A stretch of DNA of 64,000 nucleotides from Planctomycetota bacterium (GTDB lineage: Bacteria; Planctomycetota; GCA-002687715; DRQF01): positions 6,348-70,347 of the forward strand of contig JACKGY010000004.1 in assembly GCA_020639295.1 (NCBI GenBank), given 5' to 3'. Below, piece after piece: positions 1 to 64,000 of this stretch; the stretch's first letter is position 1, and each line of letters opens with the position of its first letter. Position numbers and translations under genes: made by a program. The notes under the pieces are model-generated. The model saw only the letters and a list, made by a program, of their open reading frames with translations, was not told the DNA's origin and did not search any database.

Positions 1-999
1 CTTCTGGGAGATCTCGAGCTCGCCCGGCTTCTCAGGATTGATGGCGACGACCATTCCCGCCTCGATCGAGCCGACGCCGGAGATCGGGAAGGGCTCGGCG
101 AGATCGGCGCCTCCCGTGATCTGGAGGACGTGCGTCCGGGTCGTGCCCTCGACCTGGAGCTTCGCTGTCGGCGAGACGGCGCCGATGCCGACGTTGCCGC
201 TCGCGGTGATCCGCAGGTATTCGGACCCGGCGACGTCGAAATGCAGGTCGCCGGCGCCGGACCCGGCGATTCCGATGCTGGCGCTCGTTCCCGGAGCTGC
301 GCCCGGAAACAGGAGCTCGCCCGCCTTCACCATCAGGTCGCCGTCGACGGAGAGCCGCGAGCTCGTCGGTGCCATTCCGATGCCGATGCGGCCGCCATCG
401 TCGATCATCAGATCGCGCTTCTCTGCCGTGCGGCCGATGCCGAAGCCATGGATGTTGTCCGGTGCCCAGGAATTTCCGATGAACCAGTTGCTTGCGATGT
501 CGATGAAGCGGATCGCCTGGTCGTACTGCGCGTGCTGCGTGCTCTCGATGGTCAGGATCGCGTTGGCGTCGTCGCGCCACAGGTGAAGGGCGCTGGTGGG
601 CGAGCCGAATCCGAGCGCGACGTTGCCGGCACCGTCGATCACGAGGTCGTTCTTCGCGGAGTCACGACCGACGCCGAAGCCGTTGACATCGCCCCCGGTC
701 CATTTGTTGCCGAGAAACCAGTTGCTGCCGGGGTCCTTGAAGTGGAGGAACTGGTCGTACTGGGCGCTTGCCGTGCTCTCCAGCACGATGCCGGCATTGG
801 CCGCGCCCGGCGTCAGCGAGACCTGTCCCGGCCAGCTGAAGAGGAGCGGCGTGTTGGCGAGTTGGGAGCCGTCCCAGGCGGGAATGGCATTCTGGGACAG
901 GGGGCCGATCTGACCATGACACTGTAGGGCGAGCATCAGAGCCACGACAGGAACGAAGGCTGCCAAGCGGCCGCCGAAAGGACGAAGAAGCCTGGACAT
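1..999 (-). CDS. Secreted repeat protein, tail-fibre-like (start in window, 3' end runs off window start); paralog of 5507..6694
   Basis: Absent from the ORF track because it has no stop in the window. My translation from ATG at 999 (GGAGGA RBS on the minus strand at 1006-1011) gives MSRLLRPFGGRLAAFVPVVALMLALQCHGQ (signal-like). It then reads [35 protein letters not shown] and a second copy [36 protein letters not shown], co-linear with the 5507..6694 protein. It ends ..LQITGGADLAEPFPISG. Confidence 0.75.
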   Translation of the reverse strand, partial: MSRLLRPFGGRLAAFVPVVALMLALQCHGQIGPLSQNAIPAWDGSQLANTPLLFSWPGQVSLTPGAANAGIVLESTASAQYDQFLHFKDPGSNWFLGNKWTGGDVNGFGVGRDSAKNDLVIDGAGNVALGFGSPTSALHLWRDDANAILTIESTQHAQYDQAIRFIDIASNWFIGNSWAPDNIHGFGIGRTAEKRDLMIDDGGRIGIGMAPTSSRLSVDGDLMVKAGELLFPGAAPGTSASIGIAGSGAGDLHFDVAGSEYLRITASGNVGIGAVSPTAKLQVEGTTRTHVLQITGGADLAEPFPISGVGSIEAGMVVAINPEKPGELEISQK

Positions 1000-1579
1000 C
1001 ACGATTCCTCCACTATGAAGACGAACTCGAGCGACCCTCCGACACTTGCGGAGGAAACTCGCCGCTCGTCGGGCCAGAGGCGCAGCTTTCTGAACGGTGA
1101 CAGGAAATCGGCGGCGAGTCGGATCTCGGCCCGAACGGCGCCATGGCCCGGAATGCCGCGTGTGGGCAGGAACTCCGAGGCGACGACCGCGTCAGGGCTG
1201 CCGGCCCTTGGCGCGGGCTGCTGACACTCGCCGAGAGGGGCCTACCGTCTCAAGAAGCATGCCGAGTAGGTCGCGCCCGGCGTTCGCCGGATCTTCTTGG
1301 GCGGCGTGGGCGTGACCCCAACACCGCCATGGAGAAGTGTCGGGCGGAGGGGGAGGCTCACAGACGAAGCCGTCGCCCAGGCTCGCGAACTATCCGGGTT
1401 CACCCGAGCCGCCGACCGGCGACGGCCCTGCTCTCAGATCGAAACGGATGGGACCAAGCGAGTTGATCTTGGATGCTCCTTCGCTTCGTCGATTGGGTCG
1501 GTGGGATTCGCCCGGCACTGTACTGAAAGGACCCACTCAGGCGCGCTTGATCTTCGTGAGGCGTGAAGGCGTAGGGGGA

Positions 1580-4543
1580 TCACGGGATGATCCTGGCGGG
1601 ACGCAACCCGACGTTGTGGCTGCGGGTCGAGGGCGCCTCGTAGGTGCGGAACGCCACGCGTGCGTACCCGGCCGAATCGTCGAAGCTGCCTCCGCGGAAG
1701 ACGCGGAGGGTCGAGGCGCCTGGATCGCCGCGAAGGCCGCGCGCACCAGGTGCCCCGATGTAGGAGTCGGAGCTGCCATCGAGACACCACTCCCAGACGT
1801 TCCCCGTCATGTCGTGCAGCCCAAAGGTGTTGGCCGCGAAACTGCCGACCGGAGCATGGATGATCCAGTCATCGCGATGTCCTGGCTGCTGATTTGACCA
1901 TCGGACCGCTCTCGTCTCCGAGCCGTTGATGTTGGCGATACGGCGCAGCTCCGAGATCTTGGAACAACCTGCGTAGACCTGATCCGTTCTTCCACCACGC
2001 GCCGCCTGCTCCCACTCGGCCTCGGTCGGAAGCTGAAGATCGACACGCGGCAGAAACACTTGCGCCTCCTCCCATGACACCCGCTCGACCGGATGCCGAG
2101 CGTCCACCGGCGCTCTCAGAGCGGCGTTGATGGCGCCGGGCCCGAACTCGCTCGGATTCGCCTGGAAGGCCCGCCGCCACTGTGCCTGCGTCATCTCGTA
2201 CTTCGACAGGAAATAGGCAAGAAGCGTGACCTCGTTCACCGGCTGCTCATAAGCCTTCGACTCCCGATCGAAATTCGGCTTCGCGGGATCGTCTTTCTGT
2301 GAGCCCATCAGGAAAGTCCCTCCCGGGATCAGCACGAGCACGACGCCGAGTTCCTCGGTCACCGCGATCTTGCCGGTTTCCGCATCGCGCTCGGGGATCG
2401 CGCCCTCATGCGTCAGCCAGTGCAGGAACTCCTCTAACTTTGAGTCCGGATCCGGGCCGAGCGGAATCAGGCCGAGCTGGGGCGCGAGGTCGAGGTCGGC
2501 GTAGATCTCCTTCTTGTCGGCGATGCGCTCCCGGCAAGCGATCCAGCGCGCGGCGATCTCGCCCTCCAAGGTCTCCTGCGCGATGGTACGCGACTGCTCC
2601 AGACGCGCGGCGATCGACTTCACGGGCCCCCGCGCGTCTTCGGCAAAGATCCGCAAGTCGCCAACCAGCTCGGCCAGGACATCATGCTGAAACTGAAGTG
2701 TCTGATCGGCAAATCGCCAGCTCCGGCGTCCCGAAGTCGTCAACTCCTCGAGCTCCGCCAGACGCTTCGCGACCTGTTCGCGGTGATCGACCAGCGGCTT
2801 CTTCTTGGCGTCGTCCTCACCGGCCTCGGAGATGGCCTTGTCCAGCTTCCCGAGCGCCTCCTTCGCCTGGGGAATCTCGGCCAGCTCGGCCGCGAAGTCA
2901 CGTCTCCTGTCGTCATCCGCGTAGGGGAGAGCCTGCGCGCGGAGTTCTTCGAGGTAGGCCAGATGATCGGCGAGCCTCCCGGCCAGCTGGTCGTGCTCCT
3001 CCTGCCAAGCCACAAGTAACGGCACGAGCTCCGGGCTCGGCGGATAGAGCGTCTCCGAGGCCGCGATGGCAGCCTCGAGCCGTTTCACGTCGGCGAGGCG
3101 GTCGTAGTCGTCGAGGGCTTCCTGTTTCCAGTCTCTCTCGCGCTCGGCCGCCTCCAGGGCGGCCGTCTTCTCGGCAAGCGCCGCTTCTTTTGCCTGACGC
3201 TCGCGATTCGCAGCTGCGAGAGCCTTCTGCTCTCGGCCGAGGGCTCGCTGAGCGCTCCGCTCCTTGGTGTAGAAGACGACCGATGCGCATGCGAGCGCCA
3301 GGATGACCAGCGAACCGAGTATCGTGGCGATACGATTGCGTTGCACCCAGCGCTGGGATCGGATCCAGAGACCGGATGGGCGTGCCTGGACCGGCCTTCT
3401 TTCCAGGAATCGCTCGAGGTCATCCGCGAAGTCGGCGGCCGTCGAGAACCGACGATCCGGGTCCTTGTCGAGTGCCGTGAGGATGATTGCCTCGAGGTCC
3501 TTCGGGAACCTCGGATTCGAGCGTCTCGGGGAGGGTGGCTCCATGGTCTCGATCAGCTCGAACAGCTCCCTGGTCGTCGCTGCCTTGAATGGCTTCTGAA
3601 GCGTACAGGCTTCAAACAGGCAGACGCCAAGCGAGTAGACGTCGGTTCGTCGATCGAGATTCGCCGCGCCGCGCGTCTGTTCTGGCGACATGTACGACGG
3701 GGTCCCCATGACGTCGCCGGTCTGCGTCAGGGACGGCCCGTCCGATGAGTCGGCACTCGCGAGCCCGAAATCCAGCACGCAGGGAGACCCATCGTCGCGC
3801 ACGATGATGTTGCCGGGCTTGATGTCGCGATGAACCAGTCCGGCAGCATGGGCGACGTGCAGCGCGCGGGCCACGGCGATCGCGAGACGAACGTCCTCGC
3901 GGATCAACTCCACGCCTGACTCGACGGCTGGCAGAGATCGGGTTCGCGGGTGACGTCGCTCTCCTGCTTCGGGCGAAGACTCCACGGGACGGAGACGGCT
4001 GGTCTCTTCGTCGCAAGCTGCTCGTGTGCGACTTGCGATCACGGCGGCGAGTGTCCGCCCGCGCACGTACTCCATCGCCATGTAGAGCACGCCCTCGTAT
4101 TCGCCGTGATCGTAGACGCGGGGGAAGCCAGAATGTTCGAGTTGCGCGACCGCGGTCGCCTCCCGTTCAAGCCGGAGGCGTCGCTCCTCCGTCAGGCGAT
4201 GATGAAGCGGCAGGATCTTGAGGGCCACGCGTCTTCTGAGCTGCTCGTCCTCGGCCTCGTAGACGACACCTTGGCCGCCTTGCCCGAGGACCCGGATCAA
4301 TCGGTACTTGCCGACAGTTTGCTTGCTCGAAGTGCTGGCAGCGGTCATCTCTGGAGCGCGGATGGCTCCTTCGGTCGTCGATGAGTCGCTCGTGCATGAG
4401 CTGCGCAAGAGCGCGTCGATCTCGCGTTCCAGTTCCGGGAAGAGCTTGAGATACTCCTCCTTCCGGCGGATTGCGTCTCGTTCGAGGTCCTTGTTGAAGA
4501 GCGCCTGGAGCGTGGCGCGTCGATCGTCGGTTTCGTCTGCCAT
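1580..4543 (-). CDS. Ser/Thr protein kinase with TM segment, coiled-coil region and C-terminal FGE-sulfatase-type domain (K1)
   Basis: ORF 1580..4699. Kinase motifs HRDIKPGNIIV, DFGLA, GTPSYMSPE. Hydrophobic segment ILGSLVILALACASVVFY. FGE-sulfatase-like motifs LPTEAEWEQAARGG, GNVWEWCLD, RVFRGGSF. I prefer the start at ATG 4543 (MADETDD), because the longer form would overlap the divergent sigma gene. Confidence 0.9.
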   Translation of the reverse strand: MADETDDRRATLQALFNKDLERDAIRRKEEYLKLFPELEREIDALLRSSCTSDSSTTEGAIRAPEMTAASTSSKQTVGKYRLIRVLGQGGQGVVYEAEDEQLRRRVALKILPLHHRLTEERRLRLEREATAVAQLEHSGFPRVYDHGEYEGVLYMAMEYVRGRTLAAVIASRTRAACDEETSRLRPVESSPEAGERRHPRTRSLPAVESGVELIREDVRLAIAVARALHVAHAAGLVHRDIKPGNIIVRDDGSPCVLDFGLASADSSDGPSLTQTGDVMGTPSYMSPEQTRGAANLDRRTDVYSLGVCLFEACTLQKPFKAATTRELFELIETMEPPSPRRSNPRFPKDLEAIILTALDKDPDRRFSTAADFADDLERFLERRPVQARPSGLWIRSQRWVQRNRIATILGSLVILALACASVVFYTKERSAQRALGREQKALAAANRERQAKEAALAEKTAALEAAERERDWKQEALDDYDRLADVKRLEAAIAASETLYPPSPELVPLLVAWQEEHDQLAGRLADHLAYLEELRAQALPYADDDRRRDFAAELAEIPQAKEALGKLDKAISEAGEDDAKKKPLVDHREQVAKRLAELEELTTSGRRSWRFADQTLQFQHDVLAELVGDLRIFAEDARGPVKSIAARLEQSRTIAQETLEGEIAARWIACRERIADKKEIYADLDLAPQLGLIPLGPDPDSKLEEFLHWLTHEGAIPERDAETGKIAVTEELGVVLVLIPGGTFLMGSQKDDPAKPNFDRESKAYEQPVNEVTLLAYFLSKYEMTQAQWRRAFQANPSEFGPGAINAALRAPVDARHPVERVSWEEAQVFLPRVDLQLPTEAEWEQAARGGRTDQVYAGCSKISELRRIANINGSETRAVRWSNQQPGHRDDWIIHAPVGSFAANTFGLHDMTGNVWEWCLDGSSDSYIGAPGARGLRGDPGASTLRVFRGGSFDDSAGYARVAFRTYEAPSTRSHNVGLRPARIIP

Positions 4544-4665
4544 GATCGCGGACTTTGATCGAGCGTGGGGGCTTTGCGCAAGCACCCGTTCGAAATTGCG
4601 CGTGAGGCGCCGTCGGACGGTTTCGCTGGTTGAGCATCGCATGGAACCGGGGTACTCTTTCCGCC

Positions 4666-5301
4666 ATGGCAGAAGGTCAGGAACATCACGATCAGACATC
4701 GATGCACTGTCGACGCGCGATGGACGGAGACAATGACAGTCTCGGGTGGGTCATTTTCCGCTTTCAGCCCTTGCTGATGTGCCAGGCTCGCTACCGACTC
4801 GGCGACAAGCTGAGGCGAGCGTCGCAGTATCACCCGGAAGACCTCGTGCATGACGTCTGGATACGGGTCATGCCGAAACTCGGTGATCTGCGCAGGGAAG
4901 CGCCGGGAGCCGGTCGTGTTCTGCTCGCCTACCTCAGCCGGACGCTGCAGCGGCGTGCCAACGAGCTCTACGACGAGCACGTCCGGAGGAAGCCAGCGCC
5001 GGCGTCATCCGATGACGAAGACGGCGATCTGATGCAGGAACTGCAGGACCGCTATTCAGGTGTGATCACGAGGGTCGGGCGGGCAGAGGCAACTTCCGAG
5101 CTCGAGGCGGCGCTGGATTCCCTGGACGAGATGGACCGCGAGCTGATCGTCCTGAGAGGGATCGAGGGTCTCGAGATGAAGCAGATCGCAGTGATGCTGC
5201 GGATGAAGCCGAACACGCTCTCCGTACGGTATGCCCGCGCCCGCAAGCACCTTCGTGAACGGTGTCCCGACTCCGCCACCGAAGACCTCGCCGACCCCTG
5301 A
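4666..5301 (+). CDS. ECF-type RNA polymerase sigma factor (S1), divergent from kinase K1
   Basis: ORF 4630..5301. Region-2-like [15 protein letters not shown] and region-4-like [42 protein letters not shown]. Start uncertain (TTG 4630, ATG 4666, 4702 or 4720). Confidence 0.85.
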
Positions 5302-5384
5302 GCCCGGCCGGCAAGGCGTCCCCTGCCCGCCCGCGCCTTCGGTGCTGCCGGTGTCCGCGCACCGCACCAGCGACAGAAGCACTC

Positions 5385-5398
5385 GGAATCCGGACGAG
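5385..5398 (+). promoter_or_regulatory. Copy of recurrent upstream motif GGAATCCGGACGAG (GAAT..CCGGACGRG family)
   Basis: About 110 nt upstream of the 5507 start. Related strings occur upstream of P3 (30261-30278, minus strand) and P4 (52079-52096). Confidence 0.3.
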
Positions 5399-5506
5399 TT
5401 TGCTGTCACATCCTCCCATGCCGGCCCTCTACCCGGGCAAGCGATGAGCGCATTCGGCGCGTGCCGAAGCTCATCCGAGTCCAGAGATCTCGATGGAGGA
5501 CCAGGA

Positions 5507-6694
5507 ATGTACAGCTACGGAATGCGCGACGGTCTTTGTGCCATGCCCCTACTAATCGCCTTCGTTCTGGTGGGGACCCTCCCGTGCCAGGGGCAGGGCG
5601 GCAACCTCTCGCAGAACGTGATTCCCGTCTGGGACGGCACCCAGCTGGTTGGGTCGCCGTTTCACTACGAGGCTCCGGGACAGCTCGCGCTCCGGCCCGG
5701 AGCCGGCAACGCCGGCCTGCTGATCGAGAGCCTGAACCACCCCCAGTACGACCAGTACATCCACTTTCGGGACCCGGCGAGCGACTGGTTCGTCGGCAAC
5801 AAGTGGACGGGGGGCGACATCCATGGTTTCGGCATCGGTCGCACGGCGGAGAAGAACGACCTCGTGCTTGGCACGAACGGGAACCTCGGCCTCGGCTTCG
5901 GTTCGCCGATGAGCGCCGTCCACGTCTGGCGTGATCGCGCCAACGCCGTCGTCACGATCGAGAGCACGGAGAAGGCCCAGTACGATCAGGCGATCCGCTT
6001 CGTCGATCCGGTCAGTGAGTGGTACGTCGGAAACGTCTGGACCGGTGACGCGCCGGACGGCTTCGGCATCGGGCGCGACTCGGAGAAACGCGATCTGCGC
6101 ATCAACGGCAACGGCGACGTCGGCATCGGCATGAACCCCCGTTCGACGCTGTCGGTCAACGGCCTGATCGACATCTACGCCGGAGGGATCAGCTTCCCCG
6201 ATGGCACCATGCAGTTCAGCGCCATGAACAAGGGCGACACGGGCGCTCAGGGGCAGAAGGGTGATGCTGGCCCCGCGGGTCCGAAGGGCGACACCGGATC
6301 GCCGGGCCCGAAGGGCGATCCTGGCATCCAGGGCCCCAAGGGTGACACGGGTCCGCAGGGGCCCCAGGGTGCCCCCGGCGAGGGATTCAAGGTCGTCAGC
6401 GTTCCGACGGGAACGAATCCGGTGGCAGTTGGTGTCGATACCCTGCACCTCGTCGAGGGCGCGAATATCGAGATCGAGGGCAATGCCACGGCTGACTCCG
6501 TGAAGATCAGCGTGACCGGGACGGTCGAGACCTCCCGGGCCATCGAGCCGATGACCGGCAACGGGGCCCCGAGCGCGAAGCCCGCGCGGATCGGCCTCTT
6601 CTATATCGACATGTCGTCGTCTCCGAGCTCGCGGAACGTGTACCTCAGCACGGGCACCTCGACGATCAACGACTGGACGCGGATCGATCACTGA
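5507..6694 (+). CDS. Secreted collagen-like / tail-fibre-like repeat protein (T1)
   Basis: ORF 5231..6694. Start chosen at ATG 5507 (GGAGGA at 5495-5500), giving [30 protein letters not shown]. Two copies of the QYDQ.I.F.DP.S.W.VGN.WTG...GFGIGR module, then 17 G-X-Y triplets, then a ~100-aa C-terminal domain. Confidence 0.85.
6233..6385 (+). repeat. Collagen-like G-X-Y triplet tract (17 uninterrupted triplets) inside T1
   Basis: [51 protein letters not shown], read directly from the translation. Confidence 0.9.
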
Positions 6695-7098
6695 AGCACT
6701 CGACCGAAGAACGTGACGATGGGCGATGCGCGTCGAACGGGGGCTGCCCGATCGGCGCGCTCCTCGTTGTCCATCGGCGCCGCGCGCGTTCGAGGGAGTC
6801 CGCCAACCAGCGCGGAACCCTGGGCCGTGCTCAGTTCTTCAAGAATGGCAGTGCCGAAGTCTGTCGCTGGCGCCGCCGGATGCGGACCGAGATGAGAACG
6901 ACTTGGTACTCAGCGAGAGCAAGTGCCCGGGGGGAACCGAATCCGTGGTGCACAGCCTCGCGTGCTTCAAGGCGCGACTCGCCGCGCTGCCTCGCCACCC
7001 AACCATCCATGCCTAAGTCCAGTAGGGAGATCCGGTTGACCCGGAGGTCGAACTCCAGCACGAGGACCATCGCCGACTCTCGCGAACCTTCGGCCGCG

Positions 7099-7471
7099 CG
7101 ACTGCATGGCATCGACGAGATCCAGAACGCCAGGCTCGACGACGAGCTGCTGTGCGCGCGCAGGACCTGGGAGCCGGTGGCGTGGGAAGAACCGACGTGA
7201 GAAGTACAACGGTGGGCTCCCGGGTGTGGCCGACCGTGACCTCAATGCGTGGCTCACGGGGCACCGCGATGTCCTGCGCTGGGACGTCATCACCTCGAGA
7301 TTCGTCATCGGGTCGCCGGAATGCGCGGGGAACCGAGATGTGGAGTACGTGTACGGCGTCAGGCCGATTCCTCGGGCAGCAAGCAGCGCTTGGCGAGGCA
7401 GGGCGACCGGAGCGTCAATCAGGGCCAGGCGTCGCCTGAGTATGTCGGTTGGCCGCGATGGTCCCGTGTGA
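7099..7471 (+). pseudogene. Possible frameshifted gene remnant of unknown function
   Basis: High third-position GC and protein-like sequence switch frame at the TGA at 7198-7200. Before it: ..AARLHGIDEIQNARLDDELLCARRTWEPVAWEEPT*. After it, in the next frame: EKYNGGLPGVADRDLNAWLTGHRDVLRWDVITSRFVIGSPECAGNRDVEYVYGVRP. No family recognised. Confidence 0.25.
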
Positions 7472-7657
7472 CGCGAGAGTGCTCGGCAGGGTTGCGCCCC
7501 AGGAGGGTGTGATGAGGTCGTAGAGCCCACCTCGTCCGGTGGTTGGTGGATTCCGGGGGCACGCCGATCCGGTGGAGCGGGCTTGCCGAGGAGCGGGGGA
7601 TCGGGGTATCAGGGCGGAGCTGGGAGAGGGCGAATCGGCAGGAGGAGGCACCACCCC

Positions 7658-8104
7658 ATGAGTCTCGAGATCAGGACGGCGCGCGAAAGCGACCTCGCAG
7701 CCGTGCTCGCCCTCTACGCCCAACCCGGCATGAACGACGCCCTTATTCTCGACCTGGAGGCGGCCCGCGCGATCTTCCGGCGGATGAAGAGCTACCCCTC
7801 CTACGAGGTCTACGTCGCCCGGTTCGAGGGCCGAATCGTCGGGACCATCGCGTTGCTGGTGATGGACAATCTCGCCCACCTCGGCGCTCCCTCCGCCATC
7901 GTCGAGGACGTCTGCGTCGACGCGGGTTGCCGTGGCCAGGGCATCGGCAAGGAGATGATGGAATTCGCGATGACGACGGCGGCCGAGAAGGGCTGCTACA
8001 AGCTGACCCTGTCCAGCAACCTGAGCCGGACCCGGGCCCACGACTTCTACCTCGGCCTCGGCTTCCGCCAGCACGGCCTGAGCTTCCAGGTCGACCTGCC
8101 ATGA
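7658..8104 (+). CDS. GNAT family N-acetyltransferase
   Basis: ORF 7583..8104. ATG 7658 is preceded by GGAGGAGG (7641-7648). Acetyl-CoA-binding-like motif CRGQGIGKEMMEFA, with a typical GNAT length of 148 aa. Confidence 0.85.
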   Translation: MSLEIRTARESDLAAVLALYAQPGMNDALILDLEAARAIFRRMKSYPSYEVYVARFEGRIVGTIALLVMDNLAHLGAPSAIVEDVCVDAGCRGQGIGKEMMEFAMTTAAEKGCYKLTLSSNLSRTRAHDFYLGLGFRQHGLSFQVDLP

Positions 8105-8210
8105 ACGATCGTCGCGACGACGGCCAGGGTGGTCCTCGCCGGGCTCGCGGCCATCGGGCGCGGGCGACCGGCGCGGAACCCGGTGATCGAGGAAGCAGCG
8201 AGGGCGAGAG

Positions 8211-8666
8211 ATGACGATCAAGGCCCGCTACGTGCACACCAACCTGATCGCCGCCGACTGGCGAGCCCTCGCCGCCTTCTACGCGAGCGTCTTCGGGTGC
8301 CGGCCGGTTCCGCCGGAGCGCGATTTCCGGGGCCCGGCGCTCGATGCCGGCACGGGGCTTCGCGGTGCCCACCTCGCCGGCGTCCATCTGCGCCTGCCCG
8401 GCCACGGGCCCGACGGACCGACCCTCGAGATCTTCGGCTACGACGAGGTCGAGGACCGGTCGGCGACCGCGGTCAACCGCCCCGGTTTCGGCCACATCGC
8501 CTTCGCCGTCGACGACGTCACCGCGGCGCGGGACGAGGTGCTGGCCGCCGGAGGCTCCGCTCTCGGCGAGGTCGTGACCCTCGCCACCGGAGACGGCAGG
8601 ATGGTGACCTGGTGCTATCTGACCGACCCCGAGGGCAACGTCGTCGAGCTGCAATCCTGGTCCTGA
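8211..8666 (+). CDS. VOC / glyoxalase-bleomycin-resistance family protein
   Basis: 151-aa ORF. Reads HTNLIAADWRALAAFYASVFG ... GFGHIAFAVDDVTAARDEVLAAGG ... DPEGNVVELQ, a typical paired beta-alpha-beta-beta-beta pattern. Confidence 0.85.
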   Translation: MTIKARYVHTNLIAADWRALAAFYASVFGCRPVPPERDFRGPALDAGTGLRGAHLAGVHLRLPGHGPDGPTLEIFGYDEVEDRSATAVNRPGFGHIAFAVDDVTAARDEVLAAGGSALGEVVTLATGDGRMVTWCYLTDPEGNVVELQSWS

Positions 8667-8812
8667 AGGCTCGACATCGGCGGCCGGGCGCGGACCAGCG
8701 GCCACGACGACGCGCACCGCTCCCTGGGGCGCCGGGTGGCGGCCCCAGACCCATCGCCGCCGGTTTCGGAACTCCGGTGGCAGCCAAGGGACGGCCCAGG
8801 AGGAAGCTCGGC

Positions 8813-9097
8813 ATGGACCCGCAAGACGAACGCGCGCTCGACCTCGGCGGCATCGTACTGACGCCCGGCGCGACCTACGTCGTGATCGACGAGTTCCGGG
8901 ACTGGGCCGACGTCGTCCATCCCGTCGGCGAGGAGTTCGTCTACCGTGGCTACTCCTATGCTCCCTACGACGACGGCACGCTGCTCTACGTCATCCTGCG
9001 CGACGGCCGGGAGACCGGGATCGGCTTCGCCGGGACCGAGCCGGAGCAGGCCAGGACCCTCGGAAGCCTCGCCCAGTACCTCCGGCGACGAGATTGA
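8813..9097 (+). CDS. Small hypothetical protein (94 aa)
   Basis: In-frame ATG within ORF 8129..9097, preceded by AGGAGGA (8799-8805). The downstream part is protein-like (VVIDEFRDWADVVHPVGEEFVYRGYSYAPYDDGTLLYVILRDG); the upstream part is R/P-rich junk. Confidence 0.55.
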   Translation: MDPQDERALDLGGIVLTPGATYVVIDEFRDWADVVHPVGEEFVYRGYSYAPYDDGTLLYVILRDGRETGIGFAGTEPEQARTLGSLAQYLRRRD

Positions 9098-9361
9098 CGC
9101 GCGCGCATGATGGCAGGCGGAGCGTGGCCCCGGCCCGGGGAGAAGGGGCGTCGGCGCCGGCATCGACGATCCGGGCGAGGCCGCGGAGGCTGGCGGAGAG
9201 CTTCGCGCCGCAGTTGCGGTAGGCTTGCGGCGGCGCCGGTCCTCGTCACCGGGTGGCGCCGATGGCGCTCGCAGGACACCGACCGTCCTGGTCGCCGCTT
9301 GCAGCGCGTTCCGAAGCGACGAGTCCGGTCACGGTCCTGGTCCGGGCCTCGTGGTCGGCCC

Positions 9362-9904
9362 ATGGAGGTAGCCCCAGCGATGGATCTCGATGTTCAGCTG
9401 ATGGCCTATGCCTGGAATCTCGCCTACGCGCGGGAGTTGACGGTGGACCTCGAACCGGATCAATGGACCTGGCACGGCGGCCCGGGTCTGGAGAATCACG
9501 CCGCCTGGACCATCGGTCACCTGATCTCCGGTTCAGACTATCTCGCCTGGGATCTGGGACTCGAGCGGGAGATGACGGAGGACTGGAAGGATCTCTTCGA
9601 GCGGAACGGCCCCGGCGATCCACGGCTGCCGACGCGCGAGCTCGCGCGCTACCCCTCCGGTCAGCTTCTCCTGGCCGAGCTGACCCGTCAGCACGAACGC
9701 GTGGCCGCGCACTGGCGGTCGCTGTCGAGGGCCGAGCTGGAGCGTGATCTTCCCTGGCGCTTCCACGGTCACTTTCCGACCCGGGGCGCGAACGCGATCT
9801 TCATGGCGGTGAACCACGAGTGCCTGCACCTCGGGGCTCTCGGCGCCTGGCGCCGTGCCCAGGGTCTTCCCTCCGCCCTGGCGAGAATGCCCAGCGAACT
9901 CTGA
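9362..9904 (+). CDS. DinB-family (DinB_2-like) metal-dependent protein
   Basis: In-frame ATG within ORF 9107..9904. Histidine-containing helices HAAWTIGHL and AVNHECLHLGALGAWRR are typical of the DinB four-helix bundle. Confidence 0.8.
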   Translation: MEVAPAMDLDVQLMAYAWNLAYARELTVDLEPDQWTWHGGPGLENHAAWTIGHLISGSDYLAWDLGLEREMTEDWKDLFERNGPGDPRLPTRELARYPSGQLLLAELTRQHERVAAHWRSLSRAELERDLPWRFHGHFPTRGANAIFMAVNHECLHLGALGAWRRAQGLPSALARMPSEL

Positions 9905-10135
9905 TCGGGCGCTGCGCGAGGCCGCGGCGAGCGTGGGGAACATCCGGGACACCGATCGGATCCTTGATTCCAGACCAGGATGCCCGCGGCCCGAAGTCCT
10001 CCGGCCGGGCGACGCCTGGATGAACGGGACGCTGACCTTGGTCCGCCGACGGGGGCCGGAGGATCCTCTCGCCGCGGCGGAAGCTGTGCGGTAGACTCCT
10101 GAGGCTCCGTGAGCGATCCCTGGCGACGCGAGACC

Positions 10136-10501
10136 ATGAGCCGACTCGACCTGGACGAGCATCGATCGTGGCGGGAAGCGGTCGCGGCGACCGACGCCGA
10201 TGACTTCGGCGTCACCGTGAACGTCGTCGCGGGCTTGCTCGGGGCGATGGTCGGGCTTCTCTGGGCCTTCGTGACCTCTTGGCTGATCTACCCCCTGTTC
10301 TGGATCGGGCAGGGACTCGGACCGATCACCATCTGGGTCTTCCTCGGCTGCCTGTTGCTGCGCAGCGTCATCCTGGTCCGCATCCTGCTCCGCATGAAGG
10401 ACCGCGGTCTCCCGCGTGGCTGGGTCTGGGGCCGCCTGCTCGGCGTCGTCGCCTGGTCGGCTTTCGAGATCGTCACGATCCTCGGCGGCGAGTCCCTCTG
10501 A
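10136..10501 (+). CDS. Small integral membrane protein, unknown function
   Basis: ORF 10109..10501 (GTG) with an internal ATG at 10136. Three or four hydrophobic spans (VVAGLLGAMVGLLWAFVTSWLIYPLFWIG; ITIWVFLGCLLLRSVILVRILL; LLGVVAWSAFEIVTIL). Confidence 0.55.
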   Translation: MSRLDLDEHRSWREAVAATDADDFGVTVNVVAGLLGAMVGLLWAFVTSWLIYPLFWIGQGLGPITIWVFLGCLLLRSVILVRILLRMKDRGLPRGWVWGRLLGVVAWSAFEIVTILGGESL

Positions 10502-10698
10502 CCGGAGCCTCCGGTTCTCGTCCAGGGAGGCGAGAACGATGCTCGTTCGGGCTCGATGACCTGATCGAGTCCGCGGCCATGTTCGGGGCGGAAGTTCCGG
10601 AATTGCCTCGGCTGCCGGTCGAGTCCTCCTTAGGGTGGGGCGACGAGACGGAGGCTGGTTCAGGCGGATCGGGCCCGAGCGACCCGGAGAGGAGTCCC

Positions 10699-12894
10699 AT
10701 GTCACGAAATGCGTCGTCCCTCGTTCTATTGGCCTTCCTCGTCGTCCAGGCTCGAGCCCAGACCGGGCCGTCGATCGGGATCTACACCGGTCTCGACAGC
10801 AAGGCGATCGTCACCGGAGACTTCGACCTGGACGGGAAACCCGACGGGATCCACGTGACCACCGGCGCCCTCTATGTCGAGATCAACTACGGGGTCGGCA
10901 ACCAACCGCTGCAGATCGCCCATCCCGGCCTCGGCGGTACCGACCTCAGGGCCATCGACCTCGATGGCGACGGCGACCTCGACTTCCTGGTGCTGAAGTC
11001 CGTCAACAACGGCACCTCCACTTCCGATGTCAGGGTCGTGATCAACAATGGCGGCCTGCTGTCGGGCACGATCCTCACCATCCGGGGATCCAGGTTGCCG
11101 AAGGTTGCGGATCTGGACCACGACGGCCTGCTCGATCTGATCGACCGTGATCGCTGGTACCGCGCGACCAGCGGCGGCGTGTTCTCGCCGACGGCCCTCG
11201 CCGTGCCCGTGGCCATCAGTCCCCATGCTCCCGCCGGCCGGCCGGTGACCAACTACGGGACCTGGTTCCCCGGCGACTTCGATGGCGACGGTGATGACGA
11301 TCTCCTGACCTTCGTGGCCACCACACCCACGCCGCTCAGTTCCTTCGGCCACGTCGACCTCTACCTCAACGACGGCACCGGCATGTTCTCCTTCCGGCAC
11401 CGCGAACAGGTGTCGTCGCCCAGCTTCCAGTCACCCAACACCGACATCACCGTCGAGGATTTCGACGGCGACGGCATCGACGACTTCATCGTCGAGGATA
11501 CGAACCACGGCGCGCTCGTGGTCCACCACGGCGACGTCGCCGGCCGCTTCGCCCGCGGGATCAGCGTCGTCCCGGGCTTTGGTCACTACGTCGGCTGCCT
11601 GGACATCGACGGCGACCTCGATCTCGACCTCGTCGTCCGGAGGCCCGCGGCCACCCTTCCCTTCCCGCCGCCGAACCCGATGCCGCCGCCGTCGCTGAAC
11701 GTCATCGAGAACCTGGGACAGGGCGTCTACCGCGAGCCGGTGAACAGCACCTTGTCCTTCATCACCGGGGGGTTCGACCGGGCCGACTTCGACCTCGACG
11801 GCCGCGAGGACTTCCTCTTCATCGGCCCCTATGCCGGCGCCGGCTACGGCGTGGCCTACTCGACCATGTCGCCCGACCCCTTCGCGAGTGTCCATGACAT
11901 CCAGGTCGTCTCCGGGGCCGGGCAGTCGACACCCGCGGGCACGACCTTCCCGGCGCCCCTCGTCGTGCGCGTCCTCGATCGCAGCGGCGTCGTCGTTTCC
12001 GGGGCGGCCCTGAACGTCACCGCGGAGGGCCAGATCCCCGTCGGCGGCGTCCTGCTCACCGACGCTGCCGGGCAGGCCTCCATCACTCTGGGCGCCAGCA
12101 ACGAGGTCGGCGAGCACCGCATCGCCGTCTCCAGTCCCGGGGCGGCGTTGCGCCGCTTCCTGGTCACGGTGACGCCGACGCGGGTCATCGTGCCGATCGC
12201 CGGTTTCACCCAGGGGGGAAGCCTGGGCGGCAACTTCGGCGAGAATCTCCGCTACCGGGTCGAAGACCTCGCCGGCAATCCGCTCAGCGGCATCAGCACC
12301 GACGTCGTGCGGGGCGGTCTTGGCGTCGGCTACTCGGTGCCCGGAGCGCCCGTCGTCACCGATGCCCTGGGCGAGGTGTCGATCGCGATCGCCACCGGGA
12401 TGGGGAGTCACGCCGCGTCCATCGGCGACCTCGGCGATCTGGGCATCTCGGTTGCCGCCGAGCGCGCGACCACGGTCGAGGCCAGGCTGTTCACGCGCCG
12501 TGCCTTCTCCTACTACGGCCCGAACGCCACCGGCAGCACCTGGGTGCGGAGCGTCCGTTACCACCACGAGAATCCCTGGGTGCCGATCGTCCTGATGGCG
12601 GATCTGCCGCAGCCAGCGCCGACCCCGTCGATCTTCGGCAACTGGTACACCTCCTTCCTCAATCCGCAGCCCTCGCTCTACCTGCTCGACGGACTCGGCC
12701 TCACCGGCCCGCCGGTTCCCTGGGTCATCACGGTTCCTCGTGACGGCCATGTGGGCTACGTCTTCGAGTTGACCTTCGCCTGGAATCTCCTGCCGGTCGG
12801 CACGCAGGTCGTCTTCCAGTTCCTGGCCTATGACAACACCTATGCCTTCCCCTACAAGGTGGCCCTGTCGGAACCCGTGACGATCACCTTCTGA
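10699..12894 (+). CDS. Secreted FG-GAP/VCBS-repeat protein with Big-like domains and conserved C-terminal module (F1)
   Basis: In-frame ATG within ORF 10279..12894 gives the signal peptide MSRNASSLVLLAFLVVQARAQ. Repeated DLDGDGDLD / DFDGDGDDD / DFDGDGIDD / DIDGDLDLD calcium-loop-like motifs. Ig-like stretch VVSGAGQSTPAGTTFPAPLVVRVLD. Co-linear paralog at 43594..45786. Confidence 0.85.
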   Translation: MSRNASSLVLLAFLVVQARAQTGPSIGIYTGLDSKAIVTGDFDLDGKPDGIHVTTGALYVEINYGVGNQPLQIAHPGLGGTDLRAIDLDGDGDLDFLVLKSVNNGTSTSDVRVVINNGGLLSGTILTIRGSRLPKVADLDHDGLLDLIDRDRWYRATSGGVFSPTALAVPVAISPHAPAGRPVTNYGTWFPGDFDGDGDDDLLTFVATTPTPLSSFGHVDLYLNDGTGMFSFRHREQVSSPSFQSPNTDITVEDFDGDGIDDFIVEDTNHGALVVHHGDVAGRFARGISVVPGFGHYVGCLDIDGDLDLDLVVRRPAATLPFPPPNPMPPPSLNVIENLGQGVYREPVNSTLSFITGGFDRADFDLDGREDFLFIGPYAGAGYGVAYSTMSPDPFASVHDIQVVSGAGQSTPAGTTFPAPLVVRVLDRSGVVVSGAALNVTAEGQIPVGGVLLTDAAGQASITLGASNEVGEHRIAVSSPGAALRRFLVTVTPTRVIVPIAGFTQGGSLGGNFGENLRYRVEDLAGNPLSGISTDVVRGGLGVGYSVPGAPVVTDALGEVSIAIATGMGSHAASIGDLGDLGISVAAERATTVEARLFTRRAFSYYGPNATGSTWVRSVRYHHENPWVPIVLMADLPQPAPTPSIFGNWYTSFLNPQPSLYLLDGLGLTGPPVPWVITVPRDGHVGYVFELTFAWNLLPVGTQVVFQFLAYDNTYAFPYKVALSEPVTITF

Positions 12895-12962
12895 GGCCAT
12901 GGACCGGCAGCCACCTCGCTCGCCATTGTCGTGGTCCTGACGATCCCCTGAACCTGACGGAC

Positions 12963-12996
12963 GACGGGCCGGCCCCCGGAAGGAGGCCGGCCCGTC
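12963..12996. terminator. GC-rich hairpin between convergent genes F1 and P1
   Basis: GACGGGCCGGCC (12963-12974) and GGCCGGCCCGTC (12985-12996) form a perfect 12-bp stem with a 10-nt loop. There is no clear U-tract, so function is inferred from position only. Confidence 0.45.
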
Positions 12997-13022
12997 GGTC
13001 GGTATCGAGGCGATGCCCGCGG

Positions 13023-15539
13023 TCAGGGGGCGACGGAGAGTTCGACCGTATTGGTGATGGCGATGTTCTGGATCGAGCTGAAGACCAGCGACTGGAACAT
13101 GTAGGTGTTGCCGATCGTGTAGCTGGGCAGGAGCACGCTGATCTCGAGGCGACCGGCCTGGCCGATGCGGAACATCTGGTTGAGGAAGCCGGGCTGGGTG
13201 CCGTCACCGAGCACCTCCAGGTTGTAGAAGGTGGCGGTGAAGGGGTCGTAGCCGCCGATGTCGAGCTGGCCCTGGGGTGCCAGGCTGATGACGCCCGGGT
13301 TGTAGAGGCCGACCATCAGCATCACCGGCTGGAAGGGCTCGCCATCCCAGCGGAAGGTGGTCGACTGCGAGGCCCGGGCCGAGGCGAAGTAGGGGCCTCG
13401 GTAACCGCTCGCCACCGGGAAGCCGTTCGCCTCCAGCGCGCCGCCGATGTCGAATTCACCCAGGCCGAGCTGGGGACGCTGCGAGGTTCCGAAGTTGCAG
13501 TCACCGGTGAGGAGCTCGACCTCGTCGACCAGCCAGGGACCGACCGAACCGCCGGCGGTCGCGTCGTAGCGGAACCGGATCGCCGCGTCCGGGCAGCCCG
13601 CGGCGGCCGCCGTGATGTCGAGGGTCAGCTTCTCCTGCCCGGTGCTGTTGCTGAAGTTGCGCAGATGGACCGTGGTCCAGGACGATCCGTTCCAGACGTC
13701 GACCGTCTGGACCGCGTAGGCGTCGGGCAACGAGTGGAAGGTCAGAAGGACCGGCGCATTCGAGGCATCGAAGCTGGGACTGATCAGCGAGGCGTCGACG
13801 AGGTTGCCGATCGCGCCGAAGCCGCTCGAGTCGATGCTCGCGATCATGCTGTCGAGCGGCGCGACCAGCGTCGTGGGCACGTAGGGCGCGCTGGAGAATT
13901 GCCAGCCCGCGCTGATGCGGTCGTTGGCGTGTTCGAGGTGGACGAGCCAGCCCTCCGGCTGGAAGTTCGCGGCCAGATGTTCGAAGTCCTCGTGGAAGCC
14001 GCGCCAGGCCCGGCCGATCGGATGGGCGTCGATCTTGACCCGTCCGTTCACCACCGCGGGCACCGCCGAGAAGATCCCGGTCATCGGCCGGCCGGCATGC
14101 AGCGCGAGGTTGGCCGCGGAGCTGAAGACCTGACCGACCGTCGTGCCGGCGTTCGCCACCAGGAAGCTCCCCGGCATGCCCTGGATGCAGAAGCCGTCTT
14201 GCGCGCCCGGCTCGAGCACCAGGCGGAGGTTGGAGAAGCTCAGCGTGTTCTGGCCGGGAGTGAGGGTCAGCGAGCGGAAGCCGATCAGGTCCCAGTCGGC
14301 GTTCTGGCCCTCGTGACCGACCCAGGTGCCGCCGCCCTTGACGCGGTAGAGCGAGAAGCTGGCATTCACGTTCGAGCTGCTGCCGTTCCGCAGCGGAAAC
14401 TCGAAATGGTCGAGCTGGTACCAGTCGGTGGCTGAGAGATCGAAGAAGAAGCCCTCGACCGGCGTTCCCGTGCTGCCCGGATCGATGGTCAGCGACGCCG
14501 AGCTCTGCACCGTTCCGGGGCCACGACGCCGGTAGTGCAGGGCCCCGTGCAGGCGGGCCGTCGGCCCGGGCGTGGCGAAGAGGGCGCCGGCCGAACGCGG
14601 GGTCGGCAGGGTGACGAAGGGGTCGGCGACGCTCGGCTGGCCGAGCGCGCTGCCCAGCACGATCGCCGCCGAGCCCGAGGCGCATTCGATCAGGATGCCG
14701 CGGGTCGTGCCCGCGGGGACCTGGATGTCGAGGTCGAGGGGCAGCCGGGTCAGGCCGGCGCCGGTGTAGCCGGGCAGCTCGGCGGCGAGACGCCAGGCCG
14801 CGGGATCGGTCTCGTGACCGACGTGGGAGCTGAAGGTCTTCATCGTCCAGACCCGCAGGTCGGTGCTGCCGTTCTGGATCTCGATCTCGATGCCGCTGAT
14901 CACCACGTCCTCCTGGGCCTGGACGTCCAGGAGCAGGACCCGGGCCGAGCTGGCGCTGGCGTTGTCCTGACCGAGGCGGGACTCGACCTGCAGCCGGGCC
15001 GTCTGGTAGCGGACGCGGCCCTCGAAGCGCAGGTTCGAGCCCGGGTTGCTCAGGTAGTTCGCGCTCGAACGGCCGCCGCGGATCAGGAGGTCGCCGCCGT
15101 CGAGGGTGCTGCTCGCGTCGCCGGCGAGGATCCCCTGGGGATGAGTCGTGTGGACGAAGAAGCCGCGGCGCTGGTTGGCGGCCAGCGGGACGTCGATGGT
15201 CATCACCACGGTCGTGAGCTGGCCGAGACCCCGGCCCGAGACGGTCGCCGTGCCGAGGACCGTCCAGTGCTCGGGGCCGTTGCTCGGCAGATCGGCGTAG
15301 GCGAGGCCCGAGGTGGTCGTGCAGATGGTGACGTCCTGCAGGCCGCTGCGCAGGTGGAGATCGAGACCGATCACGTTCTGCGGCGCACGCGCCTCGAGGT
15401 CGAAGTAGAGGCCTTTCGCGCTTCCGGGTTCGTCACCGACGAGATTCGTGGTGATCGATTGCTGCGCGGCGAGCATCGTGCCGAGGAGGGTCGCCACCAG
15501 GAAGTAGCTGATTCGATTCATGGTCGTTCTCGTGCTCAT
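13023..15539 (-). CDS. Secreted ~840-aa protein, P family (3 internal repeats + MAM-like domain + conserved C-terminal module) (P1)
   Basis: 838-aa ORF with signal-like N-terminus (M)NRISYFLVATLLGTMLAAQQ (alternative start 15521). MAM-like block ..EDFE..PEGW..GWQF..SPSFDAS..VDVWNGSSWTTV..AIRFRYDA..WLVDEVEL. C-terminal module QRPQLGLGEFDI..WDGEPFQPVMLMVG..PQGQLDIGGYDPFTATF..FQSLVFSSIQNIAITN. Paralogs at 15667..18207, 27676..30198 and 52153..54657. Confidence 0.85.
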   Translation of the reverse strand: MSTRTTMNRISYFLVATLLGTMLAAQQSITTNLVGDEPGSAKGLYFDLEARAPQNVIGLDLHLRSGLQDVTICTTTSGLAYADLPSNGPEHWTVLGTATVSGRGLGQLTTVVMTIDVPLAANQRRGFFVHTTHPQGILAGDASSTLDGGDLLIRGGRSSANYLSNPGSNLRFEGRVRYQTARLQVESRLGQDNASASSARVLLLDVQAQEDVVISGIEIEIQNGSTDLRVWTMKTFSSHVGHETDPAAWRLAAELPGYTGAGLTRLPLDLDIQVPAGTTRGILIECASGSAAIVLGSALGQPSVADPFVTLPTPRSAGALFATPGPTARLHGALHYRRRGPGTVQSSASLTIDPGSTGTPVEGFFFDLSATDWYQLDHFEFPLRNGSSSNVNASFSLYRVKGGGTWVGHEGQNADWDLIGFRSLTLTPGQNTLSFSNLRLVLEPGAQDGFCIQGMPGSFLVANAGTTVGQVFSSAANLALHAGRPMTGIFSAVPAVVNGRVKIDAHPIGRAWRGFHEDFEHLAANFQPEGWLVHLEHANDRISAGWQFSSAPYVPTTLVAPLDSMIASIDSSGFGAIGNLVDASLISPSFDASNAPVLLTFHSLPDAYAVQTVDVWNGSSWTTVHLRNFSNSTGQEKLTLDITAAAAGCPDAAIRFRYDATAGGSVGPWLVDEVELLTGDCNFGTSQRPQLGLGEFDIGGALEANGFPVASGYRGPYFASARASQSTTFRWDGEPFQPVMLMVGLYNPGVISLAPQGQLDIGGYDPFTATFYNLEVLGDGTQPGFLNQMFRIGQAGRLEISVLLPSYTIGNTYMFQSLVFSSIQNIAITNTVELSVAP

Positions 15540-15560
15540 GGGAATGGACTTCGCGGTCGT

Positions 15561-15607
15561 GTCCGCTCACCGGGAACGCGGATTCGCGGGGTCGCGTCCG
15601 CCAGAAA
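15561..15607 (-). promoter_or_regulatory. ~46-nt block conserved with 18270..18315 (upstream of P1 and P2)
   Basis: Minus strand reads TTTCTGGCGGACGCGACCCCGCGAATCCGCGTTCCCGGTGAGCGGAC. The P2 copy reads TTTCTGGCGGATGCGGTGGCCGGAATCCGCTCGCAGGTTGACGGAC. Confidence 0.35.
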
Positions 15608-15643
15608 AAGGCGAGGCGCGCCGGGAGCTTCCCGGCGCGCCTC
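15603..15643 (-). terminator. Rho-independent terminator downstream of P2
   Basis: Minus strand reads GAGGCGCGCCGGG-AAGC-TCCCGGCGCGCCTC (13-bp stem, plus coordinates 15613-15643), followed by GCCTTTTT (T-run = plus 15605-15609). It lies 24 nt after the P2 stop. Confidence 0.7.
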
Positions 15644-15666
15644 GGCGGACCGACCTCGGGGGTTGC

Positions 15667-18207
15667 TCAGGGGTCCACCGTGAAGATCACCGGGTTCGTG
15701 ATCGCGATGTTCTGGATCGAGCTGAAGACCAGCGACTGGAAGTTGTAGGTGTTGCCGGTGGTGAAGACCGGAAGGTTGAAGGGCAATTCGAGCCGGCCGC
15801 CGGCCGGAATGCGGAACAGCTGGTTGAGGAAACCCGGCTGGGTACCGTCGCCCAGGACCTCGAGGTCGAAGAAAGTGGCGGTGAAGGGGTCGTAGCCGCC
15901 GATGTCGAGCTGCCCCTGCGGGAAGAGCTCGAAGAGTCCCGGATTCCAGACGCCGGAGAGAAGCATGACCGGCTGGTTGGGCTCGCCCTCCCAGGAGAAG
16001 ACCGCCGGCACCGACACGTTGCCCTGGGCGTAGTAGGGGCCGGGGAAGCCGCTGTTGACGCCGTAGCCGTTGGCCTCCTTGGCCTCGTTCAGGTCGAACT
16101 CGCCGATCGACAGCTGGGGTCGCTGGGCATCGCCGAAGACCAGGCCGCCGGCGAGGACGGTCACGTCGTCGAGCATCCAGTACCAGTCGTAGTCGCCCTG
16201 GTAGCGGAAGCGCAGGGCCGCGTTCGGACAGCCGGCGGCGGCCGCGGTGAGGTCGAGGCTGAGGATGCGGTCGCTCGCGGGCGAGGGCGCCATGGCGGTG
16301 TAGACCGTCACCCAGGTGCTGCCGTTCCAGACCTGGACGTCGACCCGTTCGGGGCCGTTGTAGCTGCGGTAGTACTCGGCGAAGCTCAGCACCACGGGAC
16401 CGCGGGAGGCGTCGAAGCGAGGCGAGATCAGGGCGCAGTCGATGGGGTTGCCGCTGCCCGCCCAGTCGCTGTCGGCGATGGCGAAGGTCCCGGTCAGCGT
16501 CGCCGGAACGAACCTCGACCCGGGGTTGTCCCAGCGCCAGCCGTCGGCGACGCGGTTGACGCCCCGGCGTACCTCGCTGAGCCAGCCGGAGGGCGGCACC
16601 AGTCCGGTGGCCGTCTCGAAGTCCTCGCGGAAGCCCTGCGCGGCGCTGCCGAGGGTCTGGTAGGCCACCCTCAGGTAGGGCCGGATGGCGCCGGTGGGGG
16701 TGGCGAAGCCGGTGGCGTAGCGGCCTTCGAGCACCGCCAGCCGCGAGTCGGCGAAGGAGATCGCGCCGGGAGTCGTGCCGGACGCGGCCGCGACGTTGCT
16801 GCCGCTCATCAGGATCAGGAATCCCTGCTTCTCACCGGGGGCGAGCGCCAGGGCGAGGTCCGTGGCGATGGTCTTGAGGCTAAGCCCGATCCCGATCGAC
16901 AGGTTGGTGCTCGCAACCTCGATCCAGTCGCCGGAGCTGGTCTCGTGGCCGACGTAGCTGCCGCCGCTGCGCAGGGCGTAGACCTTGCAGTTCCGCGCCA
17001 CCGGCGTCGGCGTGACGCCGAGCGTGCCGATCTCCAGCTTGCCGAGCCGGAGGAAGTCGCTGGCCTGGACATCGAAGAAGTAGCCGGGAATGACGGCGCC
17101 ACCGTTCGTGCCGGTGAGCGTGGCCGTCGTTCCCGCGCTGATCGCGTCGAGCGGCGGGTGCCGGTAGTGGACCCGGCCGGCCGGCAGCGAGGGCACGAAA
17201 TTGCCGCCGAAGACCGCGTTGCTGGCGCCGCCCGAGCGGACCGTGAGGAAGGCGTCCTGGGCCGCCACGGTGGTCGGGGCCGCCGCACCGGTACCGAGCG
17301 CGGACGCGGTCGAGCTGAGCACGGCGGTGAGCCCACGCGCGCCGCCGGCCGGCACCTGGACGTCGAGTTCGATCGGGATGCGGACCAGGCCGGGCGTGGT
17401 CACCGAGACGCCGGTGGCCCGACCGATCGGGCGCCAGGCGCCGAACTGGCCCTCGAGACCGGCACCGGAGAGGAGGCTCTTCGTGGCCCAGATCTCGATG
17501 TCGTGCTGGCCGGTACCGAGCACGAGGTCGAGCCCGGTGACGACGATCTCGGTCTCGGCCTCGAGGTCGAAGTAGATCTGGCGATTGCCGTAGGTCTGGA
17601 CCGAACCCATGGCGAGGGATTGCTGGCTCCCGAGGCTCTCCTTGCGGTAGCGGACCTGACCCTCGAAGTCGTCGCCGACCACCGGGGTCGAACCGAAGAG
17701 GCTGGCCTGACCGCGGCCGTCGCGGAGAGTGAGGCGACCATCCTGGGCGAAGACGGAGGGGCCGCCCGCGCGGGTCGGCAGGCCGTTCCCGTGGTCGCTG
17801 GTCACCAGCAGGCCGCGCTTCGAGCCGGCGGTGATCGGCAGGTCGAGCGGGAAGGTGGTGGTGAAGACCTGACCGTCATGGTCGCAGTAGACGAGGTCGC
17901 TCGCGACCAGGGTCCAGCCGGTGTTCGAGCCGAGCTGATCGCCGTGGGGGCCACCATCGCTGCGGGTCCAGATCTCGAGCCACTGCCCGCCGGCGTAGAG
18001 CGCGACGTCGAGGCCAGTGATCAGCAGGTCGTCGGTCTGCGCCTCGGCGTCGAAGGCGCAGGCCTGGTTGTTGCCGCTCACCGGATGATCGAGGGGCGTG
18101 ACCAGGACGTACTGCGCCCGGGCCAGGCCGGCGAGGAGGCACAGGACGATCAGGAACGAAAGAAGGGCGCGCGGGGGGCTCGGTCTGTGGTACGGGGGCG
18201 TGGGCAT
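15667..18207 (-). CDS. Secreted ~840-aa protein, P family (P2), tandem with P1
   Basis: 846-aa ORF with signal-like ALLSFLIVLCLLAGLARAQ. Same architecture as P1: GWRWDNPG..SPRFDAS..VQVWNGSTWVTV..ALRFRYQGDYDWYWMLDDV, then QRPQLSIGEFDLN..WEGEPNQPVMLL..PQGQLDIGGYDPFTATF..FQSLVFSSIQNIAITN. Confidence 0.85.
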   Translation of the reverse strand: MPTPPYHRPSPPRALLSFLIVLCLLAGLARAQYVLVTPLDHPVSGNNQACAFDAEAQTDDLLITGLDVALYAGGQWLEIWTRSDGGPHGDQLGSNTGWTLVASDLVYCDHDGQVFTTTFPLDLPITAGSKRGLLVTSDHGNGLPTRAGGPSVFAQDGRLTLRDGRGQASLFGSTPVVGDDFEGQVRYRKESLGSQQSLAMGSVQTYGNRQIYFDLEAETEIVVTGLDLVLGTGQHDIEIWATKSLLSGAGLEGQFGAWRPIGRATGVSVTTPGLVRIPIELDVQVPAGGARGLTAVLSSTASALGTGAAAPTTVAAQDAFLTVRSGGASNAVFGGNFVPSLPAGRVHYRHPPLDAISAGTTATLTGTNGGAVIPGYFFDVQASDFLRLGKLEIGTLGVTPTPVARNCKVYALRSGGSYVGHETSSGDWIEVASTNLSIGIGLSLKTIATDLALALAPGEKQGFLILMSGSNVAAASGTTPGAISFADSRLAVLEGRYATGFATPTGAIRPYLRVAYQTLGSAAQGFREDFETATGLVPPSGWLSEVRRGVNRVADGWRWDNPGSRFVPATLTGTFAIADSDWAGSGNPIDCALISPRFDASRGPVVLSFAEYYRSYNGPERVDVQVWNGSTWVTVYTAMAPSPASDRILSLDLTAAAAGCPNAALRFRYQGDYDWYWMLDDVTVLAGGLVFGDAQRPQLSIGEFDLNEAKEANGYGVNSGFPGPYYAQGNVSVPAVFSWEGEPNQPVMLLSGVWNPGLFELFPQGQLDIGGYDPFTATFFDLEVLGDGTQPGFLNQLFRIPAGGRLELPFNLPVFTTGNTYNFQSLVFSSIQNIAITNPVIFTVDP

Positions 18208-18269
18208 GGTTCATTCCTCGATTCGGGCTCTCCGCGCCGCGGCGCTCGCGGTCACGGCCGGACCGGAAG

Positions 18270-18315
18270 GTCCGTCAACCTGCGAGCGGATTCCGGCCAC
18301 CGCATCCGCCAGAAA
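18270..18315 (-). promoter_or_regulatory. ~46-nt block conserved with 15561..15607 (upstream of P2)
   Basis: See 15561..15607. It lies 63-108 nt upstream of the P2 ATG at 18207. Confidence 0.35.
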
Positions 18316-18354
18316 TCCCGAGGAATCCGGCCGCCCCGAGCTCCGTCTCCGAAG

Positions 18355-18605
18355 CGCCGGCCAGCGGCCGGCGGACCTGCCGGCTGGGCAGCCGGCGCTC
18401 CGAAACGCCAGCCGCCCGGAGCGCCAGCCGCTGGCTGGCCTAGTCTTCTTCGCCCGTAGCACGCGCTCTCGCCCGACGATCCTGCCGGCTGGGCAGCAGG
18501 CGCTGCGCGGTCCTGTCGGAGCGCCAGCCGCTGGCTGGCCTAGTCTTCTTCGCCCGTTGCCCGCGCTCTCGCCCGACGATCCTGCCGGCTGGGCAGCCGG
18601 CGCAC
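18355..18605. repeat. Hairpin-module repeat, locus A (two 100-bp units plus partial)
   Basis: CTGCCGGCTGGGCAGCCGG...GGAGCGCCAGCCGCTGGCTGGCCTAGTCTTCTTCGCCCGT..CGCGCTCTCGCCCGACGATC occurs twice, with CCTAG ends at 18443 and 18543. A third CCGGCTGGGCAGCCGG follows at about 18585-18600. The hairpin modules match those at 34036-35250 and 62041-62519. Confidence 0.8.
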
Positions 18606-18619
18606 CGGGGCGTCGAAGG

Positions 18620-21600
18620 TCAGTCCTGGGAGTCGAGGATGAGGCCGAGGAGCAGCTGCCGGGCGAGGCTGCGGTCCTCGGGCGAGCGGTTGGCGTCGCG
18701 CTCGATCGTCGCCCGCGCGCCTTCCGCGCCGAGTCGTTCGAGCAGTCCGGCGACCTCCGGCTCGAACCGGAGGCGGGACCGGTTCCGCGCGGCGAGGGCG
18801 CGGGAACGCTCCGCCACGCTGACGTCGTCCCAGAGCCGCAGGCTCCGGTCGCCGCTGGCCGAGACCAGGGTCCGGCCGTCCGGAGTCCAGGCCAGCGACC
18901 AGACGTGGTCACGATGCTCGCGCAGCTGGGCCAGCTCCTCGAAGCTGTCGCCATCCCAGATCCGGATGCTGCAGTCATCCGAGCCGGAGGCCAGACGGCG
19001 GTCGTCGGGCGAGAAGGCGAGCGAATAGACCGCGGCGGTGTGGCCCACGAGCCGTCTCTCCAGGCGCCAGTCGGAGCAGCGGCGGATCTGGATCGTGCCG
19101 TCCTCGAGCCCGAGCGCGAGCCAGCGCCCGTCATGGGAGAAGGCGGCGCGACGGAGCCGCGCGGGAAGCTCGGCCTCGACATGGACCGGTTCGAGATCCG
19201 TCGTCCGGAGGACCGAGAAGCCGGTCTCGGGCAGGCCGTCGGAGAGGAAGAGCAGCGCATCCCCGGCGCCGCCGCGGGCGAACAGGCGCCCCCGGGCCGC
19301 CGTCGTGGCGAGCAGGGTCAGGTCCTCGGCCGCGAAGACCCTGAGCTCCTTCGCGTCGGCCACGAAGAGGCGTCGGCCCGCGTGGTCGAACTCGACGGCC
19401 GGGTAGCCGGCCACCTCGATCGTGCCGAGCGGCGTCATCGTTCGCGGATCGAAGACCTCGACCCGGTGGCGATTGCGTTCACCCTGACAGTCCACGGCCA
19501 GGCGGCTCGAGTCGGCGGCCATCGCCAGCTGGTAGACCACGTCATAGGTGGCGCCGGAACGCGGGATCAGGTGCCGGCCGATCACCGCGCCGGTCCGCGC
19601 GTCCCAGAAGCGGATCTGACGGTCCCAGCCGCCGGAGATGATGGTCGCGCCGCCCGGGGTGACGATCACCGGATAGACGAAGAGCTGGTGGCCGAGGAGC
19701 TGGCCCAGCGTGGTGGCCTCGCGCCAGTTCCAGACCCTGAGACCACCGCCGGCATCCTCGGAGACCAGGAGGTCGGGATCGGCGCCGAAGCGGAGGCAAC
19801 GCACCTCGCGCTCGTGACCCACCAGGGCCGCGAGCTGCTGGCCGCTTTCCAGGTCGAAGATGCGCAGGCTGCGGTCCTGCCCGGCGGTGGCCAGCAGCCG
19901 TCCGTCGGGACTGACGTCGATGTCGAAGACCTTGTCGCTGTGACCGACGCGCGTGACCCAGGGAATCTCCCGGCCATCGCGAATGTCCCAGGCCTGGACC
20001 AGGCCGTCCACCGTCGCGCTGTAGAGGCGGGGTTCCCGCGGGTGGAAGGCGAAGGCGAGGAAGTCGACCGGATTCTGCGGGTCGCCGATCTCGTGCAGGA
20101 GCTCGCCACCGCGGCGGTCCCAGATCGCGATCCGGTGGCTCTGCATTCCGCCCATGCGCGCCCCGGCGAGATGGCGTCCGTCCCGCGAGACCTCGAAGGG
20201 ACGATCGAGGGCGAGACCATCGGCCAGCGCCATCTCGGGGCCGAGATCGTAGCGGAGCACGAAGCCGTCAAGCTCCAGATCACGCGCGGCCCCGGCCCCG
20301 GCCGGTGGCTCCGCGGCCAGCTCGAACGACCGATCGGCCCGCGGATCGTCGACGTCGATGATGTCGAGCCGATGGTCGGCGGGCTGGAGGATCGCCACCC
20401 GACCATCGTCGTGGGCGACCACGTCGACCCCCAGTCCCGGAATCGGCAGGGTTCGGCGCCGGACCTCGTCGTCGTCGAGGTTCCAGACCGAGATGACGAT
20501 CGAGTCCTCGGCGCGTTCGCCGTAGACCACGCGATGGCCGTCGGCCAGGAGCCGTGGACGCATGAGTTCGCCGTGGCCAGGCGCGCGCCCGGGAAGCTGG
20601 TGGATCGAGCGGTCCAGCGCGGCCCGGAGCCGGCGCCACTCCCAGCCCCGCAGGCCGGGTTGGGTGGCGTCGAGGCGCCGGGCGGCCTCCTGGACGTCGA
20701 ACTCGCGCAGCGCCGCCTCGGCGGCGGTGATGCCCATGCGGTAGATCGCGCGCTCGACCTCGCGGGTGCGGGCCTCGGCCGCGCGCCGCTGGCGCTGCTC
20801 CTCGCGAGCGAAACGGAGCGAGATCACCAGGCCGACCACCGCGGTGAGGAAGGTCGCGGTGATGCCGGCCACCAGCACGCGGTTGCGCCTGGCGAACTTC
20901 AGGAAGTTGTAGATGGCGGAGGGCCGCCGGGCCTCGATCGGTTCGTCGGCCAGGATGTGGCGGAGGTCGCGGGCGAAGGCGTCGGCCGAGGTGTAGCGGT
21001 CTTCCCGGCTCTTCTCGAGCGCTTTCGCCACCACGATCTCGACGTCGCCGCGCAGCTCGGACTTCAGATGGCCGAGTCGCGGCGCCGTCATCTGGCAGAT
21101 GGTCCGGATGGCGCGGGCCGCCGGCATCGCATCGACCTCGTGGGGCAGGCGACCGCCGAGGATCTCGAAGGCGATCACGCCGAGGGCGTAGACGTCGGTG
21201 GGGAAGTGCAGATCGCCGGCCTTGCCCTCGAGCTGCTCCGGGCTCATGTAGGCCAGGGTGCCGACCACCTGGCCGGTGAGCGTCTCGTCGGCGCCGCGGC
21301 GATCGGCCTCGCGGGCGATGCCGAAGTCGATGATCTTCGGCCGACCGTCCCGGTCGATCAGGATGTTGCCGGGCTTGAGGTCGCGGTGGATGATGCCGCG
21401 CTGATGGGCGTGGTGGACCGCCTCGGCGATCTCGGCCAGGAGCTGCAGCCGCTGGGCGAGGTCGACCGCATGGCCGCGCACCCAGGTCCGCAGGTCCTGG
21501 CCCTCGACGTATTCCATGGTCAGGAAGGGCAGCTGGCGACCACGATGCTCGAAGGTACCGGTCTCGATCACGGTGGCGACGTTCGGATGCTGGAGTCGGG

Positions 21601-22030
21601 CGTAGACCTCGCCCTCGGTGCGGAACCGACGCAGGACGCTGGGTGAGAGGCAGGAGGGGCGGATCACCTTGATCGCCACCCGGCGATGCGGATTCTCCTG
21701 CCAGGCCTCGTAGACCAGGCCCATGCCGCCGCGGCCGATCAGCCCTTCGATGCGATAGCCAGGAATCCGGGCGGGGAGCGCCTCGTCGATCTCGTCGTCG
21801 TCGATCGGGGGCCGCGCCAGGTCCAGGACGGCCGCCAGCCGGCCGCGCTCCACCGGCGACTCGGCGAGGAAGTCCGAGTCGGCGTCCTCGACCGCGAGCA
21901 TGCGCATCACCAGGTCACGCAGCTCCTCGTCGGCGCCGGTGGCGGCCGCGACGAAGCGCGCCCGATCCGCCGCCGGGAGCTCGAGCGCCTCGAGGAAGAG
22001 ATCGCGCGCACGGCCGAAATCGGCGCTCAT
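18620..22030 (-). CDS. Ser/Thr protein kinase with TM segment and C-terminal WD40 beta-propeller repeats (K2)
   Basis: ORF 18620..22081. Kinase motifs HRDLKPGNILI, DFGIA, GTLAYMSPE. TM segment VLVAGITATFLTAVVGLVISL. WD40 units such as GHTAAVYSLAFSPDDRRLASGSDDCSIRIWD and EHRDHVWSLAWTPDGRTLVSASGDRSLRLWD. I prefer the start at ATG 22030 (MSADFGRARDLFLEAL), which overlaps the sigma stop as ATGA. Confidence 0.9.
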   Translation of the reverse strand: MSADFGRARDLFLEALELPAADRARFVAAATGADEELRDLVMRMLAVEDADSDFLAESPVERGRLAAVLDLARPPIDDDEIDEALPARIPGYRIEGLIGRGGMGLVYEAWQENPHRRVAIKVIRPSCLSPSVLRRFRTEGEVYARLQHPNVATVIETGTFEHRGRQLPFLTMEYVEGQDLRTWVRGHAVDLAQRLQLLAEIAEAVHHAHQRGIIHRDLKPGNILIDRDGRPKIIDFGIAREADRRGADETLTGQVVGTLAYMSPEQLEGKAGDLHFPTDVYALGVIAFEILGGRLPHEVDAMPAARAIRTICQMTAPRLGHLKSELRGDVEIVVAKALEKSREDRYTSADAFARDLRHILADEPIEARRPSAIYNFLKFARRNRVLVAGITATFLTAVVGLVISLRFAREEQRQRRAAEARTREVERAIYRMGITAAEAALREFDVQEAARRLDATQPGLRGWEWRRLRAALDRSIHQLPGRAPGHGELMRPRLLADGHRVVYGERAEDSIVISVWNLDDDEVRRRTLPIPGLGVDVVAHDDGRVAILQPADHRLDIIDVDDPRADRSFELAAEPPAGAGAARDLELDGFVLRYDLGPEMALADGLALDRPFEVSRDGRHLAGARMGGMQSHRIAIWDRRGGELLHEIGDPQNPVDFLAFAFHPREPRLYSATVDGLVQAWDIRDGREIPWVTRVGHSDKVFDIDVSPDGRLLATAGQDRSLRIFDLESGQQLAALVGHEREVRCLRFGADPDLLVSEDAGGGLRVWNWREATTLGQLLGHQLFVYPVIVTPGGATIISGGWDRQIRFWDARTGAVIGRHLIPRSGATYDVVYQLAMAADSSRLAVDCQGERNRHRVEVFDPRTMTPLGTIEVAGYPAVEFDHAGRRLFVADAKELRVFAAEDLTLLATTAARGRLFARGGAGDALLFLSDGLPETGFSVLRTTDLEPVHVEAELPARLRRAAFSHDGRWLALGLEDGTIQIRRCSDWRLERRLVGHTAAVYSLAFSPDDRRLASGSDDCSIRIWDGDSFEELAQLREHRDHVWSLAWTPDGRTLVSASGDRSLRLWDDVSVAERSRALAARNRSRLRFEPEVAGLLERLGAEGARATIERDANRSPEDRSLARQLLLGLILDSQD

Positions 22031-22599
22031 TCGCGGCGATCCGCGATGGCCGCGCCGAGCCAGGCCCGGGCGGCCGTCCACAACCGTTCCACGCTGCGCT
22101 TCGGCATCTCGATCAGCTCGGCGATCTCGTCCATGTTGAGGCCACCGAAGTAGCGCAGCTCGACGACCTGGGCCGACACGGCGTCCTGGGCGGCGAGCTC
22201 GCCGAGAGCCTCGTGGATGACCTCGAGGTCGTCGTTCAGGCCGGCGGCCCGGGCGACGGCCTGATCCAGGGTCACCCGCTGCCGGTCGCCGCCGCGCTTC
22301 ATCGCCTTGCGCCGTCGCGACTCGTCGACCAGCAGGTTGCGCATCACGCGGCTGCAGAAGGCGAAGAAGTGGAGCCGGTCCTTCCAGTCCACCCGGCTCT
22401 GGTCGACGAGTTCGAGGTAGAGCTCCTGGACCAGCATCGTCGGCTGCAACGTGTCGGGTCCGCGCGCCTTGAAGCAGCGGCCGGCGATGGCGCGCAGCTC
22501 GTCGTAGACCGCGGGCATCAGGGCGTCGAGGGCCTCGCGCTCGCCGGCCCGGTGCCGGCGCAGGAGACCGGTGACGTCGAATCCATCCAGGGGCTTCAT
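22027..22599 (-). CDS. ECF-type sigma factor (S2), Sigma70_ECF/TIGR02999-like, upstream of and coupled to K2
   Basis: ORF 22027..22638. Reads LLRRHRAGEREALDALMPAVYDELRAIAGR...TLQPTMLVQELYLELVD...VVELRYFGGLNMDEIAELIEMPKRSVERLWTAARAWL. Start 22599 (MKPLDG) or 22638. Confidence 0.85.
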   Translation of the reverse strand: MKPLDGFDVTGLLRRHRAGEREALDALMPAVYDELRAIAGRCFKARGPDTLQPTMLVQELYLELVDQSRVDWKDRLHFFAFCSRVMRNLLVDESRRRKAMKRGGDRQRVTLDQAVARAAGLNDDLEVIHEALGELAAQDAVSAQVVELRYFGGLNMDEIAELIEMPKRSVERLWTAARAWLGAAIADRRE

Positions 22600-22874
22600 G
22601 GTCCGCCGATCATGCCCGGACGACCCCCGTCCTGTCACCCCGGCTCGCGATTGACCCGGTGCCGGACCCCCGAGGTCGCAAGGGTTCGCCCGCCGCGGCC
22701 GGGAGTCGGTCTCGCCCGGCGGGGCGTGATGATCGGCCTCGAACCGGCGTCGGAAGCGGTCGGCTTCGAGATTCGTCGCGCGATCCGACCGCGGCCCGGG
22801 CTATCCTGGCGGGCCCGGCGCGTCCGATCCGGGTCGGTCGACCGCGTCTCCGGGCAGGCGAAGGAGAGGTGACC

Positions 22875-24101
22875 ATGAACACGAAGATCGAAGCCTCGGG
22901 TCCGGTGACCATTCTCGACAACTGGTCCCTGCAGGAGGTCGACCTCTTCCTGCGTGGGGCACGTGGACCCTCGGATGTCTCGAGCTGGGTCTGGTCGGAT
23001 GAGGGCCGGCCGCGGCGCCTGGACGGTGTCGCCGGCGTCATCCAGCTCGACTGTCTCTTCGGCCTGATCGAGCATCTCGTCCTCAGCGAGCGCCTGGTGG
23101 TGATGAAGTCCTGGATGAGCTCGTGGTACCAGCCCGGCTCGAAGCTCGGAATCCTGGTCGAGGGCGAGGGAGCGCCGGTGACGGGCCAGGACATGGAGGG
23201 CCTCGAGGCCGGTTCCAAGTGGAGAAGACTGCTGACCGAAGACCCGGCGCTGCGCCACCTGAACGACCAGGGCTGCCGTGACTACCGGGCGGGGCAGAGC
23301 ACCGAGTCTTCCTACTGGTCCCAGGTGATCGAGGGCATGACCTCCTATCTGGGTCTGTCGCAAAGCAGCCGTCGCAGCTATCTGCCCCATCCGATCCGGG
23401 TCCAGTACCTCGAATCGACGGCCTGGAAGAAGAGAAAGGCCAAGGATCCGGGCGGCCTCCAGGTCGAGGATCCGGACGGCCTCCAGGTCAAGGATCCGGG
23501 CGGCCTCCCGCTCGGTCACGTGAATCGGGTCATCCACGAGGCGCGGCTGCGCTACGTCGAGAGTCGTCATCGCGACCGTCTGTCTCGCAAACTCGTCCTG
23601 GCCATCCCGGCGGTGAGCCTGCTCTGCCTCGCCGAGGCGTCGAGCGCGACCGGGATGATCGAGATGGCGCTCCAGCTGCGCCAGGACGAGGAATTCCGCC
23701 GGCTGCGCCAGACCCTCCACGAGATCGGCGAGGCAGTCGACCGCGGCGATCTGGATCGGGTCGGCAAGGAGGGCGCCGCCTTCGCGGCGGAGGTCGACGC
23801 GGTCGAGCGCCGGCTCGGCCTGGGGCAGGGCTCGGACAGGAAGGGTCTCGACGGTGACGTCGAAACCTCGACCCTCGCGCGTCTCGAGGTCGCCGGTCCG
23901 AAGGCCGACGACGATCCTTCGCCCCCGCCGCGGCACTACGGCAGCATCACGCGGGTCCTCGCTGCCGCCTCGATCGACGTCGCCGCCCAGCTGAGAAGGA
24001 AGCTGGGCATCGACGATCCGCGCGTGCTCGATCAGTACAATCTCTGGGCCAAGCGCCGGCTGCACGGTGATGCCGCGGGCCAGGCCGCGTCCGCGACCTG
24101 A
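22875..24101 (+). CDS. Hypothetical protein (U1, 408 aa), divergent from S2
   Basis: In-frame ATG within ORF 22659..24101, preceded by AAGGAGAGG (22861-22869). Protein-like composition with no motif I recognise. Contains an in-frame 8-aa x3 tandem repeat. Confidence 0.7.
   Translation: MNTKIEASGPVTILDNWSLQEVDLFLRGARGPSDVSSWVWSDEGRPRRLDGVAGVIQLDCLFGLIEHLVLSERLVVMKSWMSSWYQPGSKLGILVEGEGAPVTGQDMEGLEAGSKWRRLLTEDPALRHLNDQGCRDYRAGQSTESSYWSQVIEGMTSYLGLSQSSRRSYLPHPIRVQYLESTAWKKRKAKDPGGLQVEDPDGLQVKDPGGLPLGHVNRVIHEARLRYVESRHRDRLSRKLVLAIPAVSLLCLAEASSATGMIEMALQLRQDEEFRRLRQTLHEIGEAVDRGDLDRVGKEGAAFAAEVDAVERRLGLGQGSDRKGLDGDVETSTLARLEVAGPKADDDPSPPPRHYGSITRVLAAASIDVAAQLRRKLGIDDPRVLDQYNLWAKRRLHGDAAGQAASAT
23442..23513 (+). 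repeat. In-frame 24-bp tandem repeat (x3) inside U1
   Basis: AAGGATCCGGGCGGCCTCCAGGTC / GAGGATCCGGACGGCCTCCAGGTC / AAGGATCCGGGCGGCCTCCCGCTC, encoding KDPGGLQV EDPDGLQV KDPGGLPL. Confidence 0.85.
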
Positions 24102-24140
24102 ACCGGGGCCACCGTGGCCCGCGACCGGAACCGAGTCCGA

Positions 24141-26159
24141 ATGCCGAACGACTACGCGAAGATCCTCGGGGTCACGGAGACCTCGCTGGCGATGGCCGCC
24201 CGTCGTCCGGACGCCAACTACTTCGGTCTCCTCGTGGCCGCCCTGATCGAGAAGGGCGGGGCCATGAGCCTGGACGAGGTGGCCGAGCGACTCGACGCCA
24301 TCGGCTACGCGCCCCGTGATCTCGCCCGGCGGTCGCTCTCTCGCTGCCGACCGACCCGTGAGCCGGTCTTTCGCCGGGGCGAGCTCTACGACCTCGACCC
24401 GCACTGCCAGGAGGCCGGGCTCTGGGCCTTCCGCCTGGGTATGTGCCCACCACGGGCGCGGGCCGAAGTAGCTCCCCCCGAGCCGCCGCCACCGCTTCCC
24501 GATCCGGAGCGACCGATCGACGCCGCGGCCCTCGAGGAGGCCTGGCGCATCCCCGGCCTTTCGGGCTGGTCCGATCGGCGGCTCGTCGTCTGCGCGCTCG
24601 AGGCCCTCGGCGGCCGGGCCAGGCCCGAGATCGTGATCGACTTCCTCGCCGCCCGGGGCTGGAGCCGGCCGCGCTACCTGGGCCCGGATCGTGTCTGGAA
24701 CAGGGGGGAGCCGATCACCACCGAGGCGGATGGCGCCTGGCTTCTCGTCGCCGACCATCCCGACATCTCCGGCGCGCGCCGGGCCGTGATCAAGGCGATC
24801 GAGGCCGACCGCCGCCGTCGTCGCGGCCAGCCGAGCCCCGAGCAGCTCGCCGAATCACGACGGCAATTCGAGGCGGAGCGCCGCGCGGAACGTGAGCGGG
24901 TCGCCACCATGCGGCGTGCCCTGGTCGTGGCCCATCCCCGGGACGAACCGGAGGTGATGCTGATCCTCGACGTCGAGCGCGAAACGGTCATGCGCTTCGC
25001 CGGCGCCGCCCTGGCCGAAGGCCGGGCCCGACTGGCGAACTTCGACTTCATCGCGGCCGTCGGCGTGCGGTCCCTGCTTGCCGCCCTCGGCTTCGACTGG
25101 GGCAAGCGCTTCCTCGGCGACATCGACCTGCCGCAGAAGGTCATCGGCGGCGGGCGCGGCCGCAAGGGACTCGCCCTCGATCTCGACCTCCTCCTGCGTG
25201 GCAGCTGCGGCCTGCGACGCAAGCTCGACGATCGGGAAGGCCTGGAGCGCCTGCGGGCGGCCGGCAAGGAGAGCGAGCTGCTCGATCGGCTGGAAGACGA
25301 CCTGCGGGCCCTCTTCGCCCTGCACTCCTACGCCCGCCTCCATGGCGCGGTCCGGGTCACCAAGGGGCGGCGCGACGAGATGTGGGACGTCGCCTGGTCG
25401 CACTGGCGCGATCGCCGACTGCTCGAGGAACTCCGGCTCGAGGCCCGGGCGCAGGACCGGGTGATCGAGGCCGTGCTTCGGCCGCTCGGAAACCTGCGCG
25501 ATCCCTGGGCGGAAGCGGTCGAGCTCCAGGCGATCGCGCGAGGCGAGGGCATCTTCCTGTTCGAAGTCGCGGGCTCATTCGTCTTCGACGAGGACGTGAT
25601 CATGGCGCGGCTCGGCCGACCCCTGGCGGCGGCGCTCGAAGACCGCCGCCGCGTCGAGGCCGAGCGCGCGGAACGCGAGGTCGCGGCCTCGCGGGCCGCC
25701 GACCAGCTCGCGGCGGCCTTCGAGGCCTTGCGCTCGCCCGTGAACTGGCCCGGCATCATCGACGTCTTCCAGGTTCGGCTGGCCGAGGAACCGGGTGATC
25801 CCCGGGGGCTGCGCCACCATCTGGCGAGCCTGCTCCTGCTCGAGGGTCGCGCCGCCGAGACCCGCGAACTCCTCGCCCGATTCCCCGAGCACGACGAGCC
25901 GCAGTGGCTCTACGCCCTGGCGCTGGTCGAGTTCCTCGAGACGGCCGCGAGCGACGCGACCCTTCGGGCGATGCGCCAGGCCCTGGCCAAGGGGCCCTTC
26001 TTCGCCGCTTACCTCTTCCGTCGCGTCGCCGAGGGCAAGGCCGCCTTCGCGACCGGGCCGGGCCGGGCGACCCTGGCCTCGACCCTGCTGGCGCGGGCCT
26101 GGGCCGCTCATCCCGAGGCGGTCCGTCTGCTGCGCGAGACTCCGGGCAGCGAGGCCTGA
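24141..26159 (+). CDS. Hypothetical protein (U2, ~672 aa), probably co-transcribed with U1
   Basis: ORF 24114..26159 (GTG 24114 or ATG 24141). It starts 13-40 nt after the U1 stop. The N-terminal DYAKILGVTETSLAMAARR could be a helix-turn-helix (weak). The rest is Arg/Glu/Leu-rich helical sequence with no motif I recognise. Confidence 0.7.
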   Translation: MPNDYAKILGVTETSLAMAARRPDANYFGLLVAALIEKGGAMSLDEVAERLDAIGYAPRDLARRSLSRCRPTREPVFRRGELYDLDPHCQEAGLWAFRLGMCPPRARAEVAPPEPPPPLPDPERPIDAAALEEAWRIPGLSGWSDRRLVVCALEALGGRARPEIVIDFLAARGWSRPRYLGPDRVWNRGEPITTEADGAWLLVADHPDISGARRAVIKAIEADRRRRRGQPSPEQLAESRRQFEAERRAERERVATMRRALVVAHPRDEPEVMLILDVERETVMRFAGAALAEGRARLANFDFIAAVGVRSLLAALGFDWGKRFLGDIDLPQKVIGGGRGRKGLALDLDLLLRGSCGLRRKLDDREGLERLRAAGKESELLDRLEDDLRALFALHSYARLHGAVRVTKGRRDEMWDVAWSHWRDRRLLEELRLEARAQDRVIEAVLRPLGNLRDPWAEAVELQAIARGEGIFLFEVAGSFVFDEDVIMARLGRPLAAALEDRRRVEAERAEREVAASRAADQLAAAFEALRSPVNWPGIIDVFQVRLAEEPGDPRGLRHHLASLLLLEGRAAETRELLARFPEHDEPQWLYALALVEFLETAASDATLRAMRQALAKGPFFAAYLFRRVAEGKAAFATGPGRATLASTLLARAWAAHPEAVRLLRETPGSEA

Positions 26160-26167
26160 AACCGCCG

Positions 26168-27520
26168 TCAGCGCGGGACGCGGAGGACCACGACGAGGCG
26201 TTCTCCCTCGGTCGCGATCCAGGTCGGCGACTGGCCGGCGCCGTGGATCGCCTCGGCCGCGGCGACCAGCTTCGCGTGCATGTCGACCGCGTAGTGATGA
26301 TGCTCGTCCGTGGTCGGGAACAGGATGCCCTCGCCGAGCTGCGCCACCTGCTCGGCCACGGCCTTGGTCAGACCCTTCGGGATCGAGCCCGGAGTGAAGG
26401 GCAGGCCGCGGCACATCGGGTCGAGCTGGGGGTCGATGCTGGACACCCGGCCGTTGGCGTTGCGGAACCAGGCTTCGGCGCCGAGCGGCTTGCCCTCGAG
26501 TTCGGCCGCCAGGGCGACGACGAAGAGCTTGCGACCGGCCTTCTTGGCATGGAGCTTCTCGATCTCGAACTGGATCAGGTCGCCGGCGATCACCGCGAAG
26601 CTGGCGCCACGATCCCGGACTTCTCCGACCGAGCTCCGACCGTGGCCACCGAGCAGCCGCTTGCCGTCGCGCCAGACCGATACCTTGCCGCCGTTCTCGA
26701 CCCAGACCCGGAGCGTCAGGGTTGGTTCGACCGCGTGCTCGATCTCGGCCAGCCGATCGAAGGCCTGGCGCCACTCGCTGCTGACCTCGGCCTCGCCGCG
26801 GGCGAGGATCAGCGCGCGCGTGGCGCGCGCGCCGGGCGGGCAGGGGTGCCGCTCGTACTGGGCGAGCATGTCGGCGAGCAATGCGTCGCGCGCCTCGCCG
26901 AGCTGGCCCACGAGGCGCTGCAGGCTCTTGGTCAGCACGGCGCTCAGCGGCTTCTCCTCCTTGCGGTCGACGGTCTCGAGGCTCTTCTCGATGGCATCGA
27001 CCTCGGCCACCAGCTTGGCATCGGGATAGGTCTCCAGGCAGCGGCGGGCGAAGTGGATCGCCTCGGGGGCGCCGGTGTAGGCCCGGGCCTTCATCAGGGT
27101 CTCGAGATGCTTGATCGCGCGCACCGGCATGGCGCGCAGGGAGGGCTCGTGCGGTTTCAGCCCCTCGACCTTGGCCAGCTGCTCGAGCTTCTTCCCGGTC
27201 TCGGCCGGCAGCTCGCCACGCTCGGCGGCGGTGATCGCCATCGCCGTCCACCAGCGCGCCGCGTGTTCCTCCCGCGCCTGGACGAGGGCGCGGACGAGCT
27301 GCTCCACCGTCTTCAGTTCCCAGCGCCCGGCGCGGAGCTCGGCGATCAGCCGCGCGGCCCGCTCCTCCTTCGGTTTCTCCTCCTGGGCCGGGAGCCGCGG
27401 GCCGAGCAGGGCGAGGAGGGTGAAGACCATGAACAGGAGGCCGGCGCGGGGCGCGAGTCGTCGGTCGGCCGCCGGGACGCCAGGTCCGCGGCGTCGAGGA
27501 GAGCTGAGGCTGAGGGGCAT
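26168..27520 (-). CDS. Hypothetical secreted/exported protein (U3), downstream of P3
   Basis: ORF 26168..27652, with start ATG 27520 or 27535. Hydrophobic N-terminal segment AGLLFMVFTLLALLGPRLPAQ, followed by a helical Lys/Glu-rich region and then a beta-rich C-terminus. No motif I recognise. Confidence 0.65.
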   Translation of the reverse strand: MPLSLSSPRRRGPGVPAADRRLAPRAGLLFMVFTLLALLGPRLPAQEEKPKEERAARLIAELRAGRWELKTVEQLVRALVQAREEHAARWWTAMAITAAERGELPAETGKKLEQLAKVEGLKPHEPSLRAMPVRAIKHLETLMKARAYTGAPEAIHFARRCLETYPDAKLVAEVDAIEKSLETVDRKEEKPLSAVLTKSLQRLVGQLGEARDALLADMLAQYERHPCPPGARATRALILARGEAEVSSEWRQAFDRLAEIEHAVEPTLTLRVWVENGGKVSVWRDGKRLLGGHGRSSVGEVRDRGASFAVIAGDLIQFEIEKLHAKKAGRKLFVVALAAELEGKPLGAEAWFRNANGRVSSIDPQLDPMCRGLPFTPGSIPKGLTKAVAEQVAQLGEGILFPTTDEHHHYAVDMHAKLVAAAEAIHGAGQSPTWIATEGERLVVVLRVPR

Positions 27521-27675
27521 GGCGGGGTCCTCCATGGTCGGCCCCGATCCTCGCGATCGAGCCCCCGCCCGTCCAGCCCGCGCCGGAATGCCGCCCGTGA
27601 TGAAGGAGGCCGCGGCCCGGGTCGATGAGGACCCGAACCGCGGCCGGTTCACACCGTCGAGATGTGCAGGAACCC

Positions 27676-30198
27676 TCAGTTCACGATGTCGAGGGTCACC
27701 ACGTTGGTGAGCGCGATGTTCTGGGTCGTGGAGAAGACCACGCTCTGGAAGTGGACCGTCAGCCCGATCGCGTAGGGCGGAAGGTTGAGCGGCATGGTGA
27801 GTTCGCCGGCATTCGAAGTCCGGAAGCTGGCATTCACCAGGTCGCCGGCGGTGCCATCGGCGAGCAGCAGGAGGCCCGGGAAGGTCATGGTGACCGGGTC
27901 GTAGCTGCCGATGTCGAGCTGGCCCTGCGGGTCGAGCACCACGTTGCCCAGGTTGAGGAAGCCGGCCAGCAGCTGGATCGGCTGGTTGGGCTCACCCTCC
28001 CAGTGGAAGACCGTGGGCGCGAGGATATGGGCGGTCGCCTCATAGGGGCCGGGGAGACCGCTCTTCACCGGCTGGCCGTGGAGCGCGTCGGTGGCGTTGT
28101 TGATGTCGAACTCGCCGATCTCGAGCTGCGGGCGCTGACCCTTCTGACCGATCTGCAGGTTGATGTTGTCCAGCTTCCAGTACCAGGCGTAGTTGCCCTC
28201 GTAGCGGAAGCGGACGATCGCACTCTGATAGCCGCCGGCGGCCGCGGTCAGATCGTAGGAGGAGTGCGTGGGATCGGTGGCCTGCGAGCTGGCGAAGTGG
28301 ACGATCTCGTTCCAGACCGTGCCGTCCCAGACCTCGATCCAGGCGTCGCTGGAGCTGAAGTACTGGCGGAAGTAGCCGTCGAGGTCGAGCCTGATGTCGA
28401 GGTCGCCGCTGGCGTCGAAGAGGGGGCTGTAGAGCGCGCCCGAGACGAAGTTGCCGGTACCGGACTCGTCGGTGTCGAAGATCGCGATCGGCGCCGACTG
28501 CGGCTGGTTCAGGGTCCGGTTGCCGGGGTTGTCGAAGCGCCAGCCGTCGAGCTTCGGACGGTTGCCCTCGACCAGGGCGGAGATCCAGCCGCTGGGCGGC
28601 TGGATGCCGCTGCCGCCCGAGAAGTCCTCGAAGAACCCGGAGTCGGCGCGGCCCAGCCTGCGGTAGTGGACCTGGACGTCCGGCTGGACGTAGGACACCT
28701 GCGGAATGAAGGGGTAGTCGCCGGCGGCGCCGGTGGCCATGGTCAGGGTGCCGTCGGACTTGAAGTCGCCGGAGACGTTGAAGTCCTGGGTGTAGAAGAC
28801 CGTGTTGATGGCGTTGTTGGTCGCGGTCACGTAGAGACCCTGGATGCCGCCCTCGGGAATGAACAGGCGGAGATCCTGGGCCACCTGGACGCTGCCGCCG
28901 GTGACCAGGCTGACCGGTTCGCTGCTGATGCGCGTCCACAGCGACGGCGTGCCCGCCGCACCGAGCTGCGAGCCGCCGGCGGTGAGCGCCCAGACCTCGA
29001 TCGTGTGGTTGCCGGCGTCCAGGTTGCAGTCGATCGACTCGACGACGATCGGCTTGTTGGACTTGAGGTCGAAGAAGACGCCGATGTCGAAGTACCCGAC
29101 GGTCGGCGTCCCCGAGAAGACCGAGCTGCCGCCGGGCGTGATGCCGGTGCCCTGCGACGGGATGCGGTAGTGGACGGTGCCGGCGAAGAGGCCGGCGTCC
29201 ACGGGATTGCCGAAGGACGCCGAGGCCGTGTCGTAGGCGGTCCCGCTGTGGATGTCGATGTCGCTGCCGACGGCGCGCAGCGGAGAGCCGGACGCATTCT
29301 GGCAATCGATGCCTGCCTCGACGTTCGTGACCAGGTAGAAGCCGCGCCGCTTGCCCTTCGGTACCGCCGCCTCGAACGAGAAGGGCAGCTCCTGGCTGCC
29401 CGCGTTGGCCACGACGAAGCCGTAGCGCTCGCCGATGAGGCGCCAGGCGCCGAAGCCGTGACCCGCGGTGGCGGCCGGGACGTTCGACTCGGCGACGTAG
29501 AGCTGGAGGTGGTAGACGCCGGGCTTGAGCATCGCGCTGAGACCGGTGACGACCACGTCACGGCTCTTGGCCTCGACGTCGAATTCGATCGCGTCCTCGC
29601 TGTCGTCCACCGAGGCGGCCGTGGCCAGGCTCGCGGCGCTGCCGACCGAGCTGTTGGAGAAACGGATGGCGCCGCGGAAGATCCGCGAGCTGCCGCCGGG
29701 CGTCGTCCCGCCGAAGACGCTGCCGCCGAAGGTGGCCATGCCGGCGCCCTCGTGGAGGGCCAGACCGGCGGTGACGACACTCGCGGCATCCATGTTGACG
29801 CCGTTCTCGTAGGAGAGAGTTCCGCTGGTCGTCCTCAGGTAGAAACCGGTCTTGGCGCCGGCGGGAAGGACGACGTCGAGGGGCAGCGGAAGCTGGGTCG
29901 CCTGGAGACTCGTCGTGGAGTAGACACTGACCTTGCCGAGCAGGGTCCAGGCGCCGGCGCTGCCCTGCTTGCCGATCCAGGAGCTGCCGTCGGTGACCGA
30001 CCAGACCTCGATGGTCCGAGAGCCGGGGCTGAGCATCAGGTCGAAGCCCGTGATCCGGCAGTAGCTGCTCGCGGACAGGTCGAAGAGGACGCCGCCGCTG
30101 CTGTTGTTGGAAGAACTGGGGGTCGTGAGCGTGACTTGGGAGCTCGCCGAGGCGGCGAGCAAGAGGAGGATGCCGAGGAGGCTGCCGATCCGTTTCAT
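27676..30198 (-). CDS. Secreted ~840-aa protein, P family (P3)
   Basis: 840-aa ORF with signal peptide MKRIGSLLGILLLLAASASSQ. Three ~150-170-aa repeats, each with ..FDL/FDV..ITG.D.....IEVW....W.L.G....LP......P.G...GFYL...... and ending V.Y/RF. MAM-like block GWRFDNPG..SPLFDAS..IEVWDGTVWNEI..IVRFRYEGNYAWYWKLDNI. C-terminal module QRPQLEIGEFDIN..WEGEPNQPIQLL..PQGQLDIGSYDP..FQSVVFSTTQNIALTN. Confidence 0.85.
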   Translation of the reverse strand: MKRIGSLLGILLLLAASASSQVTLTTPSSSNNSSGGVLFDLSASSYCRITGFDLMLSPGSRTIEVWSVTDGSSWIGKQGSAGAWTLLGKVSVYSTTSLQATQLPLPLDVVLPAGAKTGFYLRTTSGTLSYENGVNMDAASVVTAGLALHEGAGMATFGGSVFGGTTPGGSSRIFRGAIRFSNSSVGSAASLATAASVDDSEDAIEFDVEAKSRDVVVTGLSAMLKPGVYHLQLYVAESNVPAATAGHGFGAWRLIGERYGFVVANAGSQELPFSFEAAVPKGKRRGFYLVTNVEAGIDCQNASGSPLRAVGSDIDIHSGTAYDTASASFGNPVDAGLFAGTVHYRIPSQGTGITPGGSSVFSGTPTVGYFDIGVFFDLKSNKPIVVESIDCNLDAGNHTIEVWALTAGGSQLGAAGTPSLWTRISSEPVSLVTGGSVQVAQDLRLFIPEGGIQGLYVTATNNAINTVFYTQDFNVSGDFKSDGTLTMATGAAGDYPFIPQVSYVQPDVQVHYRRLGRADSGFFEDFSGGSGIQPPSGWISALVEGNRPKLDGWRFDNPGNRTLNQPQSAPIAIFDTDESGTGNFVSGALYSPLFDASGDLDIRLDLDGYFRQYFSSSDAWIEVWDGTVWNEIVHFASSQATDPTHSSYDLTAAAGGYQSAIVRFRYEGNYAWYWKLDNINLQIGQKGQRPQLEIGEFDINNATDALHGQPVKSGLPGPYEATAHILAPTVFHWEGEPNQPIQLLAGFLNLGNVVLDPQGQLDIGSYDPVTMTFPGLLLLADGTAGDLVNASFRTSNAGELTMPLNLPPYAIGLTVHFQSVVFSTTQNIALTNVVTLDIVN

Positions 30199-30260
30199 CT
30201 TTGATCTCCGGTGTGGGGGTTTCTGGTTCAGCCGTCACAGGGAGCAGTGAAAGGGGTGGT

Positions 30261-30278
30261 CCTCCGTCCGGAGATTTC
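30261..30278 (-). promoter_or_regulatory. Conserved motif GAAATCTCCGGACGGAGG in the divergent P3/K3 intergenic region
   Basis: Minus-strand reading, 62 nt upstream of the P3 ATG. The near-identical GAAATTCTCCGGACGAGG sits 56 nt upstream of the P4 ATG (52079-52096). It contains the inverted repeat CTCCG-GA-CGGAG. Confidence 0.35.
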
Positions 30279-30425
30279 TCGATCCCGACCGGTTCTTGAC
30301 CCGGTCTTCATCGCGAGCGGGGCCGAGTTCGGGCAAAACCGGGCTCGAAACTCGCCCTCGACCGGATGAACGTCTACGATCCCGGCTCGGCCGGGAGGTG
30401 CCCGGTCAGCTTGGGCGGGCGGAAG

Positions 30426-33448
<3,023 letters not shown>

Positions 33449-33452
<4 letters not shown>

Positions 33453-34027
33453 CCGCGACGGCGTCTCCGATCGAGGCCCGCATGCTTGCCGGCGACGACC
33501 TGGCCTTTGCCGAGCTGGCCGACCGACACGGTGGTCGGCTACGGCTGTACATCCGTCAGGTGGCCGGGCGCGCCATCGCCGCCGACAGCGACGAGGAGGA
33601 CCTCTACCAGCTCGTGGTCTTCCGGGCCTGGCAGCTCCGCGAGAGCTTCGTCCCGCGCGGGCCGGGGAGCTTCCACTCCTGGCTCGTCGCCATGGCCCGC
33701 AACGTCATCGGCGATCGGATTCGTTACCTGGCTGGCAAGGGCCGCGACGCCGGTCGTCGGGCCGTCTGCGCGGCGTCGATCGCCTCGGAGATCCCCGCGT
33801 CGATCACCTCCGTCGCCAGTCGAGCCTCGCGCCGCGAAGAGGCCGATCGCCTCGAACGCTTCCTGACCGAACTCGAGGCCGAGCAGCGGACGATCGTGGA
33901 ACTCTACTACCTCGAAGGGCTCTCTCTCGCCCAGGTGGCCGAACGCTGCGCCCGGGCACGTTCGAGCGTCTGGGAGGAGCTGCGTGACATTCTCGCCCGG
34001 ATGCGCGGCAGCCTGGGCGAGTCCTGA
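33449..34027 (+). CDS. ECF-type sigma factor (S3), coupled to K3 (ATGA overlap)
   Basis: In-frame ATG at 33449 within ORF 32924..34027; it overlaps the K3 stop (33450-33452). Reads EDLYQLVVFRAWQLRESF...WLVAMARNVIGDRIRYL...IVELYYLEGLSLAQVAERCARARSSVWEELRDILARM. Paralog of 48417..48998. Confidence 0.85.
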
Positions 34028-34035
34028 TCCCGCCG

Positions 34036-35250
34036 CAGCCGGCGCTCCGATGCACAGCAGGCGCTGCGCGGTCCGACCGGAGCGCCGACTACCGGGAGCC
34101 AGGGTGCTTCGGCTGGGCAGCCGGTGCTCCGGGTCTCCGATTGCTCGGAGCGCCAGCCGCTGGCTGGCCTAGTCTTCTTCGGCCATTGCTCGTGGTCTTG
34201 CGGCGACGATGGCCGTGCTTTCAGTCGTCGGTGACTTGAAAGCGATCGGTCTCGAGGCCGGCTGGGCAGCCGGCGCTCCGATGCGCAGCGGGCGCTGCGC
34301 GGTCCGACCGGAGCGCCGACTACCGGGAGCCAGGGTGCTTCAGCTGGGCAGCCGGTGCTCCGGGTCTCCGATTGCTCGGAGCGCCAGCCGCTGGCTGGCC
34401 TAGTCGTCTTCGGCCCTTGCTCGTGGTCTTGCGGCGACGATGGCCGAGCTTTCAGTCGTCGGTGACTTGAAAGCGATCGGCCTATAGGCCGGCTGGGCAG
34501 CCGGCGCTCCGAGGCGCAGCAGGTGCTGCGCGGTCCGACCGGAGCGCCAGCCGCTGGCTGGCCTAGTCTTCTTCGGCCATTGCTCGTGGTCTTGCGGCGA
34601 CGATGGCCGAGCTTTCAGTCGTCGGTGACTTGAAAGCGATCGGCCTATAGGCCGGCTGGGCAGCCGGCGCTCCGAGGCGCAGCAGGTGCTGCGCGGTCCG
34701 ACCGGAGCGCCAGCCGCTGGCTGGCCTAGTCTTCTTCGGCCATTGCTCGTGGTCTTGCGGCGACGATGGCCGAGCTTTCAGTCGTCGGTGACTTGAAAGC
34801 GATCGGCCTATAGGCCGGCTGGGCAGCCGGCGCTCCGATGCGCAGCGGGCGCTGCGCGGTCCGACCGGAGCGCCGACTACCGGGAGCCAGGGTGCTTCAG
34901 CTGGGCAGCTGGTGCTCCGGGTCTCCGATTGCTCGGAGCGCCAGCCGCTGGCTGGCCTAGTACTCTTCGGCCATTGCTCGTGGTCTTGCGGCGACGATGG
35001 CCGTGCTTTCAGTCGTCGGTGACTTGAACGCGATCGGCCTATAGGCCGGCTGGGCAGCCGGCGCTCCGAGGCGCAGCAGGCGCTGCGCGGTCCGACCGGA
35101 GCGCCAGCCGCTGGCTGGCCTAGTCGTCGAGAGTGATCGAGCCTCCGAGGCGCAGCAGGTGCTGCGCGGTCCTTTCCCGTCGGACCGCCCGTAAGGACCG
35201 CGGAGCGCCTGCTCCGCCACTTCCTCCGGGCCGGCTGCCCAGCCGGCCGG
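34036..35250. repeat. Hairpin-module tandem array, locus B (six units: 231/163/163/231/163 bp plus a first partial and a degenerate tail)
   Basis: Unit ends (GGCTGGCCTAG) at 34172, 34403, 34566, 34729, 34960 and 35123. Each unit chains several GC-rich stem-loops: CGGCCTATAGGCCG, GCCGGCT-GGGC-AGCCGGC, GCGCAGC-AGGT-GCTGCGC, GCCAGCC-GCT-GGCTGGC, GGCCAT..ATGGCC and GCTTTCAGTC..GACTTGAAAGC. The 163-bp period is not a multiple of 3. Confidence 0.9.
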
Positions 35251-35251
35251 G

Positions 35252-37759
35252 TCAGTCGGCTTGCCGCCTGAGCTGAACCCGCAGGCGATCCGTGTTCAGG
35301 CTGGCGGCGTCGATCTCGACGCTCTCGTAGCCCTCGAGTTCGATGCGGATGCCGGCGGGCGGTTGGCGGAGGTCGCGCAGGTAGAGGACGCGGCCGTCGT
35401 CATCGCTCACCGGGGTCGGCTGTTCAACCTCGAAACTCTCGCTCGCAAAGCGCATGCGCGGCTGGTCGAGCGTGATCACCTCGGCGTCGGCGAGGGGCTC
35501 TCCGTCCTCGTCGAGGATCCGGATCACCACCAGCTTGCGGCGATTCGCGTCGAAGCGCAGGGTCAGGCGCCGCTGCTCGGTCGCGGTCAGTTCGACGCCG
35601 TCCTGCTCGGCCAGGAGCTGATCGGCGAGGTCGCGGATCTCGATCCGGAAGCGGACGCCGGGGCGCAGGTCCTGGAGCCGGAAGATCCCGTCCGGGCCCG
35701 GACGGGCGATCAGCTCGAAGTGGTCCTCGCTCTCGGAGACGCCGACCGCGGCGCGTGCACCCAGGCCGGTCTGCAGGTCGTAGTCGAAGCCGTCGGGCAT
35801 CAGCGCGCGAGGACCGTGGACGACGAGCTGCTGAGCGGGGAAGTCGGCCGGAGCGCCCTCGAAGACCACCTCAAGCCGGTTGACCGGCGCGAGCACGATT
35901 CGCTGCCGGTTCTCGTCGGCGCGTTCGATCGCGAACCGACGCGCGCCGTGGTCGAGCGCCGTCGCCATCGCCTCGTCGATGCCGGCGCCGAGGCCACGGA
36001 TCTCGCCCTCGCCCTCGGCATCGGTCCTGGCCTGGAGACTGCCACTCGCCACCATCACCACGGCGTTCGCCAGCGGCCGGCCCGCGGGGTCGACCACCAG
36101 GAAGCGCCAGGAGCCGAGCGGGGCCAGGGCGACGTCGCCGAGGTCGACCGTGTCGGCGAAACCCTCGTCGGCGTGCAGGACCTCGATCAGCTCGCCGCCG
36201 CGGGGAACGCTCAGGCGCAGCTCATCGAAGTCCAGGACGTTGCTGCCGATCACGAAGCGGCCGTCGGCGTCGCTGCTCGCCCGCGTCGTCGACCAGGCGA
36301 TCTCGTCGTAGCGACAGTTCAGCACCACGGGCTGCCAGGGGATCGGCGCCAGGGTCGAGGCATCCACGAGCCGGCCGGTGACCCGAGGGACGGCGATGAC
36401 CTCGAGCACGAGATTCTCGGTCGGCGCGGGCAGGCTGCGCCAGCGGCCGAGATGCCGGTCCGGCTCACGGAAGGCGAAGCCCTGGCCCAGTTCGAGGCGA
36501 AGTGCCTGCCCCGGGAGAAGGCCCCGGAATCGGAAGCTCCCGTCTCCGGCCACCTTGGTCAGGCAGGAGTCACGGCGTCGCTCGAGGGGCCAGACCAGGG
36601 CGGCGATCGCGGGCGGCAGCTCCTCGCGGTCGGCGTCGTCCTGCCACAGCCGGAGCTCGAGTTCGCGATAGGGCAGGCCGCCGGCGACGCGCACCTGCCC
36701 CGAGAGGATCGCGCCCTCCTCGAGGTCGAGGCGTCGATGACCGGCGAGCTCGATCTCGCGCCGCCACCAGGGCCGCCCCGGGGCCAGGACGACGACGCTC
36801 GCCCGCCCGGCTCGGCCCGGCCGTCGCAGCCGGCCACGCTCGTCGCTCCGGCCGTCGACCAGCAGGTCCTCGTCCCGGAAGATCAGCACGCGGGCCCCGG
36901 CGATGGCGGCGCCATCCGGATCGCGCAGCTCGAGGACCAGCTCGGCCCGCTCCTCGACCAGGTCCGGCGCGGCTTCGGTCTCCTCGGTCCCGGTGGCCGC
37001 CGCAACCTCGCCGCCGCTCGGACTGCGGCGCGCGGCCGGAGTCGCTGCGGCCTCCTGCCGGTCGCCGCGGTCGAGTTCGGGTCCGTCCTCGTGGGCGAGG
37101 GTGGTGGCCAACCAGGCCACGATGGCCGCAGACAGGGCGACGGCGACGACGATCGATTTCTGACTCATGACGACTCCCGTGAAGCGGGCGGCGAGGCCGC
37201 CGATACCGCCGCCGGTGACGAGAGTTCCGACCTTGGGGGCGCTCAGGGCGAGCGGCAGCAGCACGCTTGCCCAGGACGCGGTGGGCTGATCGCGGTCGAG
37301 CCGTTCGCGCAGCATCGCCAGTCCGCGGCTGAGCTGGGTGCGGACGGTGGCGGCCGGGCGGCCGAGGCGCCGGGCGATGGCGCGCGGTGTCTCGCCGCGG
37401 AGGTAGCGGGCGACGATCAGGCCACGATAGGGTTCGGCGAGTTCGCGCAGGGCCTGCCCCAGGAGGGCATGGCTCTCCAGGATCGCCAGCGCCTCGGCCG
37501 GGTCGTCGGTCACCGCGGTCTCGACGAATTCGGCTTGGTCGGGCCGCCGGCGCCAGGATTCGGCGACCCGTCGGCGCAGGACCGAGCGCAGCCAGGAACG
37601 TTCCTGGCCGCGCCGCGGCGGTTGCCGCAGGGCCGCGAGCCAGACCTCCTGGACCAGGTCGTCGCGATCCGCCGCGTCGCGGACGAGGATCGCGGCAAGC
37701 CGGCCCAGCCAGCCGCCCTGGGCCAGGAGTTCGTCGATGCTCGTCCGTTCACCCGTCAC
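35252..37759 (-). CDS. ECF-sigma-like domain fused to hydrophobic segments and a ~600-aa C-terminal region with carboxypeptidase-regulatory-like repeats
   Basis: Single 835-aa ORF with no in-frame stop. The N-terminus reads DDLVQEVWLAALRQ ... PYRGLIVARYLRGETPRAIARRLGRPAATVRTQLSRGLAMLRERL (sigma regions 2 and 4). Hydrophobic segments WASVLLPLALSA..LVTGGGIGGLAARFTGVV and SIVVAVALSAAIVAWLATTLA follow. Repeated beta-type modules then follow (e.g. LRDPDGAAIAGARVLIF..DGRSDERGRL; VVDPAGRPLANAVVMV..ARTDAEGEGEI). Confidence 0.7.
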   Translation of the reverse strand: MTGERTSIDELLAQGGWLGRLAAILVRDAADRDDLVQEVWLAALRQPPRRGQERSWLRSVLRRRVAESWRRRPDQAEFVETAVTDDPAEALAILESHALLGQALRELAEPYRGLIVARYLRGETPRAIARRLGRPAATVRTQLSRGLAMLRERLDRDQPTASWASVLLPLALSAPKVGTLVTGGGIGGLAARFTGVVMSQKSIVVAVALSAAIVAWLATTLAHEDGPELDRGDRQEAAATPAARRSPSGGEVAAATGTEETEAAPDLVEERAELVLELRDPDGAAIAGARVLIFRDEDLLVDGRSDERGRLRRPGRAGRASVVVLAPGRPWWRREIELAGHRRLDLEEGAILSGQVRVAGGLPYRELELRLWQDDADREELPPAIAALVWPLERRRDSCLTKVAGDGSFRFRGLLPGQALRLELGQGFAFREPDRHLGRWRSLPAPTENLVLEVIAVPRVTGRLVDASTLAPIPWQPVVLNCRYDEIAWSTTRASSDADGRFVIGSNVLDFDELRLSVPRGGELIEVLHADEGFADTVDLGDVALAPLGSWRFLVVDPAGRPLANAVVMVASGSLQARTDAEGEGEIRGLGAGIDEAMATALDHGARRFAIERADENRQRIVLAPVNRLEVVFEGAPADFPAQQLVVHGPRALMPDGFDYDLQTGLGARAAVGVSESEDHFELIARPGPDGIFRLQDLRPGVRFRIEIRDLADQLLAEQDGVELTATEQRRLTLRFDANRRKLVVIRILDEDGEPLADAEVITLDQPRMRFASESFEVEQPTPVSDDDGRVLYLRDLRQPPAGIRIELEGYESVEIDAASLNTDRLRVQLRRQAD

Positions 37760-37936
37760 CGCAGGCCACTCCTCGATGGGAACCGGTCGGATTCTCGCCG
37801 GACGACGACCTCCGTCGCCCGGGCAGCGCCTGCTGGGTCGGCGGTCGTCGACGAACGCTACGAGAAATCCGGGAAACCCGCTCGCCGTGTCCTGGATCTG
37901 ACGAGGTCACCCGGGACCTCCGGGGCCATGCCGGGG

Positions 37937-38377
37937 TCAGGGGGCGGGGTCGAGCCGATGTCGCCAATCGCCGCCCAGGCGGCGAAGGGCCCTCTTCAGG
38001 CGGTCGGGGTCGAGGGGCTTGCACAGGACCTCGACCGCGCCGTGATCCAGTGAGGTCGCGATGTCCCCATCCTGGTCGGACGAGGTCAGGACGATGACCG
38101 GGACCGAGCGCGTGTCGGCGTCGGCCTGGAGCCGATCGAGGACCTCGAAGCCGCTCAGCCCTGGCATGTTGAGGTCGAGCAGGACGAGGGCGGGACGGCC
38201 GCCGATCGGGTTCTCGTCCGGTCTTGCCAACAGGTCGAGACAGGCCCGGCCGTTCGCCGCTTCATGCAGGGGGAGATCGGCGAGGGCGGGGTCACCCTGG
38301 AAGGCCATGCGGATCAGGAGGCGGTCACCGGCGTTGTCGTCCACCAGCAGGATGCTCATCGAGTCGCCGGAGTTCAT
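37937..38377 (-). CDS. Response regulator, receiver domain only
   Basis: 146-aa ORF. ILLVDDNAGDRLL, phospho-acceptor context ALVLLDLNMPGLSG, and VIVLTSS..K-P. The ATG overlaps the upstream kinase stop (ATGA at 38374-38377). Confidence 0.85.
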   Translation of the reverse strand: MNSGDSMSILLVDDNAGDRLLIRMAFQGDPALADLPLHEAANGRACLDLLARPDENPIGGRPALVLLDLNMPGLSGFEVLDRLQADADTRSVPVIVLTSSDQDGDIATSLDHGAVEVLCKPLDPDRLKRALRRLGGDWRHRLDPAP

Positions 38378-39861
38378 GCCTCGATCTCCGTGAGTCGCTC
38401 CCTCCTCCCGGTCTCCTCGCCTCTCGAGCCGTAGCCCTCGGGGCGCGGGAAGACCAGCCTGAAGATCGACCCGCCACCGGGCTGGTCGTCGATCTCGATC
38501 GAACCCCGATGAGCCTCGACGATCTTCAGCACGAGCGCAAGCCCGATCCCGAGGCCGGGATACTCGTCGCGGCCGTGTAGTCGCTGGAAGAGATGGAAGA
38601 TCCTCTCCCGGAACTCGGGCGCGATCCCGATGCCGTTGTCGGCGACCTCCACGATGACGCGGTGGCGCTCATCACGACCACTGACCGTCACCACGGGCGC
38701 CTGGCCCCGGGCCACGTACTTGATCGCGTTGCCGATCAGGTTCTCGAAGACCGATCCGAGCAGGACGCGGTCGCCGCGGATGGTCGGGAGGTCGCCGATC
38801 GTGACCGTGGCCCCGGCGTCTTCGATCGCGAGCTGCAGGTCGGCACGGCTCGAGCGCGCGATCTCGGCCAGGTCGACGCGTTCGACCATGGTGGTCTTGC
38901 GGTCCACGCGAGAGAAGCGGAGCAGTCCCTGGATCATGCCCCTCATCCGCTCGGCGCCATCGAGCGCGAACCGGAAGTAGGTGACCTCGTCCTCGTCGAG
39001 CCGGCCGTCCAGCCGCTCGGCGATGAGGCCCAGGAAGCTCGAGACCATGCGCACCGGTTCCTGGAGGTCGTGGCTGGCGACCGCCGCGAACTGGAGCAGC
39101 TCCTCGTTGGAACGACGCAGTTCACCCTCGATCTCCTTCAGCTCCGAGATGTCGTGGATGATGCCGGTGAACCAGACCTCGCCGTCGACCTCGAAACGGC
39201 CGAGCGACAGCTTGATGGGAAACTCCCGACCCGTGGCGGTCACGGCCCGCAGTTCGCGACTGCCGCCGATCAGGGTCGATGTGCCCTGCTCGAAGTGCCG
39301 CGCCAGGTAGCCGTCGTGCTGCTCGCGGAAGGGCGAGGGCATGAGCATGCTCACGTTCCGGCCCACGAATTCGTCGGCCGGCTGCTCGAAGAGCCCTTCG
39401 ATCGCCGGATTGACGAAGACGATCGTGCCGGCCGAGTCGATCACGACGATGGCATCGGCGGCCGTCTCGACGAAGCCACGGAGGCGGGCGAGAGAGCGTT
39501 CGAGCTCGGCCTTGGTGCTCTTCAACTCGGTCCGGGCCGCGCGCTCCTCGCGCAGCGCGGTCTCGAGGCGCTGACGACGGTCGAGGGCGAGCGTCGTCAG
39601 ACGGCGGAGCCGCGTGCCCATGACCATGCCATGGACGAGGAGCGCGGCGAGAGCGCAGCCGAAGGCCAGGATCACCCAGGGCGAGACCCGGACGACACCG
39701 CCGATTCCCGGGATCAGGAACAGGTAGAAGGTCGTGACCAGGACCAGCACGGCGAGGAAGCCGAGGAATCGCAGGAGGCCGGGCGTCGGTGCCCGAAGCC
39801 GGACCGCGCTCGTGTCGTCGTCGCGCCGGGAGCGCTCGTCCGGTCGAGTGCCCCTGGTCAT
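38374..39861 (-). CDS. PAS-domain sensor histidine kinase
   Basis: 495-aa ORF with two N-terminal TM spans and a PAS-like region (AADAIVVIDSAGTIVFVNPAIEGLF). H-box FAAVASHDLQEPVRMV. N/G boxes NLIGNAIKY, DNGIGI, GLGIGLALV. Confidence 0.9.
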   Translation of the reverse strand: MTRGTRPDERSRRDDDTSAVRLRAPTPGLLRFLGFLAVLVLVTTFYLFLIPGIGGVVRVSPWVILAFGCALAALLVHGMVMGTRLRRLTTLALDRRQRLETALREERAARTELKSTKAELERSLARLRGFVETAADAIVVIDSAGTIVFVNPAIEGLFEQPADEFVGRNVSMLMPSPFREQHDGYLARHFEQGTSTLIGGSRELRAVTATGREFPIKLSLGRFEVDGEVWFTGIIHDISELKEIEGELRRSNEELLQFAAVASHDLQEPVRMVSSFLGLIAERLDGRLDEDEVTYFRFALDGAERMRGMIQGLLRFSRVDRKTTMVERVDLAEIARSSRADLQLAIEDAGATVTIGDLPTIRGDRVLLGSVFENLIGNAIKYVARGQAPVVTVSGRDERHRVIVEVADNGIGIAPEFRERIFHLFQRLHGRDEYPGLGIGLALVLKIVEAHRGSIEIDDQPGGGSIFRLVFPRPEGYGSRGEETGRRERLTEIEA

Positions 39862-40301
39862 GAGGGTGGCAGGAAGCGATCGAGGGCGAGGTCGACGAGG
39901 TGCCGGAGCTCGGCGAAGGTGGCGGGTTTCGCCAGCACGTCACTGGCTCCCGAGGCCTGGAAGCGCTGCCGATCCTCCTCCACGAGGGCACCGGAGAGGA
40001 CGACGCTGGGAACGGCTCCGAGGCGTTCGTTGGTGCGGAGGAAGCTGAGCACGATGTGACCCGAGAGCGGGGGCACGTTGACGTCGACGAAGAGCAAGGC
40101 CGGCAGCGTGGCGTCGGGACTGTTCTCGAGGTCCTGGAGCCGCGCCAGCAGGACGTCCGACCGGGCGAGGATCTCGATCCGGACTTCCGGCCGGGACCGG
40201 CTGATGGCCTCGGAGATGAGGCGAGCATCACCCGGATTGTCGTCGAGCACGATCAACCAGGGTTCCGTCCGGCTTGCCGCCTCGGTCGCGGTCCAGTTCA
40301 T
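39858..40301 (-). CDS. Response regulator, receiver domain only
   Basis: 147-aa ORF. LIVLDDNPGDARL, ALLFVDVNVPPLSG, VVLSGA..AKP. There are 4-nt overlaps with both neighbours. Confidence 0.85.
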   Translation of the reverse strand: MNWTATEAASRTEPWLIVLDDNPGDARLISEAISRSRPEVRIEILARSDVLLARLQDLENSPDATLPALLFVDVNVPPLSGHIVLSFLRTNERLGAVPSVVLSGALVEEDRQRFQASGASDVLAKPATFAELRHLVDLALDRFLPPS

Positions 40302-42154
40302 GAGCGGCTGGGCTCCAGCAAGGGTTGCGGCGAGCCCCAGAGGGGACCCTGCGCGAAGCGGACGCCCGATTCGAGCAGGAACTCGGTTTCCTCCTCCCGT
40401 TCCACGCCTTCGGCGATCACCCGTGCCTCGAGGCTCCGCGCCAGGCGGACGAGACGACGGAGGAAGCGGCGATCGTCGCGACGCTGGCCGAAGTCACCCA
40501 CCAGACGCCGGGTCACCTTGATCACCTGGGGTTCGAGGACCACCAGGGCTTCCAGCGAGCGGGCACCGAAACCGACGTCGTCGAGCGCCAGGATGACTCC
40601 CTCGGCGCGCAACTTGGCGAGCGCCGGGAGCAGGTAGCCCGGGTCGCCCACGAGCTGTTGCTCGCTGATCTCGACGCAGAGTCGTTGCTGGCGGCGGCTC
40701 GCGTGCAGCATGTCGGGAACCCGGGAGTGTTCCAGCGTGACCAGCGATTCCGGATGCAGGTTGACGTGCAGATCGAGCGTGCGCGGCAAGCTGGTCGAGC
40801 GCAGCAGAGCCCGGCGCAGGAGATCGATCTCCATGTGCACCAGCAGGTCGTGGTCGAGGCTCTTGGCATCGCGATCCTGCGGTCTGATCCAGGAACCATC
40901 GCCACCGGAGATCATGAACTCGAGGGCGATGACCTGGCCGGTCTCGAGGCTGACGATCTGCTGTTCGGCCACGCCGAGCCGCGACATCACCATCGACTCG
41001 CCGTCCGAAACCGCGACGGCATCGGTTCCGGTCACGGACGGAGCCGGCGCGGCCTGACCGCTGCTGACCCGGTCCTTGCCGCTCCGCTTGCTGGACGAAA
41101 GCGTGTCCTGGAGCGAGCGCAGCACCTCGTCGAGCGAACGGGTCGCGGCAGCCACCTCGACCAGACCGATGCTGACCGTGGTGCCGATCCGCTCGTCGGT
41201 CCAGTTGAGCTGCTGGGCGGCCACCTCATGCCGCAAGCGCTCGGCCAGGCCGCCACCTTCCGCGATCCTCGTCGCCGGCAGCAGGGCCAGGAACTCGTCA
41301 CCGCCGATTCGGCCCACCAGGTCGGTGGGGCGCAGCGACCGGCGCAAGACGGCCCCGACGCGCGCCAGCACGACGTCGCCGGCCGCGTGGCCGTGGCTCT
41401 CGTTGATCGTCTTGAAGTCGTCGAGGTCGAGAATGAGGGCAAGCAGGGGCTCACCCTGCCGGCGCGCACGCCCCAGTTCGATGCGCAGGCCGAGCTCGAG
41501 GCCACGTCGGTTGAGAACGCCGGTGAGCGGATCCTGGGTGGCCTGGATCTCGAGCTGGGCGAGGGTGCGTTCCAGCGCCTCCGAGGCCGCGTGCTCGACG
41601 GTCAGATCCTCGGCCAGCCCGGCGAGGAAGAGCGGTGCGTCATCACCGCGAACGATGTGGAAGCAGCGTTCGCGGAGCCACTGGACCCGACCCGAGGGAT
41701 GCACGATGCGGAACTCCTGGTCGAAGCTGCCGGGGTCGCTTCGCCAGGCCTCGATGACGCGCGTGCGCTCATCCTCGTGCAGCCAGTCCAGCCGGCCGGC
41801 GGGATCCTGCCCCTTGCCGACCACCTCCGGCCCCCAGATCCCGATGGCGCTGGGATTGGCGTAGACCAGGGTTCGACCCTCGGGATCCGCCAGCCAGAAG
41901 GCGCGGTCGAGATTGGTCATGAGGCCGTTGAAGAGGACCTCGCGTTCCTGAAGCTCGCTCGCCAGCCGCGCGGCGCTCTCCTGGCAGCTGGAAAGCTCGG
42001 CGCCGAGCTGATCGAGCACCGACTGGATCGCGGCGGAATCGAGTGCCTTCTCTCTGGTCAACGGTCGGACCTCTTGCGAACCCTGGATGTCGAAACGCAG
42101 TCGGTGCTTGGGCATCCCTTCCGTGGCGGAGCCTCGGCTCGTCCGGACCGACAC
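40298..42154 (-). CDS. PAS-GGDEF-EAL c-di-GMP signalling protein
   Basis: 618-aa ORF. Intact GGDEF (VGRIGGDEFLALL) with an RxxD I-site five residues upstream (RPTD). C-terminal EAL-type domain (CVEISEQ, ALDDVGFG, IKVTRRLV, VIAEGVE, FAQGPLWG). Alternative start at 42115. Confidence 0.9.
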   Translation of the reverse strand: MSVRTSRGSATEGMPKHRLRFDIQGSQEVRPLTREKALDSAAIQSVLDQLGAELSSCQESAARLASELQEREVLFNGLMTNLDRAFWLADPEGRTLVYANPSAIGIWGPEVVGKGQDPAGRLDWLHEDERTRVIEAWRSDPGSFDQEFRIVHPSGRVQWLRERCFHIVRGDDAPLFLAGLAEDLTVEHAASEALERTLAQLEIQATQDPLTGVLNRRGLELGLRIELGRARRQGEPLLALILDLDDFKTINESHGHAAGDVVLARVGAVLRRSLRPTDLVGRIGGDEFLALLPATRIAEGGGLAERLRHEVAAQQLNWTDERIGTTVSIGLVEVAAATRSLDEVLRSLQDTLSSSKRSGKDRVSSGQAAPAPSVTGTDAVAVSDGESMVMSRLGVAEQQIVSLETGQVIALEFMISGGDGSWIRPQDRDAKSLDHDLLVHMEIDLLRRALLRSTSLPRTLDLHVNLHPESLVTLEHSRVPDMLHASRRQQRLCVEISEQQLVGDPGYLLPALAKLRAEGVILALDDVGFGARSLEALVVLEPQVIKVTRRLVGDFGQRRDDRRFLRRLVRLARSLEARVIAEGVEREEETEFLLESGVRFAQGPLWGSPQPLLEPSRS

Positions 42155-42379
42155 CGGTGCCCTCTGGCTGCTACGAGCACGAAATTCCCTCCGCGGCGGT
42201 GATGAGCGGCGTCACCGAACCCGTTCCCCCTTGTAGCCGAAGGGAAACGGTTGGTCGACGGATTATCGGGTCGATCATGCCCGGACCTACGAGTGTTCAA
42301 CTATGTGGCGCTGGATGTTGTGAAGGCTCAGTCAAGGCCCTCATCCTGCCGTTGAGTGGATCGCGGCGCGCTCGATTCC

Positions 42380-43381
42380 TCATGGACATAGTACCGTCGC
42401 GCCGGTGATGCGGCCGCGGCGAAGATCCTCGATTGCCTCGTTCGCCGCCGCCAGCGGATAGCGGGTCACCCGGGCCTCGATGCGATGGTCGGCCGCGAAG
42501 TCGAGCAGCTCGCGGGCATCGTCGCGGGTGAGGTTCGCCACCGACTGGAGCGAGCGTTCCTCCCAGAGGTCGCGATAGGGAATGGAGGGGATGTCGCTCA
42601 TGTGGATGCCGCCGCAGACGACGCGACCTCCCTTGCCGACCGCGCGCAAGGCCCTCGGTACGAGGGCCCCGACCGGTGCGAAGATCAAGGCGGCATCAAG
42701 TGGCCGCGGCGGAGTCTCGTCGGATGAGCCGGCCCAGCTCGCGCCGAGTTCGCGGGCGAGCTCCTGGGCCGCGCCATCCCCGGTCCGGGTGAAGGCGTAG
42801 AACTCGCGCCCTTGAGCCCGGATGATCTGCGCGAGCAGGTGCGCGGCGGCGCCGAAGCCGTAGAGGCCGATCCGCTCGGCCGGTCCGGCGAAGCGCAGGC
42901 TGCGCCAGCCGATCGCGCCGGCGCAGAGCAGCGGCGCGACCCGCAGGTCGTCGATCGTCTCGGGCAGGGGCAGGCAGAAGTCGGCGCGGGCCAGGACCTG
43001 TTCCGCGAAGCCGCCATCACGATCGTGGCCGGTGTAGAGGCCGACATCACAGAGGTTCTCGCGACCACCGCGGCAGGACGGACAGGAGCCGCAGGTCGAG
43101 GCCAGCCAGGTCACGCCGACCCGGCTGCCGAGGGCCGGACCGGCGGTTCCCTCACCCAATGCGATCACCTCGCCGACGATCTGATGGCCGGGGACGACGG
43201 GCAGTCGCGCATTCGGCAGCTCGCCATCGACCAGGTGCAGGTCCGTCCGGCACAGGCCACAGGCGCGCACCCTCAGCAGGGGCTCGCCGGGAGCCGGCCG
43301 CGGCGAAGGCCGCTCCAGCTCCTCGAGGGGCTCGCCGAAGGCCCGCAACACCATGGCTCGATGACGACTCGATGAGGTCAT
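42380..43381 (-). CDS. Zinc-dependent alcohol dehydrogenase family (MDR) oxidoreductase
   Basis: 333-aa ORF. GLCRTDLHLVDGE, VPGHQIVGEV, structural-zinc cysteines CGSCPSCRGGRENLC, and a Rossmann-type GLYGFGAAAH. Alternative start at 43354. Confidence 0.9.
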   Translation of the reverse strand: MTSSSRHRAMVLRAFGEPLEELERPSPRPAPGEPLLRVRACGLCRTDLHLVDGELPNARLPVVPGHQIVGEVIALGEGTAGPALGSRVGVTWLASTCGSCPSCRGGRENLCDVGLYTGHDRDGGFAEQVLARADFCLPLPETIDDLRVAPLLCAGAIGWRSLRFAGPAERIGLYGFGAAAHLLAQIIRAQGREFYAFTRTGDGAAQELARELGASWAGSSDETPPRPLDAALIFAPVGALVPRALRAVGKGGRVVCGGIHMSDIPSIPYRDLWEERSLQSVANLTRDDARELLDFAADHRIEARVTRYPLAAANEAIEDLRRGRITGATVLCP

Positions 43382-43593
43382 GACTTGCCGCTCACGAACG
43401 TCGTGATGCTAACCCGCGGCACCCATGACCTCCACGGGCGCTGCTGGCGAATCGGCCCACTGGCCGCGCCGTGTGGCGGGAGGGCCATCCCGGCGCAGAA
43501 TCGAGATTCTCTTCGAACCCGAGCTCGAGGCCCTACGTTGGGGGGGCGAGATCAGCGCGTAGGGTCCTCCCCGGACCCCAGAGAGGAGTTGCC

Positions 43594-45786
43594 ATGAACC
43601 GAAAGACCAGTTTCGCCGTCCTGTTGTTGCTAGCGATCGGCCTCCGTGCCGCGGCGCAGACCGGGCCCGCCATGGGCGTCTACAAGGGGCTCGACATCAA
43701 GAACATCGTCGCCGGTGACTTCGATCTGGACGGACTTCCAGACGGCATCCATGTCACCGCGAACGACCTCTACGTCGAGCTGAACTACGGCATCGGCAAT
43801 CTCCCCTGGACCCTGACCTTTCCCGGCGAGGGAGGCGACGACGTCGCCGTCCGCGATCTCGACGGGGATTTCAATCTCGACGTGATCGTCCTGCAGTCGG
43901 TCAACGTCAACTACGACCTGGCCACCGTTCGGGTCCTGATCAACGACGGTTTCGGCGGTCTCAACGGCAGCACGGTCCAGATCCGTGGCCGCCACCTGCC
44001 CCAGGTCGTGGACCTGAACGGCGACGGCATCCTCGACCTCCTCGCCGATGACCACTGGAATCGGGGCACCGCCCCGGGCGTCTTCATGCCGGCGCCGCAG
44101 GCGATCGCGATCGTGGACCAGCCACACCTGCCGCTGGGCGATCTGGCGGACGACTTCGGCCTCTATACCGCCGGTGATTTCGACGGAGACGGCGATGCCG
44201 ATCTGCTGCGCTATCGCTACCAGCAGGTCTCGCTGGGGCGCTATGCCTACGCCGACCTCCTGGTCAACGACGGCACCGGCGTCTTCAGCTACCGGAGCAG
44301 CGAACGGGTCTCGTCGCCCAGCTTCGACACGCCAAGGACGCGGTTCGTGGTCTTCGACCACGACCAGGACGGCATCGACGACTTCCTGGTCGAGGACACC
44401 TTCATCGGCCGCCTGGTGATCCACCTCGGTGATCCCGCGGGCCGCTTCCTCGGTGGGCTGGTCCATGTTCCCGGGCAGGGCAGCTTCGTCGGCCGCGCCG
44501 ATCTCGATGGCGACGGCGACCAGGACATCGTCGTGAGACGCCCCGTCTTCTCCACGATCCCCAATCCCAATCCGCCGCCGCCGTCGTTGAACGTGATCGA
44601 GAACGTCGGCCGCGACGTGTTGAGCGAGCCCACGCTGAGCACGCTCTCCTTCATCGACCATCGCTTCGCCGTCGCCGACCTCAACCTCGATGGCCGGGAG
44701 GACTTCGTCTTCCTCGGCCCCTTCGCCACCTTCGGCTTCGGGGTCGCGCTCTCGAACATGCTCTCGACCATCAACCCTCCGGTCCGGGAGCTGGTCGGCG
44801 TCACCGGTGTCGGTCAGGTCGTGCCCGCCGGCACCGCTCCCACGCAAGCGCTCGGCATCGTGCTGCGAACCGCCGGCGGCCAGCCGGTCGGCGGCGAGAC
44901 GGTCACCGTGGCGGCGGAAGCCGGTCTCGTCGGCGCGACCAGTTTCGTGACCAATGCGAGCGGCCTGATCTCCATCCCGTTGAATCTCAGCGAGGTCGTC
45001 GGCCGGCATCGGGTCACCTGCTCGGCTCCTCTTGCCGCCTCGCGACACTTCGTCGTGGAGGTCACGCCGACCCGCAACATCGTGCTCGTCGCCGGCTTCG
45101 ACCAGGGCGCCAACCCGGGCGGGAACTTCCCCCAGCCGCTCCAGGCGCGCGTCGTCGATGCCGCGGGCAGCCCGGTGCCGGGCGTTCCGGTCGAGGTCTC
45201 GCGCGACTGGCCGAACGGTCCCTATCCGATTCCCGGCTCCCCCTTCATGACCGACGCCAGCGGTGCGATCTCGGTCACGGTGCCAGCCGGGCAGCCGTCC
45301 GCCGGGCTGAGCTACGCCGGCGACCTCGGCGATCTCGGGGTCCTGGTCGGCGCGCCGCGCGCGGCGAGCGTCGAGGCGAGGATGTTCACCCGGCGCTTCT
45401 CCGTCGAATTCGGTGTCGTCGGCAGCAGCGGTTCCGGAGGCTGGGTCCTCCGCTACCACCACGAGCACATCTACACGCCGCTCATCCTCATGGCCGACGC
45501 CCCGCAGCCGGCGACGCCCTCGATCTTCGGCAACTGGTACACCTCGTTCCTCAACCCGCAGCCGACCCTCTTCATCCTCGACGGGCTCGGCCTGACCGGG
45601 CCGCCGGTCCCGAGCCTCGTCACCGCGCCGATCCCGGGCTTGCCGGGCTATTCCTACGAGCTGATCATCCCCTGGAACGCCGTTCCGGGCGGGACCCAGG
45701 TCGTGTTCCAGATGCTGAGCTACGACAACGCCTATCCCTTCCCGGCCAAGGTCGGGCTCTCGGACCCGGCCACGGTCACCTTCTGA
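43594..45786 (+). CDS. Secreted FG-GAP/VCBS-repeat protein (F2), paralog of F1
   Basis: In-frame ATG within ORF 43471..45786, with GAGAGGAG at 43581-43588. Signal peptide MNRKTSFAVLLLLAIGLRAAAQ. Co-linear with F1 from TGPAMGVYKGLDIKNIVAGDFDLDGLPDGIHVT to the shared C-terminus PSIFGNWYTSFLNPQPTLFILDGLGLTGPPVP...GTQVVFQMLSYDNAYPFPAKVGLSDPATVTF. Confidence 0.85.
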   Translation: MNRKTSFAVLLLLAIGLRAAAQTGPAMGVYKGLDIKNIVAGDFDLDGLPDGIHVTANDLYVELNYGIGNLPWTLTFPGEGGDDVAVRDLDGDFNLDVIVLQSVNVNYDLATVRVLINDGFGGLNGSTVQIRGRHLPQVVDLNGDGILDLLADDHWNRGTAPGVFMPAPQAIAIVDQPHLPLGDLADDFGLYTAGDFDGDGDADLLRYRYQQVSLGRYAYADLLVNDGTGVFSYRSSERVSSPSFDTPRTRFVVFDHDQDGIDDFLVEDTFIGRLVIHLGDPAGRFLGGLVHVPGQGSFVGRADLDGDGDQDIVVRRPVFSTIPNPNPPPPSLNVIENVGRDVLSEPTLSTLSFIDHRFAVADLNLDGREDFVFLGPFATFGFGVALSNMLSTINPPVRELVGVTGVGQVVPAGTAPTQALGIVLRTAGGQPVGGETVTVAAEAGLVGATSFVTNASGLISIPLNLSEVVGRHRVTCSAPLAASRHFVVEVTPTRNIVLVAGFDQGANPGGNFPQPLQARVVDAAGSPVPGVPVEVSRDWPNGPYPIPGSPFMTDASGAISVTVPAGQPSAGLSYAGDLGDLGVLVGAPRAASVEARMFTRRFSVEFGVVGSSGSGGWVLRYHHEHIYTPLILMADAPQPATPSIFGNWYTSFLNPQPTLFILDGLGLTGPPVPSLVTAPIPGLPGYSYELIIPWNAVPGGTQVVFQMLSYDNAYPFPAKVGLSDPATVTF

Positions 45787-45882
45787 CCGGGTCCGCGGGC
45801 CGCAGGGATCTGCCGGCGGGGCCTTCGGGCCTCGCTCCCGCGGATCTGGCCCACGCGACGAGCCGACCCCGCGCGTCGGCGT

Positions 45883-46638
45883 TCAGATGATGGACGCGTC
45901 GGCCACGACGATCGTGGCCGGCGCGTCGTCGCTCCAGTCGGAGCCGTCGTAGTCGCCCTGCCAGCGCCGCTCCGCGAAGCCGGCCGCGTCGAGCAGGGCC
46001 CCGAGGCGAGCGCGGTCGAGGGGCACCAGCTCGGAGGTCCTCTCCTCGAGGGTCTCGCCGGCGATGCTCATCCGGACGTGGAAGCCGGGCCGATCCGGCC
46101 CGCAGGCGACGAGTTCGCGTTCGAGGCGGATCGTGCGGCCATCCGGAAGGAGACGATCGAGCACCGGCATCCGGTTCGGCAGCGTCGGCAGCAGGCGGTC
46201 GAAGTTGATCAGCTGCAGCACCAGGCGCCCCTGGGGATGGAGCAGCCTCCGCATGGCGATCAGACCCTCGCGGACGGCCTGGTCGTCGGCGAGCAGGGCG
46301 AGCGAGTTGCCCAGGCAGTAGATCAGTCCCGGGGGTCCGGGCAGGACCTCGCCGAGGATGCGGTCGGCCAGGCGCAGGTCGCCGCAGAGCGCGCGCCGTC
46401 CGAGGTCCGGGCGACGGTCACGGAAACGGCGGATCATCGCCGCCGAGAGGTCGAGGCCCCAGGCCTCGAGCCCGCGATCGAGCAAGGCCTCGAGGTGGTT
46501 GCCGCTCCCGCAGGCGAGATCGAGGAAGAGCTCCGGGGCCGCCGCGGGCCGGCTCGCCAGCAGGAAGTCGATCTGCACCGGCCGCGCCGGGAAGAGGTGT
46601 TCATAGACCTCCGCGATCTTCTCGAAACGATCGGTCAT
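45883..46638 (-). CDS. Class I SAM-dependent methyltransferase
   Basis: In-frame ATG 46638 within ORF 45883..46953. Motif I FLDLACGSGNH, post-I WGLDLS, and a motif-II-like region LIYCLGNSLALL. Confidence 0.8.
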   Translation of the reverse strand: MTDRFEKIAEVYEHLFPARPVQIDFLLASRPAAAPELFLDLACGSGNHLEALLDRGLEAWGLDLSAAMIRRFRDRRPDLGRRALCGDLRLADRILGEVLPGPPGLIYCLGNSLALLADDQAVREGLIAMRRLLHPQGRLVLQLINFDRLLPTLPNRMPVLDRLLPDGRTIRLERELVACGPDRPGFHVRMSIAGETLEERTSELVPLDRARLGALLDAAGFAERRWQGDYDGSDWSDDAPATIVVADASII

Positions 46639-46702
46639 CGCCAGGGCTCCTTCGGGTCGACCTTCGTCGGGAGCGACGATCCGGCAGCGCCGCCCAGGTC
46701 GG

Positions 46703-48337
46703 TCACGATCGGGTCTCGTCCCGGCTGATCCGCTCGGACTCGAGCATCCAGGCCTCGAGGTCGCGAGGCAAGACCGGGCCGGCGGCGAAGATCTCGTCAT
46801 GGAAGCGGGCGGGATCGAAGGCCGGGCCGCGTCGGGCCGCGACCGCGTCTCGCAGGGCGCGGAACGAGCGCGAGCCGAAGAAGTAGGCCACCGCCTGCGT
46901 CGGTCCGCGCTGGTAGCGCTGGATCTCCCAGAACGCGGAGGGCAGACCGGCATGCTCGCGGATGAAGTCCTCGATCGCGGCCGCGGTCATGGCACCGCTC
47001 TGGAAGCCGATCTCCGCGATCACCCGGACCGCGCGCAGGGCGTCGGCGGCATGGGCGAAGAGGAGGTCTTCGCCCTGATGCACGCCGGCCTCGCGGGCCA
47101 GCGACTCGGCGTGGACCGCCCAGCCCTCGATGCTCATCATCGCGGCGAAGTTCAGGCGGGGAATGGCCACGTCGTCGGCGACGGCGATGAAGCGCAAGGG
47201 CGCCCGCGAGTGCCCGTGATGGCGCTGGAATCCCCGCGACTGGAGGAAGTGCCCCGGGCAACCCTCGTGGATCGCGAGCACGGCCGACCAGGCCTTCGAA
47301 TGCGCGGCCGGGTCCGGGTGGAGGACGAACTGGCCACGCCCATCGGGGTCGAGCAGCGGAGCCGGCCAGTTCGTGCCCGGACCCAGCTCGCGCATGCCCT
47401 CCGGGTAGTCGTTCATGCCGATCTGGTCGACGTCGAAGGGCAGAAACTCGCCCCGCTCGACCAGCGTCGTCATCGCCCGGCGCATGATGCCGCGGTAGTG
47501 GGCGCGCAGATCGCAGCCGGCGGCGAGCTTCTCCTGCTGCAACTCGCCCATGAGCCGCGTGACGGCGGCGAAGTCCGGCACCGCGGCCTCGCCTCGGAGC
47601 GCGCGCGCGACGGCCAGCATTGCCTGCTGCGTCTCCGCGAGCGCGGCGCGGGCCTCGGCCACGAGATCGGGCAAGGGCCGGTCGATGCCGTGGCTCAGTT
47701 CGAGTCGGCGGGCGTAGGCCTCGGGCCCGAGGATCGTGGTCTCCGGCGCCCGCGGCAGGAGCTCCTTCTCGATGAACTGGCGGTGCTCGTCGAGTGCGGC
47801 CGCGGCGGTGGCGTCGAGCCGGGCGAAGAAGCTCCGCGCCGCCGGGATCTCGTAATCGCGCAGGCACTCCAGGAAGGCCCGGTGCGCGACGCGACCCCGA
47901 TCGCGCGCCGCGACCAGCGCCGCTCGATGGTCGGCCAGGAAGCCGGGCAGGGCCGCCGTGCGGGCCCGGTAGGGGCCGTCCGGATCGAGCAGCTCCTTCT
48001 CGCCGGCGCCGCGCCGCGAGGCCAGGTAGCGGGTCATCGTGTAGGGGTAGGTCGCCCACTGCGGGTTGGCCTGGACGAGGCCGTCGTCGGCCAGGGCGAG
48101 TTCGAGGCGCGCGTGCCGCTCCAGGGTCCGGTGCTCGAGCCGTTCGGCGGCGCTCGAGTCGGCCGGCTCGACGCCTCCCAGGGCGAGAGCGTCGCGCCAG
48201 AAGTCGCGCCGGGCCGCCTCGCCGGACTCGCTCAGGTCGCGCAGCGCATGAGCTTGGTCCTCGCGGCCGAGAGCGGTGGCCTCCTCGGGCTCGAGCGCGA
48301 CGAGCCGGTCGAAAAGCGCGATGTGAGCGTCCTGCAT
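46703..48337 (-). CDS. DUF885-family protein (putative metallopeptidase-like)
   Basis: ORF 46703..48400, with start ATG 48337 (MQDAHIALFDRL). HEGCPGHFLQ matches the H-E-x-x-P-G-H motif I associate with DUF885. Length is about 544 aa. Confidence 0.75.
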   Translation of the reverse strand: MQDAHIALFDRLVALEPEEATALGREDQAHALRDLSESGEAARRDFWRDALALGGVEPADSSAAERLEHRTLERHARLELALADDGLVQANPQWATYPYTMTRYLASRRGAGEKELLDPDGPYRARTAALPGFLADHRAALVAARDRGRVAHRAFLECLRDYEIPAARSFFARLDATAAAALDEHRQFIEKELLPRAPETTILGPEAYARRLELSHGIDRPLPDLVAEARAALAETQQAMLAVARALRGEAAVPDFAAVTRLMGELQQEKLAAGCDLRAHYRGIMRRAMTTLVERGEFLPFDVDQIGMNDYPEGMRELGPGTNWPAPLLDPDGRGQFVLHPDPAAHSKAWSAVLAIHEGCPGHFLQSRGFQRHHGHSRAPLRFIAVADDVAIPRLNFAAMMSIEGWAVHAESLAREAGVHQGEDLLFAHAADALRAVRVIAEIGFQSGAMTAAAIEDFIREHAGLPSAFWEIQRYQRGPTQAVAYFFGSRSFRALRDAVAARRGPAFDPARFHDEIFAAGPVLPRDLEAWMLESERISRDETRS

Positions 48338-48416
48338 GATGGTCCCCCGTGCCGGGAGTGTAGGCACTCCCCGGGGGCGAGCCAATCGGACCGGTCGCAA
48401 CGGAGTGGCCCCGAGC

Positions 48417-48998
48417 TCAGGCGCGGATCGCCGCCCGCAGGCGCTGGAGGACTTGCTTTGAGTCCTCCCAGACCGTCGAGCGGGCGCGGCCGGTCCGTTC
48501 GGCGACCTCGGCCAGGGACAGGCCCTCGACGTAGTAGAGCTGGATCAGCTCGCGCGCCTCGCCGTCCAGCTCGTCCATCGCCTTCTCCAGCCGATCGGTC
48601 GTCTCCCGCCGGGCCGCCCCGCTCGCGACCGAGGTGATGGAAGCGGGGATCGCCGAGGCGATGCTCGCCGCCCGGACGTAGCCCTGGCCCAACCGGCGCC
48701 CCTTGCCCTGGAGATAGCGCAGTCGTTCCCGCACCACGTTGCGCGCCAGGGCCGTCAACCAGCGGTGGAAGCCGCCGCTCTCGTCCTCGACGAAGGCGGC
48801 GCGCAGCTGCCAGGCCCGGAAGATGACCAGCTGGTGGAGGTCGTCCTCGTCCTGGTCGCCGCTCGGCAGGCCGCGCGCGAGCTGGCGGATGAACAGACGG
48901 AGGGGCAGGGCGTGGCGCTCGATCAGCTGCGCGAAGGCGGCGTCGTCACCCGCGCGCATGCGGGCGACCAGGCTCGGGTCCGGCGACGAGGCGCTCAT
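48417..48998 (-). CDS. ECF-type sigma factor (S4), coupled to K4 (ATGA overlap); paralog of S3
   Basis: In-frame ATG 48998 within ORF 48417..49454; it overlaps the K4 stop (48995-48997). Reads DDLHQLVIFRAWQLRAAF...WLTALARNVVRERLRYL...LIQLYYVEGLSLAEVAERTGRARSTVWEDSKQVLQRL. Confidence 0.85.
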   Translation of the reverse strand: MSASSPDPSLVARMRAGDDAAFAQLIERHALPLRLFIRQLARGLPSGDQDEDDLHQLVIFRAWQLRAAFVEDESGGFHRWLTALARNVVRERLRYLQGKGRRLGQGYVRAASIASAIPASITSVASGAARRETTDRLEKAMDELDGEARELIQLYYVEGLSLAEVAERTGRARSTVWEDSKQVLQRLRAAIRA

Positions 48999-51946
48999 CG
49001 CCCGCGCGCCAGGTAAGGGATGTTCATCACCGGCCGCACGCCGATGTTCCCGTCCGGTGACTGGGCGTCCGTGCCGATGCGGGCGGCCGAGCGTGCGTCG
49101 TTCATGGTGTAGGCGAAGGCGCCGCCGCGGAAGATCCGCAGGGTGTCGTTGCTGCTGAACAGCCGCAGGCCGTCGCCTGGGCGGACCGGCCGGTCGTAGT
49201 AGCCGAAACGATCGAGACACCACTCGTAGACGTTGCCGTAGGTGTCGTGGAGACCCCAGGGATTCGGCAGGTAGGAACCGACCGGGGCATGCAGGGCGTA
49301 ACCGTCGTCGAAGTCGCCGAGCCCGCCGTTCTGCTTCTCCCCCGTGAGCCCGGCATGGGCCAGGTCCGTGACGTTGACGCGACCCTTCGCGCCCTCGACG
49401 TCGTCGCCGAAGCTCCAGATCGTGTCCGTCCCCGCGCGGGCCAGGCACTCCCACTGCGCCTCCGTCGGCAGGTCGAGCCCGAAGTGCCCGAGGACGTCTA
49501 CGGCCTCGAACCAGGACAGATACTCGACCGGGTTCCTGGGGGTCACGAACTCGCCCTTGCGGGATTCGTCGCCGATCTTGATGGATGAGGGATTCCGGCC
49601 CGCCAGGTGGATCCAGGCGGCCTGCCAGGCCTCGTACTTCGAGGCCAGGAAGGGATCGAGCACGACCTGGTGGCGCGGGCCCTCGTAGTCGCGCGCCATC
49701 GGATCGTAATGCGGCTTGCCCGGCTCCAGGACGCTGCCCATCGTGAACGCGCCACCCGGCACGAGCACGAAGATGAGGCCGCAGTCCGGGTCGAGCGCCG
49801 GCAGGCGACCCTCGGCGTCGCGCTTCGGGACTTCCTTCTGCTCGTGCGACAGGAAGTGCAGGAACTCCTGGAGTCCCGAGTCCGGATCACGACCGAGCGG
49901 CACGAGGCCGGTGATCGGCCGCAGCTCGAAGCCGGCGAAGCGTCGGTCCGCGGCGAGTTCCTCACCCGCGCGGCGCCAGGCCTCGACGTGGCCTTCGATG
50001 GTGTCGGCGACCAGCGATTCGGCCGCGGCCATGCGCGCCCGCACGCCGGCGAGCAGCCCCGTGCCATCCTCGGGATCGATCCGCGCGATCTGGGCCACGA
50101 GGTGGCGGAGGACCTCGGCCCGCCAGGCGTCGGCCGCCTCGGGGTAGCTGGAATTCTCCAGCCTCGCGACCAGGGCCTCGTAGGCCTTGATGCGCGGGGA
50201 AAGGAGCTCGCTCACGACGCCCTGCGCGGCCTTCGCGGTCCCGCCTTGGAGGCCGGCCCGGCCGTCCTCGTAGGTCTTCAGCTGGTCGCGCATGCGTTCG
50301 AGCTCGGCCCACTCGTGGGGGAGCGCCGCGGCGATCGCGGCCTGGTCGAGCGGGATCTTGCGCTCGAGCAGGGCGGCCAGACCGGTCTCGTGCCGCGCGC
50401 GGCGTCGGAGGAGCTCCTCGGCCCGGTTCAGCCAGTCCCGCATGCGCGGCAAGGTCTCGGGAGCGACCGGCCAGAGCGAGCTCTCCTCGGCGACGAGATC
50501 GTTGGCCTTCTTCACGTCGGAGAGGACCAGCACCTCGTCGAGCGCGCTGGCCAGGCTGTCGCCACGTTCGACCGCCTCCTGCCGCAGCCGGTCGATCCGA
50601 CGCTTGCCCAGCGCGGTCGAGATCGAGAATGCGGTGAGCGTCGCCAGGACGAGGAGACCCAGCGTCGCGACGACGGCGTTGCGCCGGTACCAGCGCAGGG
50701 CCTTGGTCGCTCCGCCGACCGGGCGGACCGACACGGTCTCGCCGCGGCGCAGCCGACCGAGATCCTCGGCCAGGTCGGCGGCCGAACGGTAGCGGCGCTG
50801 CGGCTCGAGTTCCATCGCCGTGGCCACGACGACGGCGAGGTCGCGGCCGATGCCGGCCTGGGCGCGGTCGAGGGGCGTGGCGTCGCCGCGCAGGACCCGA
50901 CGGAAGAGCTCCTCGATCGTGGGCGCCTCGAAGGGCCGACGTCCGGACAGGAGTTCGTAGGCCGTGATGCCGAGGGCGTAGACGTCCTCGGTCGGGGCCG
51001 CCTCGAGCTTCGGATGCCGGAGGCGCTCGGGGGCGATGTAGGCCGGAGTGCCCAGGACGTCCAGGCTCGCGGTCAAGCTCGGCCCCTGATCGTCGAGGAT
51101 CTTGGCCAAGCCGAAGTCGAGGAGCACCGGCGAACCGTCCTCGCGGAGCATCACGTTGCCCGGCTTCAGATCCCGGTGGACGACGCCGGCCGCGTGTGCG
51201 GTCTCGAGCGCGCGCGCCACCTGTTCGAGGATCTCGAGCCGGCGCTCGATCTCCTGACGATCGAGCCGGTCGCCGGAGCGGCCCTCCTGGATCAGCTGGG
51301 TCAGGCTGCTGCCGGATACCAGCTCCATGGCGATGAAGGGCTGCCCGTTGTCGACGCCGGCCTCGAAGATCTTGCCGATGCCCGGGTGCGACAGCCGCGA
51401 GACCGCGCGGGCCTCGCGCTTGAAGCGTTCCAGACCACGATCATCGAGCGCGGCGCCGAGGTGGAAGACCTTGAGCGCGACCTTCCGGCCCAGCTTGACG
51501 TCGACCGCGCGATGGACGGTCGCCTGGCCACCGCGGCCGAGCGTCTCTTCGCAGCGGTAGGTGGCGACCTGCCCGGCGCCGGCGTCGGCGGCGCCGCGGC
51601 TCCCCGACACCAGGGCCAGATAGCAGCGCGCGACCTCCTCGACCGCCCCGGGGAACTCCGCCAGATAGTCCGCGAGGCTCCGGTCCCGGTCCTCGGCCCG
51701 GTCGCGCCAGTAGGCGTCGAGGAAGGCGGCCACCGAGCGCGCGGCGGGGTCCTCGTCGCGGGCTCCGATCGGCTCCTCGCCGAGATCGAGCTCCTCCGGC
51801 CGACCGCCGCGGAGCTCCAGCATCTCGTCGAATTCGCGCCGCTGCGCGGGTGTGAGGGCTCGGTACTCGGACCCGACGCGGCCCCCGTCAAGGGCGCGCT
51901 GCAGGAGGTCGTCGAGGTGGTCGAAGTCGAGATCGTCGGCGCTCAT
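48995..51946 (-). CDS. Ser/Thr protein kinase with TM, coiled-coil and C-terminal FGE-sulfatase-type domain (K4); paralog of K3
   Basis: 983-aa ORF. Kinase motifs HRDLKPGNVML, DFGLA, GTPAYIAPE. TM segment VVATLGLLVLATLTAFSI. FGE-sulfatase-like motifs LPTEAQWECLARAG, GNVYEWCLD, RIFRGGAF. Co-linear with K3 along its whole length (about half or more of residues identical by eye). Confidence 0.9.
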   Translation of the reverse strand: MSADDLDFDHLDDLLQRALDGGRVGSEYRALTPAQRREFDEMLELRGGRPEELDLGEEPIGARDEDPAARSVAAFLDAYWRDRAEDRDRSLADYLAEFPGAVEEVARCYLALVSGSRGAADAGAGQVATYRCEETLGRGGQATVHRAVDVKLGRKVALKVFHLGAALDDRGLERFKREARAVSRLSHPGIGKIFEAGVDNGQPFIAMELVSGSSLTQLIQEGRSGDRLDRQEIERRLEILEQVARALETAHAAGVVHRDLKPGNVMLREDGSPVLLDFGLAKILDDQGPSLTASLDVLGTPAYIAPERLRHPKLEAAPTEDVYALGITAYELLSGRRPFEAPTIEELFRRVLRGDATPLDRAQAGIGRDLAVVVATAMELEPQRRYRSAADLAEDLGRLRRGETVSVRPVGGATKALRWYRRNAVVATLGLLVLATLTAFSISTALGKRRIDRLRQEAVERGDSLASALDEVLVLSDVKKANDLVAEESSLWPVAPETLPRMRDWLNRAEELLRRRARHETGLAALLERKIPLDQAAIAAALPHEWAELERMRDQLKTYEDGRAGLQGGTAKAAQGVVSELLSPRIKAYEALVARLENSSYPEAADAWRAEVLRHLVAQIARIDPEDGTGLLAGVRARMAAAESLVADTIEGHVEAWRRAGEELAADRRFAGFELRPITGLVPLGRDPDSGLQEFLHFLSHEQKEVPKRDAEGRLPALDPDCGLIFVLVPGGAFTMGSVLEPGKPHYDPMARDYEGPRHQVVLDPFLASKYEAWQAAWIHLAGRNPSSIKIGDESRKGEFVTPRNPVEYLSWFEAVDVLGHFGLDLPTEAQWECLARAGTDTIWSFGDDVEGAKGRVNVTDLAHAGLTGEKQNGGLGDFDDGYALHAPVGSYLPNPWGLHDTYGNVYEWCLDRFGYYDRPVRPGDGLRLFSSNDTLRIFRGGAFAYTMNDARSAARIGTDAQSPDGNIGVRPVMNIPYLARGR

Positions 51947-52078
51947 GGGGCATCCGGCTCGGGGCGAGCTGCCATCTTAGTGGCCTCGGTTCGCGCCCGG
52001 AACGAACAAATTCTCCCGGGCCGCTCCGCCCAAACCCGATCCCCGAGCGGGCTTGCGTCGGTCGGTCCGGATCGCCGC

Positions 52079-52096
52079 GAAATTCTCCGGACGAGG
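52079..52096 (+). promoter_or_regulatory. Conserved motif GAAATTCTCCGGACGAGG in the divergent K4/P4 intergenic region
   Basis: 56 nt upstream of the P4 ATG; counterpart of 30261-30278. The downstream leaders also resemble each other: GCAACCAAACCCCTTCGGAGA versus GAACCAGAAACCCCCACACCGGAGA. Confidence 0.35.
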
Positions 52097-52152
52097 CGGG
52101 CTTCGCGGCCCTTGGTCTCGTGTCCGCAACCAAACCCCTTCGGAGACCCCCC

Positions 52153-54657
52153 ATGAAGCATGTAGCCCTCTTCTCGATCCTCCTTTGCCTCCTGGCCGGG
52201 CAGGGCCTGGCCCAGTACCAGCTCCCGACCCCCGGCCTGGCGAGCAACGTCTCTCCCGGCACGATGTTCGACATCCAGGCCGGCACGGCCGACATCCGGA
52301 TCACCGGCTTCGACACCTACTTCCAGGCCGGGCTCGCGGAGGTCGAGATCTATCGGGTCACCAACGGCACGAGCTTCGTCGGCAATGAGAACGACGCCAA
52401 CGCCTGGACTCTCGTGGCCACGGCGACGATCAGCTCGAACGGTGGCTCGACGCCTACCCAGCTCCCTTGCGCGCTCGACGTCGACATCCGGGCCGGGGCG
52501 ACCCAGGGCTTCTACATCACCGTGTCGACCGGTCTCGTGTACCTGAACTACCGGACCGGCACGAACAGCGGTGGTGTGCTCGCCGCCAACACGGATCTGA
52601 CCATCCGCGAGGGTGTCGGCAAGAATTACCCCTTCGGCACCACCTTCGGGACCACGACCGCGGGCGGCTCGTCGCGGAACTTCTGCGGGGTCGTTCGATA
52701 CGACAAGGGCTTCGAGAATTCCTACTACCAGATCGGGGTGACCCCGACGGTGACCGACGCCAAGTCGAGCGTCACCCTCAACCTGAGGGCGGAGGCGCGC
52801 GACGTGGTCCTCGATCGGATCGCGGTCACGCTCGCGGCCGGCACCCATGACCTCGAACTCTGGGTCACCGAGAACTACCTCAGCTCCGGCGCCGTCGGCA
52901 CGAATCCCGGCGACTGGCGCAAGATCGGTTCGACGACCGGATTCGTCGCCTCGGGCGGCCGCGATCGCCTGCCGATGGACTTCGAGGTGGTCATTCCCAA
53001 GGGCACGAGCCGGGGCTTCTACCTGGTCTCGAGCCAGTCCGCCGGCATTCCCTTCTCGAACGTGAACCTCGCGTCGCCATCCGACAAGCTGACGGTCCTG
53101 GCCGGCAAGTCCTATGCCGGTCCCGGCCTGTTCACCAACCAGGTCTCCACCGCGTTCATCCAGGCCACCTACTACTACCACATCCCGGAGCAGAACTTCG
53201 GCATCACGCCCGGCGGGACCGGGGTCATGACCAGTCCGGCCACGCCGAGCTTCTTCGACGTGGGGACCTTCTACGACGTCAAGTCGAACGAGGCGATCGT
53301 CATCGAGTCGCTCGATCACGTGGTCTTGGCCGGGACGCACACCATCGAGGTCTGGGCGGTCACCGGCGGCGGCAGCTGGGCCTCCAATCAGAGCAACCAG
53401 GCGGCCTGGACGTTGATCAGCACCGAGTCGGTCACCGCGGCGAACTCGGGCTCGGTGCAGGTCGCCAAGGATCTGCGGCTGTTCATCCCGGCGGGCGGCG
53501 TGCAGGGGCTCTACGTCACCGGGACCTCGAACGGCACCAATTCGATCCTCTACGAACAGGACTTCTCCACCGCGGGCGACTTCGCCACCGATGGCACCGT
53601 CACCCTGGCGACCGGCGGCGCCGGCGACTATCCCTTCGTGCCCCAGGTCTACTCCGTCAAGCCCAACGTCTCGGTCCACTACCGCGAGCTCGGGCAATCG
53701 CTCGGCGGCTTCCTGGAGACCTTCGCCAGCGCCTCGGGCATCCAGCCGCCGTCCGGGTGGATCTCGTCCCTGGTGACCGGCGACCGTCCGAAGCTGGACG
53801 GCTGGCGCTTCGACAATCCGGGCGGCCGCCCCATCAACTCGCCCATCTCGGCCCCGATGGCCATCTGCGACTCCGACGAATCCGGGAGCGGCAATCCCAT
53901 CGACGCGGCCCTCATCTCGCCGCGCTTCGACGCCTCGATCGGCAAGGTGACCCTCGCCTTCGACCACCACTTCCGTCAGTTCGACACCAGCGTGGGCGCG
54001 GTCGAGGTCTGGAACGGATCGAGCTGGGTTCTCGTCGCCAGCTTCTCGGCGGATACCGCCAACCCGGCGCACCAGAGCTACGACATCACCGCGGCCGCCG
54101 GCGGCTACGAAGAGGCGATGATCCGGTTCCGCTACACCGGCGACTTCGAGTGGTGGTGGATGATCGACAACGTGCACCTCGCCATCGGCCAGCTCGGTCA
54201 GCGGCCGCAGCTCGGCATCGGCGAGTTCGACATCAACTACGCCACCGACGCCGTCCACGGCCAGCCGGTCAGCTCCGGTCTCCCCGGTCCCTACGTCGCC
54301 ACCGCGGACATCTTCTCGCCCACGGTCTTCCGCTGGGACGGCGAGCCGAATCAGCCGGTGCAGCTCTTCGTCGGCAATCTCAATCTCGCCAACGTGGTGC
54401 TCATGCCGCAGGGCCAGCTCGACGTCGGCAGCTACGATCCGGGCACCGGAACCTTCCCGGGCATCCTGCTGCTCGCCGACGGCACCGCGCCCGACCTCTT
54501 GAACGCCGCCTTCCGCACCTCGAGCGGCGGGCGCCTGGTGATGCCGCTCTACCTGCCGCCCTACACGGTCGGCTTCACCTATCACTTCCAGAGCGTCGTC
54601 TACTCCTCGACCCAGAACATCGCGCTCACCAACGTGGTGTCCATGACGGTCGAATGA
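52153..54657 (+). CDS. Secreted ~835-aa protein, P family (P4)
   Basis: ORF 52120..54657, with start ATG 52153 giving MKHVALFSILLCLLAGQGLAQ. Three internal repeats. MAM-like block GWRFDNPG..SPRFDAS..VEVWNGSSWVLV..MIRFRYTGDFEWWWMIDNV. C-terminal module QRPQLGIGEFDIN..WDGEPNQPVQLF..PQGQLDVGSYDP..FQSVVYSSTQNIALTN. Confidence 0.85.
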   Translation: MKHVALFSILLCLLAGQGLAQYQLPTPGLASNVSPGTMFDIQAGTADIRITGFDTYFQAGLAEVEIYRVTNGTSFVGNENDANAWTLVATATISSNGGSTPTQLPCALDVDIRAGATQGFYITVSTGLVYLNYRTGTNSGGVLAANTDLTIREGVGKNYPFGTTFGTTTAGGSSRNFCGVVRYDKGFENSYYQIGVTPTVTDAKSSVTLNLRAEARDVVLDRIAVTLAAGTHDLELWVTENYLSSGAVGTNPGDWRKIGSTTGFVASGGRDRLPMDFEVVIPKGTSRGFYLVSSQSAGIPFSNVNLASPSDKLTVLAGKSYAGPGLFTNQVSTAFIQATYYYHIPEQNFGITPGGTGVMTSPATPSFFDVGTFYDVKSNEAIVIESLDHVVLAGTHTIEVWAVTGGGSWASNQSNQAAWTLISTESVTAANSGSVQVAKDLRLFIPAGGVQGLYVTGTSNGTNSILYEQDFSTAGDFATDGTVTLATGGAGDYPFVPQVYSVKPNVSVHYRELGQSLGGFLETFASASGIQPPSGWISSLVTGDRPKLDGWRFDNPGGRPINSPISAPMAICDSDESGSGNPIDAALISPRFDASIGKVTLAFDHHFRQFDTSVGAVEVWNGSSWVLVASFSADTANPAHQSYDITAAAGGYEEAMIRFRYTGDFEWWWMIDNVHLAIGQLGQRPQLGIGEFDINYATDAVHGQPVSSGLPGPYVATADIFSPTVFRWDGEPNQPVQLFVGNLNLANVVLMPQGQLDVGSYDPGTGTFPGILLLADGTAPDLLNAAFRTSSGGRLVMPLYLPPYTVGFTYHFQSVVYSSTQNIALTNVVSMTVE

Positions 54658-54865
54658 CACCATCCGAAGGGGTTGCCGCCAGCGGATGACGGCGACCCGG
54701 CCGGGCCGCGATCTCCTGCCGATGGCCGGGGTCGCGGCCCGTTCTCGTCGGTGCCGGACCGGCCCCGGGCGGCCCGGCCTCCTGCCGAATCCGCCGCTTC
54801 TGGCCTGACCGATCGCCGATCCATAGACTCTGCCTTCGTTCGCCCCCGACCGGAGCAGGAGTTTC

Positions 54866-56986
54866 ATGTCGCGGCCCGTCGCCAGTCTCGTCGCCCTCTT
54901 CGTCTTGGCTGCCACGGCCCTCGCCCAGCTCCCACCCGCGGGCCAGCCGCCCGCGAGCCAGCCGAGCCCGCAGGAGGCGCCGGCCTCGCAGCCGACGCCG
55001 CCGAGCTTCCTCGACCTGCGCCGGAGCCTCGATGACCAGGCGACGACCGACCTCGACCGGCGGCGCGCCATCGTCCAGCTGCGATCGTTGGCGGACGACC
55101 GGGTCCGCCCCTACCTGCTCGAACTCTTCGGCCGCGAGTCGATGGCCGCCTATCGCGCGGCGATCGTGGCCGTCCTCGCCGATCTGGAGCCGGACGACGA
55201 GCTGCGCCGGCTGGTGCGCGAGAGCCTGGTGAGCGCCGACTTCGCGCTGCGCTCGGCGGCGGCGCGCGCCCTGGTGAAGGTCGATCCGGACTGGAAGAGG
55301 GTCTTCCGCAGGTTGCTCGACGACGAGGGCGAGCGTTCGCTGCATGGGAACCTGGTCTTCGCGATCGCCTACAGCGACGACGAGGGCGCGCTCGACTTCC
55401 TGCGCGAGATCCTGGAGCGTCACCCCGAGCAACTGGGGGCCCTGACGATCAGCTACGCCAGCAGCCGTTTCGGCATCGAGGCGGTGTACAAGGACTTCCT
55501 CCAGCCGCAGCTCCGCAAGCAGGCCGACGAGAACCTCCGCTACGCCGCGCTCGCGGTCCTCGGTCAGGCCAAGGACCGGCGCTTCCTGTCGGGGCTGGGC
55601 CGGCACCTCTCCCGCCAGGAGCGACAGCAGACGGCGACGCGCTGGTTGCCGCTCCTGGCCGGGCTGGATGACCCCGATGCCTTCCAGGTCATGCTGGAGA
55701 TGGTCGACAAGGCGACGCCTTTCGTGGAACGCTCCTTCCTCGACCAGGCGGCCCGGATGCAGCACCCGAAGATCCGGGCCTGGTTCCGCGATCGGGGCGC
55801 GCGCATGCCGGAGCCCTGCATCCGGCGCGCCGCCCTGGCCAACATGCGGGCCTTCCCCGAGGCCCGGAACGTGCCGGTCTTGAAGAAGCTCTGCGAGAGC
55901 GACGAGGCCGAGACCGTCGCCGCGGCCCTCTCGGCGCTCGCCCGCCACGCGCGCGAGCTCGCCGAACCGGTGATCCGCAAGTGCTATCAGCAGGGCGGCG
56001 TGCAGAAGGCGGCGGATGCCCTCGATGCCTGCGCCGAACTCTGCGGCGACGATCCGACCCTGCTCGCCGATCTGCTCCAGATCGCCGGCCAGTCGCGGGC
56101 CTGGGAGCTGCGGGTCGTGGCGATGCGCCTCCTTCAGGACCACCATGCCGCCGAGGCGCGCGAGATCCTGCTCGCCAATGCCGAGCACGCGCGGGGCGCG
56201 GTCCGGATCGGCGCCTACGACGCCTTGACCTACCTGCGCGACCGTGAGGTCGTCGACTTCCTGATCGGCCGCCTCGACCACGAGGACGGCCGCCCGCTCG
56301 GCGAACTCGTCGCCGCCCTGACCAACCTCACCGGTAGTCAGTGGGGTCGTCGGGTCGAGCGCTGGCAGGCCTGGTGGCGGAAGGTCCGCGCCGACTACCC
56401 GTTGCCGCCCCGACCGGAGCGAACGGTGGTCGTGCGTGACGACGATGGCCAGCGCTACGGCTTCTACGGCATCGATGTCGATTCCACCCGCGTCGTCTTC
56501 GTCATCGACACCTCGGGATCGATGTCGGCCCGGTCGAACACCGGCACGACCGATCGGATCTACCAGGCCAAGAACGAGCTGAAGTCGGCCCTGAGTCGAT
56601 TCGGCGAGAAGCACGCCTTCGACATCATCGCCTTCAACGGCGCCCCCCGGGCCTATGCCGGGCGGCTGGTGAAGGCGAGTCCGGTCGAGCTGGACAAGGC
56701 CCGCGCCTGGGTCGACGCCCTGCAGGCGGCCGGCGGCACCAACATCTACGACTCCCTCGACCTGGCCCTGGCCACCGACGACGTCGATACCGTCTTCCTG
56801 CTCTCCGACGGCGCGCCCGGCAACGGCAAGTACGTCGACACCGACCTGATCCTCGAGGCGATCCGGCGGCAGAACCGCTTCCGGCGGATCAGGATCAACG
56901 CCATCGGCATCGGTGTCGCCGGCGAGGCCCGCCGCCTGGTCGAGACCCTCGCCAAGGAGAACTGGGGCGTCTCCGTCATCCTCTGA
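54866..56986 (+). CDS. Secreted HEAT-repeat protein with C-terminal von Willebrand factor A (vWA) domain
   Basis: 706-aa ORF with signal peptide MSRPVASLVALFVLAATALAQ. Long helical-repeat region. vWA with MIDAS-like VVFVIDTSGSMS ... GGTNIYDSL ... VFLLSDGAP. Confidence 0.85.
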   Translation: MSRPVASLVALFVLAATALAQLPPAGQPPASQPSPQEAPASQPTPPSFLDLRRSLDDQATTDLDRRRAIVQLRSLADDRVRPYLLELFGRESMAAYRAAIVAVLADLEPDDELRRLVRESLVSADFALRSAAARALVKVDPDWKRVFRRLLDDEGERSLHGNLVFAIAYSDDEGALDFLREILERHPEQLGALTISYASSRFGIEAVYKDFLQPQLRKQADENLRYAALAVLGQAKDRRFLSGLGRHLSRQERQQTATRWLPLLAGLDDPDAFQVMLEMVDKATPFVERSFLDQAARMQHPKIRAWFRDRGARMPEPCIRRAALANMRAFPEARNVPVLKKLCESDEAETVAAALSALARHARELAEPVIRKCYQQGGVQKAADALDACAELCGDDPTLLADLLQIAGQSRAWELRVVAMRLLQDHHAAEAREILLANAEHARGAVRIGAYDALTYLRDREVVDFLIGRLDHEDGRPLGELVAALTNLTGSQWGRRVERWQAWWRKVRADYPLPPRPERTVVVRDDDGQRYGFYGIDVDSTRVVFVIDTSGSMSARSNTGTTDRIYQAKNELKSALSRFGEKHAFDIIAFNGAPRAYAGRLVKASPVELDKARAWVDALQAAGGTNIYDSLDLALATDDVDTVFLLSDGAPGNGKYVDTDLILEAIRRQNRFRRIRINAIGIGVAGEARRLVETLAKENWGVSVIL

Positions 56987-58442
56987 CCGGCTGGTCGTCG
57001 CCCAGTCCGAGGATCTCCCGGATCGTCGCCTCCAGCGCGCGGGCCTCGTCGCGGTCGGGGATGCCGTCACCGAGCGTGATGCGGCGGCCGTCGACCAGCT
57101 CGAGGCGCAGGCGGTGGTAGGCCCGGTTCCCCGACTGCGCGCCGACGTCGACCGCGAGATCGCGGATCTCGGGGCGCGCATGCCAGCCGCGACGGACCAT
57201 GCCGAGGACACGCTTCTCGTAGCCGATCCCGTCCCGGCGGACGTGGATCAGCGCGGCGGCGAACAGCAGGTGGAAGAAGCCGAGCAGGATCAGGGCCTCG
57301 AACAGGCTGAAGACGATCGGGAAGATGATCGGCGCGTCGCTCTTGCTCAGCGCGAAGCAGACGCCGGCCCAGATCAGCGCCATCACGCCGAGCACCGCCA
57401 CGACGGCCGGATTGCGGCCGGCCGGAAAATCGAGTTCGATGGCGCCGTCGGCGAGCCGGCGCAGACCGATCCGCGACCGCGGGCCCGGGCTGCCGCGTCG
57501 CTCCGCCTCGGCGAGGTCGATGGCCTGCGGCGCCGCTTCGGTCAGCGTCCGGTCGGAGTCCTCGGTGACGAAGACCGGGACCTCGAACCGATGGTCGTAG
57601 TCGGCGCCGACGAGATCGGCACGGGCTTCGACCCGCCAGACGATGCGGTTGTTGCCGCGATTCGGGTCGCTGGCGCGCTGGCCCCAGGGGATGACGAAAC
57701 GGACCGGGATCTCGCTGCCGCCGGCGGCGTTCTGGACCACGGCCTCCGGACCGATCGTCCGGTTGCTCTCCCAGAGGAGGTGCTCGGTCGTGGAGCTGTT
57801 CTTGCCGTTGCTGGTGGTGACCACGTTCAGGCAGGCGAGCCGCAGGCTCAGGTCGGATTCGATCTCGACCGGGCGGGCGCTGACGATGCGGCCGACGAGC
57901 TCGCCGCCGATGACGCCCGGGCGCGTTTCGAGGATGAGGACGTTGCGGCCGAAGCGTCGTGCCCGCAGGCTGCTACCGATCGCGAGGCCCAGGAGCAGGA
58001 GCCCGATCAGCGGGAAGAGGATCACGATCCAGACCACCGGATCGGCCTCCGAGTCGGCGAGAGCCAGGGGGGCGACCGTCCAGGAGATCGCGTTCCAGAA
58101 CAGGGCGAAGATCCAGAGGACGAGGGCCAGGCCACCCTGGCTGCTGACGATCTCGCCGCTCGCCCAGTCGGGACGCCAGAGCCAGGGACGTTCAGGCTCG
58201 GCCGCGACCAGGGCGTGGCGGCGCGCCATCGTGCCGCGCATGCGCAGGGCCGCGATCATGATGCCGAGCCCGACCACGCTGAACACGCCGCCCACCACCA
58301 GGACCACGGCCAGGCCATCGCCGCCGTCGAGTCCCACCAGGAGGGAGATGATGCCCACCGCCGCGAAGACCGCGCCGAAGCCGAAGAGGAAGAAGAAGCC
58401 AACCTGGTCGGCACATCCGGTACGAGGCGTGGTCTCGTTCAT
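56976..58442 (-). CDS. Multi-pass membrane protein, unknown function
   Basis: In-frame ATG 58442 within ORF 56976..59282; the part of that ORF above 58442 overlaps the histidine-kinase gene out of frame. Several hydrophobic spans (VGFFFLFGFGAVFAAVGIISLLVGL; LAVVLVVGGVFSVVGLGIMIAAL; LALVLWIFALFWNAISW; VVWIVILFPLIGLLLLGLAIG; VVAVLGVMALIWAGVCFAL; IIFPIVFSLFEALILLGFFHLLFAAALI) flank a soluble beta-like insert. Confidence 0.7.
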   Translation of the reverse strand: MNETTPRTGCADQVGFFFLFGFGAVFAAVGIISLLVGLDGGDGLAVVLVVGGVFSVVGLGIMIAALRMRGTMARRHALVAAEPERPWLWRPDWASGEIVSSQGGLALVLWIFALFWNAISWTVAPLALADSEADPVVWIVILFPLIGLLLLGLAIGSSLRARRFGRNVLILETRPGVIGGELVGRIVSARPVEIESDLSLRLACLNVVTTSNGKNSSTTEHLLWESNRTIGPEAVVQNAAGGSEIPVRFVIPWGQRASDPNRGNNRIVWRVEARADLVGADYDHRFEVPVFVTEDSDRTLTEAAPQAIDLAEAERRGSPGPRSRIGLRRLADGAIELDFPAGRNPAVVAVLGVMALIWAGVCFALSKSDAPIIFPIVFSLFEALILLGFFHLLFAAALIHVRRDGIGYEKRVLGMVRRGWHARPEIRDLAVDVGAQSGNRAYHRLRLELVDGRRITLGDGIPDRDEARALEATIREILGLGDDQPVRG

Positions 58443-58477
58443 GTTCCACCTGTCGCGATCGTGGTCACCTGGGGCAG

Positions 58478-61400
58478 TCAGCGGAGCGCGCGGGCGAGCG
58501 CACGCGAGAGATCGTCGGAGCTGAAGGGCTTGGGCAGCCGGGCGCGGAACCCGTGGTCCTCGTGGCGGGCGAAGGTCTCGTCCTTGGAGTAGCCGGAGGT
58601 GACGATGATGCGCGCCGACGGGTCCAGCTGAAGAAGCTGGCGACTGGCCTCGAGGCCGCCCATGCCCCCGGGAACGGTGAGGTCGAGGATGACCGCGGCG
58701 AAGGGCCGACCTTCCTCGAGGGCCTGGCGGAAGGCCGCGATCGCCCGGTCGCCGTCCGCGCATTCCACCACGCTGCAGCCGAAGCGCTCGAGCACCCGGC
58801 GCGCGAAGCTGCGGACGGTCTCCTGATCGTCCATGAGCAGGATGCGGCCCTCGAAGCGGGCGACCGCCTCGGCCGGCTCGCTCTCGTCCGTCTTCGAGTC
58901 GCTGGTCGCCGGTAGCCGGATGCGGAAGGTGGCTCCGCGGCCGTACTCGGACTCGACGCCGATGGTGCCGCCGTGGCGCTGGACGATGGAGTGGGCGATG
59001 GACAGGCCCAAGCCGTTGCCCTCGTCCTTCGTGGAGAAGTAGGGATCGAAGATGCGCGGCAGGACTTCGGTACGGATGCCGGGGCCGTCGTCCACGATCC
59101 TGATCTCGACCGCCTCGCCCATCTTGGCCTCGGGATCGGCCACGCGCTGGGCGATGACCTCGAGGTGCCCACGCTCGGCCATGGCCTGACGCGCGTTGAT
59201 CAGGATGTTGCTGAAGACCTGATGGAACTGGCCGACGTCGATGTGCACCAGCGGGAGATCGCCGGCGATCTGCAGCCGGCATTCGACGCCCGAGCCGCGC
59301 ATCGAGAACTCGACCGAGTCACGGATCACGGCGGCGATCTCGCTCACCTCCCGCAGGGGAGCACCGCCGCGCGAGAAGGTCAGGAGCTGCTGGGTGAGGT
59401 TGCGGGCCTTGCCGCAGGCCTTGTCCGAGAGGTCGATGAGCTGGCGGGAATCGCGGTTCAAGCCGGGGTCGGCGGCGATCAGGTCGATGTTGCCGCCGAT
59501 GGCCGTGAGCAGATTGTTGAAGTCATGGGCAATGCCGCCGGCCAGGACGCCGAGGGCATCGAGCCTGGTGATGCGTTCCTGGGCTTCGGCCGCGCGTTCG
59601 AGATCGGCGGTCCGTTCCCGCACCTCGGCCTCGAGCGCGTGGCGCATGCGGCGCTGCTGGAAGAGGGCGTAGACCACGGCCCCGAGCCCGGCGATGACCA
59701 GGATGAGCAGGACGACGAACCAGGACTGCTGCCAGAACAGGGGCAGCACTTCGATCCAGGGCGAGACCACCTCGGGACCGGCGCGGCCCTCGACGTCGAT
59801 CGGTACCAGGTGCAGTCGGTAGCGACCACTGGGGATGTTCTGGTACAGGACCTCGCGCAGCGGCACGAGCCGAGCTTCGCCAAAGTCCTCCTCGAGACCC
59901 TCCAGGCGCAGCCGGAAGCGGACCCTGTCCTCGTCGATGAACGAGATGGCCCGGAAGCGGAAGGCCAGGTCGTTGGCCGGCTGTTCCAGGACGATGTCCG
60001 CGTTGATGTCCTGGGGTTCGCCGCTCGCCTCGATCCCGGTGAAGGTGACGCTCGGACCGCTGCTGCGTCGATGCTCCTCGCCCGGGTGGAAGACCGAGAC
60101 CCCGCGATCGGTTCCGATCCAGACCCGATCGCGGCCATCGACCACCGCGGCGGCCCGGTTGACCTCGAGGCCGAAGAGGCCGTTCTCGCTGCCGACGTGT
60201 TCGATCCGGTCACCGTCGCAGATGTAGACGCCGTTGTCGGTGCCCACCCACAGCCGGTGGCGCGAGTCCTCGACCAGGCCGTAGACCGGGCGTGCGATCC
60301 GCGGTTCGGTGCAGATCTCGAGGCGCTCGCCCTCGAGCCGGCAGAGGCCTTCACGCGTACCGACCATGACGCTGCCATCGCGACGCTCGACGACCGAGTA
60401 GGTGCTGCGCAGGTCCGGCGGATCGATGATCGCCGTGGTGCGATCGCCATCGATCAGGATCAGGCCGCCGGCGACCGACGTGGCATAGAGCCTGCCGCTG
60501 GCGCCGAGTGCCAGGCGACGGATCTGTCCCGGTACCGCCGTCGTGGTCACCGCCATCGGCACGAGCTGCTCGTTCTCGATCCGGTAGAGTCCCGATGCCA
60601 TGCCGGCCCAGAGCCGACCCTGTGCGTCGAACTCGACGGTGTTGAACGAGTCGCGCGGAATCTCCAGCGGGACCTTGCGGATGCCGTCGCCACGCTGGTC
60701 CCGGCTCAGGGCCTCGGGCGGCACGTGGAAGAGGCCGACGCTCTCGCTCGCCACCCAGATGCTGCCGTCGCGATCGAGGGCGAGGTCCATGATCCGGCCG
60801 TGGCGCCCGGCGGGAGCGAGGCGCAGCCGGCGGACTTCGCGGCCGTCGAGAATGGTGAGGCCGCAGCTGTTGTGGCCGAGGACGAGCATGCCGCCGGGCG
60901 TCTCGACGATCGCCGTGACCTCGTCCTCGAGCAGGCCGTGTTCGGCATCGAAGCCGGCGATGCGGCGGGAGATGATCTTGGTGAGGCCACGCGAGGTGGC
61001 GATCCAGACGTTGCCCTCGCGATCGAGGATGACGTCGTGGACACCGCCCGAGATCAGGCCGTTGGCCCTCTCGAGGAATTCGATCCCGCTGGCGGGGTCG
61101 TAGTGGGCCACGACCGCGGAGTCGCCGAAGTAGAGGCCGCCGTGTCCGTCGCTGGCGGCCCGCCCGGGCTTCCAGCGCAGGGCGAGGCTCTCCTCCACGA
61201 ACCGGGGCCCCTCGGTCTCGAAACGGCCCGGGCCGGTCGTGTCGTCGAAGCGGATGCGACCGAGGTGCCCCCGGCCCACGGCCCAGACCTCGTTCCGGTC
61301 GGCAACGCTCGCCAGCGCGACGAGATCGGCCGAGCCTTCGCCCGTAATCGTGGTCACCTCCCGGCTGACCGGGTCGACCAGGCGGAGGTCGCGGTCGGTC

Positions 61401-61948
61401 GCCACGAGGAGCCGACCGCGATGGAGGGCGGCCGCGCCGATCTTGCGCTCGTCGTCGTCGTCGCCGAAGGCGATCGGCTGCCAGCGCTCGTCCAGGCAGA
61501 TCTCGATCCGGCCGCTGGCGAAGATCAGGATCGGGCGGGTCTCTCCGTCGAGCTCGAGGAGGAACAGCTCGATCGGGACATCGGTCGTGGGCTTGATGCG
61601 CGGCGCGAAGGCCGGGAAGGCGACCCAGCCCTGGGCCTCGTGCCGATAGACGGCCGAATCGTTGGCGGTCCAGATCCGACCCCGGGTATCGCTCCGGACC
61701 AGGGCGTTGGTGACGCCGCTCACGTTGCGCTCGGGGTTCTCCGCCTCCCAGGTCTGGCCGTCGAAGGCGACCAGGCCGATTCGCGTCGCCAGCCAGATCC
61801 GTCCCTCGGCGTCCTGCGCCAGCGAGGCCACCTCCGCCGAAGGCAGGCCCTCGCGCAGGCCGTAGATCTGGGTGAAATAGTGCTGGGCCGCCAGACGCGG
61901 GGCGGCGAGGAGGGCAAAGAGGAGGATGGCGAGGTTGCGGGCGTGCAT
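58478..61948 (-). CDS. Hybrid sensor histidine kinase with N-terminal two-component-regulator propeller / Y_Y_Y-type sensor region and C-terminal receiver
   Basis: ORF 58478..62008, with start 61948 (MHARNLAILLFALLAAPRLAAQ) or 62008. Long beta-propeller-like repeats and a Y_Y_Y-like stretch RFRLRLEGLEE..YQNIPSGRYRLHL. TM segment. H-box GGIAHDFNNLLTAIGG. N/G boxes ILINARQAM, DDGPGI, GNGLGLS. Receiver ILLMDDQETVR..AVILDLTVPGGMGG..KPF. Confidence 0.9.
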   Translation of the reverse strand: MHARNLAILLFALLAAPRLAAQHYFTQIYGLREGLPSAEVASLAQDAEGRIWLATRIGLVAFDGQTWEAENPERNVSGVTNALVRSDTRGRIWTANDSAVYRHEAQGWVAFPAFAPRIKPTTDVPIELFLLELDGETRPILIFASGRIEICLDERWQPIAFGDDDDERKIGAAALHRGRLLVATDRDLRLVDPVSREVTTITGEGSADLVALASVADRNEVWAVGRGHLGRIRFDDTTGPGRFETEGPRFVEESLALRWKPGRAASDGHGGLYFGDSAVVAHYDPASGIEFLERANGLISGGVHDVILDREGNVWIATSRGLTKIISRRIAGFDAEHGLLEDEVTAIVETPGGMLVLGHNSCGLTILDGREVRRLRLAPAGRHGRIMDLALDRDGSIWVASESVGLFHVPPEALSRDQRGDGIRKVPLEIPRDSFNTVEFDAQGRLWAGMASGLYRIENEQLVPMAVTTTAVPGQIRRLALGASGRLYATSVAGGLILIDGDRTTAIIDPPDLRSTYSVVERRDGSVMVGTREGLCRLEGERLEICTEPRIARPVYGLVEDSRHRLWVGTDNGVYICDGDRIEHVGSENGLFGLEVNRAAAVVDGRDRVWIGTDRGVSVFHPGEEHRRSSGPSVTFTGIEASGEPQDINADIVLEQPANDLAFRFRAISFIDEDRVRFRLRLEGLEEDFGEARLVPLREVLYQNIPSGRYRLHLVPIDVEGRAGPEVVSPWIEVLPLFWQQSWFVVLLILVIAGLGAVVYALFQQRRMRHALEAEVRERTADLERAAEAQERITRLDALGVLAGGIAHDFNNLLTAIGGNIDLIAADPGLNRDSRQLIDLSDKACGKARNLTQQLLTFSRGGAPLREVSEIAAVIRDSVEFSMRGSGVECRLQIAGDLPLVHIDVGQFHQVFSNILINARQAMAERGHLEVIAQRVADPEAKMGEAVEIRIVDDGPGIRTEVLPRIFDPYFSTKDEGNGLGLSIAHSIVQRHGGTIGVESEYGRGATFRIRLPATSDSKTDESEPAEAVARFEGRILLMDDQETVRSFARRVLERFGCSVVECADGDRAIAAFRQALEEGRPFAAVILDLTVPGGMGGLEASRQLLQLDPSARIIVTSGYSKDETFARHEDHGFRARLPKPFSSDDLSRALARALR

Positions 61949-62040
61949 CAGCTCGGCTGGGTCAGGACGGGGCGTCACGAACGCCACGAAGGCATCGTCG
62001 AGCTGCATGGTAGCGGCTGACTGCGGATCAGGGTAGCCGT

Positions 62041-62519
62041 CGAAGCGCCGACCGCGAAGCCCCAGCCGCTGGCTGGCCTAGCTTCCTTGCCCGTCGCTCG
62101 GGGCCTCGTCTCGACGATGCACGCCCGTCGCCTTCGACGCCCATGCCGGCTGGGCAGCCGGCGCTCCGGAGCGCCAGCCGCTGGCTGGCCTAGTCTTCTT
62201 CGGCCCTTGCTCGGGGTCTTGCGGCGACGATGGCCATGCTCGGAGTCGTCTACGACTCGAACGCGATCGGCCTATAGGCCGGCTGGGCAGCCGGCGCTCC
62301 GATGCGCAGCAGGCGCTGCGCGGTCCTTCCGGAGCGCCAGCCGCTGGCTGGCCTAGTCCTCTTCGCCCGTTGCTCGGGGTCTTGCGGCGACGATGGCCAT
62401 GCTCGGAGTCGTCTACGACTCGAACGCGATCGGCCTATAGGCCGGCTGGGCAGCCGGCGCTCCGATGCGCAGCCGGCGCTGCGCGGTCCTTCCGGAGCGC
62501 CAGCCGCTGGCTGGCCTAG
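62041..62519. repeat. Hairpin-module repeat, locus C (units of 102, 173 and 163 bp), truncated by the IS element
   Basis: GGCTGGCCTAG ends at 62081, 62183, 62356 and 62519. It carries the same modules as locus B, but the stem-loop before CGGCCTATAGGCCG is a sequence variant (GCTCGGAGTCGTCTACGACTCGAACGC). The last unit ends exactly where the IS-like low-GC sequence starts. Confidence 0.85.
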
Positions 62520-64000
62520 CCCGTATCGCTCACCACATTTACTAGAAAACAGCCGCCAAGCTTGGAAGAGTGGGGTGAAACAACAGATCCCAGGACTTCC
62601 AGCGAGGTGGCTGTAGGTGACAGAGTGTAACGGCGAGCGGGTGACGAGCCGAGGCCCGGGCAGGCGAGAATTCACGGCATCTTTCGACGGCGGCCAGATC
62701 AGCTCGGACGCAGGCGGTTTGCTCCTACACGAGGTCGATCGCCGCCTTTCCCTCTTCGATCGCTTCGCATCTTGCTTCCACGACTACCGAGATCCGAGCC
62801 GGATCGACCACAGCGTCCGCGACCTGGTGGCTCAGCGTGTGATGGCGATTGCGCTCGGCTACGAGGACCTGAACGACCACGACGAGCTCAGCCGCGATCC
62901 GCTTCTGGCCGCCCTGGTCGGGAAGGCCGACCCGACGGGCTTGGAGCGCCGTCGCGACCGTGATCGAGGTCGGCCTCTCGCGAGCAGCAGCACCCTGAAT
63001 CGCGTCGAGCTCTCGCGTAGCGGCGAGGCGTCCAAGGACCGCTACCGTCGGATCGAGCTGAGCTCGGATGCCGTCGACGAGCTTCTGGTGGATCTCTTCG
63101 TCGAGTCTCACGCGGACGAGCCCGAGGAGATCATCCTCGACTTCGACGCGACCGACGATCCGATCCACGGCCGTCAGGAAGGTCGCTTCTTCCACGGTTA
63201 CTACGACTGCTACTGCTACATGCCGCTCTACATCTTCGCCGGCGATCATCTGCTGTCGGCACGATTGCGCATGAGCAACCAGGACGGTGCGGCCGGCTCG
63301 CTCGAGGAGCTGCAACGCATTGTGGCCCAGCTCCGTACGCGCTGGACGAAGACGAGGATCATCGTCCGCGCCGACTCCGGCTTCTGCCGCAATGGCTTCC
63401 TCGATTGGTGCGAGGAAAACGGGGTCGACTACGTGATCGGCCTTGCTCGCAACGCCCGCCTCGAGTCCGAGCTCGAGGATCACCTGCTCGACGCTGAGGA
63501 CCTCTGCGAGAGCTTCGGCCGCAAGGTCGCGCTCTTCCACTGCTTCAACTGGCGGACGATCGACTCCTGGTCTCGCGAGCGGCGGGTGATCGGCAAAGCG
63601 GAGTGCTCGAGGAAGGGGCGAAACCCACGCTTCATCGTCACCTCGCTTCCTTGCGACGATCACCACGAAGCCGAACGAATCTACCGCGACATCTACTGTC
63701 AGCGCGGCGAAATGGAGAACCGGATCAAGGAGCAGCAGCTCGACCTCTTTGCCGACCGGACGAGCGCCCACACGATGCAGGCGAACCAGATCCGCCTCTA
63801 CTTCTCGTCGATAGCCTACGTCCTCGTCGACGCGCTGCGACGGATCGGGCTGAAGGGGACGGAAGCCGAGCGGGCGCAGTGTGGCACCATCCGGCTGAAG
63901 CTGCTGAAGATCGGCGCTCGGGTCCGGGTGACCTGCCGGCGAATCTGGATCAACATGTCGAGCGCCTGCCCCTACAAGGACATCTTCTTCGCCGCCTGGC
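62515..64000 (+). mobile_element. IS1380-family insertion sequence, left end plus most of the transposase (right end beyond the window)
   Basis: GC content drops at 62520-62616. The transposase ORF follows. The exact left boundary is uncertain (62515 if the terminal repeat begins CCTAG, 62520 otherwise). Confidence 0.8.
62617..64000 (+). CDS. IS1380-family DDE transposase (3' end beyond the window)
   Basis: Absent from the ORF track because it has no stop in the window. My translation from GTG 62617, just after an in-frame TAG at 62614-62616, gives (M)TECNGERVTSRGPGRREFTASFDGGQISSDAGGLLLHEVDRRLSLFDRFASCF..ALGYEDLNDHDELSRDP..DFDATDDPIHGRQEGRFFHGYYDCYCYMPLYIF..RADSGFCR..YCQRGEMENRIKEQQLDLFADRTS..IRLKLLKIGARV. 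These are the hallmark blocks I associate with IS1380-family transposases. Confidence 0.85.
   Translation, partial: MTECNGERVTSRGPGRREFTASFDGGQISSDAGGLLLHEVDRRLSLFDRFASCFHDYRDPSRIDHSVRDLVAQRVMAIALGYEDLNDHDELSRDPLLAALVGKADPTGLERRRDRDRGRPLASSSTLNRVELSRSGEASKDRYRRIELSSDAVDELLVDLFVESHADEPEEIILDFDATDDPIHGRQEGRFFHGYYDCYCYMPLYIFAGDHLLSARLRMSNQDGAAGSLEELQRIVAQLRTRWTKTRIIVRADSGFCRNGFLDWCEENGVDYVIGLARNARLESELEDHLLDAEDLCESFGRKVALFHCFNWRTIDSWSRERRVIGKAECSRKGRNPRFIVTSLPCDDHHEAERIYRDIYCQRGEMENRIKEQQLDLFADRTSAHTMQANQIRLYFSSIAYVLVDALRRIGLKGTEAERAQCGTIRLKLLKIGARVRVTCRRIWINMSSACPYKDIFFAAW

What the first reader, a model, noticed from the sequence alone, without database searches (positions are those of the whole stretch)
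35252..37759. Single 835-aa ORF joining an ECF-sigma-like domain, hydrophobic segments and a large repeat region
The first ~165 residues read like a complete ECF sigma (region 2 DLVQEVWLAALRQ; region 4 RGETPRAIARRLGRPAATVRTQLSRGLAMLRERL).

Without any stop, the frame continues through two hydrophobic stretches and about 600 residues of carboxypeptidase-regulatory-like beta modules. If it is translated as one chain, this would be a membrane-tethered sigma carrying what is normally the anti-sigma / sensor part in cis, presumably released by proteolysis.

An internal start (VMSQKSIVVAVAL.., ~37170) could instead produce a separate membrane protein from the same frame.
Basis: partly seen in the sequence, partly recalled or inferred. 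Interest (0 to 1): 0.6.

Follow-up and report, generated by a model that had tools for sequence, protein, structure and literature searches.

The report
Membrane-tethered sigma factor, probable two-product gene
This is a real gene that joins a transcription (ECF sigma) factor through one membrane helix to an external rod of beta-sandwich domains; it is one member of a large planctomycete family, and a conserved ribosome-binding site plus start codon inside the gene suggests it also makes a second, sigma-less copy of the rod.

Summary
The 835-aa ORF (35252-37759, minus strand) is real and is not an assembly artefact. More than 100 database homologs, four paralogs in this genome and up to 26 copies per related genome share the layout: ECF sigma2/sigma4, a conserved ~45-aa linker, one TM helix, a disordered spacer and beta-sandwich modules. 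The other (160-172) is a conserved short post-sigma4 helix. No anti-sigma domain is present.

Three signals appear at the column of Met198 in 66 family genes:
- A start codon in 43, and GGAG 8 nt upstream in 29.
- The rare Gly codon GGA in 79% at codon -4 (background 10-15%), and GTG-biased Val codons.
- mRNA less structured than synonymous-randomised controls.

The predicted 638-aa short product matches a larger family of stand-alone signal-anchored proteins.

Most likely this is a membrane-tethered sigma released by proteolysis (inferred), co-expressed with a sigma-less rod. It is a new variant of a known kind (planctomycetal ECFs with C-terminal extensions; IutY-like hybrids). No experimental data exist.

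The parts
35252..37759 (-). Full-length ORF, 835 aa: ECF sigma, linker, TM helix, spacer, six beta-sandwich modules (long product)
37769..37774 (-). GAGGAG Shine-Dalgarno, 9 nt upstream of the GTG start codon (37759-37757)
   Evidence: the N-terminus aligns with homologs from about residue 7; the 16S rRNA has the anti-SD tail
37544..37711 (-). Sigma region 2 (residues 17-72)
   Evidence: Pfam PF04542 31.6 bits; family-invariant D34, Q37, W56
37304..37465 (-). Sigma region 4 (residues 99-152)
   Evidence: Pfam PF08281 35.5 bits; invariant R151; PDB sigma matches end at residue 154-155
37244..37282 (-). Conserved post-sigma4 helix (residues 160-172; family motif R..W..AL.PLA)
   Evidence: W163 in 93/111, L167 in 91, P169 in 71 sequences; AF2 helix with pLDDT of about 80; no PDB or Pfam homolog
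37169..37243 (-). Variable Gly/Ala-rich tether (residues 173-197), pLDDT below 50
37174..37177 (-). Internal Shine-Dalgarno GGAG (rare Gly codon GGA followed by G), 5 nt upstream of the internal ATG
37166..37168 (-). Internal ATG (Met198), predicted start of the short product
   Evidence: the column holds a start codon in 43/66 family genes; SD plus start in 35/66 against a 2% background
35252..37168 (-). Predicted nested short product, 638 aa: signal-anchor TM, spacer, beta-sandwich rod
   Evidence: colinear with the stand-alone 636-aa P0129 (33% identity, E 1e-75); most relatives are stand-alone
37094..37153 (-). Single transmembrane helix (residues 203-222), N-in/C-out
   Evidence: KD 2.36; AF2 helix; 93/120 relatives show exactly one strong TM about 40 aa after sigma4; flank charges +2 and -4
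36947..37093 (-). Disordered Ala/Glu/Pro-rich extracytoplasmic spacer (residues 223-271)
   Evidence: pLDDT 35-50; composition
35255..36946 (-). Ectodomain: about six CarboxypepD_reg / transthyretin-like beta-sandwich modules (residues 272-835)
   Evidence: Pfam PF13620 76 bits; AF2; Foldseek
37852..37870 (-). 19-nt element GGATTTCTCGTAGCGTTCG, 92 nt upstream of the start; the only other genomic copy lies upstream of fused-sigma paralog C33
   Evidence: 2 hits in 4.66 Mb, both upstream of fused sigma genes; function unknown

Best explanation
The gene encodes a single-pass, N-in/C-out membrane protein.

Shown:
- A complete ECF sigma factor (residues 1-157) sits in the cytoplasm.
- It is tied by a conserved 13-residue helix and a flexible Gly/Ala tether to one TM helix.
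- A disordered spacer and a rod of about six beta-sandwich modules follow on the outside.
- There is no anti-sigma domain.

Strongly indicated by comparative DNA evidence: an in-frame ribosome-binding site (GGAG) and ATG just before the TM helix form a live second initiation site. The same ORF would then also yield a 638-aa sigma-less, signal-anchored rod, identical to the outer part of the long form and equivalent to a widespread stand-alone protein family.

Inferred: tethering to the membrane, perhaps helped by the post-sigma4 helix, keeps the sigma inactive. Regulated proteolysis frees it (ectodomain trimming followed by an RseP-type site-2 cut) when something happens to the rod. The long form would thus act as a sigma-tagged reporter among untagged rods.
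For: Fusion is real and family-wide:
- 116 long homologs have Sigma70_r2, r4_2 and CarboxypepD_reg.
- There are 4 long paralogs in this genome and up to 26 copies per related genome, almost all in 800-1400-aa open frames.
- The G007 ortholog is a single 829-aa ORF.

The layout is constant and the linker motif is conserved.

Internal start, at the column of Met198 in 66 family genes:
- ATG 31, GTG 11, TTG 1.
- SD plus start in 30 (35 within +-2 codons), against a mean of 2% and a maximum of 13% at other columns.
- Gly at codon -4 is GGA in 33/42, against 15.5% overall and 10-12% before a G. Counting all Gly codons in the seven upstream codons (49 of 82 GGA), Fisher p = 1e-17.
- GGAG lies 8 nt upstream of the start in 29 genes.
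- Val at the column is GTG in 11/16, against 34% background (p = 0.006).
- mRNA around the site is less structured than synonymous-randomised controls, but only in the genes that have the site (z = +0.91, p = 3.5e-5). Four control positions give z <= 0. This gene's own window has z = +1.96.
- The 16S rRNA has the anti-SD tail.

The fusions are old, so a neutral scar should have decayed:
- Sigma-region identity has a median of 38% and a maximum of 68%.
- The nearest fused/stand-alone sister pairs have branches of at least 0.6 substitutions per site.
- The site is scattered over the sigma tree and found in 8 of 12 genomes.

The short product equals an independent family.

An RseP-like M50 protease is encoded in the genome.
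Against: - There is no protein, ribosome-profiling or transcript evidence.
- About 47% of family genes lack the SD-start, including the G007 ortholog, so the second product is dispensable.
- Fused and stand-alone states changed at least 13 times on the ectodomain tree, so repeated capture of stand-alone genes with their own SD-ATG could renew a scar.
- Family genes are treated as independent in the statistics, although they are paralogs.
- Proteolytic release, the inhibitory role of the post-sigma4 helix and the signal sensed are inferences.
- No family-wide promoter was found.
Confidence: 0.6

Rival explanations
1. There is a single product only. The gene makes just the full-length tethered sigma, and the in-frame GGAG-ATG is a non-functional scar of the gene fusion: a sigma module that lost its stop and read into the 5' UTR, SD and ATG of a stand-alone rod gene. 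This is the capture model of Pinto and da Fonseca (2020).
For: - The ectodomain family is mostly stand-alone, and the fused state changes at least 13 times on its tree.
- Stand-alone relatives carry GGAG 8-10 nt before their own start.
- The junction (variable tether) lies right upstream of the SD.
- The literature reports incongruent sigma and extension trees in Planctomycetes (PMC7671368).
- Half of the family and the G007 ortholog lack the site.
Against: - All fusions in view are old (sigma identity at most 68%; sister fused/stand-alone branches at least 0.6 substitutions per site). Despite this, the rare synonymous GGA codon is kept in 79%, Val codons are GTG-biased and local mRNA structure is relaxed by synonymous choice. 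A neutral scar should have drifted to GGC (background about 50-60%).
- The sigma-plus-linker part is homologous and of constant length in all members, which is not expected from many independent insertions.
Confidence: 0.25
2. The sigma works while tethered. It is never released and recruits RNA polymerase to promoters at the membrane (like the ToxR/CadC-type membrane-bound regulators), with the ectodomain modulating activity allosterically or by clustering.
For: - No anti-sigma domain or obvious cleavage motif is present.
- A ~25-residue flexible tether lies between the sigma and the membrane.
- Planctomycetes have heavily invaginated membranes (general knowledge; PMC8567305 abstract).
Against: - No precedent exists for a sigma factor acting while membrane-bound.
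- Known fused sigma/anti-sigma hybrids (IutY) are activated by Prc/RseP proteolysis (PMC8999054).
- The genome has an RseP-like protease.
- Not directly tested here.
Confidence: 0.12
3. Artefact: two separate genes (sigma, and a membrane protein) are joined by a sequencing or assembly error that removed a stop or shifted a frame.
For: - The genome is a MAG-like draft (36 contigs, 88.6% complete).
- The G004 ortholog does show a frame change.
Against: - More than 100 independent assemblies carry the same uninterrupted fusion.
- The frame change in G004, and the out-of-frame-looking tails in P0120-P0122, lie after the TM helix, never between the sigma and the TM.
- No stand-alone sigma with this linker followed by a separate rod gene was found.
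Confidence: 0.02

Closest known systems
Planctomycetal ECF sigma factors with large C-terminal extensions (Jogler 2012 ECF01-Gob, later ECF57; Pinto and da Fonseca 2020, PMC7671368; Casas-Pastor 2021, PMC7826278)
   Same: - Same phylum.
- ECF core followed by a long, highly variable C-terminal extension.
- Several copies per genome: 5.3 ECF57 copies per planctomycetal genome are reported, and there are 5-6 long fusions here.
- Extension and sigma trees are incongruent.
   Different: - The features reported for ECF57 (WD40-like repeats; two conserved Cys linking sigma2 and sigma4; PMC8999054) are absent. There is no Cys in residues 1-200, and the extension is TM plus CarboxypepD_reg modules.
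- Group assignment with ECF Hub models could not be run.
- In the papers and text I could search here I found no description of the conserved post-sigma4 motif or of an internal start site.
IutY of Pseudomonas putida (ECF243 sigma/anti-sigma hybrid), the only experimentally characterised fused membrane-bound ECF (PMC8999054)
   Same: One polypeptide with an N-terminal ECF sigma, a single TM helix and a periplasmic domain. IutY is activated by Prc plus RseP proteolysis, which is the mechanism inferred here.
   Different: - IutY carries a FecR-type anti-sigma domain between sigma4 and the TM helix, and works with a TonB-dependent receptor.
- Here the gap is about 45 aa with no anti-sigma domain.
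- The ectodomain is a beta-sandwich rod and there is no receptor gene nearby.
- No nested second product is known for IutY.
ECF52 / ECF48 / ECF53 of Actinobacteria (e.g. SCO4117; PMC5826349)
   Same: Sigma, TM helix, Pro-rich spacer and extracytoplasmic binding domain in one chain. Proteolytic activation has been proposed.
   Different: - These groups have a zinc-finger (ZAS-like) anti-sigma segment before the TM helix and a carbohydrate-binding domain.
- Here there is no Cys/His motif.
- The phylum and the ectodomain differ.
Stand-alone signal-anchored CarboxypepD_reg rod proteins (uncharacterised; e.g. P0129, P0131, P0143)
   Same: Colinear homologs of residues 198-835: an N-terminal M-(K/R)-TM, a Pro/Ala-rich spacer and beta-sandwich modules. 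P0129 is 636 aa against the predicted 638-aa short product.
   Different: - They have no sigma part and no sigma gene adjacent in the four contexts inspected.
- Some occur as tandem arrays.
Bacterial genes with in-frame internal initiation giving two isoforms (textbook examples from my own knowledge: CheA long/short, IF2 alpha/beta, ClpB)
   Same: An in-frame SD plus start inside an ORF yields an N-terminally truncated second protein that shares the C-terminal domains.
   Different: Here the truncation removes a whole sigma factor and leaves a signal-anchored exported protein. No precedent turned up in a literature search for sigma fusions.

Membership tests
ECF (group 4) sigma-70 family | Sigma region 2 and region 4 present; regions 1 and 3 absent | tested here: met
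   PF04542 at 17-72 and PF08281 at 99-150, with no r3 or r1 hits. TIGR02937 scores 56.8 bits against a cut-off of 42.9. PDB matches to RpoE, SigL, SigH and SigK.
ECF (group 4) sigma-70 family | Binds core RNA polymerase and directs promoter-specific transcription | not testable with these tools
   Only family-wide conservation of core sigma2/sigma4 residues is available.
Sigma/anti-sigma hybrid of the IutY type (ECF243) | Anti-sigma domain (FecR-like, about 80-90 aa) between sigma4 and the TM helix | tested here: not met
   The gap is 45 aa here (family median 40, 10th-90th percentile 30-50). There is no FecR, RskA or zf-HC2 hit at E <= 1.
Sigma/anti-sigma hybrid of the IutY type (ECF243) | Single TM helix with an extracytoplasmic sensor domain | tested here: met
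   One TM helix at 203-222, N-in/C-out. The ectodomain is of a different fold family.
Sigma/anti-sigma hybrid of the IutY type (ECF243) | Activation by site-1 (Prc) and site-2 (RseP) proteolysis | not testable with these tools
   An RseP-like M50 protease is encoded (C23:942379-944148). Cleavage was not tested.
ECF52/48/53 (Actinobacteria) | Zinc-finger (ZAS-like) segment after sigma4 | tested here: not met
   There are no Cys residues in 1-200 and no zf-HC2 hit.
ECF57 (formerly ECF01-Gob) | Planctomycetal ECF with a long C-terminal extension, several copies per genome | tested here: met
   literature
ECF57 (formerly ECF01-Gob) | Two conserved Cys proposed to link sigma2 and sigma4; WD40-like repeats in the extension (as described in PMC8999054) | tested here: not met
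   There is no Cys in the sigma part and no Cys-majority column in the family alignment. The extension is CarboxypepD_reg, with no WD40 hit.
ECF57 (formerly ECF01-Gob) | Assignment by ECF Hub group HMM | not testable with these tools
   The models are not available here. The group descriptions (supplement of PMC7826278; Jogler 2012; Wiegand 2020) are not held.
Gene with functional in-frame internal translation start | Start codon with a correctly spaced Shine-Dalgarno, conserved beyond protein-level constraint | tested here: met
   GGAG-N5-ATG in this gene. In the family: 43/66 start codons, GGAG-N8 in 29, GGA codon 79% against 10-15%, GTG bias. Anti-SD present in the 16S rRNA.
Gene with functional in-frame internal translation start | Reduced mRNA structure around the start | tested here: met
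   z = +0.91, p = 3.5e-5 in the members that have the site. Absent in members without the site and at 4 control positions. This gene's own window has z = +1.96.
Gene with functional in-frame internal translation start | Second protein product detected | not testable with these tools
   No proteomic or ribosome-profiling data exist.
Stand-alone signal-anchored CarboxypepD_reg rod family | Colinear homology of TM, spacer and beta modules over the full length | tested here: met
   P0129: 33% identity over residues 71-638 against 77-636, E 1e-75. On the ectodomain tree, 89 of 114 relatives are stand-alone.

The most novel reading that the evidence does not exclude
The locus is a self-reporting, dual-coding module. 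Most ribosomes start at the internal SD-ATG and make an untagged, membrane-anchored beta-sandwich rod, which is the real structural or binding output. A minority start at the upstream GTG and make the same rod carrying a sigma factor on its cytoplasmic end. When rods are damaged, engaged or degraded, the tagged copies are processed by intramembrane proteolysis and the freed sigma adjusts transcription (of its own gene or a surface regulon). Because the internal start is always present, loss or gain of the sigma module converts a gene between reporter and plain rod. That would explain the many fused/stand-alone switches and the radiation to about 25 copies per genome.
Probability: 0.3. Interest if true: 0.8.

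Novelty: new variant of a known kind. Interest (0 to 1): 0.6.

Why it matters
[quoted passage not shown] This family may number in the thousands in Planctomycetota, going by earlier unchecked notes from this scan, and no member has been studied experimentally.

If confirmed, it would show two things:
- A sigma factor can be controlled by bare membrane tethering, without any anti-sigma domain.
- A sigma fusion gene can be dual-coding, with a nested sigma-less product that equals an independent protein family.

That would give a concrete, testable model for how one-polypeptide transmembrane sigma sensors arise, work and revert. It would also give a simple experimental handle: one synonymous GGA-to-GGC change should remove the second product.

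Tried and rejected
1. Two-TM topology. Rejected: the first hydrophobic stretch scores KD 1.39, is a 13-residue helix with Pro and Lys, and would place the beta modules in the cytoplasm.
2. Two-gene relatives. The search for stand-alone sigma-plus-linker relatives gave only 10 short hits. Those on long contigs run into out-of-frame-looking Arg/Pro-rich sequence after the TM helix and look like frameshifted fusions.
3. The search for related loci with alignment A2 failed because no stretch was conserved enough.
4. The first AF2 submission was too large and was re-run with 73 sequences. Model coordinates are not exposed, so contacts of helix 160-172 could not be measured.
5. Family promoter. K-mer and dyad searches on upstream regions gave nothing above shuffles. 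The sigma70-type promoter and terminator scan found nothing.
6. tblastn of the ectodomain against the own genome found no paralogous ectodomain.
7. SD-like motif as a translational pause site rather than a start. Considered unlikely, because a start codon co-occurs at fixed 8-nt spacing and Val codons are biased to GTG.
8. SD peaks caused by protein constraint. Real elsewhere (Q37-E38 gives CAGGAG), but excluded at this site by synonymous codon bias.
9. ECF group assignment was not possible. The supplements and two key papers are not held.
Full report
OBSERVATION. It is 835 aa and starts with GTG preceded by GAGGAG-N9. The window is about 70% GC, so long antisense frames are common; a 930-aa plus-strand ORF overlaps this one. 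The minus-strand frame is the real gene. Pfam finds Sigma70_r2 (17-72), Sigma70_r4_2 (99-150) and CarboxypepD_reg (two stretches, best 555-622). The general ECF model TIGR02937 scores above its cut-off.

Hydropathy shows a single TM-grade segment (203-221, KD 2.36).

STRUCTURE. An AlphaFold2 model built on 73 homologs (mean pLDDT 80) gives these parts:
- A confident sigma domain (1-157).
- A short helix at 160-172 (pLDDT about 80).
- A low-confidence Gly/Ala tether (180-202).
- The TM helix (203-222).
- A disordered Ala/Glu/Pro spacer (222-267).
- About six beta-sandwich modules (272-835).

Foldseek matches the ectodomain to pilin shafts, adhesin extender repeats and macroglobulin MG domains, and to no enzyme. 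Flank charges (+2 on the N-terminal side of the TM helix, -4 on the C-terminal side) fit an N-in/C-out orientation.

ONE ORF OR TWO IN RELATIVES. A search restricted to long proteins returned 116 homologs of 700-1450 aa with the same sigma plus CarboxypepD_reg architecture. All named ones come from Planctomycetota MAGs. The window's own genome (4.66 Mb) has four further long paralogs. It has about 45 ECF-type sigma4 hits in all, six of them in 880-1200-aa frames. Among 30 related genomes, 16 carry family members, up to 26 per genome, almost all as uninterrupted 800-1400-aa frames.

There are two true orthologs:
- G007 has a single 829-aa ORF.
- G004 has a frame change near residue 250, after the TM helix.

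A search for short (stand-alone) relatives of the sigma-plus-linker part found only ten. Those on long contigs (P0120-P0122) still carry sigma, linker and TM in one chain, then run into Arg/Pro-rich sequence that looks out of frame. A CarboxypepD_reg ORF follows P0122. The fusion is genuine.

ANATOMY OF THE JUNCTION. Across 120 family members, 93 show exactly one strong TM segment, starting about 40 residues (10th-90th percentile 30-50) after the end of sigma4. That is too short for a class I anti-sigma domain (about 80-90 aa, established knowledge). No anti-sigma family (FecR, RskA, zf-HC2) is detected even at E <= 1. There is no Cys in residues 1-200. PDB sigma matches (RpoE, SigL, SigH, SigK) all stop at residue 154-155.

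The linker is nevertheless not a bland tether. A motif R160..W163..A-L167.P169-L-A is conserved (W in 93/111, L in 91, P in 71). It is followed by a variable Gly/Ala/Ser/Pro stretch, a conserved Gly, then [L-A-M-K-x-K] and the TM helix.

THE INTERNAL START. Met198 is conserved in 67 of about 104 aligned proteins (Val 17, Leu 11). In this gene it is preceded by GGAG-N5. I fetched DNA for 60 family genes from 11 related genomes, and added this gene, its 4 paralogs and the 2 orthologs. I mapped the codons onto an HMM of the N-terminal 260 residues and scanned every column.

At the Met198 column:
- 31 of 66 genes have ATG, 11 GTG and 1 TTG.
- 37 have an SD-like 4-mer 4-11 nt upstream, and 30 have both. 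No other column exceeds 6.
- Allowing +-2 codons, 35 of 66 have SD plus start, against a mean of 2% and a maximum of 13% elsewhere.

SD-like peaks can arise from protein constraint; the invariant Q37-E38 gives CAGGAG. So I tested synonymous choice:
- The Gly at codon -4 is GGA in 33 of 42 cases. GGA is 15.5% of Gly codons elsewhere in these genes, 11.5% when the next base is G, and about 10% genome-wide.
- Counting all Gly codons in the seven upstream codons (49 of 82 GGA), Fisher p = 1e-17.
- This places GGAG exactly 8 nt from the start in 29 genes.
- Where the column is Val, the codon is GTG in 11 of 16, against 34% background (p = 0.006).

A third, independent signal concerns mRNA structure. 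51-nt windows centred on the site fold less stably than versions with synonymous codons randomised (mean z = +0.57, p = 4e-4).
- The effect is confined to the 35 genes with SD plus start (z = +0.91, p = 3.5e-5). It is still +0.63 (p = 0.003) with codons -5 to 0 held fixed.
- It is absent in the 31 genes without the site.
- It is absent or reversed at four control columns.
- This gene's own 131-nt window is less structured than 197 of 200 shuffles.

The organism's 16S rRNA ends in the canonical anti-SD. Together these are the standard signatures of a working initiation region.

WHAT THE SHORT PRODUCT WOULD BE. Residues 198-835 (638 aa) begin MSQK followed by the TM helix, which is a signal-anchor N-terminus. 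A full HMMER scan of 1.84 billion representatives found 246 relatives. On a tree of the 114 with good coverage, 89 are stand-alone proteins of about 800 aa whose own N-terminus is the TM helix, and 25 are sigma-fused. One of the 89, P0128, appears to be the ectodomain piece of the frameshifted G004 fused ortholog and is therefore mislabelled.

The closest true stand-alone relative, P0129, is 636 aa and colinear to the C-terminus (33% identity, E 1e-75). It has no sigma gene nearby. Others also lack adjacent sigma genes or form tandem arrays. The nested product therefore corresponds to an independent, functional protein family.

SCAR OR LIVE SITE. The fused state changes at least 13 times on the ectodomain tree, with at least 5 changes forced by strongly supported branches. 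Pinto and da Fonseca (PMC7671368) proposed that planctomycetal ECF extensions arise when duplicated sigma cores capture downstream sequence. The SD-ATG could therefore be a fusion scar.

Several points count against a passive scar:
- Every fusion in view is old. Sigma-region identity has a median of 38% and a maximum of 68%. Terminal branches are about 0.67 substitutions per site. The nearest fused/stand-alone sisters are at least 0.6 substitutions per site apart on each branch.
- The site is scattered over the sigma tree and found in 8 of 12 genomes.
- A rare synonymous codon is kept in 79%.

I therefore favour a selected, live start (about 65%). The scar reading stays at about 25%. About half the family, including the G007 ortholog, lacks the site, so it is dispensable.

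MECHANISM. Shown: the architecture, the topology and the family-wide conservation of the sigma core, the linker motif and the internal initiation signals.

Inferred: the sigma is inactive while tethered and is freed by regulated proteolysis. This is the mechanism demonstrated for the fused hybrid IutY (Prc plus RseP) and proposed for ECF48/52/53 (PMC8999054). The genome encodes an RseP-like M50 protease in a 929-aa frame, plus three smaller M50 proteins. The role of the conserved helix 160-172 is open: auto-inhibition, protease recognition or membrane-interface binding. I could not inspect model contacts. A tethered-but-active sigma is a minority rival.

CONTEXT. Upstream on the same strand lies a four-gene operon (PAS-GGDEF-EAL, response regulator, PAS histidine kinase, response regulator) ending 177 nt before the GTG. 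The G004 ortholog is likewise directly preceded by a histidine kinase and an RR-GGDEF gene. The G007 ortholog is not. No sigma70-type promoter or intrinsic terminator was detected around the gene. A 19-nt element 92 nt upstream occurs only twice in the genome, the other copy being upstream of fused-sigma paralog C33. A family-wide promoter dyad was not found.

COMPARISON WITH KNOWN SYSTEMS. The gene works most like IutY and the actinobacterial ECF52 group: a one-polypeptide membrane-spanning sigma. It fails their defining feature, an anti-sigma domain or zinc finger before the TM helix.

It fits the broad description of planctomycetal ECFs with long C-terminal extensions (ECF57, formerly ECF01-Gob). 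It lacks the Cys pair and WD40-like repeats reported for ECF57. The ECF Hub assignment could not be run, and the key papers and supplements are not held.

No literature precedent for a nested internal start in a sigma fusion turned up. Earlier unchecked notes from this scan had flagged the same family and, in two other genomes, a suspected internal SD-ATG. I read them only after my own tests, and they are not counted as evidence.

VERDICT. It carries a well-supported and easily testable extra feature, the second in-frame start. Novelty: new variant of a known kind. Interest: 0.6.

Noticed in passing
window 37852-37870 (minus strand); G000:C33 near 210312: The 19-nt element GGATTTCTCG.AGCG.TCG occurs exactly twice in the 4.66-Mb genome. 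Both copies lie upstream of fused sigma genes: 92 nt before this gene's GTG and 35 nt before paralog C33's ATG. It could be a shared operator or promoter. Its spacing does not fit a classical ECF -35/-10 pair.
   Followed up: partly
window 37937-42154 (minus strand); L023 3628-6535: A PAS-GGDEF-EAL / RR / PAS-HK / RR operon lies directly upstream on the same strand. The G004 ortholog of the fused sigma is also directly preceded by an ETR1_N histidine kinase and an RR-GGDEF gene, whereas the G007 ortholog is not. A regulatory link between c-di-GMP or two-component signalling and this sigma is possible.
   Followed up: partly
window 30366-34027 (plus strand): A Ser/Thr kinase fused to an FGE-sulfatase domain (1028 aa) is followed by a separate ECF sigma (about 33486-34027), convergent with the fused sigma gene. 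A similar kinase plus ECF pair sits next to a fused-sigma relative in L009.
   Followed up: no
I did not re-examine it.
   Followed up: no
L087 3001-8445: Three consecutive stand-alone paralogs of about 815-820 aa from the TM-plus-beta-sandwich rod family lie in tandem in a metagenome contig, downstream of an MCP-signal gene and a PD40/Tricorn-like gene.
   Followed up: no
L023 about 7414-7466 (G004:C18): The closest ortholog (49% identity in the sigma part, 39% in the ectodomain) changes reading frame in the low-complexity spacer just after the TM helix. This could be an assembly indel or a real split. It retains GGAG-N5-ATG before the TM helix.
   Followed up: partly
P0120, P0121, P0122 (L009, L010): Database proteins of 276-327 aa annotated as plain sigma factors carry sigma, linker and TM helix and then run into out-of-frame-looking Arg/Pro-rich tails. 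They are probably frameshifted members of this fused family, and the annotations are misleading.
   Followed up: partly
window 37761-37795 and G000:C31 about 596907: This gene and paralog C31b share GAAT(C/T)C...ACCGGTTCC 15-40 nt before their start codons.
   Followed up: no
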